In this document: piece after piece, positions 1 to 64,000 of the stretch
Numbering within the stretch: the first letter of the stretch is position 1
Layout of the letters: each line of letters opens with the position of its first letter
Assembly (NCBI GenBank): GCA_963832165.1
Contig: CAWHTE010000011.1
Span: 480,001 to 544,000 of the forward strand
DNA from: an uncultured delta proteobacterium
GTDB lineage: Bacteria > Myxococcota_A > UBA9160 > SMWR01
DNA: 64,000 nucleotides
Direction of reading: 5' to 3'
Made by a program: the position numbers and the translations under genes
The notes under the pieces: generated by a model
The model's input: only the letters and a program-made list of their open reading frames with translations
What the model was told of the DNA's origin: nothing
Database searches by the model: none

Positions 1-589
1 GCTCGATGTGGGCCGTGCCCGCGTTCGTGATCACACCCACGCGCGGCTGCGCGATCGCCGCGAGGCGCGCGATCTCTCCGCGGTGGTTCATGCCGAGCTC
101 GACCACGACGCTCTTGTGCTCTGCTCCGCGGCGCAGGAGCGTGAGCGGCAGGCCGAACTCGTTGTTGAGATTGCCCTCGTTCTTGAGACACGGCCCCGCG
201 ACCGCGAAGATCGCCGCGCACATCTCCTTGGTAGTGGTCTTGCCGTTGCTGCCTGTGATCGCCACGAGCGGCCCGCTGTAGCGCCGGCGGTGGCCCGCCG
301 CGATCGCGCCGAGCGCGCTCGTCGTGTCCTCCACTGCGATCGCGCAGCCCGCCGTCTCGGGCGCCTTGCGACCCGCGCGCAGCACCACACCGGCCGCGCC
401 CGCACGCACGGCATCCTCGAGGAAGTCGTGGCCGTCGAAGCGCGCGCCCGAGATCGCGACGAACAACGAGCCAACCGGCACGTTGCGGCTGTCGATCGAG
501 ACTCCCGTGAAGCGCGCCTCGCGCGCGCCGCGCACGAGCTCGCCGCTGCTCCAGCGCAGCGCGTCGTCGGCGGAGAACGGCTCGCTCAT
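1..589 (-). CDS. murF: UDP-N-acetylmuramoyl-tripeptide--D-Ala-D-Ala ligase (5' part, runs off window)
   Basis: Manual translation from ATG 589: MSEPFSADD...VSIDSR...ITGSNGKTTTKE...GNLNNEFGLPLTL...ELGMNHRGEI; directly downstream of murE. Confidence 0.95.
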   Translation of the reverse strand, partial: MSEPFSADDALRWSSGELVRGAREARFTGVSIDSRNVPVGSLFVAISGARFDGHDFLEDAVRAGAAGVVLRAGRKAPETAGCAIAVEDTTSALGAIAAGHRRRYSGPLVAITGSNGKTTTKEMCAAIFAVAGPCLKNEGNLNNEFGLPLTLLRRGAEHKSVVVELGMNHRGEIARLAAIAQPRVGVITNAGTAHIE

Positions 590-2217
590 CGTCCCCCCGG
601 CCGATCTTCGCTCGAGCCCTTATGGTCTTCGCTCGCCTTCGGCTCGCTGCGCGAAACTTGCGGCTCGCTGCGCGCCGCACGGCTGGCATTGCGTGCGCGC
701 AGCGCCCGCACTGCCTCGGAGCGGTCGGAGAACGGCAGACGCTCGCGTCCGAGGATCTGATAGTCCTCGTGGCCCTTGCCGGCGATCGCGACCGTGTCGT
801 CGGGTCCCGCGATCGCGATGGCCGCGGCGATCGCGGCGCGCCGATCGGGGATCCGCGCGTAGCTGCGATCAGCGTCGAGCGCGGAGGCATCCACGCGCGT
901 GAGCCCCACGAGGCCGCGCTCGACGTCGTCGAGGATCCGCTCGGGATCCTCCGTGCGCGGATTGTCGCTCGTGAGCACGACGCGGTCGGCATGGCGCGCC
1001 ACCGCCTCGGCCATGCGCGGGCGCTTCCCGCGGTCGCGGTCGCCGCCGCAGCCGAATACGGCGATCAGGCGCCCGCGGCACAGCGGCCGCAGCGTCGCGA
1101 GCAGCTTCTCGACCGCATCCGGCGTGTGGGCGTAGTCGACGATCACGCGCGGTCCGTCGGCGCCGCTCACCCGCTCGATGCGGCCCGGAACCTGGCGGCA
1201 CGAAGCCACGCCCGCGGCGATCTGCGCCGGGCTGACTCCGAGTGCGACGCCGATCCCGACCGCGACGAGCAGGTTCTCGAGGTTGAAGTCGCCCAGCAGC
1301 GGAAGCGAGAGTGCGATCTCGGCACCCGGCAGCGCGAGCGCAGCGCGCGTGCCATCCTCGCCGAGCTCGGCCGAGAGCAGCCGCACTTCGGCATCGCCGT
1401 GCGCGTCGCGCGAGACGCGGATCGCGCGCGCGCCGGCCGCGCGCGCCGCGTCCACGAACCAACTTCCGCTCGGATCGTCGACGTTCACCACGGCCGCTCC
1501 CTCGGGAGCGAGATGGTTCTTCATCAGCAAGAGCTTCGCTTCCCGGTAGCGGTCCATGTCGCCGTGGAAGTCGAGGTGGTCCTGGGTGAGGTTCGTGAAC
1601 GCGGCCACCGCGAAGCGGCAGCCCTCGACGCGGCCGAGATCGAGCCCGTGCGACGACACCTCCATCACGGCGGTGTCGATTCCCTGCGTGCGCATGTTTC
1701 GCAGCGTGCTCTGCAGGTCGAGGCTCTCGGGTGTCGTGTTGCGCGGGCGCTCGCGCACGTCGCGGTAGCGGACCTCGACGGTGCCGATCAGCCCGACCGA
1801 GCGCCCCGCGCTCGCGAGGATCGACTCGGCGAGATAGGTCGTGCTCGTCTTGCCGTTGGTGCCCGTGACGCCGACGAGCGCGAGCTCGCGGCTCGGATAC
1901 CCGAAGAAGCGCGCTGCGATCGGCGCGAGCGCGCGGCGCGAATCGGGCACGACGACGCCGCACGCGGTGCCGAGCACAATCGCGTCGGGCAGCTCTTCGA
2001 CGATCAGCGCCGCCGCTCCGAGATCGAGCGCCGAGCGCAGATAGGCGTGTCCGTCGGTGTCGGCGCCGCGCAGCGCGAAGAACGCGTCGCCGGGTGCGAC
2101 CGCCCGCGAGTCGTACACGAGTCCGCGGATCACTGGATCGCCGCCCGCCGATCCCGCTACGCGCTGCGTCGGCGCGTTGTGCGCGGGCAGTGCGTCGAGC
2201 AACGCCGCCAGACGCAT
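586..2217 (-). CDS. murE: UDP-N-acetylmuramoyl-L-alanyl-D-glutamate--diaminopimelate ligase
   Basis: GVTGTNGKTST, TTPES, FTNLTQDHLDFH, DYAHTPDA, FGCGGDRD, DNPR (DAP specificity), AGKGHEDYQ; ATG overlaps the ftsI stop. Confidence 0.96.
   Translation of the reverse strand: MRLAALLDALPAHNAPTQRVAGSAGGDPVIRGLVYDSRAVAPGDAFFALRGADTDGHAYLRSALDLGAAALIVEELPDAIVLGTACGVVVPDSRRALAPIAARFFGYPSRELALVGVTGTNGKTSTTYLAESILASAGRSVGLIGTVEVRYRDVRERPRNTTPESLDLQSTLRNMRTQGIDTAVMEVSSHGLDLGRVEGCRFAVAAFTNLTQDHLDFHGDMDRYREAKLLLMKNHLAPEGAAVVNVDDPSGSWFVDAARAAGARAIRVSRDAHGDAEVRLLSAELGEDGTRAALALPGAEIALSLPLLGDFNLENLLVAVGIGVALGVSPAQIAAGVASCRQVPGRIERVSGADGPRVIVDYAHTPDAVEKLLATLRPLCRGRLIAVFGCGGDRDRGKRPRMAEAVARHADRVVLTSDNPRTEDPERILDDVERGLVGLTRVDASALDADRSYARIPDRRAAIAAAIAIAGPDDTVAIAGKGHEDYQILGRERLPFSDRSEAVRALRARNASRAARSEPQVSRSEPKASEDHKGSSEDRPGGR
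623..661 (-). repeat. Intragenic 39-bp repeat, copy 1 (in the murE 3' end)
   Basis: Reverse complement gcaagtttcgcgcagcgagccgaaggcgagcgaagacca matches 59607-59645 at 38/39 nt. Confidence 0.85.
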
Positions 2218-4304
2218 CAGCGACCTCCGCGCGCCGACGCGACTGCGGCGGGCGCCGCAGCGCTCCGCTGCGCCGCGGGGCGGAAGTGGATCCGCACGAT
2301 CTCGTTTCCCGACGCCACCACGCTGCCCGGCGGCGGTTCCTGGCGCACGGCGAGTCCGTCGCCGTGCAGTTCGGCGCGCAGTCCGTTCTTCGCGGTGACC
2401 TGGCTCACCTCGCTCTTCGAGAGCCCGGAGAAGTCGGGCAGCAGCACGCGATCGCGGAATGCGGAGACCGCCACCGTCGGAGGCGCGGGCTTGGGCTCGG
2501 TGCGCGGTGCGCGCACGTCGGCGCTCGGCGCGCGCGCGGGCAGGGCGGGTCCCGCGCTCGACACGGGCGGCAGCTCGGGCGTGGGCGACTTCGCGCGCGC
2601 GATCTGCGTGTCGCTGCGGCGCAGGAAGATCCCGCGGTGAGCGAGCTGGCCCGGTGCGACCTGCGCGAACAGCGGCGCAGCGGACGCGCCGCCGGTGTGG
2701 AGCGGGTACTTCGGTTCGTCGAGCTCGGACACGATCACGATGCGCGGGTCGTCGGCAGGAGCCATGCCGATGAACCAGGCGCGGAAGCGAGTCTGCGAGT
2801 AGGTGCCGCTCGCCGCATCCCACTTCTGCGCGGTGCCGGTCTTGCCCGCGACGCGCACGCCCGGCAGCGCAGCCGCGCGCGCGGTGCCCTCGTTCGTGAC
2901 GACCGTCTCGAGCATGCTGCGCAGCGCCTTCGCGGTCTCCTCGGAGATCACGCGGTGCACCACTTCGCTGCGCGTGGGCTGCCACGCTCCGTTCGGCGCG
3001 CGGCGCGCCGCGATGAGACGCGGCCGCACGAGCAGTCCGCCGTTGGCGATCGCGGACGCCGCGCTCGCAAGCTGCACCGGCGTCACGCTGATCCCCTGTC
3101 CGAACGAGATCGTGGCGTGGTCCACGGGCTTCCACTCGCGCCAGCCGCGCAGGAGGCCCGACGATTCGTCGGGGAACAGGCTGCGCGTCGAGATCCCGAA
3201 GCCGAACGCGCGCAGCATTTCGAAGTGCGCGCGCGGCCCGAGCGCATAGCCGATCTTCACCGCGCCGATGTTGCTCGACAGGCGCAGCACTCCGGCCGGG
3301 TCGAGCGGGCCGAAATCGCGCTTGTCGGTGATCGTCTTGCCCGGAACGCGCATCCGGCCGCCTTCGGTGTCGATGACGTCGCTGCGCGAGATCGCGCCGC
3401 GGTCGAGCGCACCCGCGACCAGGAACGCCTTCATCGAGGAGCCGGGTTCCATCGCGTCGAGGAACGCGCTCGATCGCGTCGCCGCATAGGGAGTGCGGCG
3501 GAAGCGGTTCGGGTCGAAACCCGGAAGCTCCGCGGCGGAGAGCAGCTCGCCCGTGTGGGGGTCCATCGCGATCACGAGGCCGCCGCGCGCGCCCGTGCGT
3601 TCGACGGCGGCCGCGAGCGCGCGCTCGGCGTCGGCCTGGAGCGTAGCGTCCAGCGTGAGCGCGACGTCGCCGCCCGCGGTCCCCCAGGTGGTCTTGGAGT
3701 CCTGGAGCAGGAAGCGGCCCGACCCGTCGCGCTCGACGCGCAGCCGGCGCGTGGTACCGCGCAGCCACGCGTTCTCCTGCTGCTCGATGCCGCGCGCGCC
3801 GTTGCCGTCGATGTTGGCGAAGCCGACCACGCGCGCGGCGAGCTCGCGATACGGGTAGATCCGGCGCGGCTCGGTGACGAGACCCACTCCCGCGAGCTTC
3901 GCGGCGGCGATCTTCTCGCTCTGCTCGGGTGTGATCCAGCGGCGCACGAACGAGAAGCCCTTGCGGCGGCGGAACGTGTTCGTGAGCTCGCGTCGATCCG
4001 CGCCCAGGATCGCACCGAGCGTGCGCGCCGCGGTTGCCGGATCGCGCACCTCGCGGCCCACCGCGTACACCGACGGCGCCTCGACCGTGAGCGCGAGACT
4101 CGTGCCGTTGCGATCGACGATGCTGCCGCGGTCGGGCAAGAGCGTCATCATGCGTTCGGTCTGGTCGTCGCCGCGCTGCGCGCCGCGTTCGTCGAACACC
4201 GATAGATGTGCCGCGCGCGCTGCGAGCACTGCGAACATGCCGAGGAGCGCTGCGCGCGCGATGGCCACGCGCCGGGCGCTCGTCCGCACGTCCGCAGATC
4301 TCAT
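2217..4304 (-). CDS. ftsI: Peptidoglycan transpeptidase PBP3 with C-terminal PASTA-like domain
   Basis: N-terminal TM; RGSIVDRNG; EPGSSMK (SxxK); SSN; KTGTAQ; dcw position. Confidence 0.95.
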   Translation of the reverse strand: MRSADVRTSARRVAIARAALLGMFAVLAARAAHLSVFDERGAQRGDDQTERMMTLLPDRGSIVDRNGTSLALTVEAPSVYAVGREVRDPATAARTLGAILGADRRELTNTFRRRKGFSFVRRWITPEQSEKIAAAKLAGVGLVTEPRRIYPYRELAARVVGFANIDGNGARGIEQQENAWLRGTTRRLRVERDGSGRFLLQDSKTTWGTAGGDVALTLDATLQADAERALAAAVERTGARGGLVIAMDPHTGELLSAAELPGFDPNRFRRTPYAATRSSAFLDAMEPGSSMKAFLVAGALDRGAISRSDVIDTEGGRMRVPGKTITDKRDFGPLDPAGVLRLSSNIGAVKIGYALGPRAHFEMLRAFGFGISTRSLFPDESSGLLRGWREWKPVDHATISFGQGISVTPVQLASAASAIANGGLLVRPRLIAARRAPNGAWQPTRSEVVHRVISEETAKALRSMLETVVTNEGTARAAALPGVRVAGKTGTAQKWDAASGTYSQTRFRAWFIGMAPADDPRIVIVSELDEPKYPLHTGGASAAPLFAQVAPGQLAHRGIFLRRSDTQIARAKSPTPELPPVSSAGPALPARAPSADVRAPRTEPKPAPPTVAVSAFRDRVLLPDFSGLSKSEVSQVTAKNGLRAELHGDGLAVRQEPPPGSVVASGNEIVRIHFRPAAQRSAAAPAAVASARGGR

Positions 4305-4654
4305 CGCGTAGCTACGGCGCCCGCGCGAGTGCGCAGATCGATCACGTGTTCCGGGGGCGCGAAGCCGCGCTTCTGCGCGAGCTCGACGAGGCGCGACGGA
4401 TTGCGCCGCGCCTCGAGCGTGGCGGTCTGCTGCCGCTGCTGCTGCACGAGCGCCTTCTCCTCGCGGATCGCCTCGCCGAGCGCATAGCGCACGCGCAGGA
4501 TGTCGATGCGCAGCGCCGCGAGCGCGAGCGCGCACGCGAAGCCGACCCCGACCAGCCAGGCGATCCGACGCGTGGAGAGGCGGCCCGTCGCGCGTACGCG
4601 CGCGAAGTCGCGGCCGACCAGGTCCCCCGTTGCACGCCGCACCGTTGCACTCAT
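4301..4654 (-). CDS. ftsL: Cell division protein FtsL-like
   Basis: Small protein with one TM and a coiled coil ending NPSRLVELAQKRGFAPP; lies between rsmH and ftsI with ATGA overlaps. Confidence 0.8.
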   Translation of the reverse strand: MSATVRRATGDLVGRDFARVRATGRLSTRRIAWLVGVGFACALALAALRIDILRVRYALGEAIREEKALVQQQRQQTATLEARRNPSRLVELAQKRGFAPPEHVIDLRTRAGAVATR

Positions 4655-5616
4655 GCCGCCTCCGCCTCCGCCACCCGCTCCGCGGCCCGCAGCCGGGCAG
4701 AACGCGCGCGGGGGTTTCGAGAGATCTCGATCGCACCCGGCGAAACCGGGCGGCGCGTGAGCACGCGCAGCCGCACGGGCTTGCCGCACACGCAGACGGG
4801 GACGTGCGGCGGGCAGGTGCAGCCGCGCGCCGCGTCGCGCAGGCCGTTCTTCACGATCCGATCCTCGGCCGAGTGATAGGCGATCACCACGAGCCGCCCG
4901 CCCGGGCGCAGCGCGTCGATCGCGGCGTCGAGGCCGTCGGCGAGCGCGCCGAGCTCGTCGTTCGTGGCGATCCGCAGCGCCTGGAACACGAGCGTCGCGG
5001 GGTTGTGGCTCCGTCCGCCGCCGACGCGCGCTTCGTGGATCACGCGCACGAGATCGGCCGCGGTGCGCAGCGGTGCGCGCTCGCGTGCGGCGACCAGCGC
5101 GCGCGCGAGCCGGCGCGCGCCGCGCAGGTCGGCGTAGCGGCGCAGCCAGTCCTCGAGCTGCTCGGCATTCGCGCGATGCAAGAGCTCCGCGGCATCGGGT
5201 CCCGCGCCCGCATCCATGCGCATGTCGAGCGGGGTCTCGTGCGCCGTGTCGGTGCCGAAGCGGAATCCGCGCGCGGGCGTATCGAGCTGGTGCGACGAGA
5301 CGCCGAGGTCGAGCAGCACGCCGTCGACGCGGCCATCGCCCTGCTCGGCGAGCACCGCGCGCAGGTCGCGAAACGACGCGTGCACGAGCCGCACGCGATC
5401 GCCGTAGCGGGCCAGCCGCTGCGCTGCGACCGCGAGCGCGTCGCGGTCGCGATCGAGTCCGATCAGCCGCCCGTCGGGCGCGCTGCGCTCGAGGATCGCC
5501 TCGGCGTGTCCGGCGCCGCCGACGGTGCCGTCGACGACGAGCGAGCAGGGCTGCAACGCGAGCCAGTCCAGGCTCTCTTCGAGCAGCACGGGCGCGTGTG
5601 CGAACTCAATGGCCAC
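4651..5616 (-). CDS. rsmH: 16S rRNA m4C1402 methyltransferase
   Basis: HAPVLL, DGTVGGAGHA, DLGVSSHQLD, PLDMRM, FQALRIATN, YHSAEDRIVK, NPRARSARLR. Confidence 0.96.
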   Translation of the reverse strand: MAIEFAHAPVLLEESLDWLALQPCSLVVDGTVGGAGHAEAILERSAPDGRLIGLDRDRDALAVAAQRLARYGDRVRLVHASFRDLRAVLAEQGDGRVDGVLLDLGVSSHQLDTPARGFRFGTDTAHETPLDMRMDAGAGPDAAELLHRANAEQLEDWLRRYADLRGARRLARALVAARERAPLRTAADLVRVIHEARVGGGRSHNPATLVFQALRIATNDELGALADGLDAAIDALRPGGRLVVIAYHSAEDRIVKNGLRDAARGCTCPPHVPVCVCGKPVRLRVLTRRPVSPGAIEISRNPRARSARLRAAERVAEAEAA

Positions 5617-5889
5617 AAAGGGGCTCCCAACCCATGCCCCAAGAGAAGGAGCCGCAGCTCCCCGCCCGTCCGAGCGGCTCGCTTCGCGACCCCGCGCAGG
5701 GCCGAATTCGGCCCGCCGGTCGCAGGGCGGGAGCTGGGGTGCCTCGGAGCACCTATCTCCTTGAAAACCGGGCTGTCCCCCCCATTGACTGACCCGATTT
5801 CTTCAGGAGCGGTGCTCCGAGAACACCCCCAACCTCTCATTGTCCGGAGACGGACTTGCCTCCCCCGGACCCCCCCCGCTTGTAACTCC
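5617..5889 (-). ncRNA. Candidate structured cis-regulatory RNA between mraZ and rsmH
   Basis: Four adjacent stem-loop domains, including a 94-nt hairpin (5736-5829) and the perfect palindrome gggccgaattcggccc (5699-5714). Confidence 0.5.
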
Positions 5890-6333
5890 TCAGTTGCCCA
5901 GCTTCGCCGCGAGGGACATCGCCATCTCCTCGAAGCGGGCCTGGGTCTGGATCAAATTCGCTTCGAACCGCGCCGAGTTCCAGAGTTCGATCTTGGGCCC
6001 GACGCCGGCTACGGTCACGTCTCGCTCGAGTCCCGCGTACTCCCGGAGGTGCTGCGGGACGAGGATCCGGCCCTGCTTGTCGACCGGACATTCGACCGCG
6101 CCCGAAACCATCATTCGCGCGAGGGCCTGGGCCTGCGGGTCGATCGTCGCGATGCCCACGATCCGCTCCTCGAACAGCTGCCAGTCGTCGTACGGGTGCA
6201 GCTCGAGGCACTGGTGGGCGTTGGTGAGGATCGGCGGGTGATCGCTGCGCCGCTGGAGTTCCGATCGGAAGCCGGCCGGAAGACTCATGCGGTTCTTGCT
6301 GTCGATCGTATGCACGAAGCGGCCTCTGAACAT
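5890..6333 (-). CDS. mraZ: Division/cell wall cluster transcriptional repressor
   Basis: MFRGRFVHTIDSKNRMSLPAGFR and VDKQGRILVPQHLREYAGL (two DxxxR AbrB-like motifs). Confidence 0.96.
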   Translation of the reverse strand: MFRGRFVHTIDSKNRMSLPAGFRSELQRRSDHPPILTNAHQCLELHPYDDWQLFEERIVGIATIDPQAQALARMMVSGAVECPVDKQGRILVPQHLREYAGLERDVTVAGVGPKIELWNSARFEANLIQTQARFEEMAMSLAAKLGN

Positions 6334-6394
6334 CTGCGTTTCAGTGCGCGGGAGCCGTCCTCTGGCCGACTGGGTCACCGGGGCTGGATCGGAA

Positions 6395-6450
6395 CCACCG
6401 GTTTACCACTTAACCCCACCCGACGGCGCATTTTTACCACCGGATACCAC
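6395..6450 (-). promoter_or_regulatory. Putative MraZ-binding repeats
   Basis: CCAC on + (GTGG on -) at 6395, 6406, 6416, 6437, 6447, about 10-bp period, upstream of mraZ. Confidence 0.7.
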
Positions 6451-6623
6451 CGGCCGCAACAACTTTTTTTCGTGCCCTCGCATATTTCCTGCCGGAGTTG
6501 CGAGTCGACTACAAGATCTCGTGCTGTGGAATCGGGTCTCCCACAAGATGCTGCGGGTCCAGAAATAGTGATCCAGCTCACGTGACCGGGATCACCAGCG
6601 GCCCACGTGGGCCGCGACCCCAC

Positions 6624-7679
6624 TCAGCGCGCGCCGATTCCCGGGATCTGCGACCCGTGGACCGCGGCCGCACGCGCGACCAGGCCCTCGAGCACGCTGC
6701 CGGGCGCGAGGTCGGGCCCGGTGGGCCACGCGGGCGCGTCCGCGAGCAGTCCCGCGACTAGCGCTTGGACGCCCTCGCGCAGACCGCGCAGCGAATAACC
6801 TCCCTCGAGCACGAATAACATCCGGCCGCCCGACAGTTCGTCGGCGAGCGTGCGCACGATCGCGGTGAGCGCCGCATAACCCGATTGGGTGACGCGCATT
6901 GCGGCGAGCGGATCGTCCTCGTGCGCGTCGAAGCCGCACGAGATGATCCAGTAGTCGGGTCGGAACGCGCGCGCCGCAGGCGCGAGGATGCGCTCGAACA
7001 CGCCGATGTATTCGGCGTCGCCGCAGCCTGCAGGCATCGGGACGTTCAGCGTCGCGCCCTCGCCGCGCCCCGTGCCGATCTCGCGCGCGGCGCCGGTGCC
7101 GGGATAGAACGGGTACTGGTGCGTCGAGACGTAGAGCACCGACGGATCCGACTCGAACGTGTGCTGCGTTCCGTTGCCGTGGTGCACGTCCCAGTCGAGC
7201 AACAGCACGCGCTCGACGCCCGCCTCGCGCTGCACGGCGCGCGCCGCGATCGCCGCGTTGTTGAACAGACAGAATCCCATCGCGCGATCGCCCTCGGCGT
7301 GGTGCCCGGGCGGTCGCACCGCAGCGAAGCCCGCGCGCGCCGCACCGCTCGCAACGCGCAGCGCGAGATCGGTGCAGCCGCCGGCCGCGAGCAGCGCCAC
7401 GTCGTAGCTCGCGGCCGACACGAACGTGTCCGGGTCGAGCTGCGCCGTACCCGCGGCCGCGGCGCGTCGCACGAGCTCGACGTGTGCGCGTTCGTGCACG
7501 GCGTAGAGCTCGTCGGGCGAGGCTTCGCGCGGCGCGCGTCGCGCGAGCGCACCCCCGAAGCCGTCGAGCGCCTCTGCCACGGCCCGCAGCCGCTCCGGGC
7601 GCTCGGGGTGACCGGCCGGCCCCGCGTGCTCCGCGTAGCGCGGATCCGTGATCACCTCGACGCCGCGCTGGGCATCCAT
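6624..7679 (-). CDS. Histone deacetylase family (Zn-dependent amidohydrolase)
   Basis: HPERPERL, RPPGHHA, MGFCLFNN, DWDVHHGNGTQ, GFDAH, LEGGY. Confidence 0.93.
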   Translation of the reverse strand: MDAQRGVEVITDPRYAEHAGPAGHPERPERLRAVAEALDGFGGALARRAPREASPDELYAVHERAHVELVRRAAAAGTAQLDPDTFVSAASYDVALLAAGGCTDLALRVASGAARAGFAAVRPPGHHAEGDRAMGFCLFNNAAIAARAVQREAGVERVLLLDWDVHHGNGTQHTFESDPSVLYVSTHQYPFYPGTGAAREIGTGRGEGATLNVPMPAGCGDAEYIGVFERILAPAARAFRPDYWIISCGFDAHEDDPLAAMRVTQSGYAALTAIVRTLADELSGGRMLFVLEGGYSLRGLREGVQALVAGLLADAPAWPTGPDLAPGSVLEGLVARAAAVHGSQIPGIGAR

Positions 7680-7742
7680 CGCTTCGCATGGTATCCCCGT
7701 GCCGCAAGTCGCGCGAAGCGCGCGGGGAGGAGGGCACCGTCG

Positions 7743-8711
7743 GTGCCGACCAGCGGACCGGGCGTCGTCGCAATCCTGGGCATGCAGACCTTCGTGGGCC
7801 AGGAGCTCGCGTCGCGGCTGCTCGCGCGGGACCTCCGGCTGGTGGGCCTCGACGTGCGCCGCCCGTTCGGCATCGACGAACGCGTGAAGTTCCACCGCAT
7901 CGACCTCACCGATCCGCGCGCGGACGCGAGCCTCGCGGAGGTCTTTGCGAAGGAGCACGTCGAGGCGGTGCTGCACGCAGCGTTCCGGACCGATCCGACC
8001 CCCGAAGTCGAGCTCGATCACGAGCTCGACACGATCGGCAGCCTGCACGTGATGAACGCGTGCGCGGCGGCGAAGGTGCACCGCCTGGTCGTAGCCTCGA
8101 GCACGATGCTGTATGGGCCGCACCCGGACAATCCCAACTACTTGAGCGAAGCGCATCCGCTGCGCGGGCATCCCGCGGCGCACGCGGTGCGCGATCGAGT
8201 CGAGATGGAGCGGCTGCTCGCCGATTGGCGCGAGCGCCATCCCGGTGTCGAAGTCACCGTGCTGCGCGCGTGCTGGCCGATCGGGCCCACGTTCTCGAAT
8301 CGCGTCGTTCGCTATTTCTCGCTGCCGGTCGTGCCGCTGCCGATCGGCTACGACCCGCTGCTCCAGCTCGTGCACGAGCAGGACCTGCTCGACGCGTACG
8401 AGCGCGCGGTGCTCGAGCCGCATCCGGGCGTGTTCAACGTGGTGGGCAGCGGCGTGTTGCCGGTGTCGACGCTGTTCCGGCTCGCGGGCAAGAGCACGAT
8501 TCCGCTGCCCTCGCTGGTGCTCGACCGCCTCTCCTACTATCCCTCGCAAGGGCAGACCGGCGATCCGCCCGCGGCCTTCTTCGACTACCTCCGCTACCTC
8601 TGGGTGGCCGACGGACGGCGCGGCTGGGATGCGTTCGGCGAGCCCGCCTACTCGACGAAGGAGGCATGGATCTCCTTCGTTTCGTCGCGGCGCATGCGCC
8701 GCTATCGGTGA
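7743..8711 (+). CDS. NAD-dependent epimerase/dehydratase (extended SDR)
   Basis: Rossmann-like start ILGMQTFVG, VLHAAF, SSTMLYG, DPLLQLVHEQD, GVFNVVG; GGAGG upstream of GTG. Confidence 0.85.
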   Translation: MPTSGPGVVAILGMQTFVGQELASRLLARDLRLVGLDVRRPFGIDERVKFHRIDLTDPRADASLAEVFAKEHVEAVLHAAFRTDPTPEVELDHELDTIGSLHVMNACAAAKVHRLVVASSTMLYGPHPDNPNYLSEAHPLRGHPAAHAVRDRVEMERLLADWRERHPGVEVTVLRACWPIGPTFSNRVVRYFSLPVVPLPIGYDPLLQLVHEQDLLDAYERAVLEPHPGVFNVVGSGVLPVSTLFRLAGKSTIPLPSLVLDRLSYYPSQGQTGDPPAAFFDYLRYLWVADGRRGWDAFGEPAYSTKEAWISFVSSRRMRRYR

Positions 8712-8716
8712 ACGCG

Positions 8717-9772
8717 ATGACCGCCGGCCGCTCCTCTCTGCCCGCACCGCTCGCGGGCGACGATCCCGCGCGCGTCGCTGCGCGCGCGGCGCTCGCAGAG
8801 CTGCGCCGGGAGATCCGCGCGCGCTTCACGCGCGAGCCGCACGACGCGTCACCGCGCATTGCGCTCCCCGCCGAGTGGGAGAGACGCTTCGAGCAGCTGC
8901 GCGAGCAGCTCGGCACGCTCGGGATGCGCGAGCGCAGCGGTCTCGTCGACGATTTCGGTATGGACGAGGGGTCTCTGCGCGCGCTGCGGCCTCTGCTCGA
9001 CTTCCTGTTCGACCGCTACTGGCGCGTCGACGTGCGCGGGATCGAGGAGCTGCCCGAGCGCGGACCGTTCCTGCTCGTCGCAAACGCGGCCGGGATCCTG
9101 CCCTACGACGCGCTCATGATCGCGCATGCGGTCGAGCGCGCGCGCGCAGAGCGACCGCGCTTCGCGGTGGCCGACTGGCTGATCACGCTGCCGTTCGTGC
9201 AGCCGCGGCTCGCGAAGCTCGGCGGCGTGCGCGCGTGCCCCGAGAACGTCGAGCGCCTGCTCGCCGCGGGCCACAGCGTGGCGGTGTTTCCGGAGGGCGT
9301 GAAGGGCGCCGCGAAGACCTACCGGGATCGCTATCGGCTCGCGCGCTTCGGCCGCGGCGGCGCGATCCGCCTCGCGCTGGAATGCGGGGTGCCGGTGGTA
9401 CCGGTCGGCGTGGTCGGCGCCGAGGAGACCCATCCGATTCTGTGGAAGGCCTCGGCGCCCGCGCGCACGCTCGGGCTGCCGTTCTTTCCCGTGACGCCGA
9501 CCTTTCCGTGGCTCGGCCCGCTCGGTGCGCTGCCGCTGCCTGCGCAGTGGGTGCTGCAGTTCGGCGAGCCGATCTCCTACGCCGACCTGACCTCCGATGC
9601 GGCGCGCGATGCGCTGCTGCTCTCGCGCTTGACCGAGGAGCTGCGCATGCGCATCCAGTCGCTCGTCGATGCCGGCCGGCGCGCGCGCGCGTCGGTGTGG
9701 AGCCTCGCCGCTACCGCGGGGAGTGATGATCAGGCGAGCGCGGGCGCGCCTTCGGATCGCACCGGCTCGTAG
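8717..9772 (+). CDS. Lysophospholipid acyltransferase family (PlsC-like)
   Basis: VDDFG, YWRVDVRGIE, LVANAAGILPYD, VFPEGVKG, PVGVVGAEE. Confidence 0.85.
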   Translation: MTAGRSSLPAPLAGDDPARVAARAALAELRREIRARFTREPHDASPRIALPAEWERRFEQLREQLGTLGMRERSGLVDDFGMDEGSLRALRPLLDFLFDRYWRVDVRGIEELPERGPFLLVANAAGILPYDALMIAHAVERARAERPRFAVADWLITLPFVQPRLAKLGGVRACPENVERLLAAGHSVAVFPEGVKGAAKTYRDRYRLARFGRGGAIRLALECGVPVVPVGVVGAEETHPILWKASAPARTLGLPFFPVTPTFPWLGPLGALPLPAQWVLQFGEPISYADLTSDAARDALLLSRLTEELRMRIQSLVDAGRRARASVWSLAATAGSDDQASAGAPSDRTGS

Positions 9773-10446
9773 ACGGGCGGCTCGCCCACGCGGAGCTGCT
9801 CGCGCACACGAGTGAGCGGCTGCGCGAGCAGATCTTCCCACTCGGCGCCGGGCAGCCACGCGGCGTTGCGCCCGCGCCGATAGCCCTCGCGCAGCAGGCG
9901 CCGCGCCGGCCGGTTGATCCCGCGCGCCCTCAAGTAGGCCACCGCGACGATGAAGCCGATTCCGGGATTGCGGGTCTGCGCGTAGGTGAACGCGAGCAGT
10001 GACGCTTCGCCGAGCAGGTCGCGGCCGTAGCCGGTCACGACGTGCCAGAGATCGTGGGTGTCGCGCAGCCGGTCCGCGAACCAGCGGCGGTCGGCGGGGA
10101 TGTCGAGGCGCAGCCAGTCCTCGCTGGCTTCGACGAGGCCGTCCGCGCTGATCTGCTCGCGCGACATGAACTCGCCATAGGTGCGACCGAGCGTGCCCGG
10201 CGGCAGCGCGAGCAGTGCCTCGCGATTGGAGAGCAGCGCGAGCAGGTTCGGACGCCTGGCGAGCAGGCGCTGGCCCGATTCGGTCGTCGAGAAGCGGTCC
10301 CAGACGCGCGTGCGCGACCTGCCCGAGAGCGCCTCGATGATCTCGAATACGAGCGCGGTGTCGTCGGGGTTCTTGATCAGCGCGCGGATCGCGCGCAGGG
10401 CGGCGAGCGGTCGGATCCGGTCCGAATATCGCGGAGAAGTGTCCAT
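9730..10446 (-). CDS. Coq4-like protein
   Basis: LPPGTLGRTY and HDLWHVVTGYGRDLLGE (HDxxH-x11-E motif). Confidence 0.85.
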   Translation of the reverse strand: MDTSPRYSDRIRPLAALRAIRALIKNPDDTALVFEIIEALSGRSRTRVWDRFSTTESGQRLLARRPNLLALLSNREALLALPPGTLGRTYGEFMSREQISADGLVEASEDWLRLDIPADRRWFADRLRDTHDLWHVVTGYGRDLLGEASLLAFTYAQTRNPGIGFIVAVAYLRARGINRPARRLLREGYRRGRNAAWLPGAEWEDLLAQPLTRVREQLRVGEPPVYEPVRSEGAPALA

Positions 10447-10494
10447 GTGAGATCCTTCGGCGCGGGCGCATCGAGCCTGGACGCTCGAGTAGGC

Positions 10495-10520
10495 TACTAG
10501 TACTTACAAAATTGTCAATA
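10495..10520. promoter_or_regulatory. Possible TetR operator / divergent promoter
   Basis: AT-rich imperfect palindrome ttacaaaattgtca plus tactagta between divergent Coq4-like and TetR genes. Confidence 0.45.
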
Positions 10521-10537
10521 GACCGGGGAGCGGGACA

Positions 10538-11185
10538 TTGGCCGGAAAGCGCACGGGGAAGCGACGGCGGGTGCGCCGCAGCGCCGAGGACGCGCAGCGG
10601 CTGATCCTCGACGCCGCGGAGAAGCGGCTGCGCGAGGGCGGGCCCGAGGCGATCCGGCTCCAGGACATCGCGCGCGACGTCGGCATCTCGCACCCGGCGA
10701 TCCTGCACCACTTCGCGAGCCGGGACGGGCTCACGCAGGCGCTCGAGCGCCGTGCGATGGCGCGCCTCGAGGCCGAGCTCGTGGAAGTGCTCTCGACCCG
10801 GCCCGCGCGCGGCGAAACGGCCGTCCACGTGATCGAGCGCGCGTTCGCGACGCTCGGCGACGCGGGTCACGCGCGCATGCTCGCATGGCGCGTGCTGCAG
10901 ACCGCGCCTGCGGAACCCAATGTCGATCAGACGCTGTTGAAGGCGCTCGCCGAACTCCTCCACGCGCGGCGCGTCGAGGCGGCGGTGGCGGAGCGGCGCG
11001 CGCCCCCGAGTCCCCAGGACACCGAGTTCGTGGTGCGCCTCGCGGCAGCCGCAATGCTGGGCGACGGCATCTTCGCGCCGTTCCTCGACGCGAGCTTCGG
11101 TCGCGCCAACGACCCCGCGCGCCAGCGCCGCTTCCGCGAGTGGTTCGCGCGCCTGCTCGTGGCGCACACCGGAGTCGAACCGTAG
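10538..11185 (+). CDS. TetR/AcrR family regulator
   Basis: ILDAAEKRL...IRLQDIARDVGISHPAILHHFASRDGL HTH. Confidence 0.92.
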   Translation: MAGKRTGKRRRVRRSAEDAQRLILDAAEKRLREGGPEAIRLQDIARDVGISHPAILHHFASRDGLTQALERRAMARLEAELVEVLSTRPARGETAVHVIERAFATLGDAGHARMLAWRVLQTAPAEPNVDQTLLKALAELLHARRVEAAVAERRAPPSPQDTEFVVRLAAAAMLGDGIFAPFLDASFGRANDPARQRRFREWFARLLVAHTGVEP

Positions 11186-11201
11186 CGGGTACCCTGCGAG
11201 C

Positions 11202-12482
11202 GTGTCCGCATCGGCCGCGACCCCGCTTCCTGCTCCGGTCCCGAGCCCGCGCTTCGACGGCTGGCGCATGGTCGCGCTCGGCGGGCTCGCGCAGGGGCTC
11301 GCGCTGCCGCTGATGGGCGCGTTCGGCGTCGTGGCCACGCCGCTGATCCAGGAGTTCGACGCGAGCGCAGCCCATCTCGGTATCGGGATGTCGGTGGCGC
11401 TGCTGGCCGCCGCATTGGCCGGCGCACCGCTGGGTGCAGCGCTCGACCGCGGCCCGTTGCGCGCGATCATGCTCACGGGCGCCGCGCTGATGTTCGTATC
11501 GGTTTTCGCGCTCTCGCGCGGTGTCGCGCTCTGGCAGCTCGCCGCGTGCTTCGCGTTCGCCGTGGTCGGTATGTCGATGTACGGCATGCTGCCGGTGCAG
11601 GTGATGCTCGTGAACTGGTTCGCGCTGCGGCGCGGAACCGCGCTGTCGCTCGCCTGGGTCGGCACGAGCGTCGGCGCCCTGATCGTGCCGACGACCACCG
11701 CCTGGCTGATCGAGTGGTTCGGCTGGCGCAATGCGCTCGTGGCACTCGCGGCGGGCGCAGCGGCGCTCGCGGTGCCTGCGATCGCGTGGCTCGTGAAGCG
11801 ACCCGAGGAGCTCGGGCAGTCGCCGGATGGGATTCCCAGCCCGCCGCGGAACCTGCAGCCGTCGGCCGAGCGCGACGAGGCCAGACATGAATCGCGCGAG
11901 ATCACAGCCTGGCTGCGCGACCGCAACTTCTGGCTGCTCGGCACTGGCGTCGGCCTCGCGCTCTCGGTCTCGATCGCGACGCTGTTCCTGGTGCGGCACC
12001 TCGAGACGCTCGGGATCCCGCGCACACAGGCCGCTCTGGTCCCATCCTCGATGGCGCTATTCGGAATCATCGGAAAACTTGGAGCCGGCTGGCTGATCGA
12101 TCGGTTCGATGCGCGCGCCGTCGTTGTGGGTGCACTCGCGCTGCATGCCCTCGGCTGGACGATCGTGGCTTCGCAGTCGAGCTATGCCGCGATGCTATTC
12201 GCGGCGCTGCCGCTGGGGCTCGGCGGGGGTGGCTTCCTACCGCTTCCGCCCGTTCTCCAGGGCCGCTGCTTCGGGCGCGGCGCGATCGGGCGCATCGGCG
12301 GCCTCCACGCGCTGATCCATCTTCCGTTCCTGCTTGCTGTCGCGCCGCTCGTCGGTTGGGGCGCGGGCGGCACGGACGGTTTCGCGGCGCCGTTCTTCGG
12401 GCTCGCGGTCGTGCTCGTGGTCGCCGCGCTCGTGCTCGCGTGCCTGCGCATCCCGGAGATCGAGCCGGTCGAGCGACGCTAG
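11202..12482 (+). CDS. MFS transporter
   Basis: About 12 hydrophobic segments; GAALDRGPLR and GWLIDRFDAR loop motifs; NWFALRRGTA. Confidence 0.9.
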   Translation: MSASAATPLPAPVPSPRFDGWRMVALGGLAQGLALPLMGAFGVVATPLIQEFDASAAHLGIGMSVALLAAALAGAPLGAALDRGPLRAIMLTGAALMFVSVFALSRGVALWQLAACFAFAVVGMSMYGMLPVQVMLVNWFALRRGTALSLAWVGTSVGALIVPTTTAWLIEWFGWRNALVALAAGAAALAVPAIAWLVKRPEELGQSPDGIPSPPRNLQPSAERDEARHESREITAWLRDRNFWLLGTGVGLALSVSIATLFLVRHLETLGIPRTQAALVPSSMALFGIIGKLGAGWLIDRFDARAVVVGALALHALGWTIVASQSSYAAMLFAALPLGLGGGGFLPLPPVLQGRCFGRGAIGRIGGLHALIHLPFLLAVAPLVGWGAGGTDGFAAPFFGLAVVLVVAALVLACLRIPEIEPVERR

Positions 12483-15193
12483 TCGAGCGACTGTCGCCTG
12501 CGCAGGCGGTCGAGCCAGCCGACCAGTGCGATCCCCGCGCCGAGCAAGAGGGCGCGCGCGGGCTCGGGGAAGTAGTGCGCGGCGAACATGCCGTCGCTCT
12601 TTCCGGTCACGAGGTCCAGGTCGCCGTCCGCATCGAGGTCGCCGCTGGTGGGAGCGGAATGATTGCCGACGCTTTGCCCCGTCAGTGGATTCGCGGCGCC
12701 CGTGAGCGGCACGAACTGGGGGCTCGTCGCGCTGCCCGTGTTGCCGAAGTAGTTGAAGTCGCCATCGCTGTCGCCGGCGATCAGATCGAGATCGCCGTCG
12801 CCGTCGAAGTCGCCGAGCGCCGACGTCGATTCGGTGCCGACATCGACGGCGTCGAACGGGTTGGCTCCTCCGGTGCGTTCGACGAACGCCGGACTCGTGC
12901 GACTGACGGTGTTCTCGAAGTAGTTCAACTCCCCGTCGAAGTCGCCCGCGACCACGTCCAGGTCGCCGTCGCCGTCGAGGTCGCTGAGCGACGCCGTCGC
13001 GAACGCCCCGATGTCCTGACCGGCGAGTGGGTTCGCGGCGCCCGTGCGCTGAACGAAGTCCGGGTTCGTGGCGCTGCCGGTGTTCTCGAAGTAGTCGAAG
13101 TTGCCGTAGTACGCGCCCGCCACGACATCGAGGTCGCCGTCGCCGTCGAGATCGCCGAGCGCAGGCGCCACGGCGCCGCCGAACACGAACTGGAGTCCGA
13201 GTGGATTCGCAGCTCCCGTGCGCCGCACGAAGGCTGCGCTGATCGCCGTACCCGTGTTCTCGTAGTAGGAGAACTCGCCGTAGGGGTCGCCGACCACCAG
13301 GTCGAGGTCGCCGTCGCGATCGAGATCGCCGAGCGCGGGTTTCGATTCGGCCCCGACGCTCTGCCCGTCGAGCGGGTTGGTCTGTGCCGCGGCGAACGCC
13401 TGTTGGGGCGCGGACGCTCTCACGAAGTAGTAGAACAGACCGTCGTTTGCGCCAGAGAGCACCTCGCGCTCGCCATTGCCATCGAGGTCGACGATCGAGG
13501 GGAGCGAGAGAGTCCCGACGTCCCAACCCGCGAGCGGATTCGCTTCGCTGGTGCGCTCAAGGAAGGCCGGACTCGCCGCGGTGCCGGTGTTCTCGAAGTA
13601 GTTGAAAACGCCGTCCTGCTCGCCCGCGACGACGTCGAAGTCGCCGTCACCGTCGAGGTCGCCGAGTGCGGGCGCCGAGCGCACGCCCAGGTCGTGCCCG
13701 TCGAGCGGGTTGGCAGCGCCGGTGCGCAGGAGAAAGCTGGGGCTCACGGCAGTGCCCGTATTCTCGAAGTAGTTGAACACCCCGTCGTTCTCGCCCGCGA
13801 CGACGTCGAGGTTGCCGTCGCCGTCGAGGTCGCGAACCGCCGGCGTCGCAGCCGCGCCGACATCCTGGCCGTTCAGCGGATTCGCCACTCCCGTGCGGGC
13901 GATGAAGGCCGGGCTCGCCGGGCTGCCGGTATTCTCGAAATAGAAGAACACCCCGGTGCTCTCTCCCGCGATCAGGTCGAGGTCGCCGTCGCCATCGAGG
14001 TCGCCGAGCGAAGGCGACGACCGGGCTCCGACGTCCTGGCCGTTCAGCGGGTTTGCGGTTCCCGTGCGGGCGACGAAGGCCGGGGCGAGCGCACTGCCGG
14101 TGTTCTGGAAATACCGGAACACGCCGTTGTACTCACCCGCGACCAGGTCGAGGTCCCCGTCGGCATCGAGGTCTCCGGGCGCGGGAGCCGAGAGCATTCC
14201 TGGACTCAGCCCGTCGAGCGGGTTGGCCGCGCCAGTGCGCCAGATGAAATCGGCGGCGAAGCTCTCGAAGTAGGTGAAGAAGCCGTCGGCCTTGCCCGAA
14301 AGCAGATCGGGATCACCATCGCCGTCGAGATCGCCCAGTGACGGCGTGGAGTTGGCGCCCACATCCACACCGTTGAGCGGGTTTGCCGCACCGGTCCGCG
14401 CGATGAAGGCCGGGATCGTCGCGCTGCCCGTGTTCTCGAATGTGTCGAAAGTGCCGGCACTGCTGCCCGCGACGAGGTCGGTGTCGCCGTCGCCGTCCAG
14501 ATCGACGAGCGCAGGTGCCGAGAGAACGCCCGCATCGAACCCAAACGGGTTGGCCGCGCCGGTCTGCGGGAGGAAGCTGGGGATCGTGGCGGTGCCCGTG
14601 TTCTCGAAGTACCGGAACGTGCCGTCGTACGCTCCCGCGACGAGATCGAGATCAGCGTCGCCATCGACGTCGCCGAGCACGGGCCTCGAGAACAGCCCCA
14701 CATCCTGGCCGTTGAGCGGGTTGGCCGCGCCGGTGCGCAGGATAAGAGCCGGGGTCGTGGCGCTACCCGTGTTCTCGTAGTAGTTGAACACACCGTCCTG
14801 CTCGCCGACGACAAGGTCGTAGTCGCCATCGCCGTCGAGGTCCGCGTAGCAGGGATGCGAATGGTCCCCCACGTCTTGAAAGGCCGTCGGGTCCGCCGCG
14901 CCGCTTTGAGGAGCGTATGCCGGGCTCACGGCGCTGCCGGTGTTCTTGAAGTACCCAAAGCCTCCGCTGAAAGCTCCTGCCGAGACGTCGAGATCGCCGT
15001 CGCCGTCGAGATCGACGAGCGAGAGAGTCGAATAGGACCCTACGTTCTGATCATTCAGCGGGTTCGCCGCTCCGGTCCGAGCCTCGAACTGGGGAAGCTC
15101 CGCAGCCGCCTTGCCCGGCGAAAGTCCGAGCAACGCGACGGCCAGCGCGGAGCTCGCCCCCACGGTGCGCAGCACCCACGTCAGTAAGTTCAT
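12479..15193 (-). CDS. FG-GAP/VCBS-like repeat surface protein with PEP-CTERM-like sorting signal
   Basis: Signal peptide; 15 DxDGDGDxD repeats of ~56 aa; C-terminal FPEP + hydrophobic helix + RLRRR. Confidence 0.88.
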   Translation of the reverse strand: MNLLTWVLRTVGASSALAVALLGLSPGKAAAELPQFEARTGAANPLNDQNVGSYSTLSLVDLDGDGDLDVSAGAFSGGFGYFKNTGSAVSPAYAPQSGAADPTAFQDVGDHSHPCYADLDGDGDYDLVVGEQDGVFNYYENTGSATTPALILRTGAANPLNGQDVGLFSRPVLGDVDGDADLDLVAGAYDGTFRYFENTGTATIPSFLPQTGAANPFGFDAGVLSAPALVDLDGDGDTDLVAGSSAGTFDTFENTGSATIPAFIARTGAANPLNGVDVGANSTPSLGDLDGDGDPDLLSGKADGFFTYFESFAADFIWRTGAANPLDGLSPGMLSAPAPGDLDADGDLDLVAGEYNGVFRYFQNTGSALAPAFVARTGTANPLNGQDVGARSSPSLGDLDGDGDLDLIAGESTGVFFYFENTGSPASPAFIARTGVANPLNGQDVGAAATPAVRDLDGDGNLDVVAGENDGVFNYFENTGTAVSPSFLLRTGAANPLDGHDLGVRSAPALGDLDGDGDFDVVAGEQDGVFNYFENTGTAASPAFLERTSEANPLAGWDVGTLSLPSIVDLDGNGEREVLSGANDGLFYYFVRASAPQQAFAAAQTNPLDGQSVGAESKPALGDLDRDGDLDLVVGDPYGEFSYYENTGTAISAAFVRRTGAANPLGLQFVFGGAVAPALGDLDGDGDLDVVAGAYYGNFDYFENTGSATNPDFVQRTGAANPLAGQDIGAFATASLSDLDGDGDLDVVAGDFDGELNYFENTVSRTSPAFVERTGGANPFDAVDVGTESTSALGDFDGDGDLDLIAGDSDGDFNYFGNTGSATSPQFVPLTGAANPLTGQSVGNHSAPTSGDLDADGDLDLVTGKSDGMFAAHYFPEPARALLLGAGIALVGWLDRLRRRQSLD

Positions 15194-15415
15194 GTCGCGC
15201 CGATGCCCGCGCACGAAGCGCCGCGCCGCGGCGCGCACCTGTTGGCGCGTGCCCACACCGTGCGAACGCGCCGATCGCGCGAGGGCGCGCTCGCAGGCGT
15301 GCACGAGGCCGGGGCCCGCGTTCACCAGTCCACTGCGCCGCTTCCGCATCCGATCCCCCACGGCCCGCCCGCGGGACAATGTCTCACGGAAGCGAACGGG
15401 GGGTCAAGGAGAGCG

Positions 15416-15991
15416 TTAGTCGTCCGCGACCACGCGCCGGAGCGGATCGCCGTGCGGCGGCGGCGCCGGTGCCTCGCGCTCGCCTTCGAGCTTCTCGAGC
15501 GCGGCCGCGACGCGTTCGAGATTCTCGCTGAGCGCTTCGATGTCGCTGCGGCGCGGCAGGTCGAGTGCCTTGAACACGCGCTCGACGGCGCCGTGCACCA
15601 TCTCGTCCCACTCCGCGCGCGCGCTGTCGCGCCACCGCGCCGCCTCTTCCTCGCGGTGGCGGATCGCGTCGCGCACGTTCTTCTGGAGCTCGCCGATGTT
15701 CTCCTGCGCGTCGCCGACGCCGCGCTTGAGCGCGCCGTAGAGCACGTCGCCGCCCTTCTGGATCAGATCGGAGAGCAGCCCGCGCGGCACCGCGCGCTGC
15801 GCGCGCTCGTTGTCGACGAGGATCTGCGAGAGCGCGACGTTGGTGATGTCCTCGCCGGTCTCGTTGTCGACCACGCGGACTTCCGCGCCCTGCTCGATCA
15901 GCTCGGCGATGCCCTTGAGCGTGATGTAGCGGCTGGTCTCGGTGTTGTAGAGCTTGCGGTTCGCGTAGCGTTTGATCAGGACGGTGGCCAT
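15416..15991 (-). CDS. PhaR-like polyhydroxyalkanoate regulator DNA-binding domain protein with phasin-like C-terminus
   Basis: IKRYANRKLYNTETSRYITL...VVDNETGEDIT; C-terminal LDLPRRSDIEALSENLERV. Confidence 0.85.
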   Translation of the reverse strand: MATVLIKRYANRKLYNTETSRYITLKGIAELIEQGAEVRVVDNETGEDITNVALSQILVDNERAQRAVPRGLLSDLIQKGGDVLYGALKRGVGDAQENIGELQKNVRDAIRHREEEAARWRDSARAEWDEMVHGAVERVFKALDLPRRSDIEALSENLERVAAALEKLEGEREAPAPPPHGDPLRRVVADD

Positions 15992-16024
15992 CGCCGGGAC
16001 CCTAGCGCTCCATGGCGCAGCGCG

Positions 16025-16495
16025 TCATCCCTGCACGGCCACGCGCTGGACCCGGCGCGGCCCGGGTGCGCGCTGGAGCGGCCCCGCATCCGCGGGGCGC
16101 GGGTCGACGCGCTCGCGCGGTGCGCGCACACCGAGCTCCCAGAGCACCTCGCGCAGGCCCAGGAAGGCGCGCAATACCGGGCGCGCGTCGTCGTCGCTCT
16201 TCGCGCGCTGCTCCCACCGCTCGATCTCCAGCTCGAGCGCGTGCGCGATCTCGGACGCGAGCCGGTCGGAGAGTCCGCCCTCGGTGGTCCAGCCGCGGCT
16301 CGCGCGACCGACCCAGCGATCGATCGATGCGAACAGCGAATTCTCCGCCGCAGACGCGCCCGACGTCGCGAGCGACGCCGCGTCGAGCAGCGCGCGCAGC
16401 GCCTCGAGCGCTTCGGCCACGGCATTCTTCGCGTGGCGGCGCGCGCGCGCGAGCGCTTCGTCGAGTGCGGCGCGATCGGAACCGTCTTCAGCCAC
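16025..16495 (-). CDS. Hypothetical helical protein
   Basis: GC-typical ORF with GGAGG RBS, overlapping the upstream ArsA-like stop; no recognised motif. Confidence 0.65.
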   Translation of the reverse strand: MAEDGSDRAALDEALARARRHAKNAVAEALEALRALLDAASLATSGASAAENSLFASIDRWVGRASRGWTTEGGLSDRLASEIAHALELEIERWEQRAKSDDDARPVLRAFLGLREVLWELGVRAPRERVDPRPADAGPLQRAPGPRRVQRVAVQG

Positions 16496-17717
16496 GCCCA
16501 CCTCCTCGCTTCGCGCTCACGGGCATCGCCTGCTGTTTCTCATCGCGCGCGGCCGGCGCCTGTGAGAGCGCCGTCGCGACCTTCTGGAGTCCCGTGAGAT
16601 CGTGCACGTCGCCGAGCAGCTCGGGCACCGCGCGGAAGAAGCTGCCGCGCCGCTCCGCGTGCTCGCGCAACGCGTCCAGCGCGGTCGCGTCGCGCCGGAC
16701 GAGCGCAGCGTACCGCGCCGCCGCCTCGATCGCTGCGCGCGCCGCCCGCACCGCGGGAAAATTCGCATCCCCTTGCTCCGCGAGAGCGCGCGCGAGCCGT
16801 GCTGTGTCGGGAGATTCGGGGTCGAGCGCACCCGGAGCCGGTCCGTCGTCGGGCCACGCGCGCACGCGATTCGCGACGATGCCGGCCACGGACACGTTGC
16901 TCGCCTCGAGTCGCGCGAGGAATCGCTGCGCCGATTTCACGGATTCGCTCTCGGGGCTCGCCACGAGCACGAACGCGGACTCCGGCCCGAGCAAGAGCGA
17001 CCTCACCTCCTTCGCGCGCGCCTGGAACCCCTCCGACATGTGCTCGAAGGCCATCAGGAATTCAGAGACGTCCTGGAGGAAGCCGATCCCGCTGATGCGC
17101 TCGATCAGCCCGAGCGCGCGGCGCGTGCCCCACTCGAACCAGCGCGCGCCGAGGCGCCCCGCGACCATCGCGGGATGGATCAGCATCTTCACGAGTCGGC
17201 TGTCGAGGAACTCGAGCAGCCGCTCGGGCGCGTCGAGGAAATCGAGCGCGTGCTGCGCGGGCGGCGTGTCGACCACGAGCGTGTCGTAGGCGTCGGAGCG
17301 CGACAGCTCGTAGACCTTCTCCATCGCCGAGTACTCGACGCTGCCCGCGAGCGCATCGGAGACGTGGCGGTAGATCGGATTGTGCAGCACGCGCTCGCGC
17401 GCGGCTGGGCTCTCGGCGAAGCGCGCCACGAGGTCGTCGAACGTGCTCTTCATGTCGAGCATCAGCGCCGAGAGCGAGCCCTCGGGCGGCACGCCGAGCG
17501 CGGCCAGCGTTTCGCGCGGCAGCGGCTCGGGCTGATTGCCCAGCGTCTCCACGCCGAGCGCGTCGGCGAGCCGGCGCGCCGGGTCGATCGTGATCACGAG
17601 CGCGCGGCGACCCGCGCGCGCCGCCTCGAGCGCGATCGCCGCGGCCACCGTGGTCTTGCCCACGCCGCCGCAGCCGACGCATACCACCACGCGGCGCTCG
17701 AGTGCGGGCAGCGTCAC
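16488..17717 (-). CDS. ArsA/Get3-family ATPase (second of pair)
   Basis: VGCGGVGKTT, TIDPARRLADALG, VVDTPP, LDFLDAP; GTG overlaps the upstream stop. Confidence 0.88.
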   Translation of the reverse strand: MTLPALERRVVVCVGCGGVGKTTVAAAIALEAARAGRRALVITIDPARRLADALGVETLGNQPEPLPRETLAALGVPPEGSLSALMLDMKSTFDDLVARFAESPAARERVLHNPIYRHVSDALAGSVEYSAMEKVYELSRSDAYDTLVVDTPPAQHALDFLDAPERLLEFLDSRLVKMLIHPAMVAGRLGARWFEWGTRRALGLIERISGIGFLQDVSEFLMAFEHMSEGFQARAKEVRSLLLGPESAFVLVASPESESVKSAQRFLARLEASNVSVAGIVANRVRAWPDDGPAPGALDPESPDTARLARALAEQGDANFPAVRAARAAIEAAARYAALVRRDATALDALREHAERRGSFFRAVPELLGDVHDLTGLQKVATALSQAPAARDEKQQAMPVSAKRGGGRG

Positions 17718-18689
17718 GCGGCCGACCCGAGCGCGGCGTAGAGCGGCGCGGCGAGCAGCGCGGCGTCGTCGGGGCCGCGCAGTCCGTCGCGCAGGTAGGG
17801 AAGCGGCACGGTCGGCAGACCCGTCTCGCGCGCGATCTGCGCGACGTAGTGGCGATTCAGCTCCGCGCGCGCGCGGAGTGCGCTGCCGCACGCTGCGAGC
17901 ACGCGCGTGGAGGGCAGCTCGCCGAGCGCGAGGTCGTCCGGGCAGCGCCGCGAGGCGCTGATCGAGGTCGGCGAGATCGTCGGGGTAGGGCGGCTCGTGC
18001 ACCGCGTTCACCACGACGCGCTCGATCGCAACGCCGAGCTCGTTCTTCGCGCGCGCGACGAGCTCGACGGTCTCGCGCGCGGGCAGCTCCTCGGCGATCG
18101 CCACGGGCAGCAGGAGCGTGCGCTTGCGGTCCTCGATCAGTGCTTCCACGCGCTCGGTGTGATGGCGCAGCGGACCCGCGCGCACCGCCGAGACCACGAC
18201 GCGCGGCACGTCGAGGAACGTGAGGCTGTGTCCCGTGGCGGGCGCGTCGACGATGATCAGGTCGAAGCGCGGCCGGGCGCCGTCGCGCATCTGCTCGAGG
18301 TGCCAGACCTTCCCGAGCGTGATCAGCTCGCGCCAGCCCGGCGACGCGAGCAGGAGCTGGCGGAAGCCGCGCTGCCGCAGCACCGGATCGACCAGGCGCC
18401 GCGTGCCGATCTGGAGACCGAGGTACTCGCCGAGCGCCTCGAAAGGCTCGATGTGGGTGATCCAGACGTTCTCGCGCGCGAGGACGGGCTGGTAGCGGAG
18501 CGGGCCGGGTCGCGCCGAGAGGAGCCCCGCGAGCCGCGCGTCGGGGTCCACCGCCGCCACGAGCACCCGCTTCCCCCGGGCGGCGGCGCCGAGCGCCAGC
18601 GCCGCCGCGATCGTCGTCTTCCCCGTCCCCCCCTTGCCGGTGACGATGACCAGCCGGCGGTGGTCGAGCGGGCTGGCGGGGTGGGTCAA
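17714..18689 (-). CDS. ArsA/Get3-family ATPase (first of pair), frameshifted near 17940
   Basis: TGKGGTGKTT, LGKVWH, VDAPATGH, EELPARET; C-terminus (...PTVPLPYL...) lies in another frame ending at 17714; span is 3n+1. Confidence 0.8.
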
Positions 18690-18762
18690 GCTCGCTTCTC
18701 CGAGCCTCAAGCGGGCAAGCAGCGGCTCCGAAACGTGTGGTTGGAATGGGGGAAACGGTAGC

Positions 18763-19899
18763 GTGATCGTCGTCTGCGAGCGCTGCAGCACCGAGTTCCA
18801 TCTCGACGATGCGCGTGTGCCCGAAACCGGTGCGCGCGTGCGCTGCTCGCGCTGCAAGCACGCGTTCTTCGTCACGCGGCCCGCGAGCACGCCCGAGGAG
18901 GAGATCGACCGCGCGGCGAGCCTCGCGCTCGAGGACGACCCCACGCCCGGCGTCACCGAGGACCTGCCCGACGAGCCGGTTCCGGCGCAGATGGACGCGG
19001 GCGACGACCTCGTCGACGACCTGGACGCCGGCGGGCTTCTCGGCGAGGAGCTGGACGAGGATCCGGTCACTGGGCGCGGGGAGGACTCCGAGAGCGATTG
19101 GGAGTTCAACGGGGACCTGCCCGCGGAGGGCGACGAGTCCTCGCCGGACCTGCACGGAACGCACGCGCCGCCGATGAACGCGCCGCACCGGAAGACGGAT
19201 CGGTTCGGAGACGAGGATTCTGACGGGAGCCTCGATCTCGCGGACGACGAGCCGGCGGCGCCGCCCGCGCGCGAGCCCGACAGCCCCGTCGACTGGGATT
19301 TCCTCGACCGCGGCGCGGAGCGCGCCGCGCCGGTCGCCGCCGCACCGTCGGGGCGCGTCATCACGGTGGAGCCGGATCAACCGCGCGAGATCGCGAGCGA
19401 GTCGCAGCACCCGACCGGCGCAGCACCGCTGGCCCTGCGCCGTGTCGCAGTCGGCGCCGGATGGCTCGCGACTGCCGGCCTGTGCGCGATCGCGTTCTGG
19501 TACGGGCTCGCGCCCGCGGCGCCCGCCGCGACGTCGTGGCCGAATCCCGCACCGGGGATCGCGATCGAGCAGGTGCGCGGGCGCTGGCTCGACAACCTCT
19601 CGGTGGGTCGACTCTATGTGGTGTCGGGCCGCGTACACAACGTCGCACCCACGGCCGCCTCGCTCCCGCCGCTCGTGCTCGAGCTGCGCGACGCCGCGGG
19701 ACAGCCGGTCGGCAGCCCGATCCCCGTGCGCGGGTCGAGCTTCCCGGGGAACCTGCGCACCGCGAGCGCGGCCGAGCTCGCCGCGGCGGGCGCCGATGTA
19801 CCGGGCGGACTCGCGCCCGGCGTCACGTGGGATTTCGAAGTGGTCGCGTGGCCGCTGCCGGACCACGCGGCGCGTTTCGCGATCCGCGCGGGGTCGTAG
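18763..19899 (+). CDS. Zinc-ribbon (MJ0042-type) / DUF3426-like membrane protein
   Basis: CERC...VRCSRCKHAF, acidic linker, one TM, C-terminal VVSGRVHN...LELRDAAG domain. Confidence 0.8.
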   Translation: MIVVCERCSTEFHLDDARVPETGARVRCSRCKHAFFVTRPASTPEEEIDRAASLALEDDPTPGVTEDLPDEPVPAQMDAGDDLVDDLDAGGLLGEELDEDPVTGRGEDSESDWEFNGDLPAEGDESSPDLHGTHAPPMNAPHRKTDRFGDEDSDGSLDLADDEPAAPPAREPDSPVDWDFLDRGAERAAPVAAAPSGRVITVEPDQPREIASESQHPTGAAPLALRRVAVGAGWLATAGLCAIAFWYGLAPAAPAATSWPNPAPGIAIEQVRGRWLDNLSVGRLYVVSGRVHNVAPTAASLPPLVLELRDAAGQPVGSPIPVRGSSFPGNLRTASAAELAAAGADVPGGLAPGVTWDFEVVAWPLPDHAARFAIRAGS

Positions 19900-19906
19900 G
19901 AGCGGG

Positions 19907-20107
19907 CTACGAGGAGCGCGGCGGCTTGCCGTCGCCGACCTCTTCCTTCGGCGTGACGTCGAGCTCGTCCTTGCCGGAGATTCCGGCCTTGAAATTCCGG
20001 ATCGCCTTGCCGACGCCCGCGCCGAGCTCGGGCAGGCGACGCGCGCCGAACAGCACCACGACGATCCCGAGAACGATCAGCAGCTCGGTCGTGCCGATTC
20101 CGAACAT
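19907..20107 (-). CDS. tatA: Twin-arginine translocase TatA/E
   Basis: [40 protein letters not shown]. Confidence 0.95.
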
Positions 20108-20164
20108 GATTGGCCTCGCCCGGTTAGGGTGGCGGTCGCGAGCTGCGGGGTCAAGCTGACCTAT

Positions 20165-21193
20165 CTAGGAGTCCGACTCCGCCTGGCCTAGCTCCTCGCG
20201 GATCACCGCATCGAGCTCGTCGGCCGATTTGAGACCGGACATCAGGATCCCGTTCACCACGAACGCGGGTGTTCCCGTGATGCCGATCCGCTTCGCCTCC
20301 TGCGCGTCCTGTTCCACGGCGGCCTGATGGCGTCGCGTGCGCACGCACTCGTCGAACGCCCCGGCCTCGAGCCCCACCTCGGCCGCGTACTTGCGCAGAT
20401 CGTCGTCGGAGAGCGCGCGGTTGTTCTCGAACAGCTTGTCGTGGTACTCCCAGAACTTGTTGCCCTCGGCCGCGCACGCGGCCGCCTCGGCGCTCGGCCG
20501 CGCGCGCGGATGCAGGCTGTCGAGCGGCAGGTGGCGATAGACGATCCGCACGTCCTTGGGATGGCGTTTCGCGATCTCGTCGAGCACGGGCTTCGCGCGC
20601 ACGCAGAACGGGCACTGGAAGTCGCTGAACTCGATCAGCGTGACGCGCGCGTCGGCGGGTCCGCGGGCGGCTCCGACCGCGCTCACTTCCACGCGCGGGC
20701 GCTCCAGCTCGATCTTGGTTTCCGCCTTCGCGACGATGTCGTCGAGCGCCTTGCGCTTCGCCTCGTTCTCGAGGTGGGAGCGGATGCGCGGAGAGATCGA
20801 TTCGAACGGAGCGCCCTGGAGCTGAGCCGCGTTCTTGTCGTAGAACGCCTTGACGTCGGCGTCGCTGATCGGCGGCAGCGTCTTGAACTCGGACTCGAGG
20901 AACGCCTCGGACTCCATGCCCTTCTTCTTCGCCGCGGCTTCCACCGCTCGCTTCGCGACCAGCGATTTCGCGGCGGCCATGCGCAGGTCGTGCACGCGCG
21001 ACGGGTTGCCGTCGCCGGTCTCGCGCTTCCAGAGGTCTTCCTTGATCTCGGCGTCGAGCTCGGCGACCGTGATCACCTCGTCGCCGACCCGCGCCGCGAT
21101 CGGCTCGTCCGACTTGCCGTTGCCGAACTTGGCGCACGCCAGCCCGATCGCAGCGAGCGCGACGAGCGATCCAAACGCGAGTCTTCGAACCAT
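20165..21193 (-). CDS. DsbA/thioredoxin-family lipoprotein
   Basis: Lipobox GLAC; EFSDFQCPFC; GITGTPAF (cis-Pro loop). Confidence 0.9.
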   Translation of the reverse strand: MVRRLAFGSLVALAAIGLACAKFGNGKSDEPIAARVGDEVITVAELDAEIKEDLWKRETGDGNPSRVHDLRMAAAKSLVAKRAVEAAAKKKGMESEAFLESEFKTLPPISDADVKAFYDKNAAQLQGAPFESISPRIRSHLENEAKRKALDDIVAKAETKIELERPRVEVSAVGAARGPADARVTLIEFSDFQCPFCVRAKPVLDEIAKRHPKDVRIVYRHLPLDSLHPRARPSAEAAACAAEGNKFWEYHDKLFENNRALSDDDLRKYAAEVGLEAGAFDECVRTRRHQAAVEQDAQEAKRIGITGTPAFVVNGILMSGLKSADELDAVIREELGQAESDS

Positions 21194-21266
21194 GGAACCT
21201 CCGATCGGGCGCATCGGCGCGCACGGGAGCGCGAGTATACGGGTTGAACGCGCGCCGCGACCGCGC

Positions 21267-21956
21267 TCAGGGCGCGAGGCACCGCTTCAGGAAATCCCAG
21301 ATCGCGCTGGCGGCCTCGGCGGGGGACTCGTCGACTTGCAGCACCGGGCGCGGCGCGATCCGCCCGAGGTAGTGCGCGGGATCCGGTCCCCCTGCGAGCG
21401 CAGCGCCGACGCCCGGCGCGAGCGCCGCGGCGGCCGGGCGCGCGTCGAGCGCGCAGAACGCGCTGCCGATCTGTCCGCCGAGCCCGAAGCCCACATAGGC
21501 GATCCGCTCGGCGTCGATCCACTCGGTGGCCGCGAGCGCGTCGAGCGCGCGTTCGAGATCGATCACGGCCTGCTGCGCGAACTCGGCCGCGAGCAGTGCG
21601 CGGCGCGGATCCCCGGCGCGCCCGTCGGTCAACACGCGCAGGAGCTTCTGGTCGGCGCGCGCTCCGTGCAGCGGGAAATCCACCGCAGCCACGGCCGCGC
21701 CCGCGAGGGCCCAGCTCGGGCCGAGCGCGGCGAGCACGCCCGCGGCGGAGTCGCCGAGCGCGTGCTGCACGAGCACGAGTGGATGGGGGCCGCCGCCCTG
21801 CGCGGGCAGGATCAGCTGTCCCGTCACGCGATCGCCCCGGCTCGAGAACTCGAGCTCCTGCGTGCGCAGACCCGGGTGCGCGGCGATCCGCGCGCCCTTG
21901 CGCACCCAGAGCCCGAGCGGCTCGCGATAGCCGGCCAGACGCAGCTCGTCGCTCAT
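21267..21956 (-). CDS. Alpha/beta hydrolase-fold protein with degenerate nucleophile motif
   Basis: PLVLVQH, AVDFPLHGAR, DLERALDAL, IDAERIAYVGFGLGG. Confidence 0.75.
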   Translation of the reverse strand: MSDELRLAGYREPLGLWVRKGARIAAHPGLRTQELEFSSRGDRVTGQLILPAQGGGPHPLVLVQHALGDSAAGVLAALGPSWALAGAAVAAVDFPLHGARADQKLLRVLTDGRAGDPRRALLAAEFAQQAVIDLERALDALAATEWIDAERIAYVGFGLGGQIGSAFCALDARPAAAALAPGVGAALAGGPDPAHYLGRIAPRPVLQVDESPAEAASAIWDFLKRCLAP

Positions 21957-21985
21957 CTCGCGCGCAGCATAGTGCCCGGCGAGAA

Positions 21986-22564
21986 CTAACGGGAGAGCAG
22001 CACCTTGCGGACGCGGTAGAGGTTCGACTTCACCGCGTCCACGCTCTTGTCGAGGAGCACGGCCACCTCGGCGATCGGCCGGTGCTCGAGGTGATGGAGT
22101 CGGAAGAGCTGGCGCTGCTCCGGCGTCAGATCGTGCTCCGCGGCGGACTCGAGCTGATCGATCCGCTCGCGCAGCTCGTAGTAATCGAGCGGCGTGGTGT
22201 CCTGGATCGCCGCGTCGGGGACGGTCTCGAGCTCGCCGCTCTCGTCGGTCTGGAGCGGCACCGTCGGGTGCTGCTTCTTCTTGAAGCGCCCCGAGATCGT
22301 GTGGCGCGCCACGCCGAGCACCCACGCCGCGAACGGCGCCTCGGCCCGGAATGACCCGAGCGAGGTGAACACGTTCACGAACACTTCCTGGGTGGTCTCC
22401 TCGACGTCGGCGCGGTTGTGCAGCCGGGTCTCGACGAAGCGATACACGCGGCCCACGTAACGCCCATAGAGCAGGTCGAAGGCGTCTTTCTCGCCGGACC
22501 GGACGCGCAAGACCAGCTGCTCATCGCTCACATGACGCGCGGGGGAACACGTCGGTGCCGACAT
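21986..22564 (-). CDS. ECF sigma-70 factor
   Basis: AFDLLYGRY, DVEETTQEVF, FAAWVLGVARH, region 4 IAEVAVLLDKSVDAVKSNLYRVR; start may be GTG 22531. Confidence 0.92.
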   Translation of the reverse strand: MSAPTCSPARHVSDEQLVLRVRSGEKDAFDLLYGRYVGRVYRFVETRLHNRADVEETTQEVFVNVFTSLGSFRAEAPFAAWVLGVARHTISGRFKKKQHPTVPLQTDESGELETVPDAAIQDTTPLDYYELRERIDQLESAAEHDLTPEQRQLFRLHHLEHRPIAEVAVLLDKSVDAVKSNLYRVRKVLLSR

Positions 22565-22726
22565 CCCGGACCTCCCAGTGGGCCCCGGGGCTTTCGGCCG
22601 CCTTCCCCCCGGTAGGCGGTCACTCCGGTGCCTGAGAGGGTAGTGGGATCGGCAACTACAATGGTGTTGAAAATTCTTTGGGCGAGCGGAATTCCCCGGA
22701 GGAAACCCGGGGTTGGAGCCGCGGGC

Positions 22727-23293
22727 TCAGAACCGCTCGCGCTCCTCGAACTCGGCGCGCTCCTCGGGAGTGAGATCGAGGTCGGCTGCCGACAGACCCG
22801 AGCGGAAGCCCGCCGCACCCGCGCCGTCGGCCGGATCGGCGCCATCGCCGATCGCCTCGATCAAGGGCGCGACTCCGCTGCCGTTTTCGACGAAGCGCAG
22901 CGCGGCGAGCCGGAGCCCGGGCGCGCCGGCGGCGCGCGCGGCGGCGATCGCGGCGGGCCGGAACTGGGAAGCGAGCAGCACGACCATCACCTCCGCGCCG
23001 GGCCGTAGGCCCGAATCGGGTGCGAGCTGTGCCCAATCGGCCACGCGTGCCGCCACCCAAGCGCGCTGCGCGAGGCCCTCGGCGACGAGCTCGAGGTCGC
23101 CGCCGGGACGGCCGACGAGCGCGATCACGCAGCGCCCCTCGCCGTCGCGGCCCACCCAGTCGATCCGCGTGTCGGCGCCGAGCACGTTCTCTGCGAGCGG
23201 ACGCCAGCCCGGCACGAGCGCGCCGAGCGCATCGCGCAGCGCGCGTCGCCGCTCGTCGGGCGGCGGCGTTCCCGCGATGCGTACCTCAGCCAA
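22727..23293 (-). CDS. Hypothetical protein with weak PD-(D/E)XK/NucS C-terminal-like pattern
   Basis: TRIDWVGRDGEGRCVIAL resembles the ID-x-x-x-x-D-x-x-G pattern but lacks ExK; coupled to the upstream gene. Confidence 0.6.
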   Translation of the reverse strand: MAEVRIAGTPPPDERRRALRDALGALVPGWRPLAENVLGADTRIDWVGRDGEGRCVIALVGRPGGDLELVAEGLAQRAWVAARVADWAQLAPDSGLRPGAEVMVVLLASQFRPAAIAAARAAGAPGLRLAALRFVENGSGVAPLIEAIGDGADPADGAGAAGFRSGLSAADLDLTPEERAEFEERERF

Positions 23294-24071
23294 GGGTCAG
23301 CTTCTGGGCGTCGCTCCAGAGCATCTGCGCGACGTCGCCGAGCGCGCGCGCGGCTCTCGACTGGGGATGTTCGATCCCGATCGGACGGCGCGCCGCGATC
23401 GCGCGATACACGTGCAGGTCGTCGGCGAGCAGCCCGTAGCTCTGCGGCGCGCGGCCCAGGTGGCGCGACGCCACGCGTGCCACGTGCGCGTACGCGCGCT
23501 CGGCCTCGCGCAGCCGGCGCACGCCGTGGATCACGAGGCCGACCAGCGGGTCCGAGCTGCGCCGATAGGCGAGCTTCGCGAGCGCATACGCCTCGCGCAG
23601 GTCGTTCAGCTCGGGTGTGCCGAACAGCAGCATCCAGCGCAGGAGCGGGCGCACCGCCGCGCCGCGCACGAGCCACTCGGGCGGCACGCACACGACCACG
23701 GCGCCGCCCTCGGCGGCGTCCGCGGCTCCCGCGATCGCGGCGTCGAGCGCCGCGTGACCCAGCGCCACGAGGTCGCCCGCTTCGGGATACGACACCTGGG
23801 CGCCGAGCGGACCGCGTCCGGGCTCGGGCCACAGCGCCGCGGCTCCGGGATCGCGCGGCGCAATCATCACCGCGCGCGCGCCGAGCCGCGCGAGCTCGAC
23901 GGTGAGATTCCACGCGAACGCAGCGCGCACCACGTCGCGGCTCGCCACGGGCAGCGTGAGGATCGGCAGCGCGATGGGCATCGGGCCCGTCTCGCGCGGG
24001 CGATCGAAGCGCTCGGAGCGCTCCGCGACTGGAAGGAAATAGTGCAGGACGTCGTCGAGATCGCGCGGCAA
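23286..24071 (-). CDS. Degenerate MinD/FlhG-like protein lacking Walker A
   Basis: AWNLTVELARLGARAVMI, LREAYALAK, DLHVYRAIAARRPI...PQSRAARALGDVA follow the MinD/FlhG layout; no KGGxGKT. Confidence 0.6.
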   Translation of the reverse strand: MPRDLDDVLHYFLPVAERSERFDRPRETGPMPIALPILTLPVASRDVVRAAFAWNLTVELARLGARAVMIAPRDPGAAALWPEPGRGPLGAQVSYPEAGDLVALGHAALDAAIAGAADAAEGGAVVVCVPPEWLVRGAAVRPLLRWMLLFGTPELNDLREAYALAKLAYRRSSDPLVGLVIHGVRRLREAERAYAHVARVASRHLGRAPQSYGLLADDLHVYRAIAARRPIGIEHPQSRAARALGDVAQMLWSDAQKLTLG

Positions 24072-24089
24072 GTGGAGCTCTTCAGCGCA

Positions 24090-25166
24090 TCAGCGCACTA
24101 CGAGAACGGAATTACGGCCGCCGACCTGACTCGCGACGCCTTCCGGATTATCCGGGTCCTCGCGCCATTCACCGTCGACAACATAGCGATATTGATAACG
24201 ACCCGGAGCGAGGTGAAGGATCTTGGTCCAGATCCGCGTCTCGCCTTCGGCCTCGATCAGCGATCGCACGCCCTTGTCGGGCACCCAGCCGTTGAAGTCC
24301 CCGGCGATCCGGACGTCGCTCGCGCGCTCGTCGCGGAATCGCACGACCACCTCGCGCGGCGGGGAGAGATCGGGGGCGATCACGTCGCGCACCGCGTCGG
24401 GTGCGCTCGCGGCCACCTCGATCGCGAGCGCCGCGTAGTCGTGGGCACCGTTCGCGCTGCGCGCCACGGCGTTGATCGGCTTCCCGCGACTCGCCGCTTC
24501 GCGCAGCTTCACGTTCTGGCGGATCACGGTGTCGAAGCACATGTCCTTGAACATCTCGCGGATCTCGCCGAGTGTCTGGCGCGCGTAGCGCGTGCGTCCG
24601 TCGTAGAGCGTGGGCAGGATCCGCACGGTGAGCTCCTGGCCGATCCGCTCCGTGAGCAGCGCGATCGTCTCGAGCAGCTTCTGCACGCCGTGGATCGCGA
24701 AGAAGCTGGTCTCGAGCGGGACGATCACCTCGCGCGCTGCCCGCAGCGCGTTGAACGTGAGCAGCCCGACGTTGGGCGCGCAGTCGATCAGCGCGAAGTC
24801 GTAGCGGTCGCCGAGCGTCGCGAGCGCCTGCGTGAGGCGCGCGGTGCGGTTCTCGACCGGCTCGGCCGCGAGCTTCTGCTCGAGCGCCGAGAGCACGATG
24901 CCCGACGGCGCCACGTCGAGCCGCTCGCCGACCGACACGCACACGCGCGCGAGCCGGCTCGGGCCGTCGGGATCTGCGAACACCTCGTAGAGGTTCTCGT
25001 CGAGGCGGTCGGGGTCGGCGCCGAGCGCGAGCGTGGCGTGTGCCTGGGGATCGAGGTCGACCACGAGCACGCGATGGCCATCCGCGGCGAGTGCACCGGC
25101 GAGATTGACCGTGGTGGTGGTCTTCCCGCAGCCTCCCTTCTGATTCACGATCGCGATCACGCGCAT
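24090..25166 (-). CDS. ParA/Soj-family ATPase fused to a C-terminal CBM48/AMPK-beta-like glycogen-binding domain
   Basis: NQKGGCGKTT, DLDPQ, IDCAP, IRQNVKLREA; C-terminal VRIAGDFNGW...LAPGRYQYRYVVDGEWREDPDNP...NSVL. Confidence 0.9.
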   Translation of the reverse strand: MRVIAIVNQKGGCGKTTTTVNLAGALAADGHRVLVVDLDPQAHATLALGADPDRLDENLYEVFADPDGPSRLARVCVSVGERLDVAPSGIVLSALEQKLAAEPVENRTARLTQALATLGDRYDFALIDCAPNVGLLTFNALRAAREVIVPLETSFFAIHGVQKLLETIALLTERIGQELTVRILPTLYDGRTRYARQTLGEIREMFKDMCFDTVIRQNVKLREAASRGKPINAVARSANGAHDYAALAIEVAASAPDAVRDVIAPDLSPPREVVVRFRDERASDVRIAGDFNGWVPDKGVRSLIEAEGETRIWTKILHLAPGRYQYRYVVDGEWREDPDNPEGVASQVGGRNSVLVVR

Positions 25167-25265
25167 CCGCCGCTCTCCCCCTTGGTTTCCGCGCTCGGTG
25201 CTCGCGAGGCGGCCGCGCTGGATGCGGGCCGGCCCGGAGTCGGGCTACGGAGTGCCGGCGAGGCG

Positions 25266-25286
25266 GTCCGGAGTCGGACTCCGGAC
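25266..25286. promoter_or_regulatory. Perfect 21-bp palindrome (operator or hairpin)
   Basis: gtccggagtc-g-gactccggac between the MerR and ParA genes. Confidence 0.55.
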
Positions 25287-25299
25287 GGGGGCAGTCGTT

Positions 25300-25767
25300 T
25301 CAGGTCAGCCGGTCGTTGGTCCCGGCCGCGGCCGCGGGTGTGCGCGGGCTGCCATCGACGACGCGCTCGGCCCGGAATGCGTCGACCTCGCGCTGTAGCT
25401 GCGCGATCTCGAACACCCATTCCTGACCGGACACGGCGTCGAAGGCGGTGCCGTCCTTGAAGGCCAGCACCACGTCGCCCGTCGCCACCAGCACGACCTC
25501 GGCCAGCGGACGCTCGACCGCGGGCAGGATCTCTCTCAGTGCACGGATCGACTTCCGAATCCGTTGGACCGAGACGCCGGCATCAATCAGTCTTTTCGCA
25601 GTCTTGAGGGCCACCAAATCCTCGAACGCATAACGCGCGTGGCCCCCGGGAGTCCGAGCACCGGGCGGGACCAGATCGGTCTCGTCCCAATATTGGAGCT
25701 GGCGGCGCGAGATCCCGATGATCTTCGCGACGTCACCCACGCGATACAGATCGCGGGTAGCTCTCAT
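25300..25767 (-). CDS. MerR-family HTH regulator
   Basis: YRVGDVAKIIGISRRQLQYWD...GGHARYAFEDL...LIDAGVSVQRIR. Confidence 0.9.
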   Translation of the reverse strand: MRATRDLYRVGDVAKIIGISRRQLQYWDETDLVPPGARTPGGHARYAFEDLVALKTAKRLIDAGVSVQRIRKSIRALREILPAVERPLAEVVLVATGDVVLAFKDGTAFDAVSGQEWVFEIAQLQREVDAFRAERVVDGSPRTPAAAAGTNDRLT

Positions 25768-25955
25768 GTCCGTGGCAGACCCCCCAGTCCACTGGACATT
25801 AGATGGAAAAAAACGCAGGGACGGACCGAAAGTAAGCCGGACCGGGTGCTCGAGTCAACCCAATAAGGGAGTCGAATTGTCTGGATCGGGGGTCGGCCCC
25901 CGTTCCACAGCAAAAGCCCGGCGAAGGACGGGTGAAGGGGATAGGTTTCGGCGAG

Positions 25956-27212
25956 ATGAGCAAGCCCGAACCGATCGCGCCAGCGGGCGCTCCGGAGGAC
26001 GAGCCCGAGCCGGTGGCCGAGCCCGCCCCGGAGGCCGAAGCCGCGCCCGCCGCGGAGGAACGCGACCGCCGGCTCTGGGTCGATGACGGTGGCGTCCGCC
26101 GACCGTTCATGCGCGGGATCATGATCCACTCTCTGATGGCCCGGGGGTTGCCGTTCGAGGAGGCGAACCGCGTCGCGAACACCGTGCGCGACCGGCTGCG
26201 CCCGCGCGGGCTGGTCGACAAGCCCGCGATCCTCGAGGCGCTCCGCGAGCTGCTCGACGCGAGCCTGTTCGAGGCCGAGAGCCGCCTGCCGATCGCCCCG
26301 GAGATCACGGTGAAGGGGGCGCGCCGGCGCGGCCAGCCGTTCTCGAAGGGCGTGCTCTCGCAGTCGCTGCTCGCGGCCGCGATCGACCCGAACGATTCGT
26401 TCGAGGTGGCGCGCGACATCGAGCGCGAGCTGCTCCGGCGCGGGCTCACCGAGATCGACCGGCGCGAGCTGCGCCGGATCACGCACGCCACGATCGAGCG
26501 GCGGCTCGGGCCCCGCTCCGCGCGCCGCTATCTGGTGTGGCGCCACCGCGCGTCCGTTCAACGCCCTGTGATCCTGCTGCTCGGCGGCGCGGCCGGTGTC
26601 GGCAAGACCACGCTCGCGCTCGAGGTCGCGCACCGGCTCGGGATCGGCCGCGTGCTCTCGACCGATTCGATCCGCCAGATCATGCGCCTGATGCTCTCGC
26701 AGGATCTCGTCCCGGCGATCCACGGATCCTCGTACAACGCCTACACCCACTTTCCGCCCGGCGCGCTCGGCGACGATCCGCTGCTCGAGGGCTTCCGCGC
26801 CCAGGCGGCGACCGTCGCGGTGGGCGTGCGCGCGTCGATCGAGCGCGCGATCGACGAGAACGCGAGCACGGTGATCGACGGCGTCGCGCTGTTCCCGGGC
26901 GCGTTCGACCTCGCGCTCTACAGCGAACGCGCCGATGTGATCTTCCTCGTGGTCGCGGCGCTCGACCGCGACTCGTGGGCCGCGCGCTTCTCCTCGCGCG
27001 AAGCGGGCGAGAGCCAGCGCCCCGCGCACGAGTATCTCGCCAACCTCGACAACATCCTGCGCATCCAGGATCAATTCCTCGAGGCCGCGGAGCGCCACGG
27101 CATCCCGATCGTCGTGAACGACCGCCTCGACCGCGCCGTGCTGCTCGTGATCCGACACCTGACCGAGTCGCTCGGCAAGCGGCCCGACTTCGACGCGCGC
27201 GCGCTGCTGTAA
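25956..27212 (+). CDS. 2-phosphoglycerate kinase-like P-loop protein with two ATP-cone-like domains
   Basis: RPFMRGIMIHSL and QPFSKGVLSQSL; RRYLVW; LLGGAAGVGKTT; STDSIRQIMR; HGSSY; NILRIQD. Confidence 0.8.
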   Translation: MSKPEPIAPAGAPEDEPEPVAEPAPEAEAAPAAEERDRRLWVDDGGVRRPFMRGIMIHSLMARGLPFEEANRVANTVRDRLRPRGLVDKPAILEALRELLDASLFEAESRLPIAPEITVKGARRRGQPFSKGVLSQSLLAAAIDPNDSFEVARDIERELLRRGLTEIDRRELRRITHATIERRLGPRSARRYLVWRHRASVQRPVILLLGGAAGVGKTTLALEVAHRLGIGRVLSTDSIRQIMRLMLSQDLVPAIHGSSYNAYTHFPPGALGDDPLLEGFRAQAATVAVGVRASIERAIDENASTVIDGVALFPGAFDLALYSERADVIFLVVAALDRDSWAARFSSREAGESQRPAHEYLANLDNILRIQDQFLEAAERHGIPIVVNDRLDRAVLLVIRHLTESLGKRPDFDARALL

Positions 27213-27272
27213 TCCTCCGCGGCTGCACTCGCCGGCTGTATAGTGGGACTACCTCGTGCGCAGGAGTTCCCG

Positions 27273-28682
27273 ATGCCCACTCCGCCGGATCCGACCACGC
27301 TGGGAGCGCTCCGGGCTTCGGGCTATCGCGCTCGCACGGTGCGCGAGGAGCTGCGCGTGAACCTGCTCGCGAAGATGGCGAGCGGCGCGCCCGTGTTCAC
27401 GGGCGTGATCGGCTACGAGGAGACGGTGGTGCCTGCGGTCGAGAACGCGCTCTTGTGCGGTCACGACCTGATCTTCCTCGGCGAGCGCGGTCAGGCGAAG
27501 ACGCGCATGATCCGCCAGCTGACCGGACTGCTCGACGAATGGGTGCCCGAGGTCGCGGGCAGCGAGATTCACGACGACCCGACCGCGCCCGTGTCGGCGT
27601 ACGCGCGCGCGCTCGTCGCCGAGCGCGGCGACGCGACGCCGGTCACGTGGGTGCACCGCGACGACCGCTACGTCGAGAAGCTCGCGACGCCCGACGTGTC
27701 GGTCGCCGATCTGATCGGCGACGTCGACCCGATCAAGGTCGCGCAGGGCCGTTCGCTCTCCGACGAGCTGACGATGCACTTCGGACTCGTGCCGCGCACG
27801 CACCGCGGGATCTTCTGCATCAACGAGCTGCCCGACCTCACCGAGAAGGTGCAGGTCGGCCTGTTCAACGTCATGGAAGAGCGCGACGTGCAGGTGAAGG
27901 GCTACCGGATCCGCCTGTCGATCGACGTGCTCGTCGTTGCGAGCGCCAACCCCGAGGACTACACGAGCCGCGGTCGCATCATCACGCCGCTCAAGGACCG
28001 CTATGCGGCCCAGGTGCGCACGCACTACCCGCGCACGCCCGAGCTCGAGCTCGAGATCGTGCGCCAGGAGGCCGAGCCGCCGCGCGCCGACGGTGTCGTG
28101 GTGGTGGTGCCGCGCTTCATGGAGGACGTGATCGCGGAGCTCACGTTCCAGGCGCGCTCGAGCCCGGACGTGAACCAGGCGTCGGGCGTGTCGGTGCGAC
28201 TCTCGATCGCGAACTACGAGACGCTCGCGGCCAACGCGCTGCGCCGCGCGCTGCGACTCCGCGAGTCGGCCGCGGTGCCGCGCATCTCGGATCTCGACGC
28301 GCTCGACACCAGCACGCTCGGCAAGATCGAGCTCGAGTACGCGGGCGGCGAGCGCAGCGAGGGCGACGTGGTGCGCGAGCTGCGCAAGCGCGCGTGCAAG
28401 CGCGTGTTCGACCGCATCGTGAGCGCGGAGGCGGCCGCCGAGGTGGCGCGCGCGTTCGACGACGGCTGGAAGGTGGAGGTGTCGGCGCAGATGCCGTCGC
28501 GCGAGTACCTCGCGGGCCTCGACCAGATCGCGTCGCTGCGCGAGGCGGCGGCGAAGCTCGCCGGCTCCGAGGAACCTGCCGCGATCGCCTCCGCGATCGA
28601 GTTCCTGCTCGAGGGGCTCCATCTGTCGAACAAGCTCAACAAGACCGAGCGCGAACACGGCGCGCGCTACGCGCGCTCGTGA
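27273..28682 (+). CDS. Mg-chelatase ChlI/MoxR-like AAA+ ATPase
   Basis: LGERGQAKTR, EKLATPD, INELPDL, ANPEDYTSRGRIITPLKDR. Confidence 0.9.
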   Translation: MPTPPDPTTLGALRASGYRARTVREELRVNLLAKMASGAPVFTGVIGYEETVVPAVENALLCGHDLIFLGERGQAKTRMIRQLTGLLDEWVPEVAGSEIHDDPTAPVSAYARALVAERGDATPVTWVHRDDRYVEKLATPDVSVADLIGDVDPIKVAQGRSLSDELTMHFGLVPRTHRGIFCINELPDLTEKVQVGLFNVMEERDVQVKGYRIRLSIDVLVVASANPEDYTSRGRIITPLKDRYAAQVRTHYPRTPELELEIVRQEAEPPRADGVVVVVPRFMEDVIAELTFQARSSPDVNQASGVSVRLSIANYETLAANALRRALRLRESAAVPRISDLDALDTSTLGKIELEYAGGERSEGDVVRELRKRACKRVFDRIVSAEAAAEVARAFDDGWKVEVSAQMPSREYLAGLDQIASLREAAAKLAGSEEPAAIASAIEFLLEGLHLSNKLNKTEREHGARYARS

Positions 28683-30182
28683 AATCGAGCGTCTACAGCC
28701 GCTGGGACGGCAGCCAGGACGAGTTCCGTCTCGACGCCGAGCGCGCGCTCGACGCGCTCTCGAACCTGATGATGGAGGGCCTCGACGCGCGCGAGGCGCT
28801 CGAGTGGATGCGCCAGCACGGCTTCGAGCTCGCGGGCCTCGACATGCGTGTGATGGGGCTCTCGGAGCTGCTCGAGGAGATCCAGGAGCAGATCCGGCGA
28901 GGCGCGCGCCGATCTCGCGCGGCGCTTCGAGGAATTGCTCGACCGCGAGCAGGAGCGCCTGCGCGAGAACCACGGCTTCGAGTCGGAGCGCATGAACGAG
29001 TTCAAGCAGCGCCGGCACGCCGACGCGAAGGGCCTCGCCGAGGCGATCGCGCAGTTCTCCGACTATCGCTTCGAAGACGAGGACGCCGCGCGTGCCTATC
29101 GCGAGCTGCTCGAGATGCTCGAGCGCATGCGCGCGATGGAGCAGCTGGCGCGCGACATCGCCGAAGGGAACCTCCAGGAGATCTCACTCGACCAGCTGCG
29201 CGAGATGCTCGGCGAGGACGCGATGCGGTCGCTGATCTTGATCCGCGACCTCGAGTCGACGCTCGAGCGCGCGGGCTATCTGCGCGGCGGAGATCCGCAG
29301 CTCACGCCGCGCGCGATCCGCCGGATCGGCGCGCACGCGCTCGCCGAGGTGTACGCGGCGCTGCGCCGCGACCGGCCCGGCGCACACGAGACCGACGCGC
29401 GCGGCGCCGCCTTGCCGCGACCCGACGAAGTGAAGCCGTTCGAGTTCGGCGATCCGCTCGACCTCGACGTCGTGCGCACGCTGATCGATGCCGTGAAGCG
29501 CAACGCGCGAGCGGCGCCCGGGCGGCCCATCCCTCTGCCGGTACCGCTCGAGGTCGAGGACTTCGCGCTGCGCGAGCGCGACTACAACACCCAGACCACC
29601 ACCGTGCTCCTGCTCGACATGAGCTGGTCGATGTCGTGGGCCGGCCGCTTCCCGGCCGCGAAGCGCGTGGCGCTCGCACTCGATCACCTCGTGCGCACGC
29701 GCTTTCCGCGAGATCATTTCTTCGTGGTCGGTTTCTCGACGCGAGCGCGAGAGCTCTCGCCGAGCGAGCTGCCCGAAGTCTCGTGGGACATGGGCGACCC
29801 GTTCACCAATCTGCAGGAAGGGCTCATGATCGCGGAGCGGCTGTTCGCGAAGCACCCGTCGGCGAGCCCGCAGGTGCTCGTGGTGACGGACGGGCAGCCC
29901 ACTGCCTACTACGCCGGCAAAGAGCTGCATGTCGAGTGGCCGATGGGCTTTGGCGGCGTGTCGCCGCACGCGGTGGCCGAGACGATGAAGCAGGTGCGGC
30001 GCATCACGCGTCAGGGCGTGACGATCAATACCTTCATGCTCGACGACTCGCCGGAGCTGGTCGGATTCGTGGAGCGCATGACGCAGGTCAACCGCGGACG
30101 CGCGTTCTTCACGAGCCCCGAGGCGCTCGGCTCGTTCCTGATGGTCGATTATCTGCGCGGGAGCCGGAAGCGCCGGCGCTGA
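28679..30182 (+). CDS. VWA-domain partner protein, frameshifted near 28900
   Basis: N-terminal YSRWDGSQ in one frame; MIDAS LLDMSWSM, FTNLQEGL, VTDGQPTA in another; span is 3n+1. Confidence 0.8.
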
Positions 30183-31759
30183 TGAGACCGCAGGACACCG
30201 CGCGCCGGATCGGGGAGGGCGCCGTGCGCTGGCTGCGGCGCACGGCCGCGCGCCGCGCGCTGCCGCGCGCGGGCCCGTTCTGGGTTTCGCTCGAGCTGCC
30301 GTCGCCGCTGCACGACGTGCCCGGGCGCTTCGCAGCCGAGCGCGCGCGCACACTGCTCGGCGTGCTCCAGACGCTCGAGGCGATCGCCGACGAGCCGCGC
30401 GCGCACGGGATCCTGCTCACGCTGCGCGGCGCGCCGGGTGGGCTCGCGGCCGCGCAGTCGCTGCGCCGCGCGCTCGAATCCGTGCGCGCGCGCGGGAAGT
30501 CGATCGTGGCCTGGGCGGAGAGCCTCGATCTCGTGTCGCTGTACGTCGCGTCCGCAGCAGACCAGATCTGGATTCCGGAGACCGGCCGCGTGTACGCGGT
30601 GGGGCTCCGCGCCGACGCCTTCTACCTGCGCGATCTGCTCGCGCGTTTCGACGTCCGCCCCGAGGTGGTGCGGATCGGCACGCACAAGAGCGCGGGCGAG
30701 ATGTTCACGAATCAGAGGATGTCGGACGAGCAGCGCGAGCAGCTCGACGCGGTCCTCGGCGACGAATTCGACGCGCTCGTCGAGGGGATCGCGGCCGGCC
30801 GGCAGCAGAGTCCGGCGCACGTGCGCGCGTGGATCGACGCCGGCCGCTACACGGCGTCGGCCGCGCGCGAGTCGGGGCTCGTCGACGGCCATGCCTATCG
30901 GGACGAGCTCGAGGATCGCCTGGGTGACTGGAGCTCGGAGCGATCGTCGGCGCCGGGCCGGCCCGAGCTCGTGGACGCGCGCTCGCTCTGGGCACTGCGC
31001 GCGAACGCGCGCGCGAGCTTCCGCGCACCGCCGCCGCGGATCGCGGTGCTGTTTGCGAGCGGGACGATCTCGCGCGGCGATCAGGGGCGCGGAATCGCGT
31101 CGCGTGCCGCAGAGGAGATGCTCGCCGCTCTCGCGCGCGATGCGCGCGTGCGCGGCGTGGTGCTGCGGATCGACAGCCCCGGCGGCGACGCGCTCGCGTC
31201 GGACCTGCTCTGGCGCGCCGTGCGCGCGCTGCGCCGCGAGAAGCCGGTCGTGGCGTCGCTGTCGGAGGTCGCTGCGTCTGGCGGCTACTACCTCGCTTCC
31301 GCTGCGGATTGCGTGATCGCGGAGCGCTCCTCGATCACCGGATCGATCGGTGTGATCGGTGGGAAGCTCGACCTGTCCGGTCTGTTCCAACGGATCGGAC
31401 TGGGACACGACTCGGTCGAGCGCGGCGCGCGCGCGGGCATGCACAGCGCCGCACGCGGGTTCACGGACGACGAGCGCGAGCTCGTGCGCAGCGAGATGGG
31501 CGCTCTCTACGAGACGTTCGTCGCGCGCGTGGCGGAGGGGCGCGGCCTCGCGGCCGCGGCCGTGGAGCGCGCGGCACAGGGGCGCGTGTTCACGGGCGGT
31601 CGCGCGCTCGCTCTCGGCCTCGTCGACGCGCTGGGCGGCCCGCTCGAGGCGCTCGCCGAAGTGCGCCGGCGCGCGGGTCTGCGCCGCGCCGAGCCCGTGC
31701 TCGTCGACCTGCACCCGCGCGTCTCCGCGCTGCGCGCGCTCACGCGCTGGCTCTCGTGA
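30182..31759 (+). CDS. sppA: Signal peptide peptidase SppA (two-domain S49)
   Basis: GTHKSAGE, LRIDSPGG, AASGGYY, TGSIGV, QGRVFTG, GLVDALGG. Confidence 0.9.
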   Translation: MRPQDTARRIGEGAVRWLRRTAARRALPRAGPFWVSLELPSPLHDVPGRFAAERARTLLGVLQTLEAIADEPRAHGILLTLRGAPGGLAAAQSLRRALESVRARGKSIVAWAESLDLVSLYVASAADQIWIPETGRVYAVGLRADAFYLRDLLARFDVRPEVVRIGTHKSAGEMFTNQRMSDEQREQLDAVLGDEFDALVEGIAAGRQQSPAHVRAWIDAGRYTASAARESGLVDGHAYRDELEDRLGDWSSERSSAPGRPELVDARSLWALRANARASFRAPPPRIAVLFASGTISRGDQGRGIASRAAEEMLAALARDARVRGVVLRIDSPGGDALASDLLWRAVRALRREKPVVASLSEVAASGGYYLASAADCVIAERSSITGSIGVIGGKLDLSGLFQRIGLGHDSVERGARAGMHSAARGFTDDERELVRSEMGALYETFVARVAEGRGLAAAAVERAAQGRVFTGGRALALGLVDALGGPLEALAEVRRRAGLRRAEPVLVDLHPRVSALRALTRWLS

Positions 31760-32409
31760 TGTCGCGCACGATCAAGACCGACATCCCGGGAATCGACTGG
31801 CGCGTCTCGCTCGACGAAGTGCGCGAGCAGGGCTTCGAGAAGATCTTCGCGGGGCGCGTCGCGCATCCGCTGCCGCTCGTGGTGGAGATCGGCTTCGGCC
31901 GCGGGGAGTTTCTGCTCGAGCTCGCGCAGCGCGAGCCGGAGCAGGCGTTCGTGGGCATCGAAGTCTCCTACAAGCGCGCGCTCAAGATGACGCGCCGGCT
32001 CGCACGGCTCGAGATCGCGAACGTCGCGCTCGTCGAGGCTCGCGCCGAGGAGGTGCTGCGCGACGCGCTCGCGGACGCGAGCGTCGCCTGCTTCTGGCTC
32101 AACTTCCCGGACCCGTGGCCCAAGAAGCGCCACGCGCGCCGGCGCTTCGTGCAGCCCGATTCGCTCGCGCTGCTCGCGCGCCGCCTGATTCCGGGCGGCC
32201 TGCTGTACATCGGCACGGACGATCCCGATTACGCCGAGTGGATCGACGCCGCGCTCGCGGCCACACCCGCGCTCGAGAACCGCTATGCGCCGGACCGCTG
32301 GCGCGCCGCGGTGGACGACCGCACGCCCACCGCCTACGAGCTCGAGTGGCGCGCGCTCGGGCGTTCGTTTCACTTCTTCGAGTACGCGCGGCGGGCCGAT
32401 TCGCGCTGA
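31759..32409 (+). CDS. trmB: tRNA (guanine-N7)-methyltransferase
   Basis: EIGFGRGEF, FVGIE, NFPDPWPKKRHARRR, GTD, TAYE. Confidence 0.93.
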   Translation: MSRTIKTDIPGIDWRVSLDEVREQGFEKIFAGRVAHPLPLVVEIGFGRGEFLLELAQREPEQAFVGIEVSYKRALKMTRRLARLEIANVALVEARAEEVLRDALADASVACFWLNFPDPWPKKRHARRRFVQPDSLALLARRLIPGGLLYIGTDDPDYAEWIDAALAATPALENRYAPDRWRAAVDDRTPTAYELEWRALGRSFHFFEYARRADSR

Positions 32410-32416
32410 GCGGGGT

Positions 32417-33088
32417 TCATCCCGTTGGCGACGCAAGCGCCGCTTCACCCGGATCGTGCTCGCGCTCGAGGCGGTTCAGCGTCGTCTCGATCTCGCACCG
32501 CAGGGCCTCGGCGTCGGCGAAGCCGCTCGGATCGATCGGCGGCGCGAAGATTGCTTCGAACGTGGTGAATGGCTTCGGGATCTGGAGCCGATCCCACGTA
32601 CGCGCGAGGATCCATCGGCGCCGCGGTACGATGCACAGGACGATCACGAGGGCCCCGGTCTCCTTCGCGGTGACCGCCACCCCCAGCTGGACGTGATTGC
32701 GCGGTCCGCGCGGCCCGTCGACGGTGAAGGTGCACGGAAGCCGTGTCGCTCGTACGAACTCGATCATCTCGCGCAGAGCAGCGCGGCCTCCTTTGTTGCG
32801 GCCGACCTTGCGCGTCGAGCCCCGGAACGGGCGGATGCGGGTGAGCTTGCACAGCGGTACGACCAGATCGCCGTCCACCGAGCGCGAGATCATGGCGCCG
32901 CACTCGCGCTCGCCATGGTTCAGCGCCGCGGCGATCTGGTGCGCGTGCAGGATCGCGTGAACGTAGAGCGTTCCCGCGGCGCGCAGCGCGGGACGTGGGT
33001 CGCGCTGCGACCGCATGCGGCAGGTGTAACCCAGCGGGACGAGGACGAGTGCCACGGCCCAGGCGAGGAACCACCGCACGAGAGCCAT
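32417..33088 (-). CDS. DUF374 / lysophospholipid acyltransferase-like protein
   Basis: MISRSVDGD, RGST, GGRAAL, TVDGPRGP, TWDRLQIPKPF. Confidence 0.85.
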   Translation of the reverse strand: MALVRWFLAWAVALVLVPLGYTCRMRSQRDPRPALRAAGTLYVHAILHAHQIAAALNHGERECGAMISRSVDGDLVVPLCKLTRIRPFRGSTRKVGRNKGGRAALREMIEFVRATRLPCTFTVDGPRGPRNHVQLGVAVTAKETGALVIVLCIVPRRRWILARTWDRLQIPKPFTTFEAIFAPPIDPSGFADAEALRCEIETTLNRLEREHDPGEAALASPTG

Positions 33089-33177
33089 CGGATGCGGCAC
33101 GGCGAGATCATAGAGCGCGCCTTCTCTCGCGCAGCAATGCGTTCGCGTGTCAGCGATTCCGGCTAGGCTAGAGACCC

Positions 33178-33621
33178 ATGAAGAGAATCGCGTCGCTCCG
33201 ATCCGGTCTCCTGCTTCAGCTGGCGGTGCTGCTCGCACCCGCGGTACTCGACGCCCAGGAAGCCCCAGCGGTGGAGGCCATCACCCCCGCCCATGCCGCA
33301 GCGCAGGTGAAGGCGGGGAAGGCGATCCTCGTCGACGTGCGAGAGCGAAGCGAAATCGACTCGGGGATGGCGGAAGGCGCGCGTTGGTATCCCACGTCGT
33401 CGATCGAGTCCGATCCCGATTCGTTCCAGAAGTTCGTCGCAGCGCTTCCCGAGGATCAGACGATCGTCTTCTACTGCGCGTCGGGCGTCCGCTCCGGTAA
33501 CGCCGCGGAGATCGCGGCTCGCGAGGCGGGCCGCAAGTCGGCGAACCTGGGCGGCTTCAAAGACTGGAAGGGCGCGGGCCTGCCCGTGACGATCCCCGCG
33601 AAGACGCTCCAGCCGGGCTGA
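33178..33621 (+). CDS. Exported rhodanese-like domain protein
   Basis: Signal peptide; LVDVRE, FYCASGVRS, NLGGFKDWKGAGLP. Confidence 0.9.
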   Translation: MKRIASLRSGLLLQLAVLLAPAVLDAQEAPAVEAITPAHAAAQVKAGKAILVDVRERSEIDSGMAEGARWYPTSSIESDPDSFQKFVAALPEDQTIVFYCASGVRSGNAAEIAAREAGRKSANLGGFKDWKGAGLPVTIPAKTLQPG

Positions 33622-33624
33622 GCG

Positions 33625-34242
33625 CTACGACGGATCGCGCCCCTGGAGCATCCGGAACGTGAGCAATACGAGCGACTCGGTGAGCCGCTCGCGAGACGGT
33701 TCGCCGCGCGCGAACACGATCTCGAGCACGCCGTGCGCGAGCATGCGCCCGATCAGCCAGACGTCGGCGGCTGGATCGGGCAGCGCGATGCGGCCACCCG
33801 CCTGACGGCGCGCGAGCTGAGCCAGTTCGAAGAAGGCCTCGAGCGCGCGGAGCGTCTCGGGTGAGTTGCGCAGCAGGTGCGACTCGCGCAGCAGCACGAG
33901 GTAGAGCGCGCGGTCGGCGGCCACCGCGCGCACGATGCGCCGGATCAGCAGATCGAGAGCTTCGTGCGCGTCGAGGTCGCGGGCCTCCGCGAGCACTTCC
34001 TTCACGTGTGCGGCCAGGCGCGCGAGGCGCTCTTCGGCGAGTGCCACCACGATCGACTCGCGATTCGGGAAGAAGTCGTAGAGCGTGCCGATGCCGACGC
34101 CTGCCGCTTCGGCCACGCCGTTCGTGGTGAGCAACTCGTAGCCGCCGCGTTCGAGAACCCGAGCGCAGCCGCCCAGGATCGCGTCGTAGCTCGCCCGGGA
34201 GCGCGCCTGGCGCGGCTTCTTGCGGGGTTTCAGGTCGGCCAT
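33625..34242 (-). CDS. TetR/AcrR family regulator
   Basis: RKKPRQARS...TTNGVAEAAGVGIGTLYDFFPNRE. Confidence 0.93.
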   Translation of the reverse strand: MADLKPRKKPRQARSRASYDAILGGCARVLERGGYELLTTNGVAEAAGVGIGTLYDFFPNRESIVVALAEERLARLAAHVKEVLAEARDLDAHEALDLLIRRIVRAVAADRALYLVLLRESHLLRNSPETLRALEAFFELAQLARRQAGGRIALPDPAADVWLIGRMLAHGVLEIVFARGEPSRERLTESLVLLTFRMLQGRDPS

Positions 34243-34252
34243 GGATCCGAGT

Positions 34253-34276
34253 ATATCCGAGTGAATGCTCGGATAT
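34253..34276. promoter_or_regulatory. Putative TetR operator
   Basis: Perfect 9-bp inverted repeat atatccgag-N6-ctcggatat, plus an extra atccgagt half-site at 34245, in the 44-bp divergent spacer. Confidence 0.7.
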
Positions 34277-34286
34277 GCTAGGGACC

Positions 34287-34976
34287 ATGATCAAACGCGA
34301 ACTCACGAGTCTCGGCCTCACCAATCCCTGGAAGATCTGGCTCGCGATCCAGAACTTCGCCAAGACGGTCTGGGATCCCACGCGTTCCGACATTGCGCAC
34401 GGCATCAATTCGCTCGTGTACGAGGCACTCGCGAACGCGCCGCCGGATCGAGAGGCCGAGCTGGCGCGCGAGCATCCGGAGCTCGCGAAGCTGTTCCAGG
34501 AGGGATACGACCCCGCGCTCGAGCCCGCGCGCCTCGAAGCGCTGCCCGACGGTACGCTGGGCCGCGAGTACGCGCGCTTCATCCGCGCCAACAACATCGA
34601 TCCGCTCGGCAACCTGCTCGCGCTCTCACGGCCGAAGAACCTGCTCGAGTACGGGTTCTGGCGCGCCTACAAGCTGCACGATGTGCTCCACATCGTGCTC
34701 GACTGCGACGCCACGGTGCTCGGCGAGGTGCCGATCGTGGCCTACTCGCTCGGACAGGCGCGCTCGACGGCCGTGCGCGCGCCCGCGATGGCGCTCTGCG
34801 TGCTGCTCCTGCACATGGCTCTGCGCCGGACCGACCAGTTCCAGACGGCGGTGCGGCTGTCCGCCGAGTGGATGCGCCGCGGCGAGCAGACGCGCTTCTA
34901 CGCGACGCGCCGGCTCGAAGACTGGATGGACCGCCCCGTCGCGGAGGTGCGCTCGCTCGTGCTAGGGATGGCGTGA
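34287..34976 (+). CDS. Coq4-like protein
   Basis: LEALPDGTLGREYARF; HDVLHIVLDCDATVLGE. Confidence 0.85.
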   Translation: MIKRELTSLGLTNPWKIWLAIQNFAKTVWDPTRSDIAHGINSLVYEALANAPPDREAELAREHPELAKLFQEGYDPALEPARLEALPDGTLGREYARFIRANNIDPLGNLLALSRPKNLLEYGFWRAYKLHDVLHIVLDCDATVLGEVPIVAYSLGQARSTAVRAPAMALCVLLLHMALRRTDQFQTAVRLSAEWMRRGEQTRFYATRRLEDWMDRPVAEVRSLVLGMA

Positions 34977-35002
34977 AGCCAGCATGACGACGAGGCCCAT
35001 CG

Positions 35003-36007
35003 ATGGGTGGCGGGCCGATCCACATCCTCGACGAGATCGAGTTCGCGCCAGGGCAGCGCGCGAGCTTCCTCGTCGCGCTCGAGAAGCGCCACCGGCCGCA
35101 GGCCGAGGCCCTTGGGCTGCAGCTGCATTCGCTCCTGCTCGTGCCGCCGATCGACGTGGAAGGGATCGCGAGCCGGGCGCTCGTCCACTGGAAGCTCGAT
35201 GACGTTGCGGCGTTCTGGAGCTGGCGCGCGCGCGGCAGCGCCGATCCAGATCTCGCCGGATTCTGGGCCAATGCCGCGCCGCAGATCACACAGCGGGTGC
35301 GGCGTTATGCGGGTGGGATCGAATCCACCGGGCTCGCGCCGTTCGAACCCGCCCGAGATCCCGGAGAGGCCCGGCCGATTCCGGGTCTCGTGCGATCGGT
35401 GTGTCTGCTCACGCTGCGCGCGGGCGTCTCGGACGACGAGAGGTCGGGTCTCGAACGCGCGCTCGGATCGAACGCGAGCCTCGGCCGCAACCTGCCCGGA
35501 ACGATCAACGGCGGTGACTACACCTGGGACGTCGCGGGAGCATCCGCTGCGGCGTCGATCGAGGCTCTGCCGGGATCCCTGCGCGGTCGCGTCGCCAGAT
35601 GGGACGAGGTCGTGCTCGAGCCGATCGCGGGCGGTCTGCGCGCTCCCGGCATCGTGAGCCCGATCAAGCGCACCTTGCTCCTGCGCGTGCTTCCGAACGC
35701 TTCGCGGGCGGCAGTCGCGGAGTTCGAGCGCTCGCTGCTCGCGATGCCCGCGCACATCGGCGCGATCCGGAACTGGTGCCTCTCGCGCGCGCGCAACAGC
35801 TCGCGCTGGACCCACGTCTGGGAGCAGGAGTTCGCGGATCTCTCGGGCCTCGCCGTCGACTACATGAACCATCCGATCCACTGGTCGGTCGTCGACGGCT
35901 GGTTCCACGCCGAAGACCCGCGCTGCATCGTCGCGCCGGAGCTCGCGCACGTCTTCTGCCGCGCGCAGCACTCCGTGCTGTCGGAGGCGTTGATCAGCGG
36001 GACCTGA
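35003..36007 (+). CDS. Dabb / stress-responsive A/B barrel repeat protein
   Basis: MPAHIGAIRNWCLS, WTHVWEQEF, YMNHPIHW; several dimeric alpha-beta barrel-like segments. Confidence 0.7.
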   Translation: MGGGPIHILDEIEFAPGQRASFLVALEKRHRPQAEALGLQLHSLLLVPPIDVEGIASRALVHWKLDDVAAFWSWRARGSADPDLAGFWANAAPQITQRVRRYAGGIESTGLAPFEPARDPGEARPIPGLVRSVCLLTLRAGVSDDERSGLERALGSNASLGRNLPGTINGGDYTWDVAGASAAASIEALPGSLRGRVARWDEVVLEPIAGGLRAPGIVSPIKRTLLLRVLPNASRAAVAEFERSLLAMPAHIGAIRNWCLSRARNSSRWTHVWEQEFADLSGLAVDYMNHPIHWSVVDGWFHAEDPRCIVAPELAHVFCRAQHSVLSEALISGT

Positions 36008-36473
36008 GTCCCGCTTCGAGCAGCGCCCGGGTCGCCGCTGCGATGCGTGGCGCCTTGCTCGCGCGGGGCCCCGCCACGTTCAAGACGCGCGGGCGAACCG
36101 CGGCGAGCCAGTCTTGCAGTCCGGCCGCTGCGGCTTCGGGAGCGACCTCGTCGAGATCGAGATGCAGCACGGGCTTGCCGGCGCGAGCGGCCTCTTCGAA
36201 CGTGAGCAGCGAGCCGCCGTCGAGCGGACCGTGCGAGACGATCAGCGTGGCATCGGAATCGCGCACGTTGCGCGCGGTGCGGACCGCGGGCTCGGCCGAT
36301 CCGGTCTCGACGAGCCTCGCATAGCGCTCGGGAATCGCTCCGTCCTCGGCGAGGCGGCCCTTCGGCACCCAGCCTCCGATCGGAATCCCGTGCTCGAGCG
36401 CAAAGTCGAGCGCGGCGCGATCGGCGCCGGTCTGACCTCCGGAGACGATCTTTTCGACGTCAGTCGGTATCAT
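35994..36473 (-). CDS. Putative molybdenum carrier-like (SLOG superfamily) protein
   Basis: KIVSGGQTGADRAALD, GGWVPKGRLAEDG, RTARNVRDSDATL, LNVAGPRAS. Confidence 0.88.
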   Translation of the reverse strand: MIPTDVEKIVSGGQTGADRAALDFALEHGIPIGGWVPKGRLAEDGAIPERYARLVETGSAEPAVRTARNVRDSDATLIVSHGPLDGGSLLTFEEAARAGKPVLHLDLDEVAPEAAAAGLQDWLAAVRPRVLNVAGPRASKAPRIAAATRALLEAGLRSR

Positions 36474-36486
36474 CGCGCACGAGAGG

Positions 36487-38661
36487 TCAGCGCCGCAGTG
36501 CGCGGAACTCTTCGGGATCGAACGCGTCGACCTCGATCGCGCGCTCGCGCGCGTCGTCGGCGGCGGCGAGCACACCGAGCTCGGTCGGGGTGATCGACGA
36601 CGGGTGCCGCGCCTCGATCTCGAGCGCGGGCTTCACGGCCGCGAGCGCGGCTTCGAGGTAGCCCAGACCCGCCTCGTCGACGGGCGGGACGAAGATCCCG
36701 GCCGTGAGCGCCTCGCGCGCGCGGTCGTCGCGCTGCAGCGCCTCGGCCACGCGCGAGCCCAGCGCATCGTCGGGTCCCGCCTCGCTGCGCCCGAACGGGA
36801 GCACGAGCAGCGAGAGCAGCCACGCAACGGGGCGCGACGGCAGGTTGCGAAGAACGCCCGCGAGCGCGCTCTCGATCTCGAAGAGCGCGCGCTCGACCGC
36901 CCACTGTGCGAACGGCTCCGCGCTCTGGAGCTGGCCTTCGTCGTGGAAGCGCTTCACGGTGGCGGAGCCCAGGTAGAGCCACGCGAATGCGTCGGCGAGC
37001 CGGCCCGTGATCGTCTCGCGCCGCTTGAGGCGTCCCCCGAGCGTCACCATGGCGGCCTCGGAGACGAGCGCGAACGCCGCACTCGCGCGGCTGAGCCGTT
37101 GCGTGTGCCGGTGCAGCGTGCCCGCGGGCGCGCGGCGGTCGAGCCGCCCGCGCGTGAGCGCGAGCCCGAACGCGCGCGCGACCGTCTTCAGCGCATGCGC
37201 GAGGTGACCGAAGAACGCGCGGTCGAAGCGCTCGAGATCCGCGTCGGCGACTGCGCGCATCTCCTCGAGCGCGAACGGATGACAGCGGATCGCGCCCTGG
37301 CCGAAGATGATCATCGAGCGCGTGAGGATGTTCGCTCCCTCGACCGTGATCGCGATCGGGATCGACACGTAGCTCCTGCCGAGGATGTTGCGCGGGCCGC
37401 GCATGATCGCGGCGCCTGCGCGGATGTCCATCGCGTCGTTCACGATGTCGCGCATCAGCTCGGTGCAGTAGGCCTTCACGATCGCCGACAGCACGGCGGG
37501 CCGTTCGCCCGCGTCGATCGCGGCGGCCGTGAGCCGGCTCGCGGCATCGATCGCGTAGGTGAGCCCGGCGATCCGCGCGAGCGGCTCCTCGACGCCCTCG
37601 AAGCGTCCGATCGGGGTGTCGAACTGCTCGCGCACGAGGGCGTAGGCGGACGCTACCCGCGCGCAGATCTTCGCGGTCGCCACCGCGACCGACGGCAGCG
37701 AGATCGCGCGGCCCGTGGCGAGGCACTCCATGAGCATTCGCCAGCCCTGACCCGCGCCCGCGCGCTCACCGATGATCGCGTCGAGCGGTACGAACACGCC
37801 GTCGCCCGACGTCGGACCGTTCTGGAACGGGACGCCCATCGGATCGTGCCGCGTGCCGATCTCGACGCCGGGCAGCGCGCTCGGGATCAGCGCGCACGTG
37901 ATGCCGAGATCCTCGATCTCGCCGAGCAGGTGATCGGGGTCGCGCAGCCGGAACGCGAGGCCGATCAGCGTCGCGACGGGCGCGAGCGTGATGTAGCGCT
38001 TGCGCCAGGACAGGCGGATGCCCAGCACCTCCTCGTCGCGCCACTTGTCGCGGCACACGATCCCCTCGCTCTGCGTCGCGGCGGCGTCGCTGCCCGCCTC
38101 GGGGCCCGTCAATGCGAAGCACGGGATCTCCTCGCCGCGTGCGAGGCGCGGCAGGTAGTAGTCGCGCTGCGCCTCGGTGCCGTAGTGGAGCAGGAGCTCC
38201 GCGGGGCCGAGCGAGTTCGGGACCATCACGGTCACTGCGGCGGTGAGGCTGCGGCTCGCGAGCTTCTGGATCACGGCCGCGTGCGCCTGTGCGGAGAACC
38301 CGAGCCCGCCATGGGACTCGGGGATGATCATCCCGAAGAAACGCTCGCGGCGCATGAACTCCCAGACGTCCTCGGGCAGGTCGCCAGTCTGCGTGATCAA
38401 CCAATCGTCGAGCCGCGCGCACAGCTGCTCGACGGGTCCCGAGAGGAACGCCTGCTCGGCGTCCGACAACAGTTTCGAGTGGAAGCGCAACAGCGCAGAC
38501 CAGTCGGGCGCGCCCGAGAAGAGCTCGCCGTCCCAGCCGACACTGCCGGCCTCGAGCGCGATCCGCTCGGTCTCGCCCAGACGCGGCAGCAGCCGCGCGA
38601 CTGGCGGCATGAGGAAGCGCGTGAGCCAGCGCTGCCGCAGGCGTGCGAGCCGCTCCGACAT
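36487..38661 (-). CDS. fadE: Acyl-CoA dehydrogenase, FadE type
   Basis: TVMVPNSLGPAELL, CFALTGPEAGSDA, KRYITLAPVAT, GRAISLP, ITVEGANILTR, QGAIRCHP. Confidence 0.9.
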   Translation of the reverse strand: MSERLARLRQRWLTRFLMPPVARLLPRLGETERIALEAGSVGWDGELFSGAPDWSALLRFHSKLLSDAEQAFLSGPVEQLCARLDDWLITQTGDLPEDVWEFMRRERFFGMIIPESHGGLGFSAQAHAAVIQKLASRSLTAAVTVMVPNSLGPAELLLHYGTEAQRDYYLPRLARGEEIPCFALTGPEAGSDAAATQSEGIVCRDKWRDEEVLGIRLSWRKRYITLAPVATLIGLAFRLRDPDHLLGEIEDLGITCALIPSALPGVEIGTRHDPMGVPFQNGPTSGDGVFVPLDAIIGERAGAGQGWRMLMECLATGRAISLPSVAVATAKICARVASAYALVREQFDTPIGRFEGVEEPLARIAGLTYAIDAASRLTAAAIDAGERPAVLSAIVKAYCTELMRDIVNDAMDIRAGAAIMRGPRNILGRSYVSIPIAITVEGANILTRSMIIFGQGAIRCHPFALEEMRAVADADLERFDRAFFGHLAHALKTVARAFGLALTRGRLDRRAPAGTLHRHTQRLSRASAAFALVSEAAMVTLGGRLKRRETITGRLADAFAWLYLGSATVKRFHDEGQLQSAEPFAQWAVERALFEIESALAGVLRNLPSRPVAWLLSLLVLPFGRSEAGPDDALGSRVAEALQRDDRAREALTAGIFVPPVDEAGLGYLEAALAAVKPALEIEARHPSSITPTELGVLAAADDARERAIEVDAFDPEEFRALRR

Positions 38662-39179
38662 CAGCCGAGCGAGCGGATGTACGCGATCAGGTCGCGCACA
38701 TCGTGGTTGGACAGCTGGCCCTGCCAGCCCTGCATCGCGCGCGTGCCGCCGAACGCGGCGGGGCCGTGCAGGATCACGCGCGCGAGGTCGACGTCCTCAC
38801 CGGCGCGGTTGTTCGCATCCGCGTCGATGTAGAACTTCCCGTCGGTGAAGTCGCGCGGCTTGGGATTGATCGCGGGCGAGGCGAGTCCATCGCCCTTTCC
38901 GCCGCCGCCGTGACAGAGCGCGCAGTGGGTCGCGTACAGCGCCTGGCCGTGCGCAGCATCGCCTCCGCTCCAATCGACGTCGTTGCGCTGCCGCGCGAGG
39001 TCGGTGGCCGCCGCGCGCGCGATCTCTTGCGCGGTCGGGTGGCCGGGCGACTGCGGGACTCCCGCGCCCTCCGGCGGCAGCACCTTCGGGTTGGCCGGAT
39101 CGGCCGGATCCGCGCGCTCGGAGTCCGAGCACGCGCATACGGCCAGGCAGAGCGCGAGGCACACGCACCGGATCTTCAC
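38661..39179 (-). CDS. Monoheme c-type cytochrome lipoprotein
   Basis: Lipobox-like VCAC; CALCHG...GDG...PKPRDFT; distal M; DLIAYIRSL. Confidence 0.88.
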   Translation of the reverse strand: MKIRCVCLALCLAVCACSDSERADPADPANPKVLPPEGAGVPQSPGHPTAQEIARAAATDLARQRNDVDWSGGDAAHGQALYATHCALCHGGGGKGDGLASPAINPKPRDFTDGKFYIDADANNRAGEDVDLARVILHGPAAFGGTRAMQGWQGQLSNHDVRDLIAYIRSLG

Positions 39180-39282
39180 ACTCGCCAAGCGTGCAACCGC
39201 CGTGCCACGCCCCGGTGTTCCGCGCGAACGGTTCCTGTGGCGAGCGCTCCCGTTTGTAGAAATCGTGTAGCGTCTGCACCGC

Positions 39283-40149
39283 TTGCCGCCTCGCGACGAC
39301 CGTCGTGCCCGGGAACGCGCGCTGGTGCTGCTGGCGCTGTGCGGAGTGCTCTGGAGCACCGCGGGCGTGCTGATCAAGCTGGTCGACTGGCACCCGGGTG
39401 CGATCTGGTCGGCGCGCTGCGCGATCGCGGCCGCGGTGCTCTACGCGATCCGCCGGCCCAACATGTCCGGCATCGCGCCCGCGGAGTGGAGCGCCGCAGC
39501 CGCGCTCGCGGCCACGACGGGGCTGTTCATCCTCGCGAATAAATGGACCACGCCCGCCAACGCGATCTTGATCCAGTACTCGGCACCCGTGTGGGTGGCG
39601 GTGTTCGGGCTGTGGTTCCTCGGCGAGCGCGCGACGCGCCTCGACTGGCTCGCGATCGCGGTCGTGCTCTGCGGCATCGCGCTGTTCTTCTTCGAGGACC
39701 TCGCGTTCGATCACGCGGCCGGCAACTTCGTGGCGCTCGCGGCGGGTGTGTCGTTCGCGGCCGGCGCGCTCACGATGCGCAAGGTGGCGCTGATCGAGAC
39801 GCCGTCCGGTCCGATCGATCCGATCCGGCCGCTACTGCTCGGCAACCTGCTCGGCGCAGTGATCGGCGCGCCGTTCTGGTGGGCGGCTCCCGCACCCGAT
39901 CTCGTGGGCTGGAGTGCGCTGCTCGCGCTCGGCGTGGTGCAGCAGGCCTTGGCCTATTTCTGCTATGCGGCGGCGATCCGCCACGCGCGTGCGCTCGACG
40001 TGATCCTGGTACCGGTGGTCGAGCCGATCCTCTCTCCGCTCTGGGTCGCACTCGCGTTCGGCGAATGGCCGGGCCCGTGGGCGCTGCTCGGAGGGGGGAT
40101 CGTCGTAGGTGCGGTGACCGCGCGCGGTGTGATCCGGCCGCGCGGCTGA
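39283..40149 (+). CDS. DMT/EamA family transporter
   Basis: About 10 TM; LWSTAGVLIK, ANAILIQYSAP, VEPILSPLWV...GEWP. Confidence 0.9.
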   Translation: MPPRDDRRARERALVLLALCGVLWSTAGVLIKLVDWHPGAIWSARCAIAAAVLYAIRRPNMSGIAPAEWSAAAALAATTGLFILANKWTTPANAILIQYSAPVWVAVFGLWFLGERATRLDWLAIAVVLCGIALFFFEDLAFDHAAGNFVALAAGVSFAAGALTMRKVALIETPSGPIDPIRPLLLGNLLGAVIGAPFWWAAPAPDLVGWSALLALGVVQQALAYFCYAAAIRHARALDVILVPVVEPILSPLWVALAFGEWPGPWALLGGGIVVGAVTARGVIRPRG

Positions 40150-40181
40150 GGGGATACACTGCGCGCGGAGCCCGAGAGCCG

Positions 40182-41993
40182 ATGACGTTCGCGATCGCCC
40201 GACACATCCAGCGCGTCTCGCGCGAGAACCCGGCGCTCGTGCTGCGCTTCGCCGCGACCTCGCTCGGCCGCACCGCGCTCGCGATGGCGTCGATCCTGCT
40301 GATCCGCGAGTACCTCGAGCTCGCGGGCGCGCTAGGCGCCGGTACGGCGCTGGCGGTGGTCGCGCTGCTGTTCATCGCGTGCAGCATCGGCGGGAGCGTT
40401 CTCAACTACGACAACAACGTGGCTCAGCAGCGGCTCGTCAAGGTCGTCGAGCTGGGCATGATGGAGCGCCTGATCCGGCACCTGCTCGGGCTCTCGGTGC
40501 CGTTCTTCGACTCGCGCAGCCATGGCGACGTGATCACGGCGATCCGGCAGGACGTGACGAACCTGCGCGTCGCCACGCTCGCGCTCGGCAAGATCATTCT
40601 CGAGGGGCCGATGGCCGCGGGCCTGATCCTCACCGCGTTCTGGCTCTCCCCGCGGCTCGCATTCTGGTCGCTGCTCGCGCTCCCGCTCGCGGTGGTGCCG
40701 CTCGTGAAGATCGCTCAGCGCATCCTCGCGCGTTCGTTTGCGGTTCGGCGCAGCGGCTACGTGCTGTTCGACGCGATCCTCGAGCTCATGCGCGGTATCC
40801 GCATCATCAAGGCCTATCACGGCGAGGATCGCGAGGCGGGCGCGGCGATCGAAAAGGGTCGCGAGTACTTCGACCAGCTGATCGACCTGACGCGCGTGGA
40901 GTCGCTGTCGACGGTGGTGCTCGAATCGCTCGGGGGCCTCTCGATCGTGGTGGTGATCATCGTGGGTGGCCTCGAGGTGATGCAGAACACGCTCGGCTGG
41001 CCGTCGCTGCTCGCCTTCGTGATGGCGTTGCGCGCGCTGTTCGGGCCGCTCAACAACCTCAACCTGAACTGGATGCTGATGCAGCGACAGGGCGCCGGCG
41101 TGGCGCGGATCGACGAGCTGCTCGCCGAGCGACCGCAGATCGAGGACGCTCCGGACGCGGTGGTGCTCGCGGGCGCCCCGGGCTCGATCGCGCTCGACAA
41201 CGTCTCGTTCAGCTACGGCGAGAAGACGATCCTCGACAGCGTCACGATCGAGGTGAAGGCGGGCGAGAAGATCGGGATCACGGGGCCCTCGGGCGTCGGC
41301 AAGACGACGCTCTTGAACCTGATCGCGCGCTTCTACGACCCGAGCAGCGGGGCCGTCCGCTACGACGGGCGCGATCTCCGCGAGTACACGGTGGAGTCGG
41401 TCTACCGGCAGATCGCGATCGTCACGCAGGAGCCGCTGCTCTTCGCCGCGACCATTCGCGACAACATCCGCTGTGGGCGTCCCGAGGCGAGCGATGGCGA
41501 GGTGGAGGCCGCGGCGCGCGCGGCCGAGGTGCACGAAGAGATTACGGTGCTGCCGGCGGGCTACGACACGATCGTGGGCGTGGGCGGGCGCCGTCTCTCG
41601 GGCGGACAGGCGCAGCGCATCAACATCGCGCGAGCGCTGCTCAAGGACGCCGGCATCCTGCTGCTCGACGAGCCCACCTCGAGCCTCGACTCGATCTCCG
41701 ACGTGCGCGTGCGCCGCGCCCTCGCGCGGCTGATGCGGGGACCGACCACGTTCCTCGTCTCGCACCGCCTGTCCACGATCGGCGACGCCGACCGAATCCT
41801 CGTGCTCGAGCGCGGCCGCATCGCGGGTCTCGGCACGCACGACGAGCTGCTCGCGTCGTGCCCGCTCTACCGGTCGATCTGGGATGCCCACCAGCTCGGG
41901 GAGGAGTCCACGCCGGCTCGTCCACCCGTGGAGCTGGGCGAGGACCCGCTCGAAACCGGGCTCCTGACCCCCGACATGGAGCTTCTGCGTTAG
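40182..41993 (+). CDS. ABC exporter, fused TMD-NBD (MsbA-like)
   Basis: GPSGVGKTT, LSGGQAQRI, LLLDEPTSSLD, SHRLST; N-terminal TM domain. Confidence 0.92.
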   Translation: MTFAIARHIQRVSRENPALVLRFAATSLGRTALAMASILLIREYLELAGALGAGTALAVVALLFIACSIGGSVLNYDNNVAQQRLVKVVELGMMERLIRHLLGLSVPFFDSRSHGDVITAIRQDVTNLRVATLALGKIILEGPMAAGLILTAFWLSPRLAFWSLLALPLAVVPLVKIAQRILARSFAVRRSGYVLFDAILELMRGIRIIKAYHGEDREAGAAIEKGREYFDQLIDLTRVESLSTVVLESLGGLSIVVVIIVGGLEVMQNTLGWPSLLAFVMALRALFGPLNNLNLNWMLMQRQGAGVARIDELLAERPQIEDAPDAVVLAGAPGSIALDNVSFSYGEKTILDSVTIEVKAGEKIGITGPSGVGKTTLLNLIARFYDPSSGAVRYDGRDLREYTVESVYRQIAIVTQEPLLFAATIRDNIRCGRPEASDGEVEAAARAAEVHEEITVLPAGYDTIVGVGGRRLSGGQAQRINIARALLKDAGILLLDEPTSSLDSISDVRVRRALARLMRGPTTFLVSHRLSTIGDADRILVLERGRIAGLGTHDELLASCPLYRSIWDAHQLGEESTPARPPVELGEDPLETGLLTPDMELLR

Positions 41994-41997
41994 GCGG

Positions 41998-43125
41998 TCA
42001 GCCCGCCATCGAGTCGAGCATTCGTAGATCCCAGCTCGCGGGGTCGAGCAGCGCGTGCGCGCCGAGCGACCACTCGGCCTCGCCGCTCGCGCGCGTCGCG
42101 CGGACCAGCGCGCACGGTCCGCCGCGCACGCCGCGCACGCCGCGCGCGGGCTCGAGCGGCTCGAAGCCGCGCTCTGCCAGCAGCGCCCGCTCGTGCGGCG
42201 AGATGCGGGCCCCCCACGCCACGAGCTCTGCGAAGCGCCCCGTGTCGATCGCCGCCGCGAGCAGCTCCGCGCGCACGCGCGCGTCGCTGCCTTCGAGATC
42301 GGCGATGCAGACGCGCGGTGTCGGGTGGAGGCGCATCTTCTGTGCGCGCAGCACCAGATAGCCGTCGAGACGCTCGCCCTGCGCGCGATAGAGGAAGCGG
42401 TACTCGTACATCGGGTTGGCGAAACGCCACGCGAGGTACTCGCGCGAGCGCACGTGGCGCAGCCGACCGTCGTGACCGCGCCGCGCGCAGAGCTCGGCCA
42501 TCGCATCGGGCCGCGGCTCGCGCGCGATCGCCACGCCGGAGGGGGAGGGCGCGGCGTCGAGCCGGCGGAACGGCCGGCGCTCGTCGGCAGAGCGCACGAG
42601 CCCGGACCAACGCCACAGCACGGGCATGTTGCGGATCCGCTCGCGCACGGCCGCACGGCGGTGGACGCCGGGCTCGCGCCGAACCATAGGCTCGTGCTTG
42701 CCCGCGCTCTTCCAGCCCTGCGCGAGCGATCCGAGCAGCGTGACCGAGCCCGCGCTCAGGCTGAACACGTAGTCGACGCCCTCGGCGGCGAGATCCGCGA
42801 GCGCGGCACGCATGATCTGCGCCACGAGGCCCGTGTTGCGCTCACCGGCGGCGATCGCCTGATCGTCCGCGAGCGGCACGGCGACCACGCGCACGGGCGT
42901 CCCCACCTCCCAGCGCGACTCGTAGAAGCCGCGCATGCCCACCACGACTCCGTCGCGCAGCCCGAGATAGATCCGCGGCGCAGTCGCCCACGGGTTCGCC
43001 TCGTACTTCCACTCGAGATAGCGCCGATTCGCCGCGGGATCGGGGCTCCATAGAACCGTCTGGAGCTGCGCCACCGCTTCCTTGTGCTCGGACCGGTAGC
43101 GCGTGATCTCGAGCGCACCGCTCAT
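41998..43125 (-). CDS. GNAT-family protein (likely tandem GNAT fold)
   Basis: YLEWKYEANP, RNTGLVAQI, RSREYLAWRFANP; coupled to the ACP gene. Confidence 0.7.
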   Translation of the reverse strand: MSGALEITRYRSEHKEAVAQLQTVLWSPDPAANRRYLEWKYEANPWATAPRIYLGLRDGVVVGMRGFYESRWEVGTPVRVVAVPLADDQAIAAGERNTGLVAQIMRAALADLAAEGVDYVFSLSAGSVTLLGSLAQGWKSAGKHEPMVRREPGVHRRAAVRERIRNMPVLWRWSGLVRSADERRPFRRLDAAPSPSGVAIAREPRPDAMAELCARRGHDGRLRHVRSREYLAWRFANPMYEYRFLYRAQGERLDGYLVLRAQKMRLHPTPRVCIADLEGSDARVRAELLAAAIDTGRFAELVAWGARISPHERALLAERGFEPLEPARGVRGVRGGPCALVRATRASGEAEWSLGAHALLDPASWDLRMLDSMAG

Positions 43126-43376
43126 GGGCGCGCCGCCAGGCGCGCGTCCACGAACGCCACGATGTCGCTCACGCTGGCCCACTCCTGCGCGAGGTCGAAG
43201 GTCGTTGGGTCGATCGGTGCCCCCGTGCGCTCCTCGATCCAGAGCACCAGGTTGAACAGCGCGAGCGAGTCGAGGAGCTCGCACTCGAACAGTCGCACCG
43301 CGTCGCACACGTCCTCGGGCAATTCGACGCCCTGATCGGCCAGGAACGCCAGCAGGTCGTCGCGGAGCGACACCAC
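43122..43376 (-). CDS. Acyl/peptidyl carrier protein
   Basis: 84 aa, acidic, LLDSLALFNLVLWIE phosphopantetheine motif. Confidence 0.88.
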   Translation of the reverse strand: MVSLRDDLLAFLADQGVELPEDVCDAVRLFECELLDSLALFNLVLWIEERTGAPIDPTTFDLAQEWASVSDIVAFVDARLAARP

Positions 43377-43382
43377 GCAGCG

Positions 43383-44909
43383 TCAGCGGCCCGCGCTGGT
43401 GCGGCGCCCGGGCAGTCGCGTCTGCGGGAGCTCGGCGCAGCGGCGCCCGACCTCCTCGCGGTTGACCTTGCCGCGCGAGGTGCGCGGGATCTCGTCGAGC
43501 AGGTACCAGCGCTGCGGGAGCTGGTGGACCGCGAGATGGTGCGCGCACCAGGCCTCGAGGCGCGCGAGCACTTCGTCGGAGCGCGAGTCCAGCACCACGG
43601 CGATCCCGACGCTCTCGCCGTGCAGAGCGTCCGGGTACGCGAACGTGCATACGTCGCGCGTCGCCTCGAAGCGCTCCACCACCGAGTCGATGTCGCCCGG
43701 GTAGATCTTCATGCCGCCCTTGTTGATCTCCTCGCGCTCGCGGCCGCGCAGATAGAGCCGACCGCGCTCGTCGACGAGCCCGATGTCGCCCGTCATGAAC
43801 CAGCCCTGGCTCACCACCTGATCGGTCAGGTCGGGGCGGTCGAGGTAGCCCTTCATGAGCGCCGGTGTGTTGACCCACACGTAGCCCGGCTGTCCGGCGG
43901 GACAGGGGTCCACGACACCCGGCGGTGTCGCGGGGTCGCGCGTCGGGAGCACGCGGATCACTCCGCCCCAGACCTCGCCCACGAGTCCGTCCTCGGGCTC
44001 GAATTCGGCGAGCGTGGTGCCCGCGAGCCAGCTCCCGGTCTCGGTGATCCCGTACGCGTTCCACACCTCGCGCGCTCCGGTCCACTCCTGGATCGACCGC
44101 CACAGCGCCGCCGAGAGCGGCGCCGATCCGCAGAACACGCGCTGCACCGACCGGGCTGCGGGCGGCCGCGCCGTCTTGAGCGCGAGCCGCCACACGGACG
44201 GCACCGAGGAGAGGAAGGTGATGGCGTGGCGGTCGAGCAGCGCGCCGAGCTGGAGCAGGAGGTCGGCGCGGAACGGCGGCAGGATGTAGAGGTCCTGCTC
44301 GAACAGCCACGGGAACAGGCTGTTGCACACGAGCCCGTGCCCGAAGTGAGTCGGCAAGAGGCATAGCGTGCGCCGGAACGCCTCGAGACCGAGGCTCTGA
44401 CGCAGCGTGATCCAGCGCGCGCGCAGCGAGCGGTGGGTGTGGACGACGCCTTTGGGCTGGCCCGTGGTGCCCGAGGTGAACAGGATCAGTGCGTCGTCGT
44501 CGAGCGCGATCCGGCTCGGCGGCGCCGCCCCCTGTGCGCTGCCCGGCTCTTCCTCGACCGCCGCGATCGCGACGCCGAGCCCCTCGAGCGATCGGGACAG
44601 CGCTGCATCGGGCGCCTGCTCCCACACCGAGATGCGCGGCTGCGCGGCGCGCGCGAGCGTCTCCACCTCGAACGCGGTCATGCGGCCGTCGACCGGAACT
44701 GCGCAGGCGCCGAGGCGCCAGATCGCGAGCAGGTCGGCGAAGAATTCGGGGCGATTGCCGTAGTGGAGAAACGCGCGCCCTCCGCGCTCGAGGCCTAGCC
44801 CCGCGAATCGGGCCATGCGCCGCTCGCAGCGCGCGAGCACCTCGTCGGGCTCCCAGACACGGTCGGCGAGGGGATCGACGAGGCGCCCCAGGCGCGAATC
44901 GGCCAGCAC
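43383..44909 (-). CDS. Class I adenylate-forming enzyme (acyl-AMP/CoA ligase)
   Basis: FTSGTTGQPKGV, YGITE, TGDIG, GREREEINKGG, PRTSRGKV. Confidence 0.93.
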   Translation of the reverse strand: MLADSRLGRLVDPLADRVWEPDEVLARCERRMARFAGLGLERGGRAFLHYGNRPEFFADLLAIWRLGACAVPVDGRMTAFEVETLARAAQPRISVWEQAPDAALSRSLEGLGVAIAAVEEEPGSAQGAAPPSRIALDDDALILFTSGTTGQPKGVVHTHRSLRARWITLRQSLGLEAFRRTLCLLPTHFGHGLVCNSLFPWLFEQDLYILPPFRADLLLQLGALLDRHAITFLSSVPSVWRLALKTARPPAARSVQRVFCGSAPLSAALWRSIQEWTGAREVWNAYGITETGSWLAGTTLAEFEPEDGLVGEVWGGVIRVLPTRDPATPPGVVDPCPAGQPGYVWVNTPALMKGYLDRPDLTDQVVSQGWFMTGDIGLVDERGRLYLRGREREEINKGGMKIYPGDIDSVVERFEATRDVCTFAYPDALHGESVGIAVVLDSRSDEVLARLEAWCAHHLAVHQLPQRWYLLDEIPRTSRGKVNREEVGRRCAELPQTRLPGRRTSAGR

Positions 44910-45011
44910 ACGAACCCCTCCCGCCCCATCATCGGCAGAACCGTCCAGGGGCGCTGAACTACCCCAGGCTCTACGATGCCCCATTCTTCCATTCCGAGAG
45001 ATGCGCCGCAC

Positions 45012-45452
45012 ATGGATCAAGACACCGCGATCGCGTCGGTCGGGCATGCGATCCAGCTCTCGGTTGCGCCCGTCTTCCTGCTGTCGGGCATCGGCGCGAT
45101 GCTCGCGGTGATGACCAACCGCATGTCGCGGATCGTCGACCGCGGTCGCATCCACGAGGCGCGGCTCGCGAATGCGGCCCCCGAAGAGGCGGTCGCGCTG
45201 CACGACAGCCTCGCCGTGCTGTCGCGGCGCGCCAAGCTCATGAACCGGGCGATCACGCTGTGCACGATCACGGCACTGTTCGTGTGCTCGGTGGTGGCCA
45301 CGCTGTTCGTCGGCGTGTTCTTCGAGTTCAATACCGCGCTGCCGGTGGCGGTGCTGTTCGTGTTGGCGATGGCGACATTCTTCACCGCGCTCCTGTTCTT
45401 CCTGCGCGAGATCTTCGTCGCGACGGCGAGCCTGCGGATCGGAGCCCAATAG
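45012..45452 (+). CDS. DUF2721-like membrane protein
   Basis: IQLSVAPVFLLSGIG...TNRMSRIVDR...FLREI. Confidence 0.85.
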   Translation: MDQDTAIASVGHAIQLSVAPVFLLSGIGAMLAVMTNRMSRIVDRGRIHEARLANAAPEEAVALHDSLAVLSRRAKLMNRAITLCTITALFVCSVVATLFVGVFFEFNTALPVAVLFVLAMATFFTALLFFLREIFVATASLRIGAQ

Positions 45453-45456
45453 GGGT

Positions 45457-46356
45457 GTGTCGGAAGGCGCGACCCTTCCGCTAGGATCCGCCGACGCCCG
45501 CGCCCCTTGCGACTCCCGTTTGTCACACCCCGAGCCGACCCTCGAACCGTCCAGCGAGCCCGCGGCGATCTTTCGCCGTGAGGGTGAGCTGCTCGTGCCC
45601 TCGCTGCTCGCGCAGGGACCGTGGAACCCGGAGCATCTGCACGGCGGGCCGATCTGCGGCGTGATCGCGCGCGCGATCGAGGCCTGCGAGAGCCCGGTGC
45701 CGATGCGCGTCGCACGCATGACCGTCGAGATGACGCGCGCGGTGTCGATGGCGCCGTTCGCGGTGCGCGCCGAGGTGACGCGCGCAGGCCGGCGGATCCA
45801 GCAGATCGACGCGCGCATCGAAGCCCGCGGTCAGACCCTCGTGCGCGCGACGGTGCTGCGCGTGCGCGTGGCCGAGGTCGATCCGGCGCTGCGCATCGCG
45901 GTCGCCGAGCCCGTGCCCGAGCGCGCACCGGGTCCGCCGCGCGACCCCGAGCTCATGCGCGTGTTCGCGCCCGGCTTCGTCCGCTCGCTCGATTTCATGC
46001 GCACGCGCGTGGCCACGCGCGAGAGCGGCGGCGTGACGTGGGCGCGTCTGCGCGTTCCGCTCGTGGAGGGCGAGGCCCTGACGCCGTTCGTGCGGCTGGC
46101 CACGCTGTGCGACTTCGCGAGCGGCACCGGCAACGCGCTCGACTTCACGCGGTTCACCTCGATCAACCCCGATCTCTCGCTCCACGTGCTGCGCGCGCCG
46201 CGCGGCGAGTGGATCGGGATCACCGCGCACAGCGGCATCGAATCCGATGGCATCGGGCAATCGCACGCGACGCTGTTCGACGGCGAGGGAGCGATCGCGC
46301 GCGCGCTCGTGTCGCTGCTCGTGGAGCGCCGGGCCGGAGCCGGGGACCCGCCTTAG
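45457..46356 (+). CDS. Thioesterase family (double hot-dog, TesB-like)
   Basis: GPWNPEHLHGGP, RAGRRIQ, CDFASG, INPDLSLHVLRAPRGEWI; start uncertain. Confidence 0.85.
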   Translation: MSEGATLPLGSADARAPCDSRLSHPEPTLEPSSEPAAIFRREGELLVPSLLAQGPWNPEHLHGGPICGVIARAIEACESPVPMRVARMTVEMTRAVSMAPFAVRAEVTRAGRRIQQIDARIEARGQTLVRATVLRVRVAEVDPALRIAVAEPVPERAPGPPRDPELMRVFAPGFVRSLDFMRTRVATRESGGVTWARLRVPLVEGEALTPFVRLATLCDFASGTGNALDFTRFTSINPDLSLHVLRAPRGEWIGITAHSGIESDGIGQSHATLFDGEGAIARALVSLLVERRAGAGDPP

Positions 46357-46508
46357 CGCGCGGTGTGACATTCCCTCGCAGCGCGAGCGACGCGTGCACT
46401 TTGTACAAGACGCGAAGGAAGAGCCAGTTTGCGCAGGCGTACGTATCCCACGGCGGCGCTTCACTGGCACGTCGCTTGCGTTGCGAGCGGCCCATGGGCA
46501 TCTCGAAA

Positions 46509-46932
46509 ATGTCGAAGATCGAGGCGTCGATCGAGGTCGACGTCCCGGCGCAGACGGCGTACGAGTATTGGAGCCGTTTCGAGGAGATCCCGATCTTCAT
46601 GCAAGGCGTGGAGTGCGTTCGCCAGCTCGACGAGCGTCGCTTGTGCTGGCGCGCGGAGGTCGGCGGCGAAGTGCTCGAGTGGGAAGCCGAGATCACTGAG
46701 CTGATTCCCGCCAAGCGAATCGCGTGGCGGAGCCTCAACGGCGTCCTCCAGGCGGGTGCGGCTTCGTTCTTCTCGCTCGACGACGAGCGATGCCGCGTGG
46801 CGCTGGAGGTGAACTACCGGCCCGAGGGCGTCGTAGAGACCGTGGAGGACTGGCTCGGCGTGATGAGCCTGCGCACGGCCGGCGACCTCGATCGGTTTCA
46901 AGAAGTGGATCGAAGAGCAGGAGGCTCTTTGA
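46509..46932 (+). CDS. SRPBCC/polyketide cyclase family protein, probable +1 frameshift near 46895
   Basis: SIEVDVP...YEYWSRFEEIPIFM...WEAEITE...IAWRS; removing one base gives DLDRFKKWIEEQEAL* ending at 46932. Confidence 0.75.
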
Positions 46933-47813
46933 ACCTCATCGTGCTTCCCAGCGACGGTCTGGCCCCCATCCTGCGCGCGTTGCGCAAGGCCAAGGAGTCC
47001 GTGCGCATCACGCTCTTCCGCTGCGATCTCCCCGAGGTGGAGAAGGCGCTCGCCGCGGCCGTGGCGCGCGGTGTGGCGGTGCACGCGCTCATCGCGCAGA
47101 CCAATCGCGCGGGCGAGAAGCTGCTGCGCAAGCTGGAGCTGCGCCTGCTCGAGGGCGGCATCACCGTATCGCGCACCGCGGACGACCTCGTGCGCTATCA
47201 CAACAAGATGCTCGTGATCGACGAGCGCGTGCTGTTCGTGTTCGGCTTCAACTTCACCCGGCTCGATCTCAGCAAGCGGCGCAGCATGGCGATCGTCACG
47301 CGCAAGCGGCCGCTCGTGGCCGAGGCGCTCGAGCTGTTCGAAGCGGACGTCGCGCGTCAGGAGTTTGCCCCCGGGAAGCCCAAGCTCGTGATCAGCCCCG
47401 TGAACGCGCGCGCGCGAATCGAGAAGCTGGTCGGGTCGGCTCGACGCTCGCTGCGCATCTACGATCCGCAGGCGATCGATGCCGCGATGCTGCGCCTGCT
47501 CCAGAAGAAGGCGGCCGCCGGAGTGGACGTGCGCATCATCGGCAAGGTCGGAAAGTCCGGGCGCGGGCTGCGCGTGGAGGCGCTTCCGTCGATGGGCGTG
47601 CACCTGCGCGCGATCCTGCGCGACGACATCGAGCTGTTCGTGGGAAGCCAGGGGCTGCGATCGATCGAGCTCGACCGGCGCCGCGAGCTCGGGATCATCG
47701 TGCGCGACCGCGGCGCGATCAAACACTTCCGCGGCGTGTTCGATGACGATTGGGCGACGACGAAGTCCGGGCGCGAGGAGCGCAAGGAGCGCAAGGAGCG
47801 CAAGGCCGCGTGA
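46929..47813 (+). CDS. Phospholipase D superfamily protein
   Basis: YHNKMLVID (HKD) and degenerate VHLRAILRD; own AGGAGG RBS before TTG 46929. Confidence 0.85.
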   Translation: MNLIVLPSDGLAPILRALRKAKESVRITLFRCDLPEVEKALAAAVARGVAVHALIAQTNRAGEKLLRKLELRLLEGGITVSRTADDLVRYHNKMLVIDERVLFVFGFNFTRLDLSKRRSMAIVTRKRPLVAEALELFEADVARQEFAPGKPKLVISPVNARARIEKLVGSARRSLRIYDPQAIDAAMLRLLQKKAAAGVDVRIIGKVGKSGRGLRVEALPSMGVHLRAILRDDIELFVGSQGLRSIELDRRRELGIIVRDRGAIKHFRGVFDDDWATTKSGREERKERKERKAA

Positions 47814-47825
47814 TACGCGCCGACG

Positions 47826-48548
47826 TCAGACGGTGAGCATCGGGCACGGAGTACTGCGCACGACGCGCCGGACCAGATTACTCGCGCGCGCCTCCTTCGC
47901 CTCGGAGCACCAGCGGCTGCCGAGCGCGATGAAGTGGGCTTCCTGACAGCGCGCCACGCCGCCGATCAGCTCGGGCGCCCAGATCGGCTGCACGATCGGT
48001 GAGACGAGCAGCTCTGGCCCGGCGAGCTCTCGCGCGAGCTGCTCGATCCACGGGTGATTCTCGAGCTGCATCGAGGCCGTGATCTGCGCCCACGGGCGCT
48101 TCGCGGCCATCTCCGCGGGATGCATCTCCAGACCGTGAACCAGGAACAGCCGCGCTCGCGAGCGCGACTCGCGCAGGATCGACGCGGTCGCGTGGGCAGC
48201 GCTCTGCGCTTCGTGCGCGGGATCCACTCCCACGATCGCGACCCTGCACTCGGCCGCGGCCGATGCCGCCCACGGCTGAACCGTCCACACCGGACACGGC
48301 GCGCGCCGCATCAGCGCGGCGCGTTCGCCATCGATGTCGACGGAGTCGCCCTCGCAGCGCAGTCCGCTCGCGATCCACGTCACGTCTTCCTTGCCCGCGA
48401 TGTCGAGGACGATCGTTGTCGGGGCGCCGCGGGGCGCGGTGATCGAACGCGCGCCGCGCACGCGCGCGAAGCTCTCGGCCCACTGCGCGACGGACTCTGC
48501 TGAATCTGTCCCGTCGTCGACTACGAGTATCGAGCGCTGCTTGGTCAC
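47826..48548 (-). CDS. Universal stress protein-like (tandem, divergent)
   Basis: ILVVDDG, RRAPCPVWTV, VGVD, VVRSTPCPMLTV. Confidence 0.75.
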   Translation of the reverse strand: MTKQRSILVVDDGTDSAESVAQWAESFARVRGARSITAPRGAPTTIVLDIAGKEDVTWIASGLRCEGDSVDIDGERAALMRRAPCPVWTVQPWAASAAAECRVAIVGVDPAHEAQSAAHATASILRESRSRARLFLVHGLEMHPAEMAAKRPWAQITASMQLENHPWIEQLARELAGPELLVSPIVQPIWAPELIGGVARCQEAHFIALGSRWCSEAKEARASNLVRRVVRSTPCPMLTV

Positions 48549-48710
48549 GAGCTAGCCGAAAGCATAATTCGTGCCGCTAGTCGAACCCGCGTGGCCGCGC
48601 TTCGAACTCTGGTACGGCCCTGGGATAGCGACACGCAAGTTCTACAAGCCATGCACCTTCTTGCAGAGGTCCCCGGCGGGCTGCCACGGCTTCGCTAGCC
48701 TGCTCCCCCT

Positions 48711-49742
48711 GTGGCGGAACCGCTTCACATCAAGGACCACTCGATCGAGCACCTGCGCGAGCGGCTCGCGGAGGCCGGGGAGCGCCCGTATCGCGCCGAT
48801 CAGATCGCGGCGTGGCTGTACCGGCGCGGGATCGAGGATCCCGAGCAGATGACCGACCTCGGCGCCGAGCTGCGCGCGCGGCTCGCGGGGGAGTGGCAGC
48901 TCTCGGCGCTCGACGTGGAGCGTGTCGACCGCTCGGTGGACGGCACCTGCAAGGCCGCGCTCGTGGCGCGGGACGGCGCGCGCATCGAGTCGGTGCTGAT
49001 TCCGGAAGACGATCGCATGACGCTGTGCGTGTCCACGCAGGTGGGCTGCGCGATGGCGTGCGATTTCTGCGCGACCGGATTCATGGGCTTCTCGCGCAAC
49101 CTGCGCGCGGCCGAGATCGTCGATCAGGTGTGCCGCATGCGCGCGCTCTCCCCCGAACGCGCGATCAGCAACGTCGTGTTCATGGGGATGGGCGAGCCGC
49201 TGTTGAATCTGGACGCGGTGGTCGAGGCGATCCGTCTGCTGATCCACCCGAAGGCGTTCGCGATTGCCCCCCGACGCGTCACGGTGTCGACGGTCGGACT
49301 CGTGCCGAAGATCGCCGAGCTGCTCTCGCTCGTGCCCGTGAACCTCGCGGTGTCGCTGCACGCCACCACCGACGCCGTGCGCGACCGTCTCGTGCCGCTG
49401 AACCGCCGTTATCCGCTCGCGGAGCTGCTCGGCACCCTGCGCGGGCTCCCCACGGTCACGGCGCGGCGCCCGGTGTTCTTCGAGTACACGCTGATCGAGG
49501 GCGTGAACGACAGCGAAGACGACGCGAACCGGCTGCCGGGGCTGCTCCACGGCATCCCGTCGAAGCTCAATCTGATCCCGATGAATCCGCACCCGGACAG
49601 TCCGTTGCGCCCGCCCAGCGACGCAGTGATCGACGCGTTCCTGCGCGTGCTGGCCCGGCGCGGCATGACCGTTACACTGCGCCGCAGCCGCGGCCCCGAC
49701 ATCCAGGCAGCGTGCGGGCAGCTGGCCCTGCGGCCGGCATAG
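48711..49742 (+). CDS. rlmN: 23S rRNA m2A2503 / tRNA radical SAM methyltransferase
   Basis: CVSTQVGCAMACDFCATG, MGMGEPL, SLHA, FEYTL, NLIPMN, DIQAACGQL. Confidence 0.96.
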   Translation: MAEPLHIKDHSIEHLRERLAEAGERPYRADQIAAWLYRRGIEDPEQMTDLGAELRARLAGEWQLSALDVERVDRSVDGTCKAALVARDGARIESVLIPEDDRMTLCVSTQVGCAMACDFCATGFMGFSRNLRAAEIVDQVCRMRALSPERAISNVVFMGMGEPLLNLDAVVEAIRLLIHPKAFAIAPRRVTVSTVGLVPKIAELLSLVPVNLAVSLHATTDAVRDRLVPLNRRYPLAELLGTLRGLPTVTARRPVFFEYTLIEGVNDSEDDANRLPGLLHGIPSKLNLIPMNPHPDSPLRPPSDAVIDAFLRVLARRGMTVTLRRSRGPDIQAACGQLALRPA

Positions 49743-49778
49743 CAAGGGCAAACGCAGAGCGCGCCGACGAGGTGGGAC

Positions 49779-50456
49779 TTGCTCTACGCGGTCGGTGACA
49801 TCCACGGTGAGCGCGAGCGCCTCGACGCGTTGCTCGCGTCGCTGCCGCTCGCGCCCGACGACCGCTTCGTGTTCGTGGGCGACTACGTCGATCGCGGGCC
49901 CGACGCGAAGGGCGTGGTCGATCGGTTGGTCTCGCTGGCCGGCGATCACGCGTGCGTGTTTCTCGCGGGCAACCACGAGTCGATGTTCCTCGACTTCCTG
50001 GGCTGGAGCGGCGACGCCTACTTCGCGGGCGATGCGTTTCTCGCCAACGGCGGCGACCGCACGCTCGCGAGCTACGGCTACTTCGAGCTCGCCGATCCGC
50101 AGCCGCAGAATCTCGAGCTGCCGCCTGCGCACGAGAAGTTCTACCGCGGGCTGGCCCTCTACCACCGCGAGGGCGACTACCTGTTCGTGCACGCGGGGCT
50201 CGGGCGCGCGATCTTGCGCGAGACCGATCTCGACTTCGCGCTGCGCCACGTGAGGTCCGAGGATCTGCTCTGGGACCGCGCTTCACTCGGCGTGCCGCAC
50301 GCGCTCGGCGTCACGGTCGTGTACGGACACACACCGACGCCCGATTTCGAGGTGCGCTGGCACCGGCCCTTCAGCATCGGCATCGACACCGGTGCCGTGT
50401 ATGGGGGAAGGCTCACCGCGATCCGGCTGCCGGACGAGACGGTGTTCCAGGTCTGA
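49779..50456 (+). CDS. Metallophosphoesterase (Ser/Thr phosphatase-like)
   Basis: GDIHG, GDYVDRG, GNHE, FVHAG, GHTP, IDTGA. Confidence 0.93.
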   Translation: MLYAVGDIHGERERLDALLASLPLAPDDRFVFVGDYVDRGPDAKGVVDRLVSLAGDHACVFLAGNHESMFLDFLGWSGDAYFAGDAFLANGGDRTLASYGYFELADPQPQNLELPPAHEKFYRGLALYHREGDYLFVHAGLGRAILRETDLDFALRHVRSEDLLWDRASLGVPHALGVTVVYGHTPTPDFEVRWHRPFSIGIDTGAVYGGRLTAIRLPDETVFQV

Positions 50457-52902
50457 CTAACCCTGGCGCGGCTCGACGACGGGCACGACCAACGGCGAGC
50501 CCGGCGTGAGCGCGGCGAAGTCGAGATCCGGGTTGTACTGCCGCAGCAGCCACACGGGCAGGCGGTACTTGCGCTGCGCGAGATACCAGAGCGATTCGCC
50601 GGGCTCGAGCACGTGCCGTTCGGTGCCCGTCACCGTGAACGCGTCGAAGAACTCGTCCTGCAGCGACTGGTGATACTCGAGGCGGCGCTGCTCGAACTCC
50701 TGCGCGGACACGCGCGAGAAGTCGAGCTTGAGGCGCTGGCCGATCACGACCGGCTGCTCGAAGCGCATCTTGTTCGCCTTGCGCAGATCACCCGCGCGCA
50801 CCTCGAGCCAGTCGGCGAAGTGTCCGATCGTCTCGGCGGCCTGCACGGTGGCGCGATCGCCGTGCACCGCGTAGTCGGACGGATCGGGGCGCGATCCCCC
50901 GTTCGCTCCGGCCGGCTCCTCGGTCGACGGTGCCATGAGCAGCGGGGGCGGCTCCAGCTCCGCGACCGCAACCGAAGCCGGCGGCTCGGGCGCGGGCTCG
51001 GGAGGCGGCTCCGGAAGCGCTTCGAGTGACGGCGTGCGCGCGGTCTCGATCTGCGTGGGCTGCGCGGGCTGCGCCGGGGCGGGCTCGGGGTCGGCGGGTA
51101 CGATCGGCGCCGCGATCGGCGAGGGCTCGGGTGCCGGCACGGGGGCGGGCGCGACGGCCGGGGTCGGTTTCGCTGCCGGCGTCGGCGCGGTCGATGCGGG
51201 CGGCTCCGCCGACGCGGTCTGGGTCGTCGGCACCGCTGCGGGCGCGGCGGGCTCGGCCGCGGGCGCCGGGCGGTGTGGTGGGTGCGGGGGCCGGCACGGC
51301 TGCGGGCGTTGCTGCGGGCACGTCGGCCACGGCGGTTTCGGCGCTCGCGATCGCCACGGCGGGCTCGCCGCCCGGAACGCGCAGGCGCTGGCCGACCGAG
51401 ATCCGATGTCGGTTGCGCAGTGCGTTCTGCCGGGCGAGCTCGCTCTCGGTGGTGCCGAAGCGCTTCGCGATCTCCGCGAGCGTGTCGCCGCGCCGCACGC
51501 GGTAGCTGCCGGTCGCGCGCTCCGGCTGCTCGGGCGCGGCCGACTCGACCTCGCGCGCCGGCGCCGATGCAACCACCACCTCGGCGTCGCGGACTCGCCC
51601 GCGATCGGGCAGCACGAGTACCTGGCCCACGCTGAGCCGGTTGCGGCTGCGCAGGTTGTTGGCTGCGACGAGCTCGCTCTCGCGAACGCCGTAGCGGCTT
51701 GCGATGCGCGACAGCGTGTCGCCGCGCCGGACCTTGTGGAAGCGGTCGCGGTGCTGCTCGGCGATCCGCGACGTACCGGGGATCGCCGCGATCAGCTCGT
51801 CCACGGGCCGCGAGAGCGCGCTCTTGGGCAGCCGCAGCGCGTAGGCGCGAGGCACGTGCTTGCTGCCGTTCCAGACCGCCGGGCGCAGCGCCGGGTTGTG
51901 CTCCTGGAGCATGCCGAGATCGACGCCTAGCGCGCGTGCGAGCACGGGCGCGGGCGTGTACCAGGGCAGCTCGATCTCGGTGTAGGTGTTGGGCGACTCG
52001 AGCGTGATCGTGCCGAAATAGCGCGACGGCTCGCGATCGATCCGCGAAGCGGCGAGGAACGACGCGTAGAAGTTGCGCGAGGCGAAGCCGAAGCTGCGGC
52101 TGCGGTAGCGGCGCACGATCTCGCCGATGTCGGTGGTGCCGAGCGTGCGCGCTGCGCGCTGCATGCCGCCCGCGCCGTGGTTGTACGCCGTGATCGCGAG
52201 CGGCCAGGTGCCCGTGATCTCGCGGTTGCGCGCGAGCAGCCGCGCCGCGGCGTCGCTCGAGACGTAGGGATCGAGGCGCTCGTCGACGACGTTGTCGATG
52301 CGCATGAACAGGCGCCCGGTCGAGCGCATGAACTGCCACATGCCCGCGGCGCCGACGCGCGAGTAGGCCTTCGGGTTGTACGAGGATTCGACGTGGGGCA
52401 ACGCGACGAGCTGCTGCGGCACGCCGCGCTCCTTGAGAGCCTTGGTGACGAACGGGCGCCACTTGCCGGAGCGCACGAGCCCGGCGCGGAAGCGGTCGGA
52501 CAGTCCGGCCTGGAAGCGCACGTTCTCGGCTGCGCGGCGCAGCGTCCCGTCGGAGACGTTCGCGGGCCACTGCGAGAGGATGCGCGACTCGTCGCTCGTG
52601 AGTCCGTCGCGCTTTCCCTTCGCGAGCCCGAGCAGGATCGCGCGGATCTCGCGCTTGGTCTGTTCGGTGCTGCGATCGCGCGCGCGATACGGCGTGTGCT
52701 CGGGGAAGTGCACGGTCTTGTACACGACGCCGAGATGCTCGGCGTCGTGGATCAGGCCCGAGCGGCTGTCGACCTCGGAGTACACGCGCGTCCAGAACTG
52801 GACGGCGGGCTCGAGGCTCGCGGGGGTCGGCAGGTCCTCGGCGAGCGATCCGGAGGGCAGACAGAGCAGGGCGACAGCGGCAGCAATCCAGCGCAACAGC
52901 AT
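50457..52902 (-). CDS. MltD-like lytic transglycosylase with LysM domains, frameshifted near 51270
   Basis: Signal peptide; LPHVESSYN, GMWQF, AYNHG; LysM VRRGDTL x2; Pro/Ala linker; further LysM-like domains in another frame; span is 3n+1. Confidence 0.85.
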
Positions 52903-52998
52903 GCGGACAGGGATCGGCCATCGGCTCCTAAAACCTGTGCAGCTTCCGGCCACGTTGCTCCGTCGCATCTGGCTTTGTGGCTCCGTGGCCCCGCGGGG

Positions 52999-54498
52999 TC
53001 AGCGGCGCCGATTCTTCTTCCGCGCTTTGCGCGCCTGCTTGCGTTTGCCGCGCTGCTGCGAGCGGCGTTTCTCGACCGAACGTCGGCTCTCGCCCACGCC
53101 CGCGGCGCCGCCTCCGAGCAGCGCGCTCGGATCCATGCCGCCCGCACCCGCGAGCCGGCCCATGCCCGGGATCTTCGAGAGCAGACCTCCGGGCGCGCCG
53201 AGCCCGGCCATCATGTCGCGCATCTGCCCGAAGCGCTCGACGAGCTCGCGCACGTCCGAGCTGCGGCGGCCGCTGCCGCGCGCGATCCGCCGCGCGCGGC
53301 TCTTGTCGATCAGCTCCGGCCGCTTGCGCTCGTCGGGTGTCATCGAGGAGATCAGCGACTCCACGCGCACCATCTGCGATTCTTCCACCTGATCCGCGAA
53401 CTGCCCGAACATCGGCAGCTTCCCGATCACTTCCCGCAGCGGCCCGAGCTTCTGAACCATCTTGAGCTGCTTGAGCAGATCGTCGAGGCCGAACTGACCT
53501 TTGAGCAGGCGCGCTGCGTCGCGCTCGGCGTCGCGCTCGTCGACGTGCTCCTCGAAGTCCTTGACGAGGCCGACGATGTCGCCCATCCCGAGGATGCGCG
53601 ACGCGAGGCCCTCGGGCCGGAACTCCTCGAGCCGCTCGAGCGTCTCGCCCGTGCCGAGGAACTTGATCGGCACCCCCGTGACCGCCTTCACGGCCAGCGC
53701 CGCGCCACCGCGCGCGTCGCCGTCGAGCTTGGTCAGGACGAGTCCGTCGAGCGCGAGCCGCTCCGCGAACCCCTTCGCCACCGTCACCGCGTCGCGGCCC
53801 ATCAGCGCGTCGCAGACCAGGAGCGTGTTGGCGGGCTTCGCGACCTCGGTGATCTCCTCGAGCTCGCGCATGAGCTCGTCGTCGATCGCGAGCCGGCCGG
53901 CGGTGTCGTAGACGATCGCGTCGAGGCCCGACGCACGCGCGCGCTCGGCGCCCGCGGCGCAGATCGCGGCGGGTGCGTCGCCCTCGGCACCCGCGTGCAC
54001 GGGTACTCCGATCTGTGCACCGAGCGTCTGGAGCTGCTGGACCGCGGCCGGGCGGTAGACGTCGGCCGCGACGAGCAGCGGGCGCCGCCCACTCTTCTGG
54101 AGATAGCGCGCGATCTTGCCGGCCACGGTCGTCTTGCCGACGCCCTGGAGACCCACGAGCATGATCGACGTCACGCCGCGCTCGCGCGCGAGCTCGGCGT
54201 CGACGGGCCCCATCAGCGCGACGAGCTCCTCGTGGCACGCCTTCACGAAGTGTTGACCGGGTGTTACGCGCACCCAGTTGCCGAGCGCGTCGCGCACGCG
54301 CGTCTCGACCTTCTCGCCGAGCGCGCGCTCCTTCACTCGGTCGAGGAAGATCTTCACGACGGAGAGGTCGACGTCGGCTTCGAGCAGCGACATGCGCACG
54401 TCGCGCAGCGCTTCTGCGACGTTGTCCTCGGCGAGCTCGCGCACGCCCGACAGACGCTCGCGTGCGGCGGTAAAACCCTGGGTGAGCGTCTCGAGCAT
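52999..54498 (-). CDS. ffh: Signal recognition particle protein
   Basis: LLEADV, GLQGVGKTT, DVYRPAA, DTAGR, TKLDGDARGGAAL, SRILGMGD, SMTPDER. Confidence 0.97.
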   Translation of the reverse strand: MLETLTQGFTAARERLSGVRELAEDNVAEALRDVRMSLLEADVDLSVVKIFLDRVKERALGEKVETRVRDALGNWVRVTPGQHFVKACHEELVALMGPVDAELARERGVTSIMLVGLQGVGKTTVAGKIARYLQKSGRRPLLVAADVYRPAAVQQLQTLGAQIGVPVHAGAEGDAPAAICAAGAERARASGLDAIVYDTAGRLAIDDELMRELEEITEVAKPANTLLVCDALMGRDAVTVAKGFAERLALDGLVLTKLDGDARGGAALAVKAVTGVPIKFLGTGETLERLEEFRPEGLASRILGMGDIVGLVKDFEEHVDERDAERDAARLLKGQFGLDDLLKQLKMVQKLGPLREVIGKLPMFGQFADQVEESQMVRVESLISSMTPDERKRPELIDKSRARRIARGSGRRSSDVRELVERFGQMRDMMAGLGAPGGLLSKIPGMGRLAGAGGMDPSALLGGGAAGVGESRRSVEKRRSQQRGKRKQARKARKKNRRR

Positions 54499-54554
54499 GG
54501 GGGCGGAGAGTAGCGCGACGAGGCTATGCTGCTGAGCTTCTACGAGGGAGAATC

Positions 54555-54770
54555 ATGCCGACTGAGGTGGCCGCCGAGATTGCCGGCAACGTCTGGAAGA
54601 TCGAGACGCGCGTGGGTGCCGAGGTCGAGGAGGAAGACGTGCTGCTGATCCTCGAGTCGATGAAGATGGAGATCCCGGTCGAGGCACCGTGCGCGGGCCG
54701 GGTCTCGGAGCTGCGGGTCGCCGAGGGCGATAGCATCGAAGAAGGCGCCGTCCTCGTCGTGCTCGACTGA
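54555..54770 (+). CDS. Stand-alone biotin/lipoyl carrier protein
   Basis: LESMKMEIPV biotinylation motif, 71 aa. Confidence 0.92.
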   Translation: MPTEVAAEIAGNVWKIETRVGAEVEEEDVLLILESMKMEIPVEAPCAGRVSELRVAEGDSIEEGAVLVVLD

Positions 54771-54783
54771 GGCCACCCCGCGC

Positions 54784-55635
54784 ATGGCTCCCCCGCTCTC
54801 GTCGCGCGCGATTGCAGCGGATCGGCTCCCCGATGCGCTCGCGCTGCTCGGCCAGGAGCCGCGCGACAACCTGCTCCTGCTCGATCTCGCGGCGCGACTC
54901 GGTGAGGCGCCACCGCCGGGCGAGATGGCCACGGAGCTGATCGGGGCGTTTCGCGGCGAGGATCTGGTCGCCGTGGCGGCGCTGCGCCCCACGATCGTGT
55001 TCGACGCGCGGATCGACGCGGGTGCGCTCGAGGCGATGTTCCCGCTCGTGGAGACGCTCGACGTCGGGTTGATCAAGAGCGAGCCGCGAAGCGTAGAGCG
55101 GCTCTGGAGCCATCTCTCGCGGCGCCGCCGCCACCGCGTCTGGATCGATCGCTTCGAGACCTGTTACGCCGTCGACCGCAGCGACGCCCGCCTGGTGTCG
55201 AGCACGCCGGGCCGCACCGCGCGCGCGGCTTCGGCGGACGACCTCGAGCCGCTCGTGTTCGCAGCGCGCGAGAGCCTGCGCGAAGAGGACCGCCCCGATC
55301 CGTTCGCGGGCGACGTGCGGGGTTTCCGGCGCTGGGTGCGCGGGCGCGTGCCGCGAGCGCGCGTGGTCGAGAACGACGGCGAGATCTGCTTCGTGGGCTA
55401 TGCCGACGTCCAGCGCGAACAGGGCTGGCTGCTACAGGGCGTATACACCTGGCCCCACGCGCGCCGACGCGGCCTGGCGACCACGGGCACGTCTTCGCTG
55501 TGTGACGAGGCATTCGCCTCGGGCGCGGACCACGTGCAGCTCGCGGTCGTCGACGGCAACGACGCGGCGCAGCGGCTCTATGAAGGCCTCGGCTTCAAGC
55601 CCTACGGCCGCGTGCGAACGATTCTATTTACGTAG
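54784..55635 (+). CDS. GNAT-family acetyltransferase
   Basis: GVYTWPHARRRGLA, NDAAQRLYEGLGF. Confidence 0.88.
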   Translation: MAPPLSSRAIAADRLPDALALLGQEPRDNLLLLDLAARLGEAPPPGEMATELIGAFRGEDLVAVAALRPTIVFDARIDAGALEAMFPLVETLDVGLIKSEPRSVERLWSHLSRRRRHRVWIDRFETCYAVDRSDARLVSSTPGRTARAASADDLEPLVFAARESLREEDRPDPFAGDVRGFRRWVRGRVPRARVVENDGEICFVGYADVQREQGWLLQGVYTWPHARRRGLATTGTSSLCDEAFASGADHVQLAVVDGNDAAQRLYEGLGFKPYGRVRTILFT

Positions 55636-55650
55636 GAAAGGAGAACCGCA

Positions 55651-56520
55651 ATGGGTTTGCTCGACGGCAAGGTGGCGATCGTGACGGGAGCGGGCGGGGG
55701 CATCGGACGCGAGCACGCTCTCGCGCTCGCGCGCGAGGGCGCCGCGGTGCTCGTGAACGACCTCGGTGGCGCGCGCGACGGCACGGGCAGCGGACACCGC
55801 ATGGCGGATCAGGTGGTCGATGAGATCCGCGCGGCGGGCGGCGAGGCCGCACCGAACTACGACGACGTCTCCACGGTCGAAGGCGGCAAGGGCATCCTGA
55901 AAGGTGCGCTCGACGCATTCGAGCGCGTCGACATCCTCGTGAACAACGCGGGGATCCTGCGCGACAAGTCGTTCGCGAATACCACGGAGGAGATGTGGGA
56001 CATCGTGGTGAAGGTGCACCTCAAGGGCACCTACTGCGTGTCACAACCCGTGTGGAACCACATGAAGGACGCCGCGCAGGGCGGCGTGATCATCAACACT
56101 TCGTCGACGTCCGCGCTCAACGGCAACTTCGGCCAGTGCAACTACGGCGCCGCAAAGGGCGGCATCGCGGGCTTCTCGCGCTGCCTCGCGATCGAGGGAA
56201 AGAAGTATGGGATCCGCGTGCACATCCTCGCGCCGGTCGCGTACACGCGGCTCACCTCGGACCTGGGCGGCTTCGGCGACGACGCCGAGAAGATGAAGGC
56301 GCAGCTCGACCCCGCCCTCGTGTCGCCGCTGATCGTCTACCTCGCGAGCGACGAGGCGAAGGAGCTCACCGGGCGCACGTTCTACATCGGCGGCGGGCGG
56401 ATCGCCGAGATGAAGGTCGTGACGTACACGGGCGTGACCAAGAAGGAGAAGGGCGGGCTCTGGACGCCCAAGGAGATCGGCGAGGCGATGAAGCCGGGTG
56501 CGATCCTGATGCCGGAGTAG
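55651..56520 (+). CDS. SDR oxidoreductase (3-hydroxyacyl-CoA dehydrogenase/MFE-2-like)
   Basis: TGAGGGIG, VNDLG, NNAGILRD, NYGAAK. Confidence 0.93.
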   Translation: MGLLDGKVAIVTGAGGGIGREHALALAREGAAVLVNDLGGARDGTGSGHRMADQVVDEIRAAGGEAAPNYDDVSTVEGGKGILKGALDAFERVDILVNNAGILRDKSFANTTEEMWDIVVKVHLKGTYCVSQPVWNHMKDAAQGGVIINTSSTSALNGNFGQCNYGAAKGGIAGFSRCLAIEGKKYGIRVHILAPVAYTRLTSDLGGFGDDAEKMKAQLDPALVSPLIVYLASDEAKELTGRTFYIGGGRIAEMKVVTYTGVTKKEKGGLWTPKEIGEAMKPGAILMPE

Positions 56521-56550
56521 GGCGGATTAGCCCGAAGGGCGTAATCCGCC
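56517..56550 (+). repeat. GTAG-family REP-like palindrome
   Basis: GTAG + GGCGGATTA-GCCC-GAA-GGGC-G-TAATCCGCC overlapping the SDR stop codon. Confidence 0.75.
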
Positions 56551-56764
56551 ATTCCGCGGTGTCCGTTGCCTGGGTCCGGGCGTTGATTCGCCGCGTCGGC
56601 GTTGTGGCTCTGTCGGCGTGCACGACGGTGCACCGGAGCACAACGGTTGCCGGCTCGGAGACGCATATGCTCCAGGATCACCAACGCCTCCGGCGGCGAA
56701 TTCAAGCGCCCGGCCTAGCGCATCGAGAGGTTCACGTTTTCAGGGCGTACGAGTTCGAATTCGA

Positions 56765-56960
56765 GTGGCGGGGTGGTTGGCTTGCTGCGGCGAAGTAAAG
56801 CGGAGCCGGCCACGGGCCGTCGCACGGCTCGTGGCCACTTGGGTTGGACCGGCAACCTGAAAGCCTGAAGCAATCGCTGGCTTCGGACCCTTCGGGCGAG
56901 AGAGAACGTCACCCCCAGGCCGGCGAGCCATGAGCGGCAGCAAGCCAACCACCCCCCCAC
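56765..56960. other. Inverted-repeat-bounded structured element (candidate ncRNA or MITE)
   Basis: 24-bp terminal inverted repeats with 1 mismatch enclosing several hairpins. Confidence 0.55.
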
Positions 56961-57026
56961 GTCGCGAACACGAGCGAGCGTGACAATGCGTCGACAGCGT
57001 AGGGACGCGGTGCCATTCTAGGCGCC

Positions 57027-59741
57027 ATGCCGGAGCAAGCGACCGGTCCGGCTCCCGCGCCCCATCGCAACGAACCGGATCCGACGCCGCGCGTGCCCGC
57101 GGCGGATCGTTCGGGAGAGCACGGGCTGCCCGCCGATCCGCTGTCGGCGATGACGCCGCGCTTCAACCTCTTCTTCCGCTGGTTCGCGCGGCGCTACTTC
57201 CGCGACTTCGACCTCGAGGACGAGACCGTCGAGCGGCTGCGCGACCTCGAGAAGCGCGGCGCGGTCGTCTACGTGATGCGCTATGCGAGTCGGCTCGACT
57301 ACTTCCTGTTCAACACGCTGTTCCGGCGCGAGGGACTGCGCCTGTCCGGCTTCGCGAACGGGATCCGGTACTGGTACTACCGGCCGCTGCGCGACGCGGT
57401 GCGCACGGTGTCGCGCCAGCCGCGCGGTGGGCCGCAGGACGTCGAGCTCGTGCGCGCGCGCGACTACACCCGCGAGCTGACCCGGGAAGGCGGCTCGCTG
57501 TTCCTGTTCCTGCGCACCGCGAGCCTGGGCACGCAGCTCAAGAGCCGCCAGGGGCGCATCGACCAGGGGCGTCAGGAGCGCGACCTCCTGGCCGAGGTGG
57601 TCGCCTCGGCGCAGGACTCGGGCCGGCCCGTGTTCATCGTTCCGCTCGCGCTGTTCTGGCGCAAGGGTCCGCGCGCGCGGCGGCGCTTCCTGAACCTCTC
57701 CTACGGAGCGCTCACGCGCCCGAACGACGTCTCGAAGGTGCTCTCGTTCCTCACCACCTACCGCGGGCTTCACGTGAAGGTGGGCGATCCGATCGACGTG
57801 CCCGGGTTCGCAGCTACGCGCCCGAACGCGAGCACGTCCGAGGTCGCGCGCGTGATCCGGCGCTCGATCCTGACCTTCCTGTACCGCTCGGAGCGCGTGG
57901 TGGAGGGGCCCGTGCTCCAGCCCTACCACCGCGTGCAGGAGATCGTGGTGCGCTCGCCCGCGGTGGCGGCCGCGGTGGCCGCGTACGCGGCCGAGCAGAA
58001 GGTCTCCGACGAGATCGCGCGCGTGCAGGCGGAGAAGATGTTCCGCGAGATCGCGGCGAACATGAGCTCCACCTTCCTCGCGATCCTCGACATCGTCGTG
58101 GGCGCGGTGATCCGGCGCCTGTTCGTGTCGGTCGAAGACTCGGGTATCGAGCGCGTGTCCGAGTACGCGCGGCGCGATCCCGTGGTACTCGTGCCCACGC
58201 ACCGGTCGTATTTCGACTTCCTGATCGTGTCGTCGATCTTCTACCGGCGGCACCTCCTGCCGCCGCACATCGCGGCGCGCGAGAACATGGCGTTCGGTCC
58301 GTTCGGCTTCCTGTGGCGCCGCGCGGGGGCGTTCTTCCTGCGCCGGTCGTTCGCGGACCCGCTCTACAAGGAGGTGTTCCGCACCTACGTCTCCTATCTG
58401 ATCAAGGAGGGCTTCACGCAGGAGTTCTTCATCGAGGGCGGTCGATCGCGCACGGGCAAGACGCTGCCGCCGCGCCTCGGCGTGCTGTCGTGGGACGTCG
58501 AGGCCTTCCTCGCGAGCGGCCGGCGTGATCTTCTCTTCGTGCCGGTCGCGCTCACCTACGAGCGGCTCGTCGAGGAGGGCTCGATGGTGGGCGAGCTCGA
58601 GGGCGCCGCGAAGGAAGACGAGAGCATGCTGCGCCTGATCGGCGCGTGGCGCTTCCTCCAGCGCCGGTTCGGCTCGGTCTTCGTGAACTTCGGCGCACCG
58701 CTCTCGCTCGCCGACGCGATCGGTGATCGGCGCGAGGAGCTCTCGGGCGAGAGCGAGGAGGCCGTCGCCGCGCGCCGCTCGTTCGTCGAGCTGCTCGGAC
58801 TCCAGATCGTCGAGCAGATGAACCTCTCCGTGGTGCCGCACGCCACGGCCGTGGCCGCGTGTGCCCTGCTAGGCGAGCGCCGCCGCGGCCTGTTCCGCGC
58901 CGATCTCGCGCTGCGGATGCAGCAGCTCATCGACCTGATGCGGATGACGAGCGTGAAGCTCACGCCTGCGCTGTTGCGCGACGAGGGCGACTTCTCCGAA
59001 TCGATTGCGTCGCTCCTGCGCGTGGACCTGATCCGCGCGGCGCCGGATCCGCGCGGCGAAATCCTGTTCTTCGAGCCGAACCGGCGGCGCGCGCTCGACA
59101 TCTATCGCAACAGCATCCTGCACTTCCTCGCGGCGCCGAGCTTCCTCGCGCTCGAGCTGCTGCGCGGTGGCGCGCGCGAGGATGTGATCAGGCGGCTGTA
59201 CGACTGGCTCGACGTGTTCCACGGCGAGGTGTTCGTCGCACGCGGGCCCGCGCTCGCGGCGCACGTCGATGCCTTCCTCGGCCACTTCGAGGCGCTCGGC
59301 TGGATCACGCGCAGCGCGTCCGAGCTGCGCGCCACCGAAGCGGGCGAGCCGCACCTGGCCTTTCTCGCCGAGCTGACGCGCGCGCTGCTCGAGAGCTACC
59401 GCGTCGCGACGTCGGTGGTGGCCCAGCAGACGGAGCCGATCGAGCGGCGGGCGCTCGAGAAGAAGATTGCCGAGCAGTTCGAGCGCGCGGCGCTGCTGGG
59501 CGAGATCGGCCTGCCCGAGGCGAACAACGCCGTGACGTTCGGCAATGCAGTCGATCTGCTGCTGCGGCTCGGCGTGCTCGCCGCGCAGCCGCACACGGGT
59601 GCGGGCGCAAGCTTCGCGCAGCGAGCCGAAGGCGAGCGAAGACCAGCGGGTGGCCGCGATCCGCTGTTCGGCCAGGGTCCGGCCTGGTCGGAGCTCGCGC
59701 GGCTGCGAGAGCGTCTGGCGACCGCGCTGCGCCCCCGGTAG
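57027..59741 (+). CDS. plsB: Glycerol-3-phosphate 1-O-acyltransferase, PlsB-like
   Basis: PTHRSYFD (HxxxxD), GAFFLRRSF, FFIEGGRSRTGK, VPVALTYE, KEDES; 904 aa. Confidence 0.88.
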   Translation: MPEQATGPAPAPHRNEPDPTPRVPAADRSGEHGLPADPLSAMTPRFNLFFRWFARRYFRDFDLEDETVERLRDLEKRGAVVYVMRYASRLDYFLFNTLFRREGLRLSGFANGIRYWYYRPLRDAVRTVSRQPRGGPQDVELVRARDYTRELTREGGSLFLFLRTASLGTQLKSRQGRIDQGRQERDLLAEVVASAQDSGRPVFIVPLALFWRKGPRARRRFLNLSYGALTRPNDVSKVLSFLTTYRGLHVKVGDPIDVPGFAATRPNASTSEVARVIRRSILTFLYRSERVVEGPVLQPYHRVQEIVVRSPAVAAAVAAYAAEQKVSDEIARVQAEKMFREIAANMSSTFLAILDIVVGAVIRRLFVSVEDSGIERVSEYARRDPVVLVPTHRSYFDFLIVSSIFYRRHLLPPHIAARENMAFGPFGFLWRRAGAFFLRRSFADPLYKEVFRTYVSYLIKEGFTQEFFIEGGRSRTGKTLPPRLGVLSWDVEAFLASGRRDLLFVPVALTYERLVEEGSMVGELEGAAKEDESMLRLIGAWRFLQRRFGSVFVNFGAPLSLADAIGDRREELSGESEEAVAARRSFVELLGLQIVEQMNLSVVPHATAVAACALLGERRRGLFRADLALRMQQLIDLMRMTSVKLTPALLRDEGDFSESIASLLRVDLIRAAPDPRGEILFFEPNRRRALDIYRNSILHFLAAPSFLALELLRGGAREDVIRRLYDWLDVFHGEVFVARGPALAAHVDAFLGHFEALGWITRSASELRATEAGEPHLAFLAELTRALLESYRVATSVVAQQTEPIERRALEKKIAEQFERAALLGEIGLPEANNAVTFGNAVDLLLRLGVLAAQPHTGAGASFAQRAEGERRPAGGRDPLFGQGPAWSELARLRERLATALRPR
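59607..59645 (+). repeat. Intragenic 39-bp repeat, copy 2 (in the plsB 3' end)
   Basis: gcaagcttcgcgcagcgagccgaaggcgagcgaagacca; 38/39 match to the reverse complement of 623-661. Confidence 0.85.
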
Positions 59742-59768
59742 GCTCGCGCGCCCCGCGAGGTGCGCCCC

Positions 59769-60668
59769 ATGGCCCGCAAGACATCGACCGCACCGGCCCG
59801 CCGCCTGCGGCTCGGGCTGCCCAAGGGCAGCCTCCAGGCCACGACCGAGAAGCTGTTCACGCTCGCGGGCTTCGACCTGCGAATCCGCGAGCGCTCCTAC
59901 TATCCCGACATCGACGATCCCGACATCGAGTGCGTGCTGCTCCGCGCGCAGGAGATGGCGCGCTATGTGCAGCAGGGCGTGCTCGACGCCGGGATCACCG
60001 GAATCGACTGGACGCGCGAGAGCCGCGCGAGCGTGAAAGAGGTCGCCGACCTGCGCGCGCCGTGGCCCAACTACAACCCGGTGCGCTGGGTGGTGGCCGT
60101 GAAGGACGATTCGCCGATCAAGCGCCCCGCCCAGCTCGCGGGCAAGCGGATCGCCACCGAGGTGGTCAACCTCACGAAGCAGTATCTGCGCAAGCACCGC
60201 GTGAAGGCGATCGTCGAGTTCTCGTGGGGCGCCACCGAAGTGAAGCCGCCGCTGCTCGCCGACGCGATCGTCGACGTCACCGAAACCGGCTCGAGCCTGC
60301 GCGCGAACAACCTGCGCGTGATCGACACCGTGCTCGAGAGCACGCCGCGCTTCATCGCCAACCGCGAGAGCTATGCGGACGCGCGTCTGCGCGGCGTGAT
60401 CGAGCGCATCGCGCTGCTGCTGCGCGGCGCGATCACCGCCGCGGATCGCGTCGGCCTGATGATGAACGTGCCGCGCGCGCACCTCCAGGCGGTGCTCGGC
60501 GTGTTGCCCGCGCTCGGCACGCCGACCGTGTCGACGCTCGCCGACGACCGCTGGGTCGCCGTGAACACGGTGATCCAGGAGCGCGTGGTGAAGTTGCTGC
60601 TGCCGCGGCTGCGCGAAGCGGGCGCGCGCGGGATCGTCGAATATCCGCTGTCCAAGATCATCGAGTAG
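59769..60668 (+). CDS. hisG: ATP phosphoribosyltransferase (long form)
   Basis: LGLPKGSL, RAQEM, DAGITGID, FSWGATEVK, DVTETGSSLRANNL, C-terminal regulatory domain. Confidence 0.96.
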   Translation: MARKTSTAPARRLRLGLPKGSLQATTEKLFTLAGFDLRIRERSYYPDIDDPDIECVLLRAQEMARYVQQGVLDAGITGIDWTRESRASVKEVADLRAPWPNYNPVRWVVAVKDDSPIKRPAQLAGKRIATEVVNLTKQYLRKHRVKAIVEFSWGATEVKPPLLADAIVDVTETGSSLRANNLRVIDTVLESTPRFIANRESYADARLRGVIERIALLLRGAITAADRVGLMMNVPRAHLQAVLGVLPALGTPTVSTLADDRWVAVNTVIQERVVKLLLPRLREAGARGIVEYPLSKIIE

Positions 60669-60670
60669 TC

Positions 60671-61216
60671 ATGAGTCGGGCGATGCGGATGGCCGCCGCC
60701 CTGCCGAACTATGCGCGGATCGCCTGGTGGGGCCTCGTGTCCCCGCGCCGCGAGCGCGCGCCACTCACCGTCCACCAGGCCGTGATCCTGGGCGCCGAGG
60801 GCGTGCTGCTCGCGCTGCGCGAGGAGCTGCGCGGCTGGGAGCTCCCGGGCGGGAGCGCGCTGCCGGGCGAGAGCGGTGAGGCGGCGCTGCGCCGCGAGGT
60901 GGAGGAGGAGACCGGCCTGGCCGTGGAGGTGGAGGCGTTCGTGGGCGAGTACTGCCGCACCGGCTTCCGCCCCCACATCGCGCGCGTCTACCGCTGCGTC
61001 GCCGTCGGCGGTGCGCTGCGCGCAAGCGCCGAGACGCCCGAGCTCGCGTGGTTCGATCCGAGCGCGCTGCCGCGCACGCTGTTCCCGTGGTTCCGCGGGC
61101 CGCTCGCGGACGCGCTCGCGGAGCTGCCCGAGCCGATTGCGATCCGCGAGCGCCAGGGATGGCGGCACGTGCTCGCGGGCATGGCGATCGATCTCCGCGC
61201 GCGCTGGCGCGGCTGA
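60671..61216 (+). CDS. NUDIX hydrolase
   Basis: WELPGG...GESGEAALRREVEEETGL Nudix box. Confidence 0.9.
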   Translation: MSRAMRMAAALPNYARIAWWGLVSPRRERAPLTVHQAVILGAEGVLLALREELRGWELPGGSALPGESGEAALRREVEEETGLAVEVEAFVGEYCRTGFRPHIARVYRCVAVGGALRASAETPELAWFDPSALPRTLFPWFRGPLADALAELPEPIAIRERQGWRHVLAGMAIDLRARWRG

Positions 61217-61229
61217 CGTGTGAACTACT

Positions 61230-61547
61230 TCACACCCGGTCGATGTACCGGCGGGGTACTGGTGCCCGTAGCCCCAGCGCCAGTAGGCCGGAATCCAGGG
61301 CGAGCCCTCAGCAGGATTGCCAGGTCTCGCCGGCGAACGTCCCGTCCGGCCACATCGAACAGCCGTCGGTCCGGAATCGCTCGGTCGGCTTCCCTCCCGG
61401 CTCGCCGCGCTCGGCGCAGATGTGCGCGGCAAGCTGCTCGAGCGCTGCGGTCGCCACCGGGTCGAACCGGTAGGCTTCCGCGGTGTGGTAGGTCGGAGCG
61501 CAGCCGAAGCTCGATAGCAGCGCGAGGCAGAGCACCGATCGATGCAC
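61230..61547 (-). pseudogene. Disrupted small lipoprotein (DGCS...W..C / WRWGYG family, PLA2-like), probable internal deletion
   Basis: Lipobox SFGC; FRTDGCSMWPDG...WQSC then stop; GSPWIPAYWRWGYGHQYP continues immediately in another frame. Confidence 0.55.
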
Positions 61548-61586
61548 GTCGGCAGCATACACGTCTGATACGGAGAGGGACCGCAC

Positions 61587-63317
61587 ATGACGCCAGCGCT
61601 TCGGGTCGCACGGGTTGCGTTGCTGATGTTGTTGCTGGCGGGTTGTGCGTCCCCCTACGCGCCCCAGCGTCTCGCCACGCCCGGCGAGCTGCACGATGTG
61701 AAGTCGAAGACGATCGGCGACGTGACGGTCTCCGTCTCGATCCTGACCGACGATCAGGCCCGGCAGCATTTCGGCGCCGACCTCGCCAGCCGCGAAATAC
61801 AGGCGCTCTGGATGAGCGTCCGCAACGGCTCGGACCGCAAGCTGTGGTTCATCCGCACCGTGTTGGATCCCGATTTCTATTCGGCAGAGGAAGCAGCCCT
61901 GCTGGTGCAGGAAGACGTTTCGGGCGACAAGCGGCCGCAGCTGCACCAGCATTTACGCGACGAGTCGATCCGGGCGTTGCTATTGCCGCGGACCGTCACC
62001 GAAGGCTTCGTGTTCCTGCCCAGGGTCGAGGGCGGGCGCTACGTCGACATCCGCCTGCACGGTGACGCGTACCTCGAGAGCGATGCGCAGCGCGTGGCCG
62101 CCGCCGGTGTCACGCGCTCCCCGCGCGAGCTGCGCTTCGATTTCGCCCTTCCGCTGCCGGACGGCGACTTCGATTACGAGAAGCTCGACCCGAACAAGAC
62201 GTACCCGGGCCAACACCTGCCCAACCTGAGTGCCGATGAGCTCCGCAGGGCATTGGAGCAGCTGCGCTGTTGCGTCACCGATGCCGATGGCGAGCAAGAG
62301 GGCGATCCGCTCAATATCGCGTTCGTCGGGGAATCGTCCGACGTCCTGAACTCACTGTCGCGCAGCGGATGGTCGTTCACCCACCGCATCACGCTGCGCA
62401 CCGTCCGCCGCGAGGTGGGCGCAGCGATCAGCGGTACGCCCTATGCGGTCGCGCCCGTGAGCAGTCTCTATGTCTTCGGCCGCAAGCAGGACGTCGCGCT
62501 GCAGCGCGCGCGGCGATCGATCGCCCACCGCAACCACATGCGGCTTTGGCTCGCACCCTACCGCTTCGAGGACCGCCCGGTCTGGATCGGCCAGGTGAGC
62601 CGGGACATCGGCGTGAAGATCACGACGAAGTCGCCCACGCTGACGACGCACGTCATCGACCCCCAGGTCGACACGACCCGCGAGTACCTGCTGCACAGCC
62701 TGATGGGGGCGGGCTTCGTCGACCGGTTCGCGTTCGTGAAGGGCAGCGCAGCCGCATCGCCATCGCAGCCGCACTACAACCTGACCGGCGATCCGTACCA
62801 CAGCGACGGCATGCGGCTCCTGATCCTGCTCGCGCCGCAGCCGATTGCGCCCGACGAGATCCGCAGCCTGCGCTGGGAGGAGTCAGCGCCTCCGATCGCC
62901 GAGGGGCAGAGCGAGGCGGCGCAACGGAACGTGCGCCCGATCGAACGGGCGGAGATCAGGCCGCCTGGGCGGCGTCCGCCTGCGCGACGACGACCTGGTA
63001 GTCGGGTCCTTGCGCAGCTTCCAGATGAAGCGATTCAGCGGGGGATCGGAAGCTCGAAGCCGAGCCGATCCCCCGCGGTCGCGGCGGGCCGCGACACTCC
63101 GCGGAGCCGTTCGTTGCGCACCGCATCGATCTTCGCGATCAGTGTCTTCACCTGTTCCTCGTTGGGATCGAGCGCGACCACCCTATCCAAATCGTCTAGC
63201 GCGCGCTCCAGTCTCGGTCCGGGGTCATCGCCCGACTCCGCCAGCTCCAGTTCGAGCCGCGCGCACGATAGCCACGCGTTTGCCGGTGCCCCGCGCACCC
63301 CGGTCGCCTTGCGGTAG
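61587..63317 (+). CDS. Lipoprotein with LssY C-terminal-like domain (3' end beyond ~62950 doubtful)
   Basis: Lipobox LAGC; GDPLNIAFVG, APVSSLYVFGRKQD, RNHMRLW, WIGQVSRDIG, THVIDPQVD, NLTGDPYHSDG; tail overlaps an opposite-strand gene. Confidence 0.75.
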   Translation: MTPALRVARVALLMLLLAGCASPYAPQRLATPGELHDVKSKTIGDVTVSVSILTDDQARQHFGADLASREIQALWMSVRNGSDRKLWFIRTVLDPDFYSAEEAALLVQEDVSGDKRPQLHQHLRDESIRALLLPRTVTEGFVFLPRVEGGRYVDIRLHGDAYLESDAQRVAAAGVTRSPRELRFDFALPLPDGDFDYEKLDPNKTYPGQHLPNLSADELRRALEQLRCCVTDADGEQEGDPLNIAFVGESSDVLNSLSRSGWSFTHRITLRTVRREVGAAISGTPYAVAPVSSLYVFGRKQDVALQRARRSIAHRNHMRLWLAPYRFEDRPVWIGQVSRDIGVKITTKSPTLTTHVIDPQVDTTREYLLHSLMGAGFVDRFAFVKGSAAASPSQPHYNLTGDPYHSDGMRLLILLAPQPIAPDEIRSLRWEESAPPIAEGQSEAAQRNVRPIERAEIRPPGRRPPARRRPGSRVLAQLPDEAIQRGIGSSKPSRSPAVAAGRDTPRSRSLRTASIFAISVFTCSSLGSSATTLSKSSSARSSLGPGSSPDSASSSSSRAHDSHAFAGAPRTPVALR

Positions 63318-64000
63318 GCCGCCAGGGCCGCTGAGAAGTCCCCCCGTCGGTGATGCAGGCGTCCTAGCGCACTCCAAGCCGCGGCCGTCGGATGCTGCTC
63401 GACGCTCCGCCGGTAGTGGGCGATGGCGTCGTCATCGAGCAGGTCGCGCTCGCTGGCGCGGCCGGCGGAGAACTCGAACGCCCACGCCGGCTCGCGCCCG
63501 ACCGAGCGCAACCGCCGCGTACCGCGAGGTCGATCTGCTCGGGTCTGATCTCCTGGATCGCGACGTCTCGTGATGCCCACGAGCGGAACGATCAACGAGA
63601 GCATCGCTGTCCCCCAGGCGAGCCGTTCGGAGCCGGATCGCCCCCGGCGCTCGATTGCAGCGGGGACCTCGCTCGGCGCGGTAGCGCGGCGCAGATGAGC
63701 ACCCCGGCGATCGATTGATCGCGCAGCTTCCAGATCGCGCCGTCCAGAATGAAGTGGTGGATGTTGACCACCGAGAAGACCAGCAGGGAGAGGCCTCCGT
63801 CCCACGAGATCTCACCGAGCAGTCCCGGCGCAAATAACAGTCCCGGCAGAACCGGTGACGCTACCGCCCGCGATCAGGGATTTGAGCAGGAACGGACCGG
63901 CGTGCTCGTGCGGCGCCGAGCGCTTCGCGTAATAGGCGGTGATCCACAGATACTGCGCCGAGTGCGCCGTGGAGACCGACACCGCCGTGAACGGAAGCAG
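63035..64000 (-). pseudogene. Membrane protein with C-terminal TPRs, at least 2 frameshifts (partial, starts beyond window)
   Basis: HSAQYLWIT, NIHHFILDGAIWKLRD and TPR AWSALGRLHHRRGDFSAALAAYRKA are split over different frames (shifts near 63855 and 63690). Confidence 0.6.

Follow-up and report, generated by a model that had tools for sequence, protein, structure and literature searches.

What a ParA-type ATPase does when it carries a carbohydrate-binding domain of its own is the question raised by five genes in the 64,000-nucleotide stretch of DNA analysed here (henceforth the window). The earlier note had read them as a co-directional set encoding a MerR regulator, an intact ParA ATPase fused to a CBM48/AMPK-beta-like domain, a MinD/FlhG-like protein without Walker A, a PD-(D/E)XK-like protein without ExK and an ECF sigma factor, with no parB, and had proposed that the ATPase tethers glycogen or glucan granules. 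All five ORFs were confirmed on the minus strand (21986..25767), as are all features given below, and the descriptions of the encoded proteins held. The absence of parB from the locus was also borne out, the single parB of the genome adjoining another parA on contig C7.

The ParA-CBM gene (henceforth A; 24090..25166) encodes a protein with an AAA_31 match (E 4e-49, residues 1-180) followed by an AMPK1_CBM match (E 1e-10, residues 275-354). Its Soj/ParA-type ATPase domain (24411..25166) has a deviant Walker A with the signature lysine (Lys10) and the catalytic residues intact (Walker A Lys15, Asp37, Asp39 and Walker B Asp128), and bears two basic residues, Arg191 and Lys220, at positions that we take to be those labelled R189 and R218 in Soj. 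Alignment to ParA (PDB 8ray) predicts that both are DNA-binding positions. Lys10, Lys15, Asp37, Asp39, Asp128 and Arg191 are the same residue in 42/42 alignment rows, and position 220 is K or R in all 42. In the C-terminal CBM48 domain of the AMPK-beta type (24090..24353), Asn352 aligns with the AMPK-beta glycogen-binding position N150. Trp294, Arg327, Trp334 and Gly349 align with AMPK-beta W100, K126, W133 and G147, residues with a part in glycogen binding (PMC6274970). The W, R and W binding residues are invariant in 40/40 loci of the host’s class picked by BLAST, which were used in place of a 74/74 count for the first tryptophan that was discarded as circular because its rows had been chosen on that tryptophan. 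Judged by these residues, the CBM48 keeps its glucan-binding positions and the site looks intact.

Neither of the two proteins encoded behind A has a Pfam match. For the first (B; 23286..24071), an AlphaFold model (pLDDT 88.9) returned FlhG (4rz2) and FleN (5j1j) as best Foldseek matches, and alignment shows that this pseudo-ATPase lacks Walker A throughout the class, a degenerate one being retained by some relatives. The second (C; 22727..23293), whose start overlaps the B stop codon, was modelled with a pLDDT of 91.7 and best matches 2vld and 5gke, that is, the nuclease domain of NucS/EndoMS. C, a catalytically dead NucS-fold protein, has no NucS N-terminal domain; the first Asp is retained in 133/138 rows, with a hydrophobic residue where (D/E)xK would be. 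An FR[ST]GL motif is found in 25/32 class C proteins, and the conserved C-terminal tail (22730..22807; an FRSGL...LTPEE helix) is a candidate B-docking site.

The gene order is not random, since B, C, MerR and ECF recur in 40, 32, 31 and 35, respectively, of 40 class loci; its conservation, which had been set beforehand as a point on which the proposal could fall, was thus upheld. Outside the class, MerR was found in 0/59 loci and ECF gave one weak match in 59. The conserved unit is therefore three genes, A, B and C, and the part of the five-gene cluster that did not stand is the inclusion of MerR and ECF, which are neighbours within the host’s class only. There, the short MerR-family regulator (25300..25767; MerR_1, E 2e-17) is the first gene of the operon, and conservation in the class points to a sigma-70-like promoter for MerR-A-B-C at 25829..25858 (TTGACT, 18 nt, TACTTT): a TTGAC match lies 5' of MerR in 22/31 class loci, mostly in the same register as here. 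The ECF gene (21986..22564; a syntenic neighbour) is probably a separate transcript. A putative promoter-like motif upstream of it, with the consensus TTGACACC-N16-CCACT, is matched in 21/35 class loci and is degenerate in this window (22642..22680). A generic promoter and terminator scan detected nothing.

That B and C act together with A is suggested by a peptide at the N-terminus of B (14 residues, 24030..24071), a predicted ParA-docking and activating element. Using a matrix trained on 28 loci from other phyla only, the B peptide was the best match in the whole window (16.8 bits; runner-up 3.7), and the correct place was the top match in 30/59 leave-one-out loci outside the class and 12/21 held-out class loci. 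In the remaining 29/59 outside loci, some of them cut contigs and one outscored by a second copy, the peptide was not the top match behind A, which counts against a partner mechanism. A reverse search by the peptide pattern alone yielded 120 metagenome loci, which are not independent because they come mostly from one lineage; among the 111 that could be parsed, ParA and/or CBM immediately preceded the peptide in 103, and in the remaining 8 the DNA upstream is no longer than 301 nt. Across phyla, the peptide-bearing partner gene almost always lies immediately behind the ATPase gene, even as the protein that carries the peptide varies: B, C alone (in Rokubacteria and two Desulfobacterales-like loci), a 105-aa protein, or a B-C fusion in Phycisphaerae. 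Both halves of the pair match one fused protein (E 3e-7 and 1e-5), and a fused B-C partner is held by the cultured Fontivita pretiosa (WP_428938566.1). The acidic C tail is present in 0/56 peptide-fused C proteins without B and, scored by eye, in 9/9 separate C genes behind B. Throughout a Sedimentisphaerales-like branch no partner is adjacent to A, and one query, run with no positive control, found none elsewhere in five such genomes.

The peptide resembles ParB over its first five residues only, as far as its sequence goes. The LG[RK]G[LI] start of the peptide recurs in 26/30 ParB proteins of the same genomes, and the peptide matrix did not score ParB N-termini higher than control windows (median -10.4 vs -12.8; 6/13 win). 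The B peptide of this window retains just Arg and Leu from that half. Two further carriers were considered and rejected: the membrane partner of the first variant described in the preprint discussed below, which with this matrix scored -15.5, equal to the null median, in two loci; and DUF4912 proteins as general carriers, the peptide being found in 1/12 DUF4912 loci plus one metagenome locus. A complex prediction with two ATPase domains, ATP, Mg and a 32-residue B peptide scored 0.02, a value that without folded controls carries no weight for or against docking. Overall, the shared N-terminal peptide and the B-C fusion are genomic behaviour that fits the suggestion of the earlier note that the two degenerate proteins may serve as adaptor and activator.

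The make-up of the gene set, which had been thought undescribed, is already listed in a preprint by Li, Burroughs and Aravind (bioRxiv 10.64898/2026.10.19.760177, 22 Oct 2026). Section 29 of its text describes a ‘CBM-containing’ ParA system, branch ConB5. In the second variant of that system, the ParA-AMPK1_CBM gene is accompanied by one for another ParA-like protein and one for an REase-fold protein, both inactive; A, B and C correspond to this set exactly, with a fast-evolving inactive B. In its main text the partner N-terminal peptide, the B-C fusion, the C tail and independence from glycogen genes do not appear, and in the wider literature on ParA with CBM48 or glycogen-granule positioning nothing was relevant by title. 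From rapid CBM divergence the same text predicts, on computational grounds only, a role in immunity. The CBM would then detect an infection-linked carbohydrate and ParA would multimerise and limit the invader, while the dead nuclease may sense DNA. Consistent with this, B and C are fast-diverging (identity 0.43 and 0.40, respectively, within the class), conservation over 18 lineage representatives is somewhat lower for the CBM (0.39) than for the ATPase (0.47), and the distribution of ParA-CBM is patchy across phyla. Within the class, however, the CBM is conserved and not fast-evolving (identity 0.66, against 0.70 for the ATPase and 0.55 for ECF), its W, R and W binding residues do not vary, and patchiness is confined to the phylum level: the A gene is in 116/121 class genomes, in one copy in 115 and in a fixed neighbourhood, and its tree follows families and orders, needing 8 family changes where 7 is the minimum and shuffling gives 23.4. 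Nor was there a recurrent defence neighbour, PADLOC matching 0/8 window proteins and 9/120 neighbour proteins (several of them generic repeats; a sample of 120 of about 296 representatives, with no background set). We consequently regard immunity as unlikely. Near-universal and single-copy, with a family-following tree and a CBM about as conserved as the ATPase, the module looks like a vertically inherited, housekeeping one.

The ligand proposed by the earlier note is glycogen, the CBM48 then binding granules that A spreads or segregates over the nucleoid. The AMPK-type binding residues are retained, a glycogen synthase is encoded in 23/38 CBM-bearing genomes outside the class (glgA in 15, GT3 in 8), and glgA was not above the cut-off in two CBM-less relatives. 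GH57 or GlgB genes adjoin 4/59 genome loci and 6/80 metagenome loci, and on two Omnitrophota-like contigs a DUF4912 protein with the same peptide is directly followed by a GH57 enzyme. Against this, the host genome (89% complete) showed none of glgB, glgA, glgC, GlgE, GH57, GT3, phosphorylase and GH13, and 70/116 class carriers, including four assemblies of 1-3 contigs, showed none of glgB, glgA, GlgE, phosphorylase and GH57 branching enzyme, the five families surveyed in them; glgB is present in 2/5 non-carriers. A PF00128 count (70/121) at E 1e-10 was not taken as a glycogen count because that threshold misses some glgB genes, as in two genomes. Moreover, the CBM is kept no less well without glgB (0.68 in 20 glgB-negative genomes vs 0.64 in 20 glgB-positive), 15/38 carriers outside the class have neither synthase, and just one of the 12 DUF4912 loci has the peptide. 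Carriers lacking glycogen metabolism were what the earlier note had itself named as speaking against granule tethering, and this host is one. Of that proposal, the conserved order, the ATPase and the CBM48 stand, and the cargo here is probably not glycogen. Granule positioning is thus improbable as a general account and unlikely in this host; it is plausible as an ancestral role and in several other lineages, because glycogen enzymes are present there and sometimes adjacent. An intact sugar-binding site in a core single-copy gene of genomes with no glycogen enzymes detected argues for another ligand or another role.

The reading we favour, to which we give an even chance, is that A-B-C is a vertically inherited housekeeping tether or positioning module of the ParA type, based on the nucleoid and released by a B-C activator. 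ATP-bound A dimers would coat the nucleoid through the basic face formed by the conserved residues, and since the ATPase bears its own ligand domain, A could join a glucan-type ligand to the nucleoid while B-C sets the place of release. B and C would form one partner unit in which the arginine-bearing N-terminal peptide of B binds the A dimer and sets off hydrolysis and release, in the manner of the ParB, McdB and MinE peptides, and C, attached to B through its C-terminal tail, may provide a localising surface. The ligand is plausibly glycogen in glycogen-making lineages; in the host and most of the class it would have to differ, and may be another glucan, a small malto-oligosaccharide or a protein. 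The same components could instead make a metabolic signalling switch in which the CBM acts as the sensor of a soluble glucan and A, together with the pseudo-FlhG B, controls a regulator, as FlhG/FleN bind FleQ/FlrA, possibly feeding MerR/ECF in the class. The FlhG/FleN fold of B and the retention of the CBM without glycogen genes accord with such a switch, as does the acidic C tail, which by eye resembles the short EIDAL motif of FliM that FlhG binds (bioRxiv 10.1101/2022.04.21.489128). We nonetheless think it doubtful: outside the class the module has neither MerR nor ECF, no ligand pathway co-occurs, and both the DNA-binding residues and the ParB-like peptide indicate a ParA cycle on the nucleoid.

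As a nucleoid-based tether or positioner, A-B-C would be closest to two known groups. The closest solved sequences to A are chromosomal ParA/Soj of ParABS (Soj/ParA with Spo0J/ParB; PDB 8ray, 1wcv and 6iub), with the same catalytic and DNA-binding residues; the partner peptide starts ParB-like in many lineages and differs from ParB in its second half, and A differs in having an extra CBM48 and no adjacent ParB, the genome having its own parA-parB. In McdA-McdB, ParC and related ParA/MinD positioners, too, an orphan ParA has its own dedicated partner, with a charged N-terminal peptide and a variable remainder, such peptides being a general rule among these systems (PMC10241942); by sequence and genomics A-B-C has such a partner. 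It differs in that the partner is a pseudo-FlhG plus a pseudo-nuclease, and in that none of 61 class loci has a cargo gene next to the operon. This lack counts against a positioner, as does the ligand domain on the ATPase, which is itself unlike the build of known positioning systems.

The ParA-CBM family spans several phyla, and its positioning role is a prediction. Glycogen positioning and immunity both fit the host’s class poorly. The associations with GH57 and DUF4912 seen in other lineages tentatively suggest that the family may have arisen to organise glycogen granules and been kept in this class for a different glucan or glycan-bearing structure. The peptide, the C tail and the natural B-C fusion are specific handles on a minimal system. 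If a carbohydrate is indeed held by the motor, the module would be without precedent among ParA/MinD systems in having a polysaccharide as cargo and an activator built from two pieces, a pseudo-FlhG and a pseudo-nuclease.

The five co-directional open reading frames described in the earlier note are all present, on the minus strand: a MerR regulator (25300-25767; Pfam MerR_1), the ParA-CBM48 protein A (24090-25166; AAA_31 and AMPK1_CBM), two genes without a Pfam match, B (23286-24071) and C (22727-23293), and an ECF sigma factor (21986-22564; sigma-70 regions 2 and 4). A is an intact ParA ATPase, as had been proposed: all 42 aligned relatives keep its catalytic residues, apart from a single Walker A Thr, and its basic DNA-binding positions (42/42), and the solved sequences closest to it are chromosomal ParA/Soj proteins. 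Its carbohydrate-binding module (CBM), the only one of AMPK1_CBM type found in the host genome, aligns with AMPK-beta CBMs, in keeping with the earlier assignment, and retains the positions equivalent to AMPK W100, K126, W133 and G147, at which mutations reduce or eliminate the binding of glycogen (excerpt of PMC6274970). The model of B (pLDDT 88.9) best matches FlhG and FleN, with Walker A absent, and that of C (pLDDT 91.7) corresponds to the nuclease domain of NucS/EndoMS, with the (D/E)xK motif missing, so that both were rightly read as degenerate MinD/FlhG-like and PD-(D/E)XK-like proteins. A second NucS-like protein (G000 C1:371099-372016), which carries a zinc ribbon at its N terminus and whose catalytic motif is degenerate in a similar way, has no adjoining ParA. 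As noted before, the locus has no parB; the single parB of the host genome lies elsewhere, adjoining another parA.

A GTDB genome scan confirmed 579 related stretches, of which the best 80 were analysed: 21 from the window's class, which we take to be UBA9160, with membership judged from record titles (Myxococcota or Deltaproteobacteria), and 59 from Phycisphaerae, Desulfobacterales, Omnitrophota, Rokubacteria, Eisenbacteria, Auribacterota and unnamed lineages. Among these best 80, MerR adjoins A in 15/21 class loci and 0/59 outside loci, and ECF in 15/21 class loci, with one weak opposite-strand match among the 59. Upstream of MerR a sigma-70-like motif occurs in 22 of 31 class loci; the ECF gene has a motif of its own (22642-22680; relatives' form GTGACA-T4-TTGACACC-N16-CCACT), strongly conserved in 21 of 35 class loci, a candidate autoregulated ECF promoter with a direct repeat. 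Since MerR and, but for the one weak match, ECF are limited to the class and have separate upstream motifs, the operon there runs MerR-A-B-C, and what is shared across phyla is a module of A plus B and/or C; only this part of the proposed MerR-to-ECF cluster holds across phyla. A divergent cluster (25932-30182) encodes an ATP-cone 2-phosphoglycerate-kinase-like protein, a MoxR/ChlI-like AAA ATPase and a VWA protein, the first of these genes adjoining the operon in 39 of 40 class loci. In two Auribacterota-like loci a bifunctional nuclease (DUF151) gene lies immediately 5' of ParA-CBM (L068:5408-5911, L072:497-1015).

Across phyla, the gene behind A starts with a 14-residue peptide, consensus (L/x)(G/P)RxLx(D/E)(I/V)(S/L)H(L/Y)FL(S/P), predicted to dock on and activate ParA. 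A matrix built from 28 outside loci, chosen by a pattern written after the sequences had been seen, ranked the start of B first over 64 kb (16.8 bits versus 3.7 for the next site) and recovered the correct position for 12 of the 21 class loci, all held out, and, by leave-one-out, for 30 of 59 outside loci. Searching metagenome DNA with the peptide pattern alone gave at least 120 loci, mostly of one Rokubacteria-like lineage; among the matches listed, 103 of 111 parsed loci have ParA and/or CBM immediately upstream, the other eight have at most 301 nt of upstream DNA, and of nine unparsed loci eight contain ParA or CBM and one is a DUF4912-GH57 locus. The peptide is mobile: its carrier may be B (followed by C), C on its own, a protein of 105 residues or, in Phycisphaerae, a B-C fusion, both halves of which were confirmed against one Fontivita pretiosa protein. 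In a Desulfobacterales clade (L026, L028, L054, L069) an acidic tail replaces the CBM of the A-type ATPase, which in L026 and L028 is followed by a peptide-bearing protein of 105-113 residues and unrecognised fold. One Sedimentisphaerales-like branch lacks an adjacent partner throughout, and one query for a partner elsewhere in five such genomes found none, which speaks against the generality of the peptide partner.

Partners of ParA/MinD ATPases generally act via such N-terminal peptides (excerpt of PMC10241942). The starting LG[RK]G[LI] is shared with 26 of 30 ParB proteins from peptide-bearing genomes, but the peptide's second half is unlike theirs, and the matrix fails to pick up ParB. The acidic tail of C was seen by eye in 9/9 separate C genes behind B and in 0/56 complete peptide-fused C proteins, all without B; this pattern, from few independent lineages, suggests docking of the tail on B, comparable to that of the FliM EIDAL motif on FlhG (excerpt of bioRxiv 10.1101/2022.04.21.489128). 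In the predicted mechanism, A would bind the nucleoid ATP-dependently and hold a ligand through its CBM, the peptide of B would release it, and C would dock on B.

The ParA-CBM system is already catalogued, by computation, in section 29 of a preprint (bioRxiv 10.64898/2026.10.19.760177), which, in the part available, describes ParA fused to AMPK1_CBM and a variant adding an inactive ParA and an inactive REase, to which the window locus corresponds. Carbohydrate-triggered immunity is proposed there from fast CBM divergence. Consistent with this, B and C evolve fast within the class, and in the comparison between phyla the CBM has diverged somewhat further than the ATPase (identity 0.39 versus 0.47). 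Within the class, however, the CBM is conserved (0.66, versus 0.70 for the ATPase and 0.55 for ECF), and A is a vertically inherited core gene, present in 116 of 121 genomes and in one copy in 115 of these. Its tree in the class implies 8 changes of family, against a minimum of 7 and 23.4 after shuffling; Phycisphaerae orders, too, are recovered as clades. PADLOC matched 9 of 120 neighbour proteins, a figure with no background for comparison, and revealed no recurrent defence neighbour among them. Given the single-copy core gene, fixed neighbourhood, family-following tree, CBM conservation and lack of a recurrent defence neighbour, the hallmarks of conflict fail in the class, and immunity appears improbable.

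Glycogen positioning, favoured by the conserved AMPK positions, presupposed a glycogen-making host. In the host genome (89% complete) glgB, GlgE, GH57, phosphorylase, GH13 and GT3 had no match, and glgA and glgC only sub-threshold ones. Across the 121 class genomes we found glgB in 47, phosphorylase in 33, glgA in 31, GlgE in 13 and GH57 branching enzyme in none, and GT3 was absent from 10/10 tested; 46 carriers of A have at least one of glgB, phosphorylase, glgA, GlgE or GH57 branching enzyme and 70, including assemblies of 1-3 contigs, have none, while two genomes without A have glgB. The presence of A is therefore independent of glycogen genes, and the supposed host metabolism is not supported. 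In 40 fetched class loci, 20 glgB-negative (one with glgA) and 20 glgB-positive, both CBM tryptophans and the arginine are always kept, with CBM identities of 0.68 and 0.64, respectively. Outside, the genomes of 40 of the 59 loci were surveyed; the 38 with a CBM, in incomplete assemblies, have glgA (15), GT3 (8) or neither (15). GH57 or GlgB adjoins 4/59 genome loci, 6/80 metagenome loci and 0/61 class loci. In two Omnitrophota-like contigs (L040:9725-11608, L130:1611-3191) a Lys-rich DUF4912 protein bears the peptide ahead of a GH57 branching enzyme, but of 12 DUF4912 loci tested only 1 has the peptide. In two loci titled Planctomycetales, which the tree places apart from the Planctomycetota clade, a single-membrane-helix protein lies upstream of ParA-CBM and behind a GH57 gene (L043:2963-3562, L080:3287-3850); these represent the preprint's first variant, in this case adjoining a glucan enzyme. 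Because glycogen genes were not found in the host or in 70 carriers and the outside picture is mixed, glycogen is a reasonable candidate for the ancestral cargo but a weak one here, where its positioning is unlikely. Further downstream (4-7 kb; 15416-18571), a PhaR-like gene (PHB_acc_N and phasin-like), a short helical protein and an ArsA/Get3-like ATPase pair form a possible polyhydroxyalkanoate-granule cluster.

A regulatory switch sensing glucan through A is likewise doubtful, and a housekeeping tether or positioner with a non-glycogen ligand has about an even chance of being the function in the host. Both current readings of A-B-C, glycogen and immunity, match the class poorly and its function is a prediction; A-B-C is therefore still worth testing.

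Follow-up and report, generated by a model that had tools for sequence, protein, structure and literature searches.

Classical bacterial MITEs are short, non-coding and multi-copy sequences with long inverted repeats. REPINs and BIMEs are thought to move as single-strand hairpin DNA and to be reshuffled (accessible text of PMC3116915 and PMC3733652), and the spacer of REPINs is constrained in length and in hairpin capacity and shows compensatory changes (PMC3116915). Bridge RNAs carry two guide loops within the end of an IS, as the available part of PMC11208160 describes them, and the orphan ssr9 module occupies a fixed point inside a REP (available part of PMC12288879). The way in which REP-like repeats spread is not settled; in most of the cases that have been worked out, a RAYT adjoins them.

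The hairpin described here is one module of a multi-copy, non-coding intergenic repeat, which was likely inserted in its host lineage and likely spreads at the DNA level as a single-strand hairpin through an enzyme encoded elsewhere. We give this reading a probability of about two in three (0.66). On our analysis the unit is likely non-autonomous, REPIN/BIME-like selfish DNA.

The window is a stretch of 64,000 nts in which a 506-nt gap leads from a short-chain dehydrogenase gene to a glycerol-3-phosphate acyltransferase gene. A preliminary description had placed in this gap an element of about 200 nts, closed by 24-bp inverted repeats with one mismatch. The inverted repeat is real and was correctly read; on computation its arms (56765-56791 and 56934-56960) span 27 nts with 93% complementarity. 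However, the element was drawn too narrowly: the hairpin, hereafter hairpin D (196 bases), is one module of a repeat unit of about 410 nts (56551-56965), which reaches some 210 nts further left, to a REP. This is the REP that had been noted about 210 bp away; it ends at 56551, 214 nts from the left arm, and its GTAG head overlaps the stop codon of the dehydrogenase gene. The parts of the locus are as follows.

55651..56520, plus strand: upstream host gene, a short-chain dehydrogenase (PF00106, E 6.8e-42; orthologues in five genus-mates)
56517..56551, plus strand: GTAG-headed REP hairpin, head of the unit, also common standing alone
56552..56570, plus strand: linker common to the type-A copies, where it is raggedly eroded (from the alignment)
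56571..56717, minus strand: module U type A, a second long hairpin (DNA fold -44.8/-46.5 kcal/mol)
56718..56764, no strand: spacer between hairpins U and D, the most variable part among the genome copies
56765..56791, plus strand: left arm of module D; its sequence differs between family members, with pairing kept
56792..56811, plus strand: conserved left core of module D, invariant columns in alignment A2
56812..56917, plus strand: variable loop of module D, 106 nts, containing the internal stems and IS1111-like words of the preliminary description
56918..56933, plus strand: conserved right core, with inner stem and GAGCCAT motif, invariant in A2
56934..56960, plus strand: right arm of module D, pairing with the left arm
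57027..59741, plus strand: downstream host gene, a glycerol-3-phosphate acyltransferase (PF19277, E 1.2e-59, and PF01553; orthologues found)

The region 56753-56969 folds at -122.7 kcal/mol on the plus strand (z -7.04), with a z of -6.26 on the minus strand, and none of 200 shuffles was as stable on either strand. A 19-nt arm probe allowing up to 3 mismatches found two sites only in the 64,000 nts, which are the two arms (chance 0.01). The left core is formed by a purine-rich internal loop, a 2-bp stem, a 3-nt loop strand and the left side of a 7-bp inner stem, and the right core has no variable column among 16 in the 11 full genome copies; in the spacer region, taken from 56707, 23 of 58 alignment columns vary. 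Module U has a mismatched inner stem, a loop of about 75 nts and purine-rich inner loops on the minus strand. The loop of hairpin D measures 106 nts here vs about 64-67 nts in most relatives, an insert of about 40 nts relative to the covariance model R1. It contains the short internal stems reported earlier, and the reported CTTCGG words are present as well. The reported 13-bp internal hairpin exists in the window and overlaps the conserved inner stem of the family, but it is intact in only 3 of the 11 genome copies, the other 8 keeping 11-12 pairs. Three ORFs of 80, 81 and 107 aa overlap the unit without a Pfam match, and the genome copies differ by 1- and 2-nt indels, which agrees with the earlier opinion that no credible ORF is present.

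The host genome (5.5 Mb in 11 contigs, 89% complete) was searched by BLAST and with a profile. It contains 11 full-length copies of the unit, which lie between genes at unrelated sites, as well as one diverged copy and six partial loci, and R1 finds 12 matches. Among the partial loci, three have the left hairpin U by itself (in one case as an inverted pair), two have no more than the left half of hairpin D, and one copy lacks everything between the arms. Copies of hairpin D account for 10 of the 16 genome loci with perfect arms of at least 17 bp within 220 nts. The ends of the copies are ragged, their flanks are unrelated and no consistent direct repeat was found; one copy carries a local duplication at the 5′ end. 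According to rough ORF calls, the stop codon of an opposite-strand gene lies within 70 nts of the end of at least 8 of the 12 copies. No replication-strand bias was seen among the copies (9 vs 8).

Full copies are 93.7-98.7% identical. The unit is a mosaic of a GTAG REP, hairpin U (type A in 8 and type B in 3 full copies), a spacer and hairpin D, and the four-gamete test failed for 53 of 90 informative site pairs. These pairs show all four combinations, so the copies exchange pieces, although part of this mosaic signal could stem from the population consensus of a metagenome assembly. The exact pattern of hairpin U type B matches five times in the host genome and once in each of 4 others among 225 genomes (control 1). 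Hairpin U therefore looks genome-specific at the stringency tested. By eye, U type B has on the minus strand a loop-stem-loop design similar to that of D, to which R1 gives no score. A 13-nt stretch of U type A (56693-56705, minus strand) also lies downstream of IS91-type genes in genome G157, near the right end, possibly by chance. Separately, contig 7 has close to its start (C7:3136-3473) a perfect inverted repeat, the arms of which measure 118 bp and the loop 102 nts; it may represent the end of an element or a fold-back produced by assembly.

Contigs of four soil metagenome assemblies cover 56553-56802 and 56521-56898 with 5 and 11 differing letters, and since they carry the unit, it exists outside the source assembly. 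These contigs contained no excision product, circle or empty-site joint, and none joins across the unit.

The two flanking genes are adjacent in five genus-mates. In four of these (G001, G002, G003 and G005) the orthologous gap measures about 8-100 nts and has no R1 match, vs 506 nts here. In the fifth, G004, the gap is occupied by another member of the hairpin D family, which is inverted relative to that of the host (R1 score 56.9 bits, E 4.8e-8). An insertion at the dehydrogenase gene specific to the host lineage is therefore likely, and the elements of the host and of G004 are read as two independent arrivals at one stop codon, although the inversion of one old insertion may also explain the difference. 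The preliminary description had suggested looking for copies and empty sites in genomes, and both were found: 11 full copies and a gap that is empty in four genus-mates.

Hairpin D belongs to a family that extends beyond the host. Weak matches in relatives first exposed its conserved core, and R1 was built from 33 sequences. The family was detected in 70 of 225 genomes of the class (529 matches), all in one order, the reversed-pattern control giving 0 in every positive genome. Across the phylum, R1 was positive in 12 of 151 genomes, again all of the same order, with 20 candidates scored per genome. Copy number among relatives ranges from 0 to 70, the maximum being reached in G016, and at least 125 loci of the family were found in metagenomes. 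A strict core pattern found 7 loci in a wider genome collection, all in one genome. Four pattern scans of viral contigs gave no match, the unit had none in 5,426 E. coli genomes, and plasmids and phages matched no better than chance-level pieces.

The anatomy of the family is constant: the outer arms enclose an asymmetric, purine-rich internal loop, which is followed by a 2-bp stem, a 3 x 2 loop, the inner stem and finally the loop. Counted from the core, the outer arms have a median length of 30 bp. Pairing is kept in 95.4% of arm cells vs 39-50% in slid-partner controls, a count that related sequences inflate. A covariation analysis, one of the checks proposed earlier, showed two-sided changes at all 21 modelled arm pairs, and 168 distinct left arms occur among 187 members. 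The core-to-core span is 91-102 nts in 198 of 238 members, 139-140 nts in the full copies of the host genome and down to 29 nts in collapsed forms. When the neighbours of 157 members were clustered, 151 clusters resulted, and the recurrent ones were housekeeping families or orthologous loci. Target-site duplications of at least 4 nts numbered 12 among 225 members vs about 11 in shuffles.

The loops show several features of their own. They are richer in C than in G on the purine strand of the core in 137 of 182 members. In G016, one subfamily (L088-L099) has a second, smaller palindromic repeat nested in the loop, and other family copies of this genome stand in tandem runs with a period of 140-153 nts. 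The idea that the loop is a captured guide was abandoned, since the loops of a genome fall into subfamilies that are inherited; only loops of the host genome were searched against their own genome. In genus g62 (L308-L318), a conserved unpaired tail beginning with CTTG follows the right arm at the same offset in 27 members. CTTG is known as a target word of IS91.

Members of the family often stand in doublets. In five element-rich genomes, 74 of 124 copies form close pairs (<1 kb), and in all 37 pairs the relative orientation is identical, with the right arms outward. The spacers of the doublets measure 87-699 nts, and one encloses a DUF5076 gene. In G047 (L246:1480-3137), two doublets bracket a glutathione S-transferase gene, the four matches being all that were found among the 20 candidates scored, which suggests a cargo cassette. 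The unit of the host genome has the same geometry, with hairpin U as the partner of D.

These observations suggest a mechanism. The unit would enter behind the stop codon of the dehydrogenase gene, and an enzyme encoded elsewhere would cut and re-join it in the form of a single-strand hairpin. This protein would read the conserved core, a putative binding site, on the extruded or single-stranded hairpin, the purine-rich loops of which could give sheared G-A pairs on only one of the strands. The arms would only have to pair. The doublet would be the travelling unit, moving as single-stranded DNA, and landing behind stop codons would do little harm. The unit of the host would be a doublet of hybrid type, with hairpin U in the place of the second partner, and the modules would be shuffled when copies recombine or undergo gene conversion. 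Read-through transcripts would carry the hairpin in their 3′ ends, where it may stabilise or stop the mRNA, as is thought for REPs. A bolder form of this reading, which we put forward only tentatively, is that these oriented hairpins with long loops make up a kind of mobile DNA not described before. The enzyme recognising their internal core and loop length would belong to none of the RAYT, IS91, IS110, Ssn and reverse-transcriptase families and might be a host enzyme, and their inverted doublets would be able to enclose cargo and to swap partner hairpins, as the hybrid unit of the host illustrates.

The mobilising enzyme was searched for in the host and in related genomes. The preliminary description had seen no adjacent transposase or reverse transcriptase. 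The repeat is indeed non-coding and non-autonomous; none of these genes stands beside the unit, and none was found among 83 neighbour proteins of the family scanned by Pfam. Each scan covered a chosen subset: the first 44 neighbours and 2 window genes, of which 16 have no Pfam family, the second 39 of 82 ORFs, of which 4 have none, so that 20 of the 85 proteins lack a family assignment. An unannotated mover may be among these or outside the scanned subset. The host genome encodes 12 Y1 (PF01797) genes, 5 IS110 genes and a single GIY-YIG match, in a 625-aa frame of the size of UvrC; it gave no match to IS91-type transposases (PF04986) or reverse transcriptases (PF00078), at 89% completeness. 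In the host and related genomes, all of which are incomplete assemblies, the core was absent within about 1.5 kb of 22 Y1, 17 IS91-type, 7 GIY-YIG and 5 IS110 loci. PF04986 was present in 5 of 5 element-rich genomes, a set that had no element-free comparison. Sixteen resident transposases gave no tblastn match in 221 loci.

The Y1 genes of the host fall into two kinds. Eleven are dispersed (HUH) genes of about 230-250 aa, which barely reach the PF01797 cut-off and have no classical REPs; several are flanked by a short purine/pyrimidine hairpin motif that they share among themselves. They lie at C1:102477, C2:485363, C3:3415, C3:44062, C3:96625, C5:330641, C6:7737, C11:63085, C11:137213, C11:229913 and C11:918011 (e.g., L031), and the family occurs in 57 of 225 class genomes, often with 10 or more copies. 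It does not track the element (21 of 70 positive vs 29 of 123 negative genomes of the order, p 0.39, with kin not independent), and 3 of the 18 element-richest genomes have it. The remaining gene, at C4:535459 (L027), looks like a canonical RAYT gene. A second type of GTAG REP is clustered in its flanks, and the two types together amount to 169 GTAG-REP heads genome-wide.

Another explanation is that hairpin D is a structured RNA family kept by the host, which would act in the 3′ ends of transcripts, on their stability or by ending transcription where genes converge, or would be a small RNA whose core binds a protein, and which would spread mainly by gene conversion. This agrees with the seat of the members behind stop codons: among 121 members with a called neighbour on that side, the right arm faces the stop codon of the opposite-strand gene in 97, a rule to which the copy in the window is an exception. 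The same placement is taken as a sign of RNA function in the REP literature, as far as the accessible text of PMC3733652 goes. Covariation in the arms is strong, and G-T mispairs outnumber A-C ones, 87 vs 30 in the larger set (9 vs 10 in the smaller). Sites are also retained between orthologues of different species (13 pairs), the loop being less conserved than both arms in 11 of the 13, although the pairs are not independent. However, the arms are strictly Watson-Crick at 3002 of 3258 positions (92%) and differ from site to site, relatives may have 70 copies or none, and the gap of the window has no element in 4 of 5 genus-mates and one of opposite orientation in the fifth. In addition, no sigma-70-type promoter was found at the unit, and terminator-like sites are no commoner than in shuffles. 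No Rfam family applies either: a search of Rfam 15 with the window region gave nothing near a gathering score (4 chance-level matches, none inside the element), and 10 family loci gave no match, which also speaks against a known housekeeping RNA such as 6S, an option named in the preliminary description. The variable arms and the empty gap fit mobile DNA better than an orphan non-coding RNA, and we regard the RNA explanation as unlikely by itself; a role in RNA can nevertheless be compatible with DNA mobility.

It is still harder to see the unit as a mosaic of the BIME type that the resident RAYT mobilises by way of the GTAG REP head, with hairpins U and D as passengers. In its favour, the genome has the REP-flanked Y1 gene at C4:535459 with a related GTAG REP, and the REP head GTAGGGC starts 4 of the 8 type-A copies, on the upstream stop codon, whole in the window and eroded in three. 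The GTAG REP of the type at 56517-56551 gives 75 strand-matches genome-wide, most loci being counted on both strands. Against it, a REP head is missing from the diverged copy and from all 3 type-B copies, PF01797 was matched in 2 of 10 element-rich genomes (all incomplete assemblies), the other 8 giving nothing, and GTAG lies near the foot of the arms of hairpin D in 28 of 238 members, little above the 8.6% of random DNA. Transport by way of the GTAG REP could underlie the recent burst in the host genome but leaves the family unexplained, and as an account of the whole we consider it improbable.

The family shares with the GTAG/CGTC REPs and BIMEs the seat just behind stop codons, often between convergent genes, the mosaic build and the occurrence of dimers, including hybrids of two families (available text of PMC3733652), and a GTAG REP heads some of the unit copies. 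In contrast, neither tag stands above background at the foot of hairpin D itself (CGTC in 58 of 238 members vs 32% in random DNA); in the unit only the separate REP at 56517-56551 is tagged. Stems here are about 27-30 bp and loops about 65-106 nts, whereas REPs have stems of 6-13 bp and mostly short loops, as the same source gives them (PMC3733652).

The preliminary description had proposed an orphan ncRNA, a MITE or a guide-RNA relic of an IS110/IS1111 element. An orphan bridge or seek RNA, or a MITE of such origin that entered at REPs in the manner of ssr9 from ISPpu9 (a precedent in the accessible part of PMC12288879), is very improbable: four copies do have a REP at their 5′ end and the genome has five IS110-family genes, but the unit scores no better than random DNA against the ends of these genes, no copy has a REP half on its 3′ side, the ragged ends show no fixed junction, and the 5,426 E. 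coli genomes, the plasmids and the phages gave nothing beyond chance-level pieces. The IS1111-like motif sits in the variable loop, and its first 12 nts (up to 2 mismatches) recur in 2 of 187 members outside the genome, both times across the loop end and the inner stem; the quoted words are thus not a feature of the family. Like the IS110 bridge RNA and ssr9/MITEPpu9, the unit is a structured non-coding module of the 150-200-nt kind, away from a transposase and near REPs (available parts of PMC11208160 and PMC12288879); unlike them, it is not homologous to IS110 ends, does not enter REPs at a fixed point and has no conserved target, and the two-loop guide architecture is absent from the fold of the family. 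In the same genome, two identical IS110-group elements (L023, C1:235102, and L024, C11:96839) have a long structured 5′ end and may serve as a pair from which a bridge RNA and its target could be defined. A retro-copied RNA, such as a retron msr-msd-like hairpin closed by terminal repeats, is equally remote: it would suit the size of about 200 nts, the long inverted repeats and the ragged 5′ ends, but the genome and the scanned neighbours gave no reverse transcriptase, as reported above, and doublets of fixed orientation with variable spacers are not expected from retro-copying.

Nor is the unit a classical MITE. It is likewise short, non-coding and multi-copy, with long inverted repeats, but across the family these differ between copies and the conserved part lies between them, they bound one module and not the repeated unit, which in the host genome is larger than the repeat-bounded part, and target-site duplications do not exceed the shuffled control. 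Moreover, no autonomous IS sharing the arms was found among the 83 neighbours or by the comparison of the 16 transposases with 221 loci. The NTS/SRM repeats and their Ssn GIY-YIG enzymes offer another parallel, in that oriented hairpin repeats are plausibly read as single-stranded DNA by a small enzyme (accessible text of PMC11893778). However, the SRM pattern given there matches none of 238 members, nor the unit in the window, the core is absent at all 7 GIY-YIG loci, and the only GIY-YIG match of the host genome is UvrC-sized.

The closest likeness is to REPINs. As described in the accessible text of PMC3116915, these are also non-autonomous and extragenic, form inverted doublets, show compensatory changes and have a patchy copy number, with a spacer limited in length and pairing but not in sequence. 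The mode of movement proposed here, DNA-level spread as a single-strand hairpin, is that thought to apply to REPINs and BIMEs. The difference lies in the partner, which in REPINs is a REP of 20-40 nts with an invariant outer 16-mer (as far as that source goes) and here is a hairpin of about 150-195 nts with an asymmetric internal core, sequence-free outer arms and an invariant part that is internal. Furthermore, no RAYT gene was found to be flanked by the core of the family (0 of 22 Y1 loci). Hence the family resembles REPINs and BIMEs in behaviour and departs from them in unit structure, tag and cognate RAYT.

No published description of the family was found in the openly searchable literature (subscription journals and bioRxiv supplements being outside its scope), and no paper in the open literature search contained two of four core words of 10-12 nts. 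A 'PAIR' class of repeats does not appear in the text and 8 supplements of PMC2864571 or in PMC5737381, in so far as these sources were accessible.

What is added here to the known REP-like repeats is a recent burst of a hybrid unit, orthologous sites that are empty or independently filled, a strict orientation of doublets and negative tests for the usual movers. The family persists across one order, bursts in single genomes and re-enters the same gap independently, yet the usual movers are all missing from its vicinity. The inside-out design, with free arms, a fixed core and a set loop length, makes a clear substrate for a pull-down or cleavage assay, which could bring to light a new enzyme acting on single-strand DNA or demonstrate that those of the host are enough. 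If the family is only another variant of REPs, it would still serve as an aid to annotation for an uncultured soil lineage.
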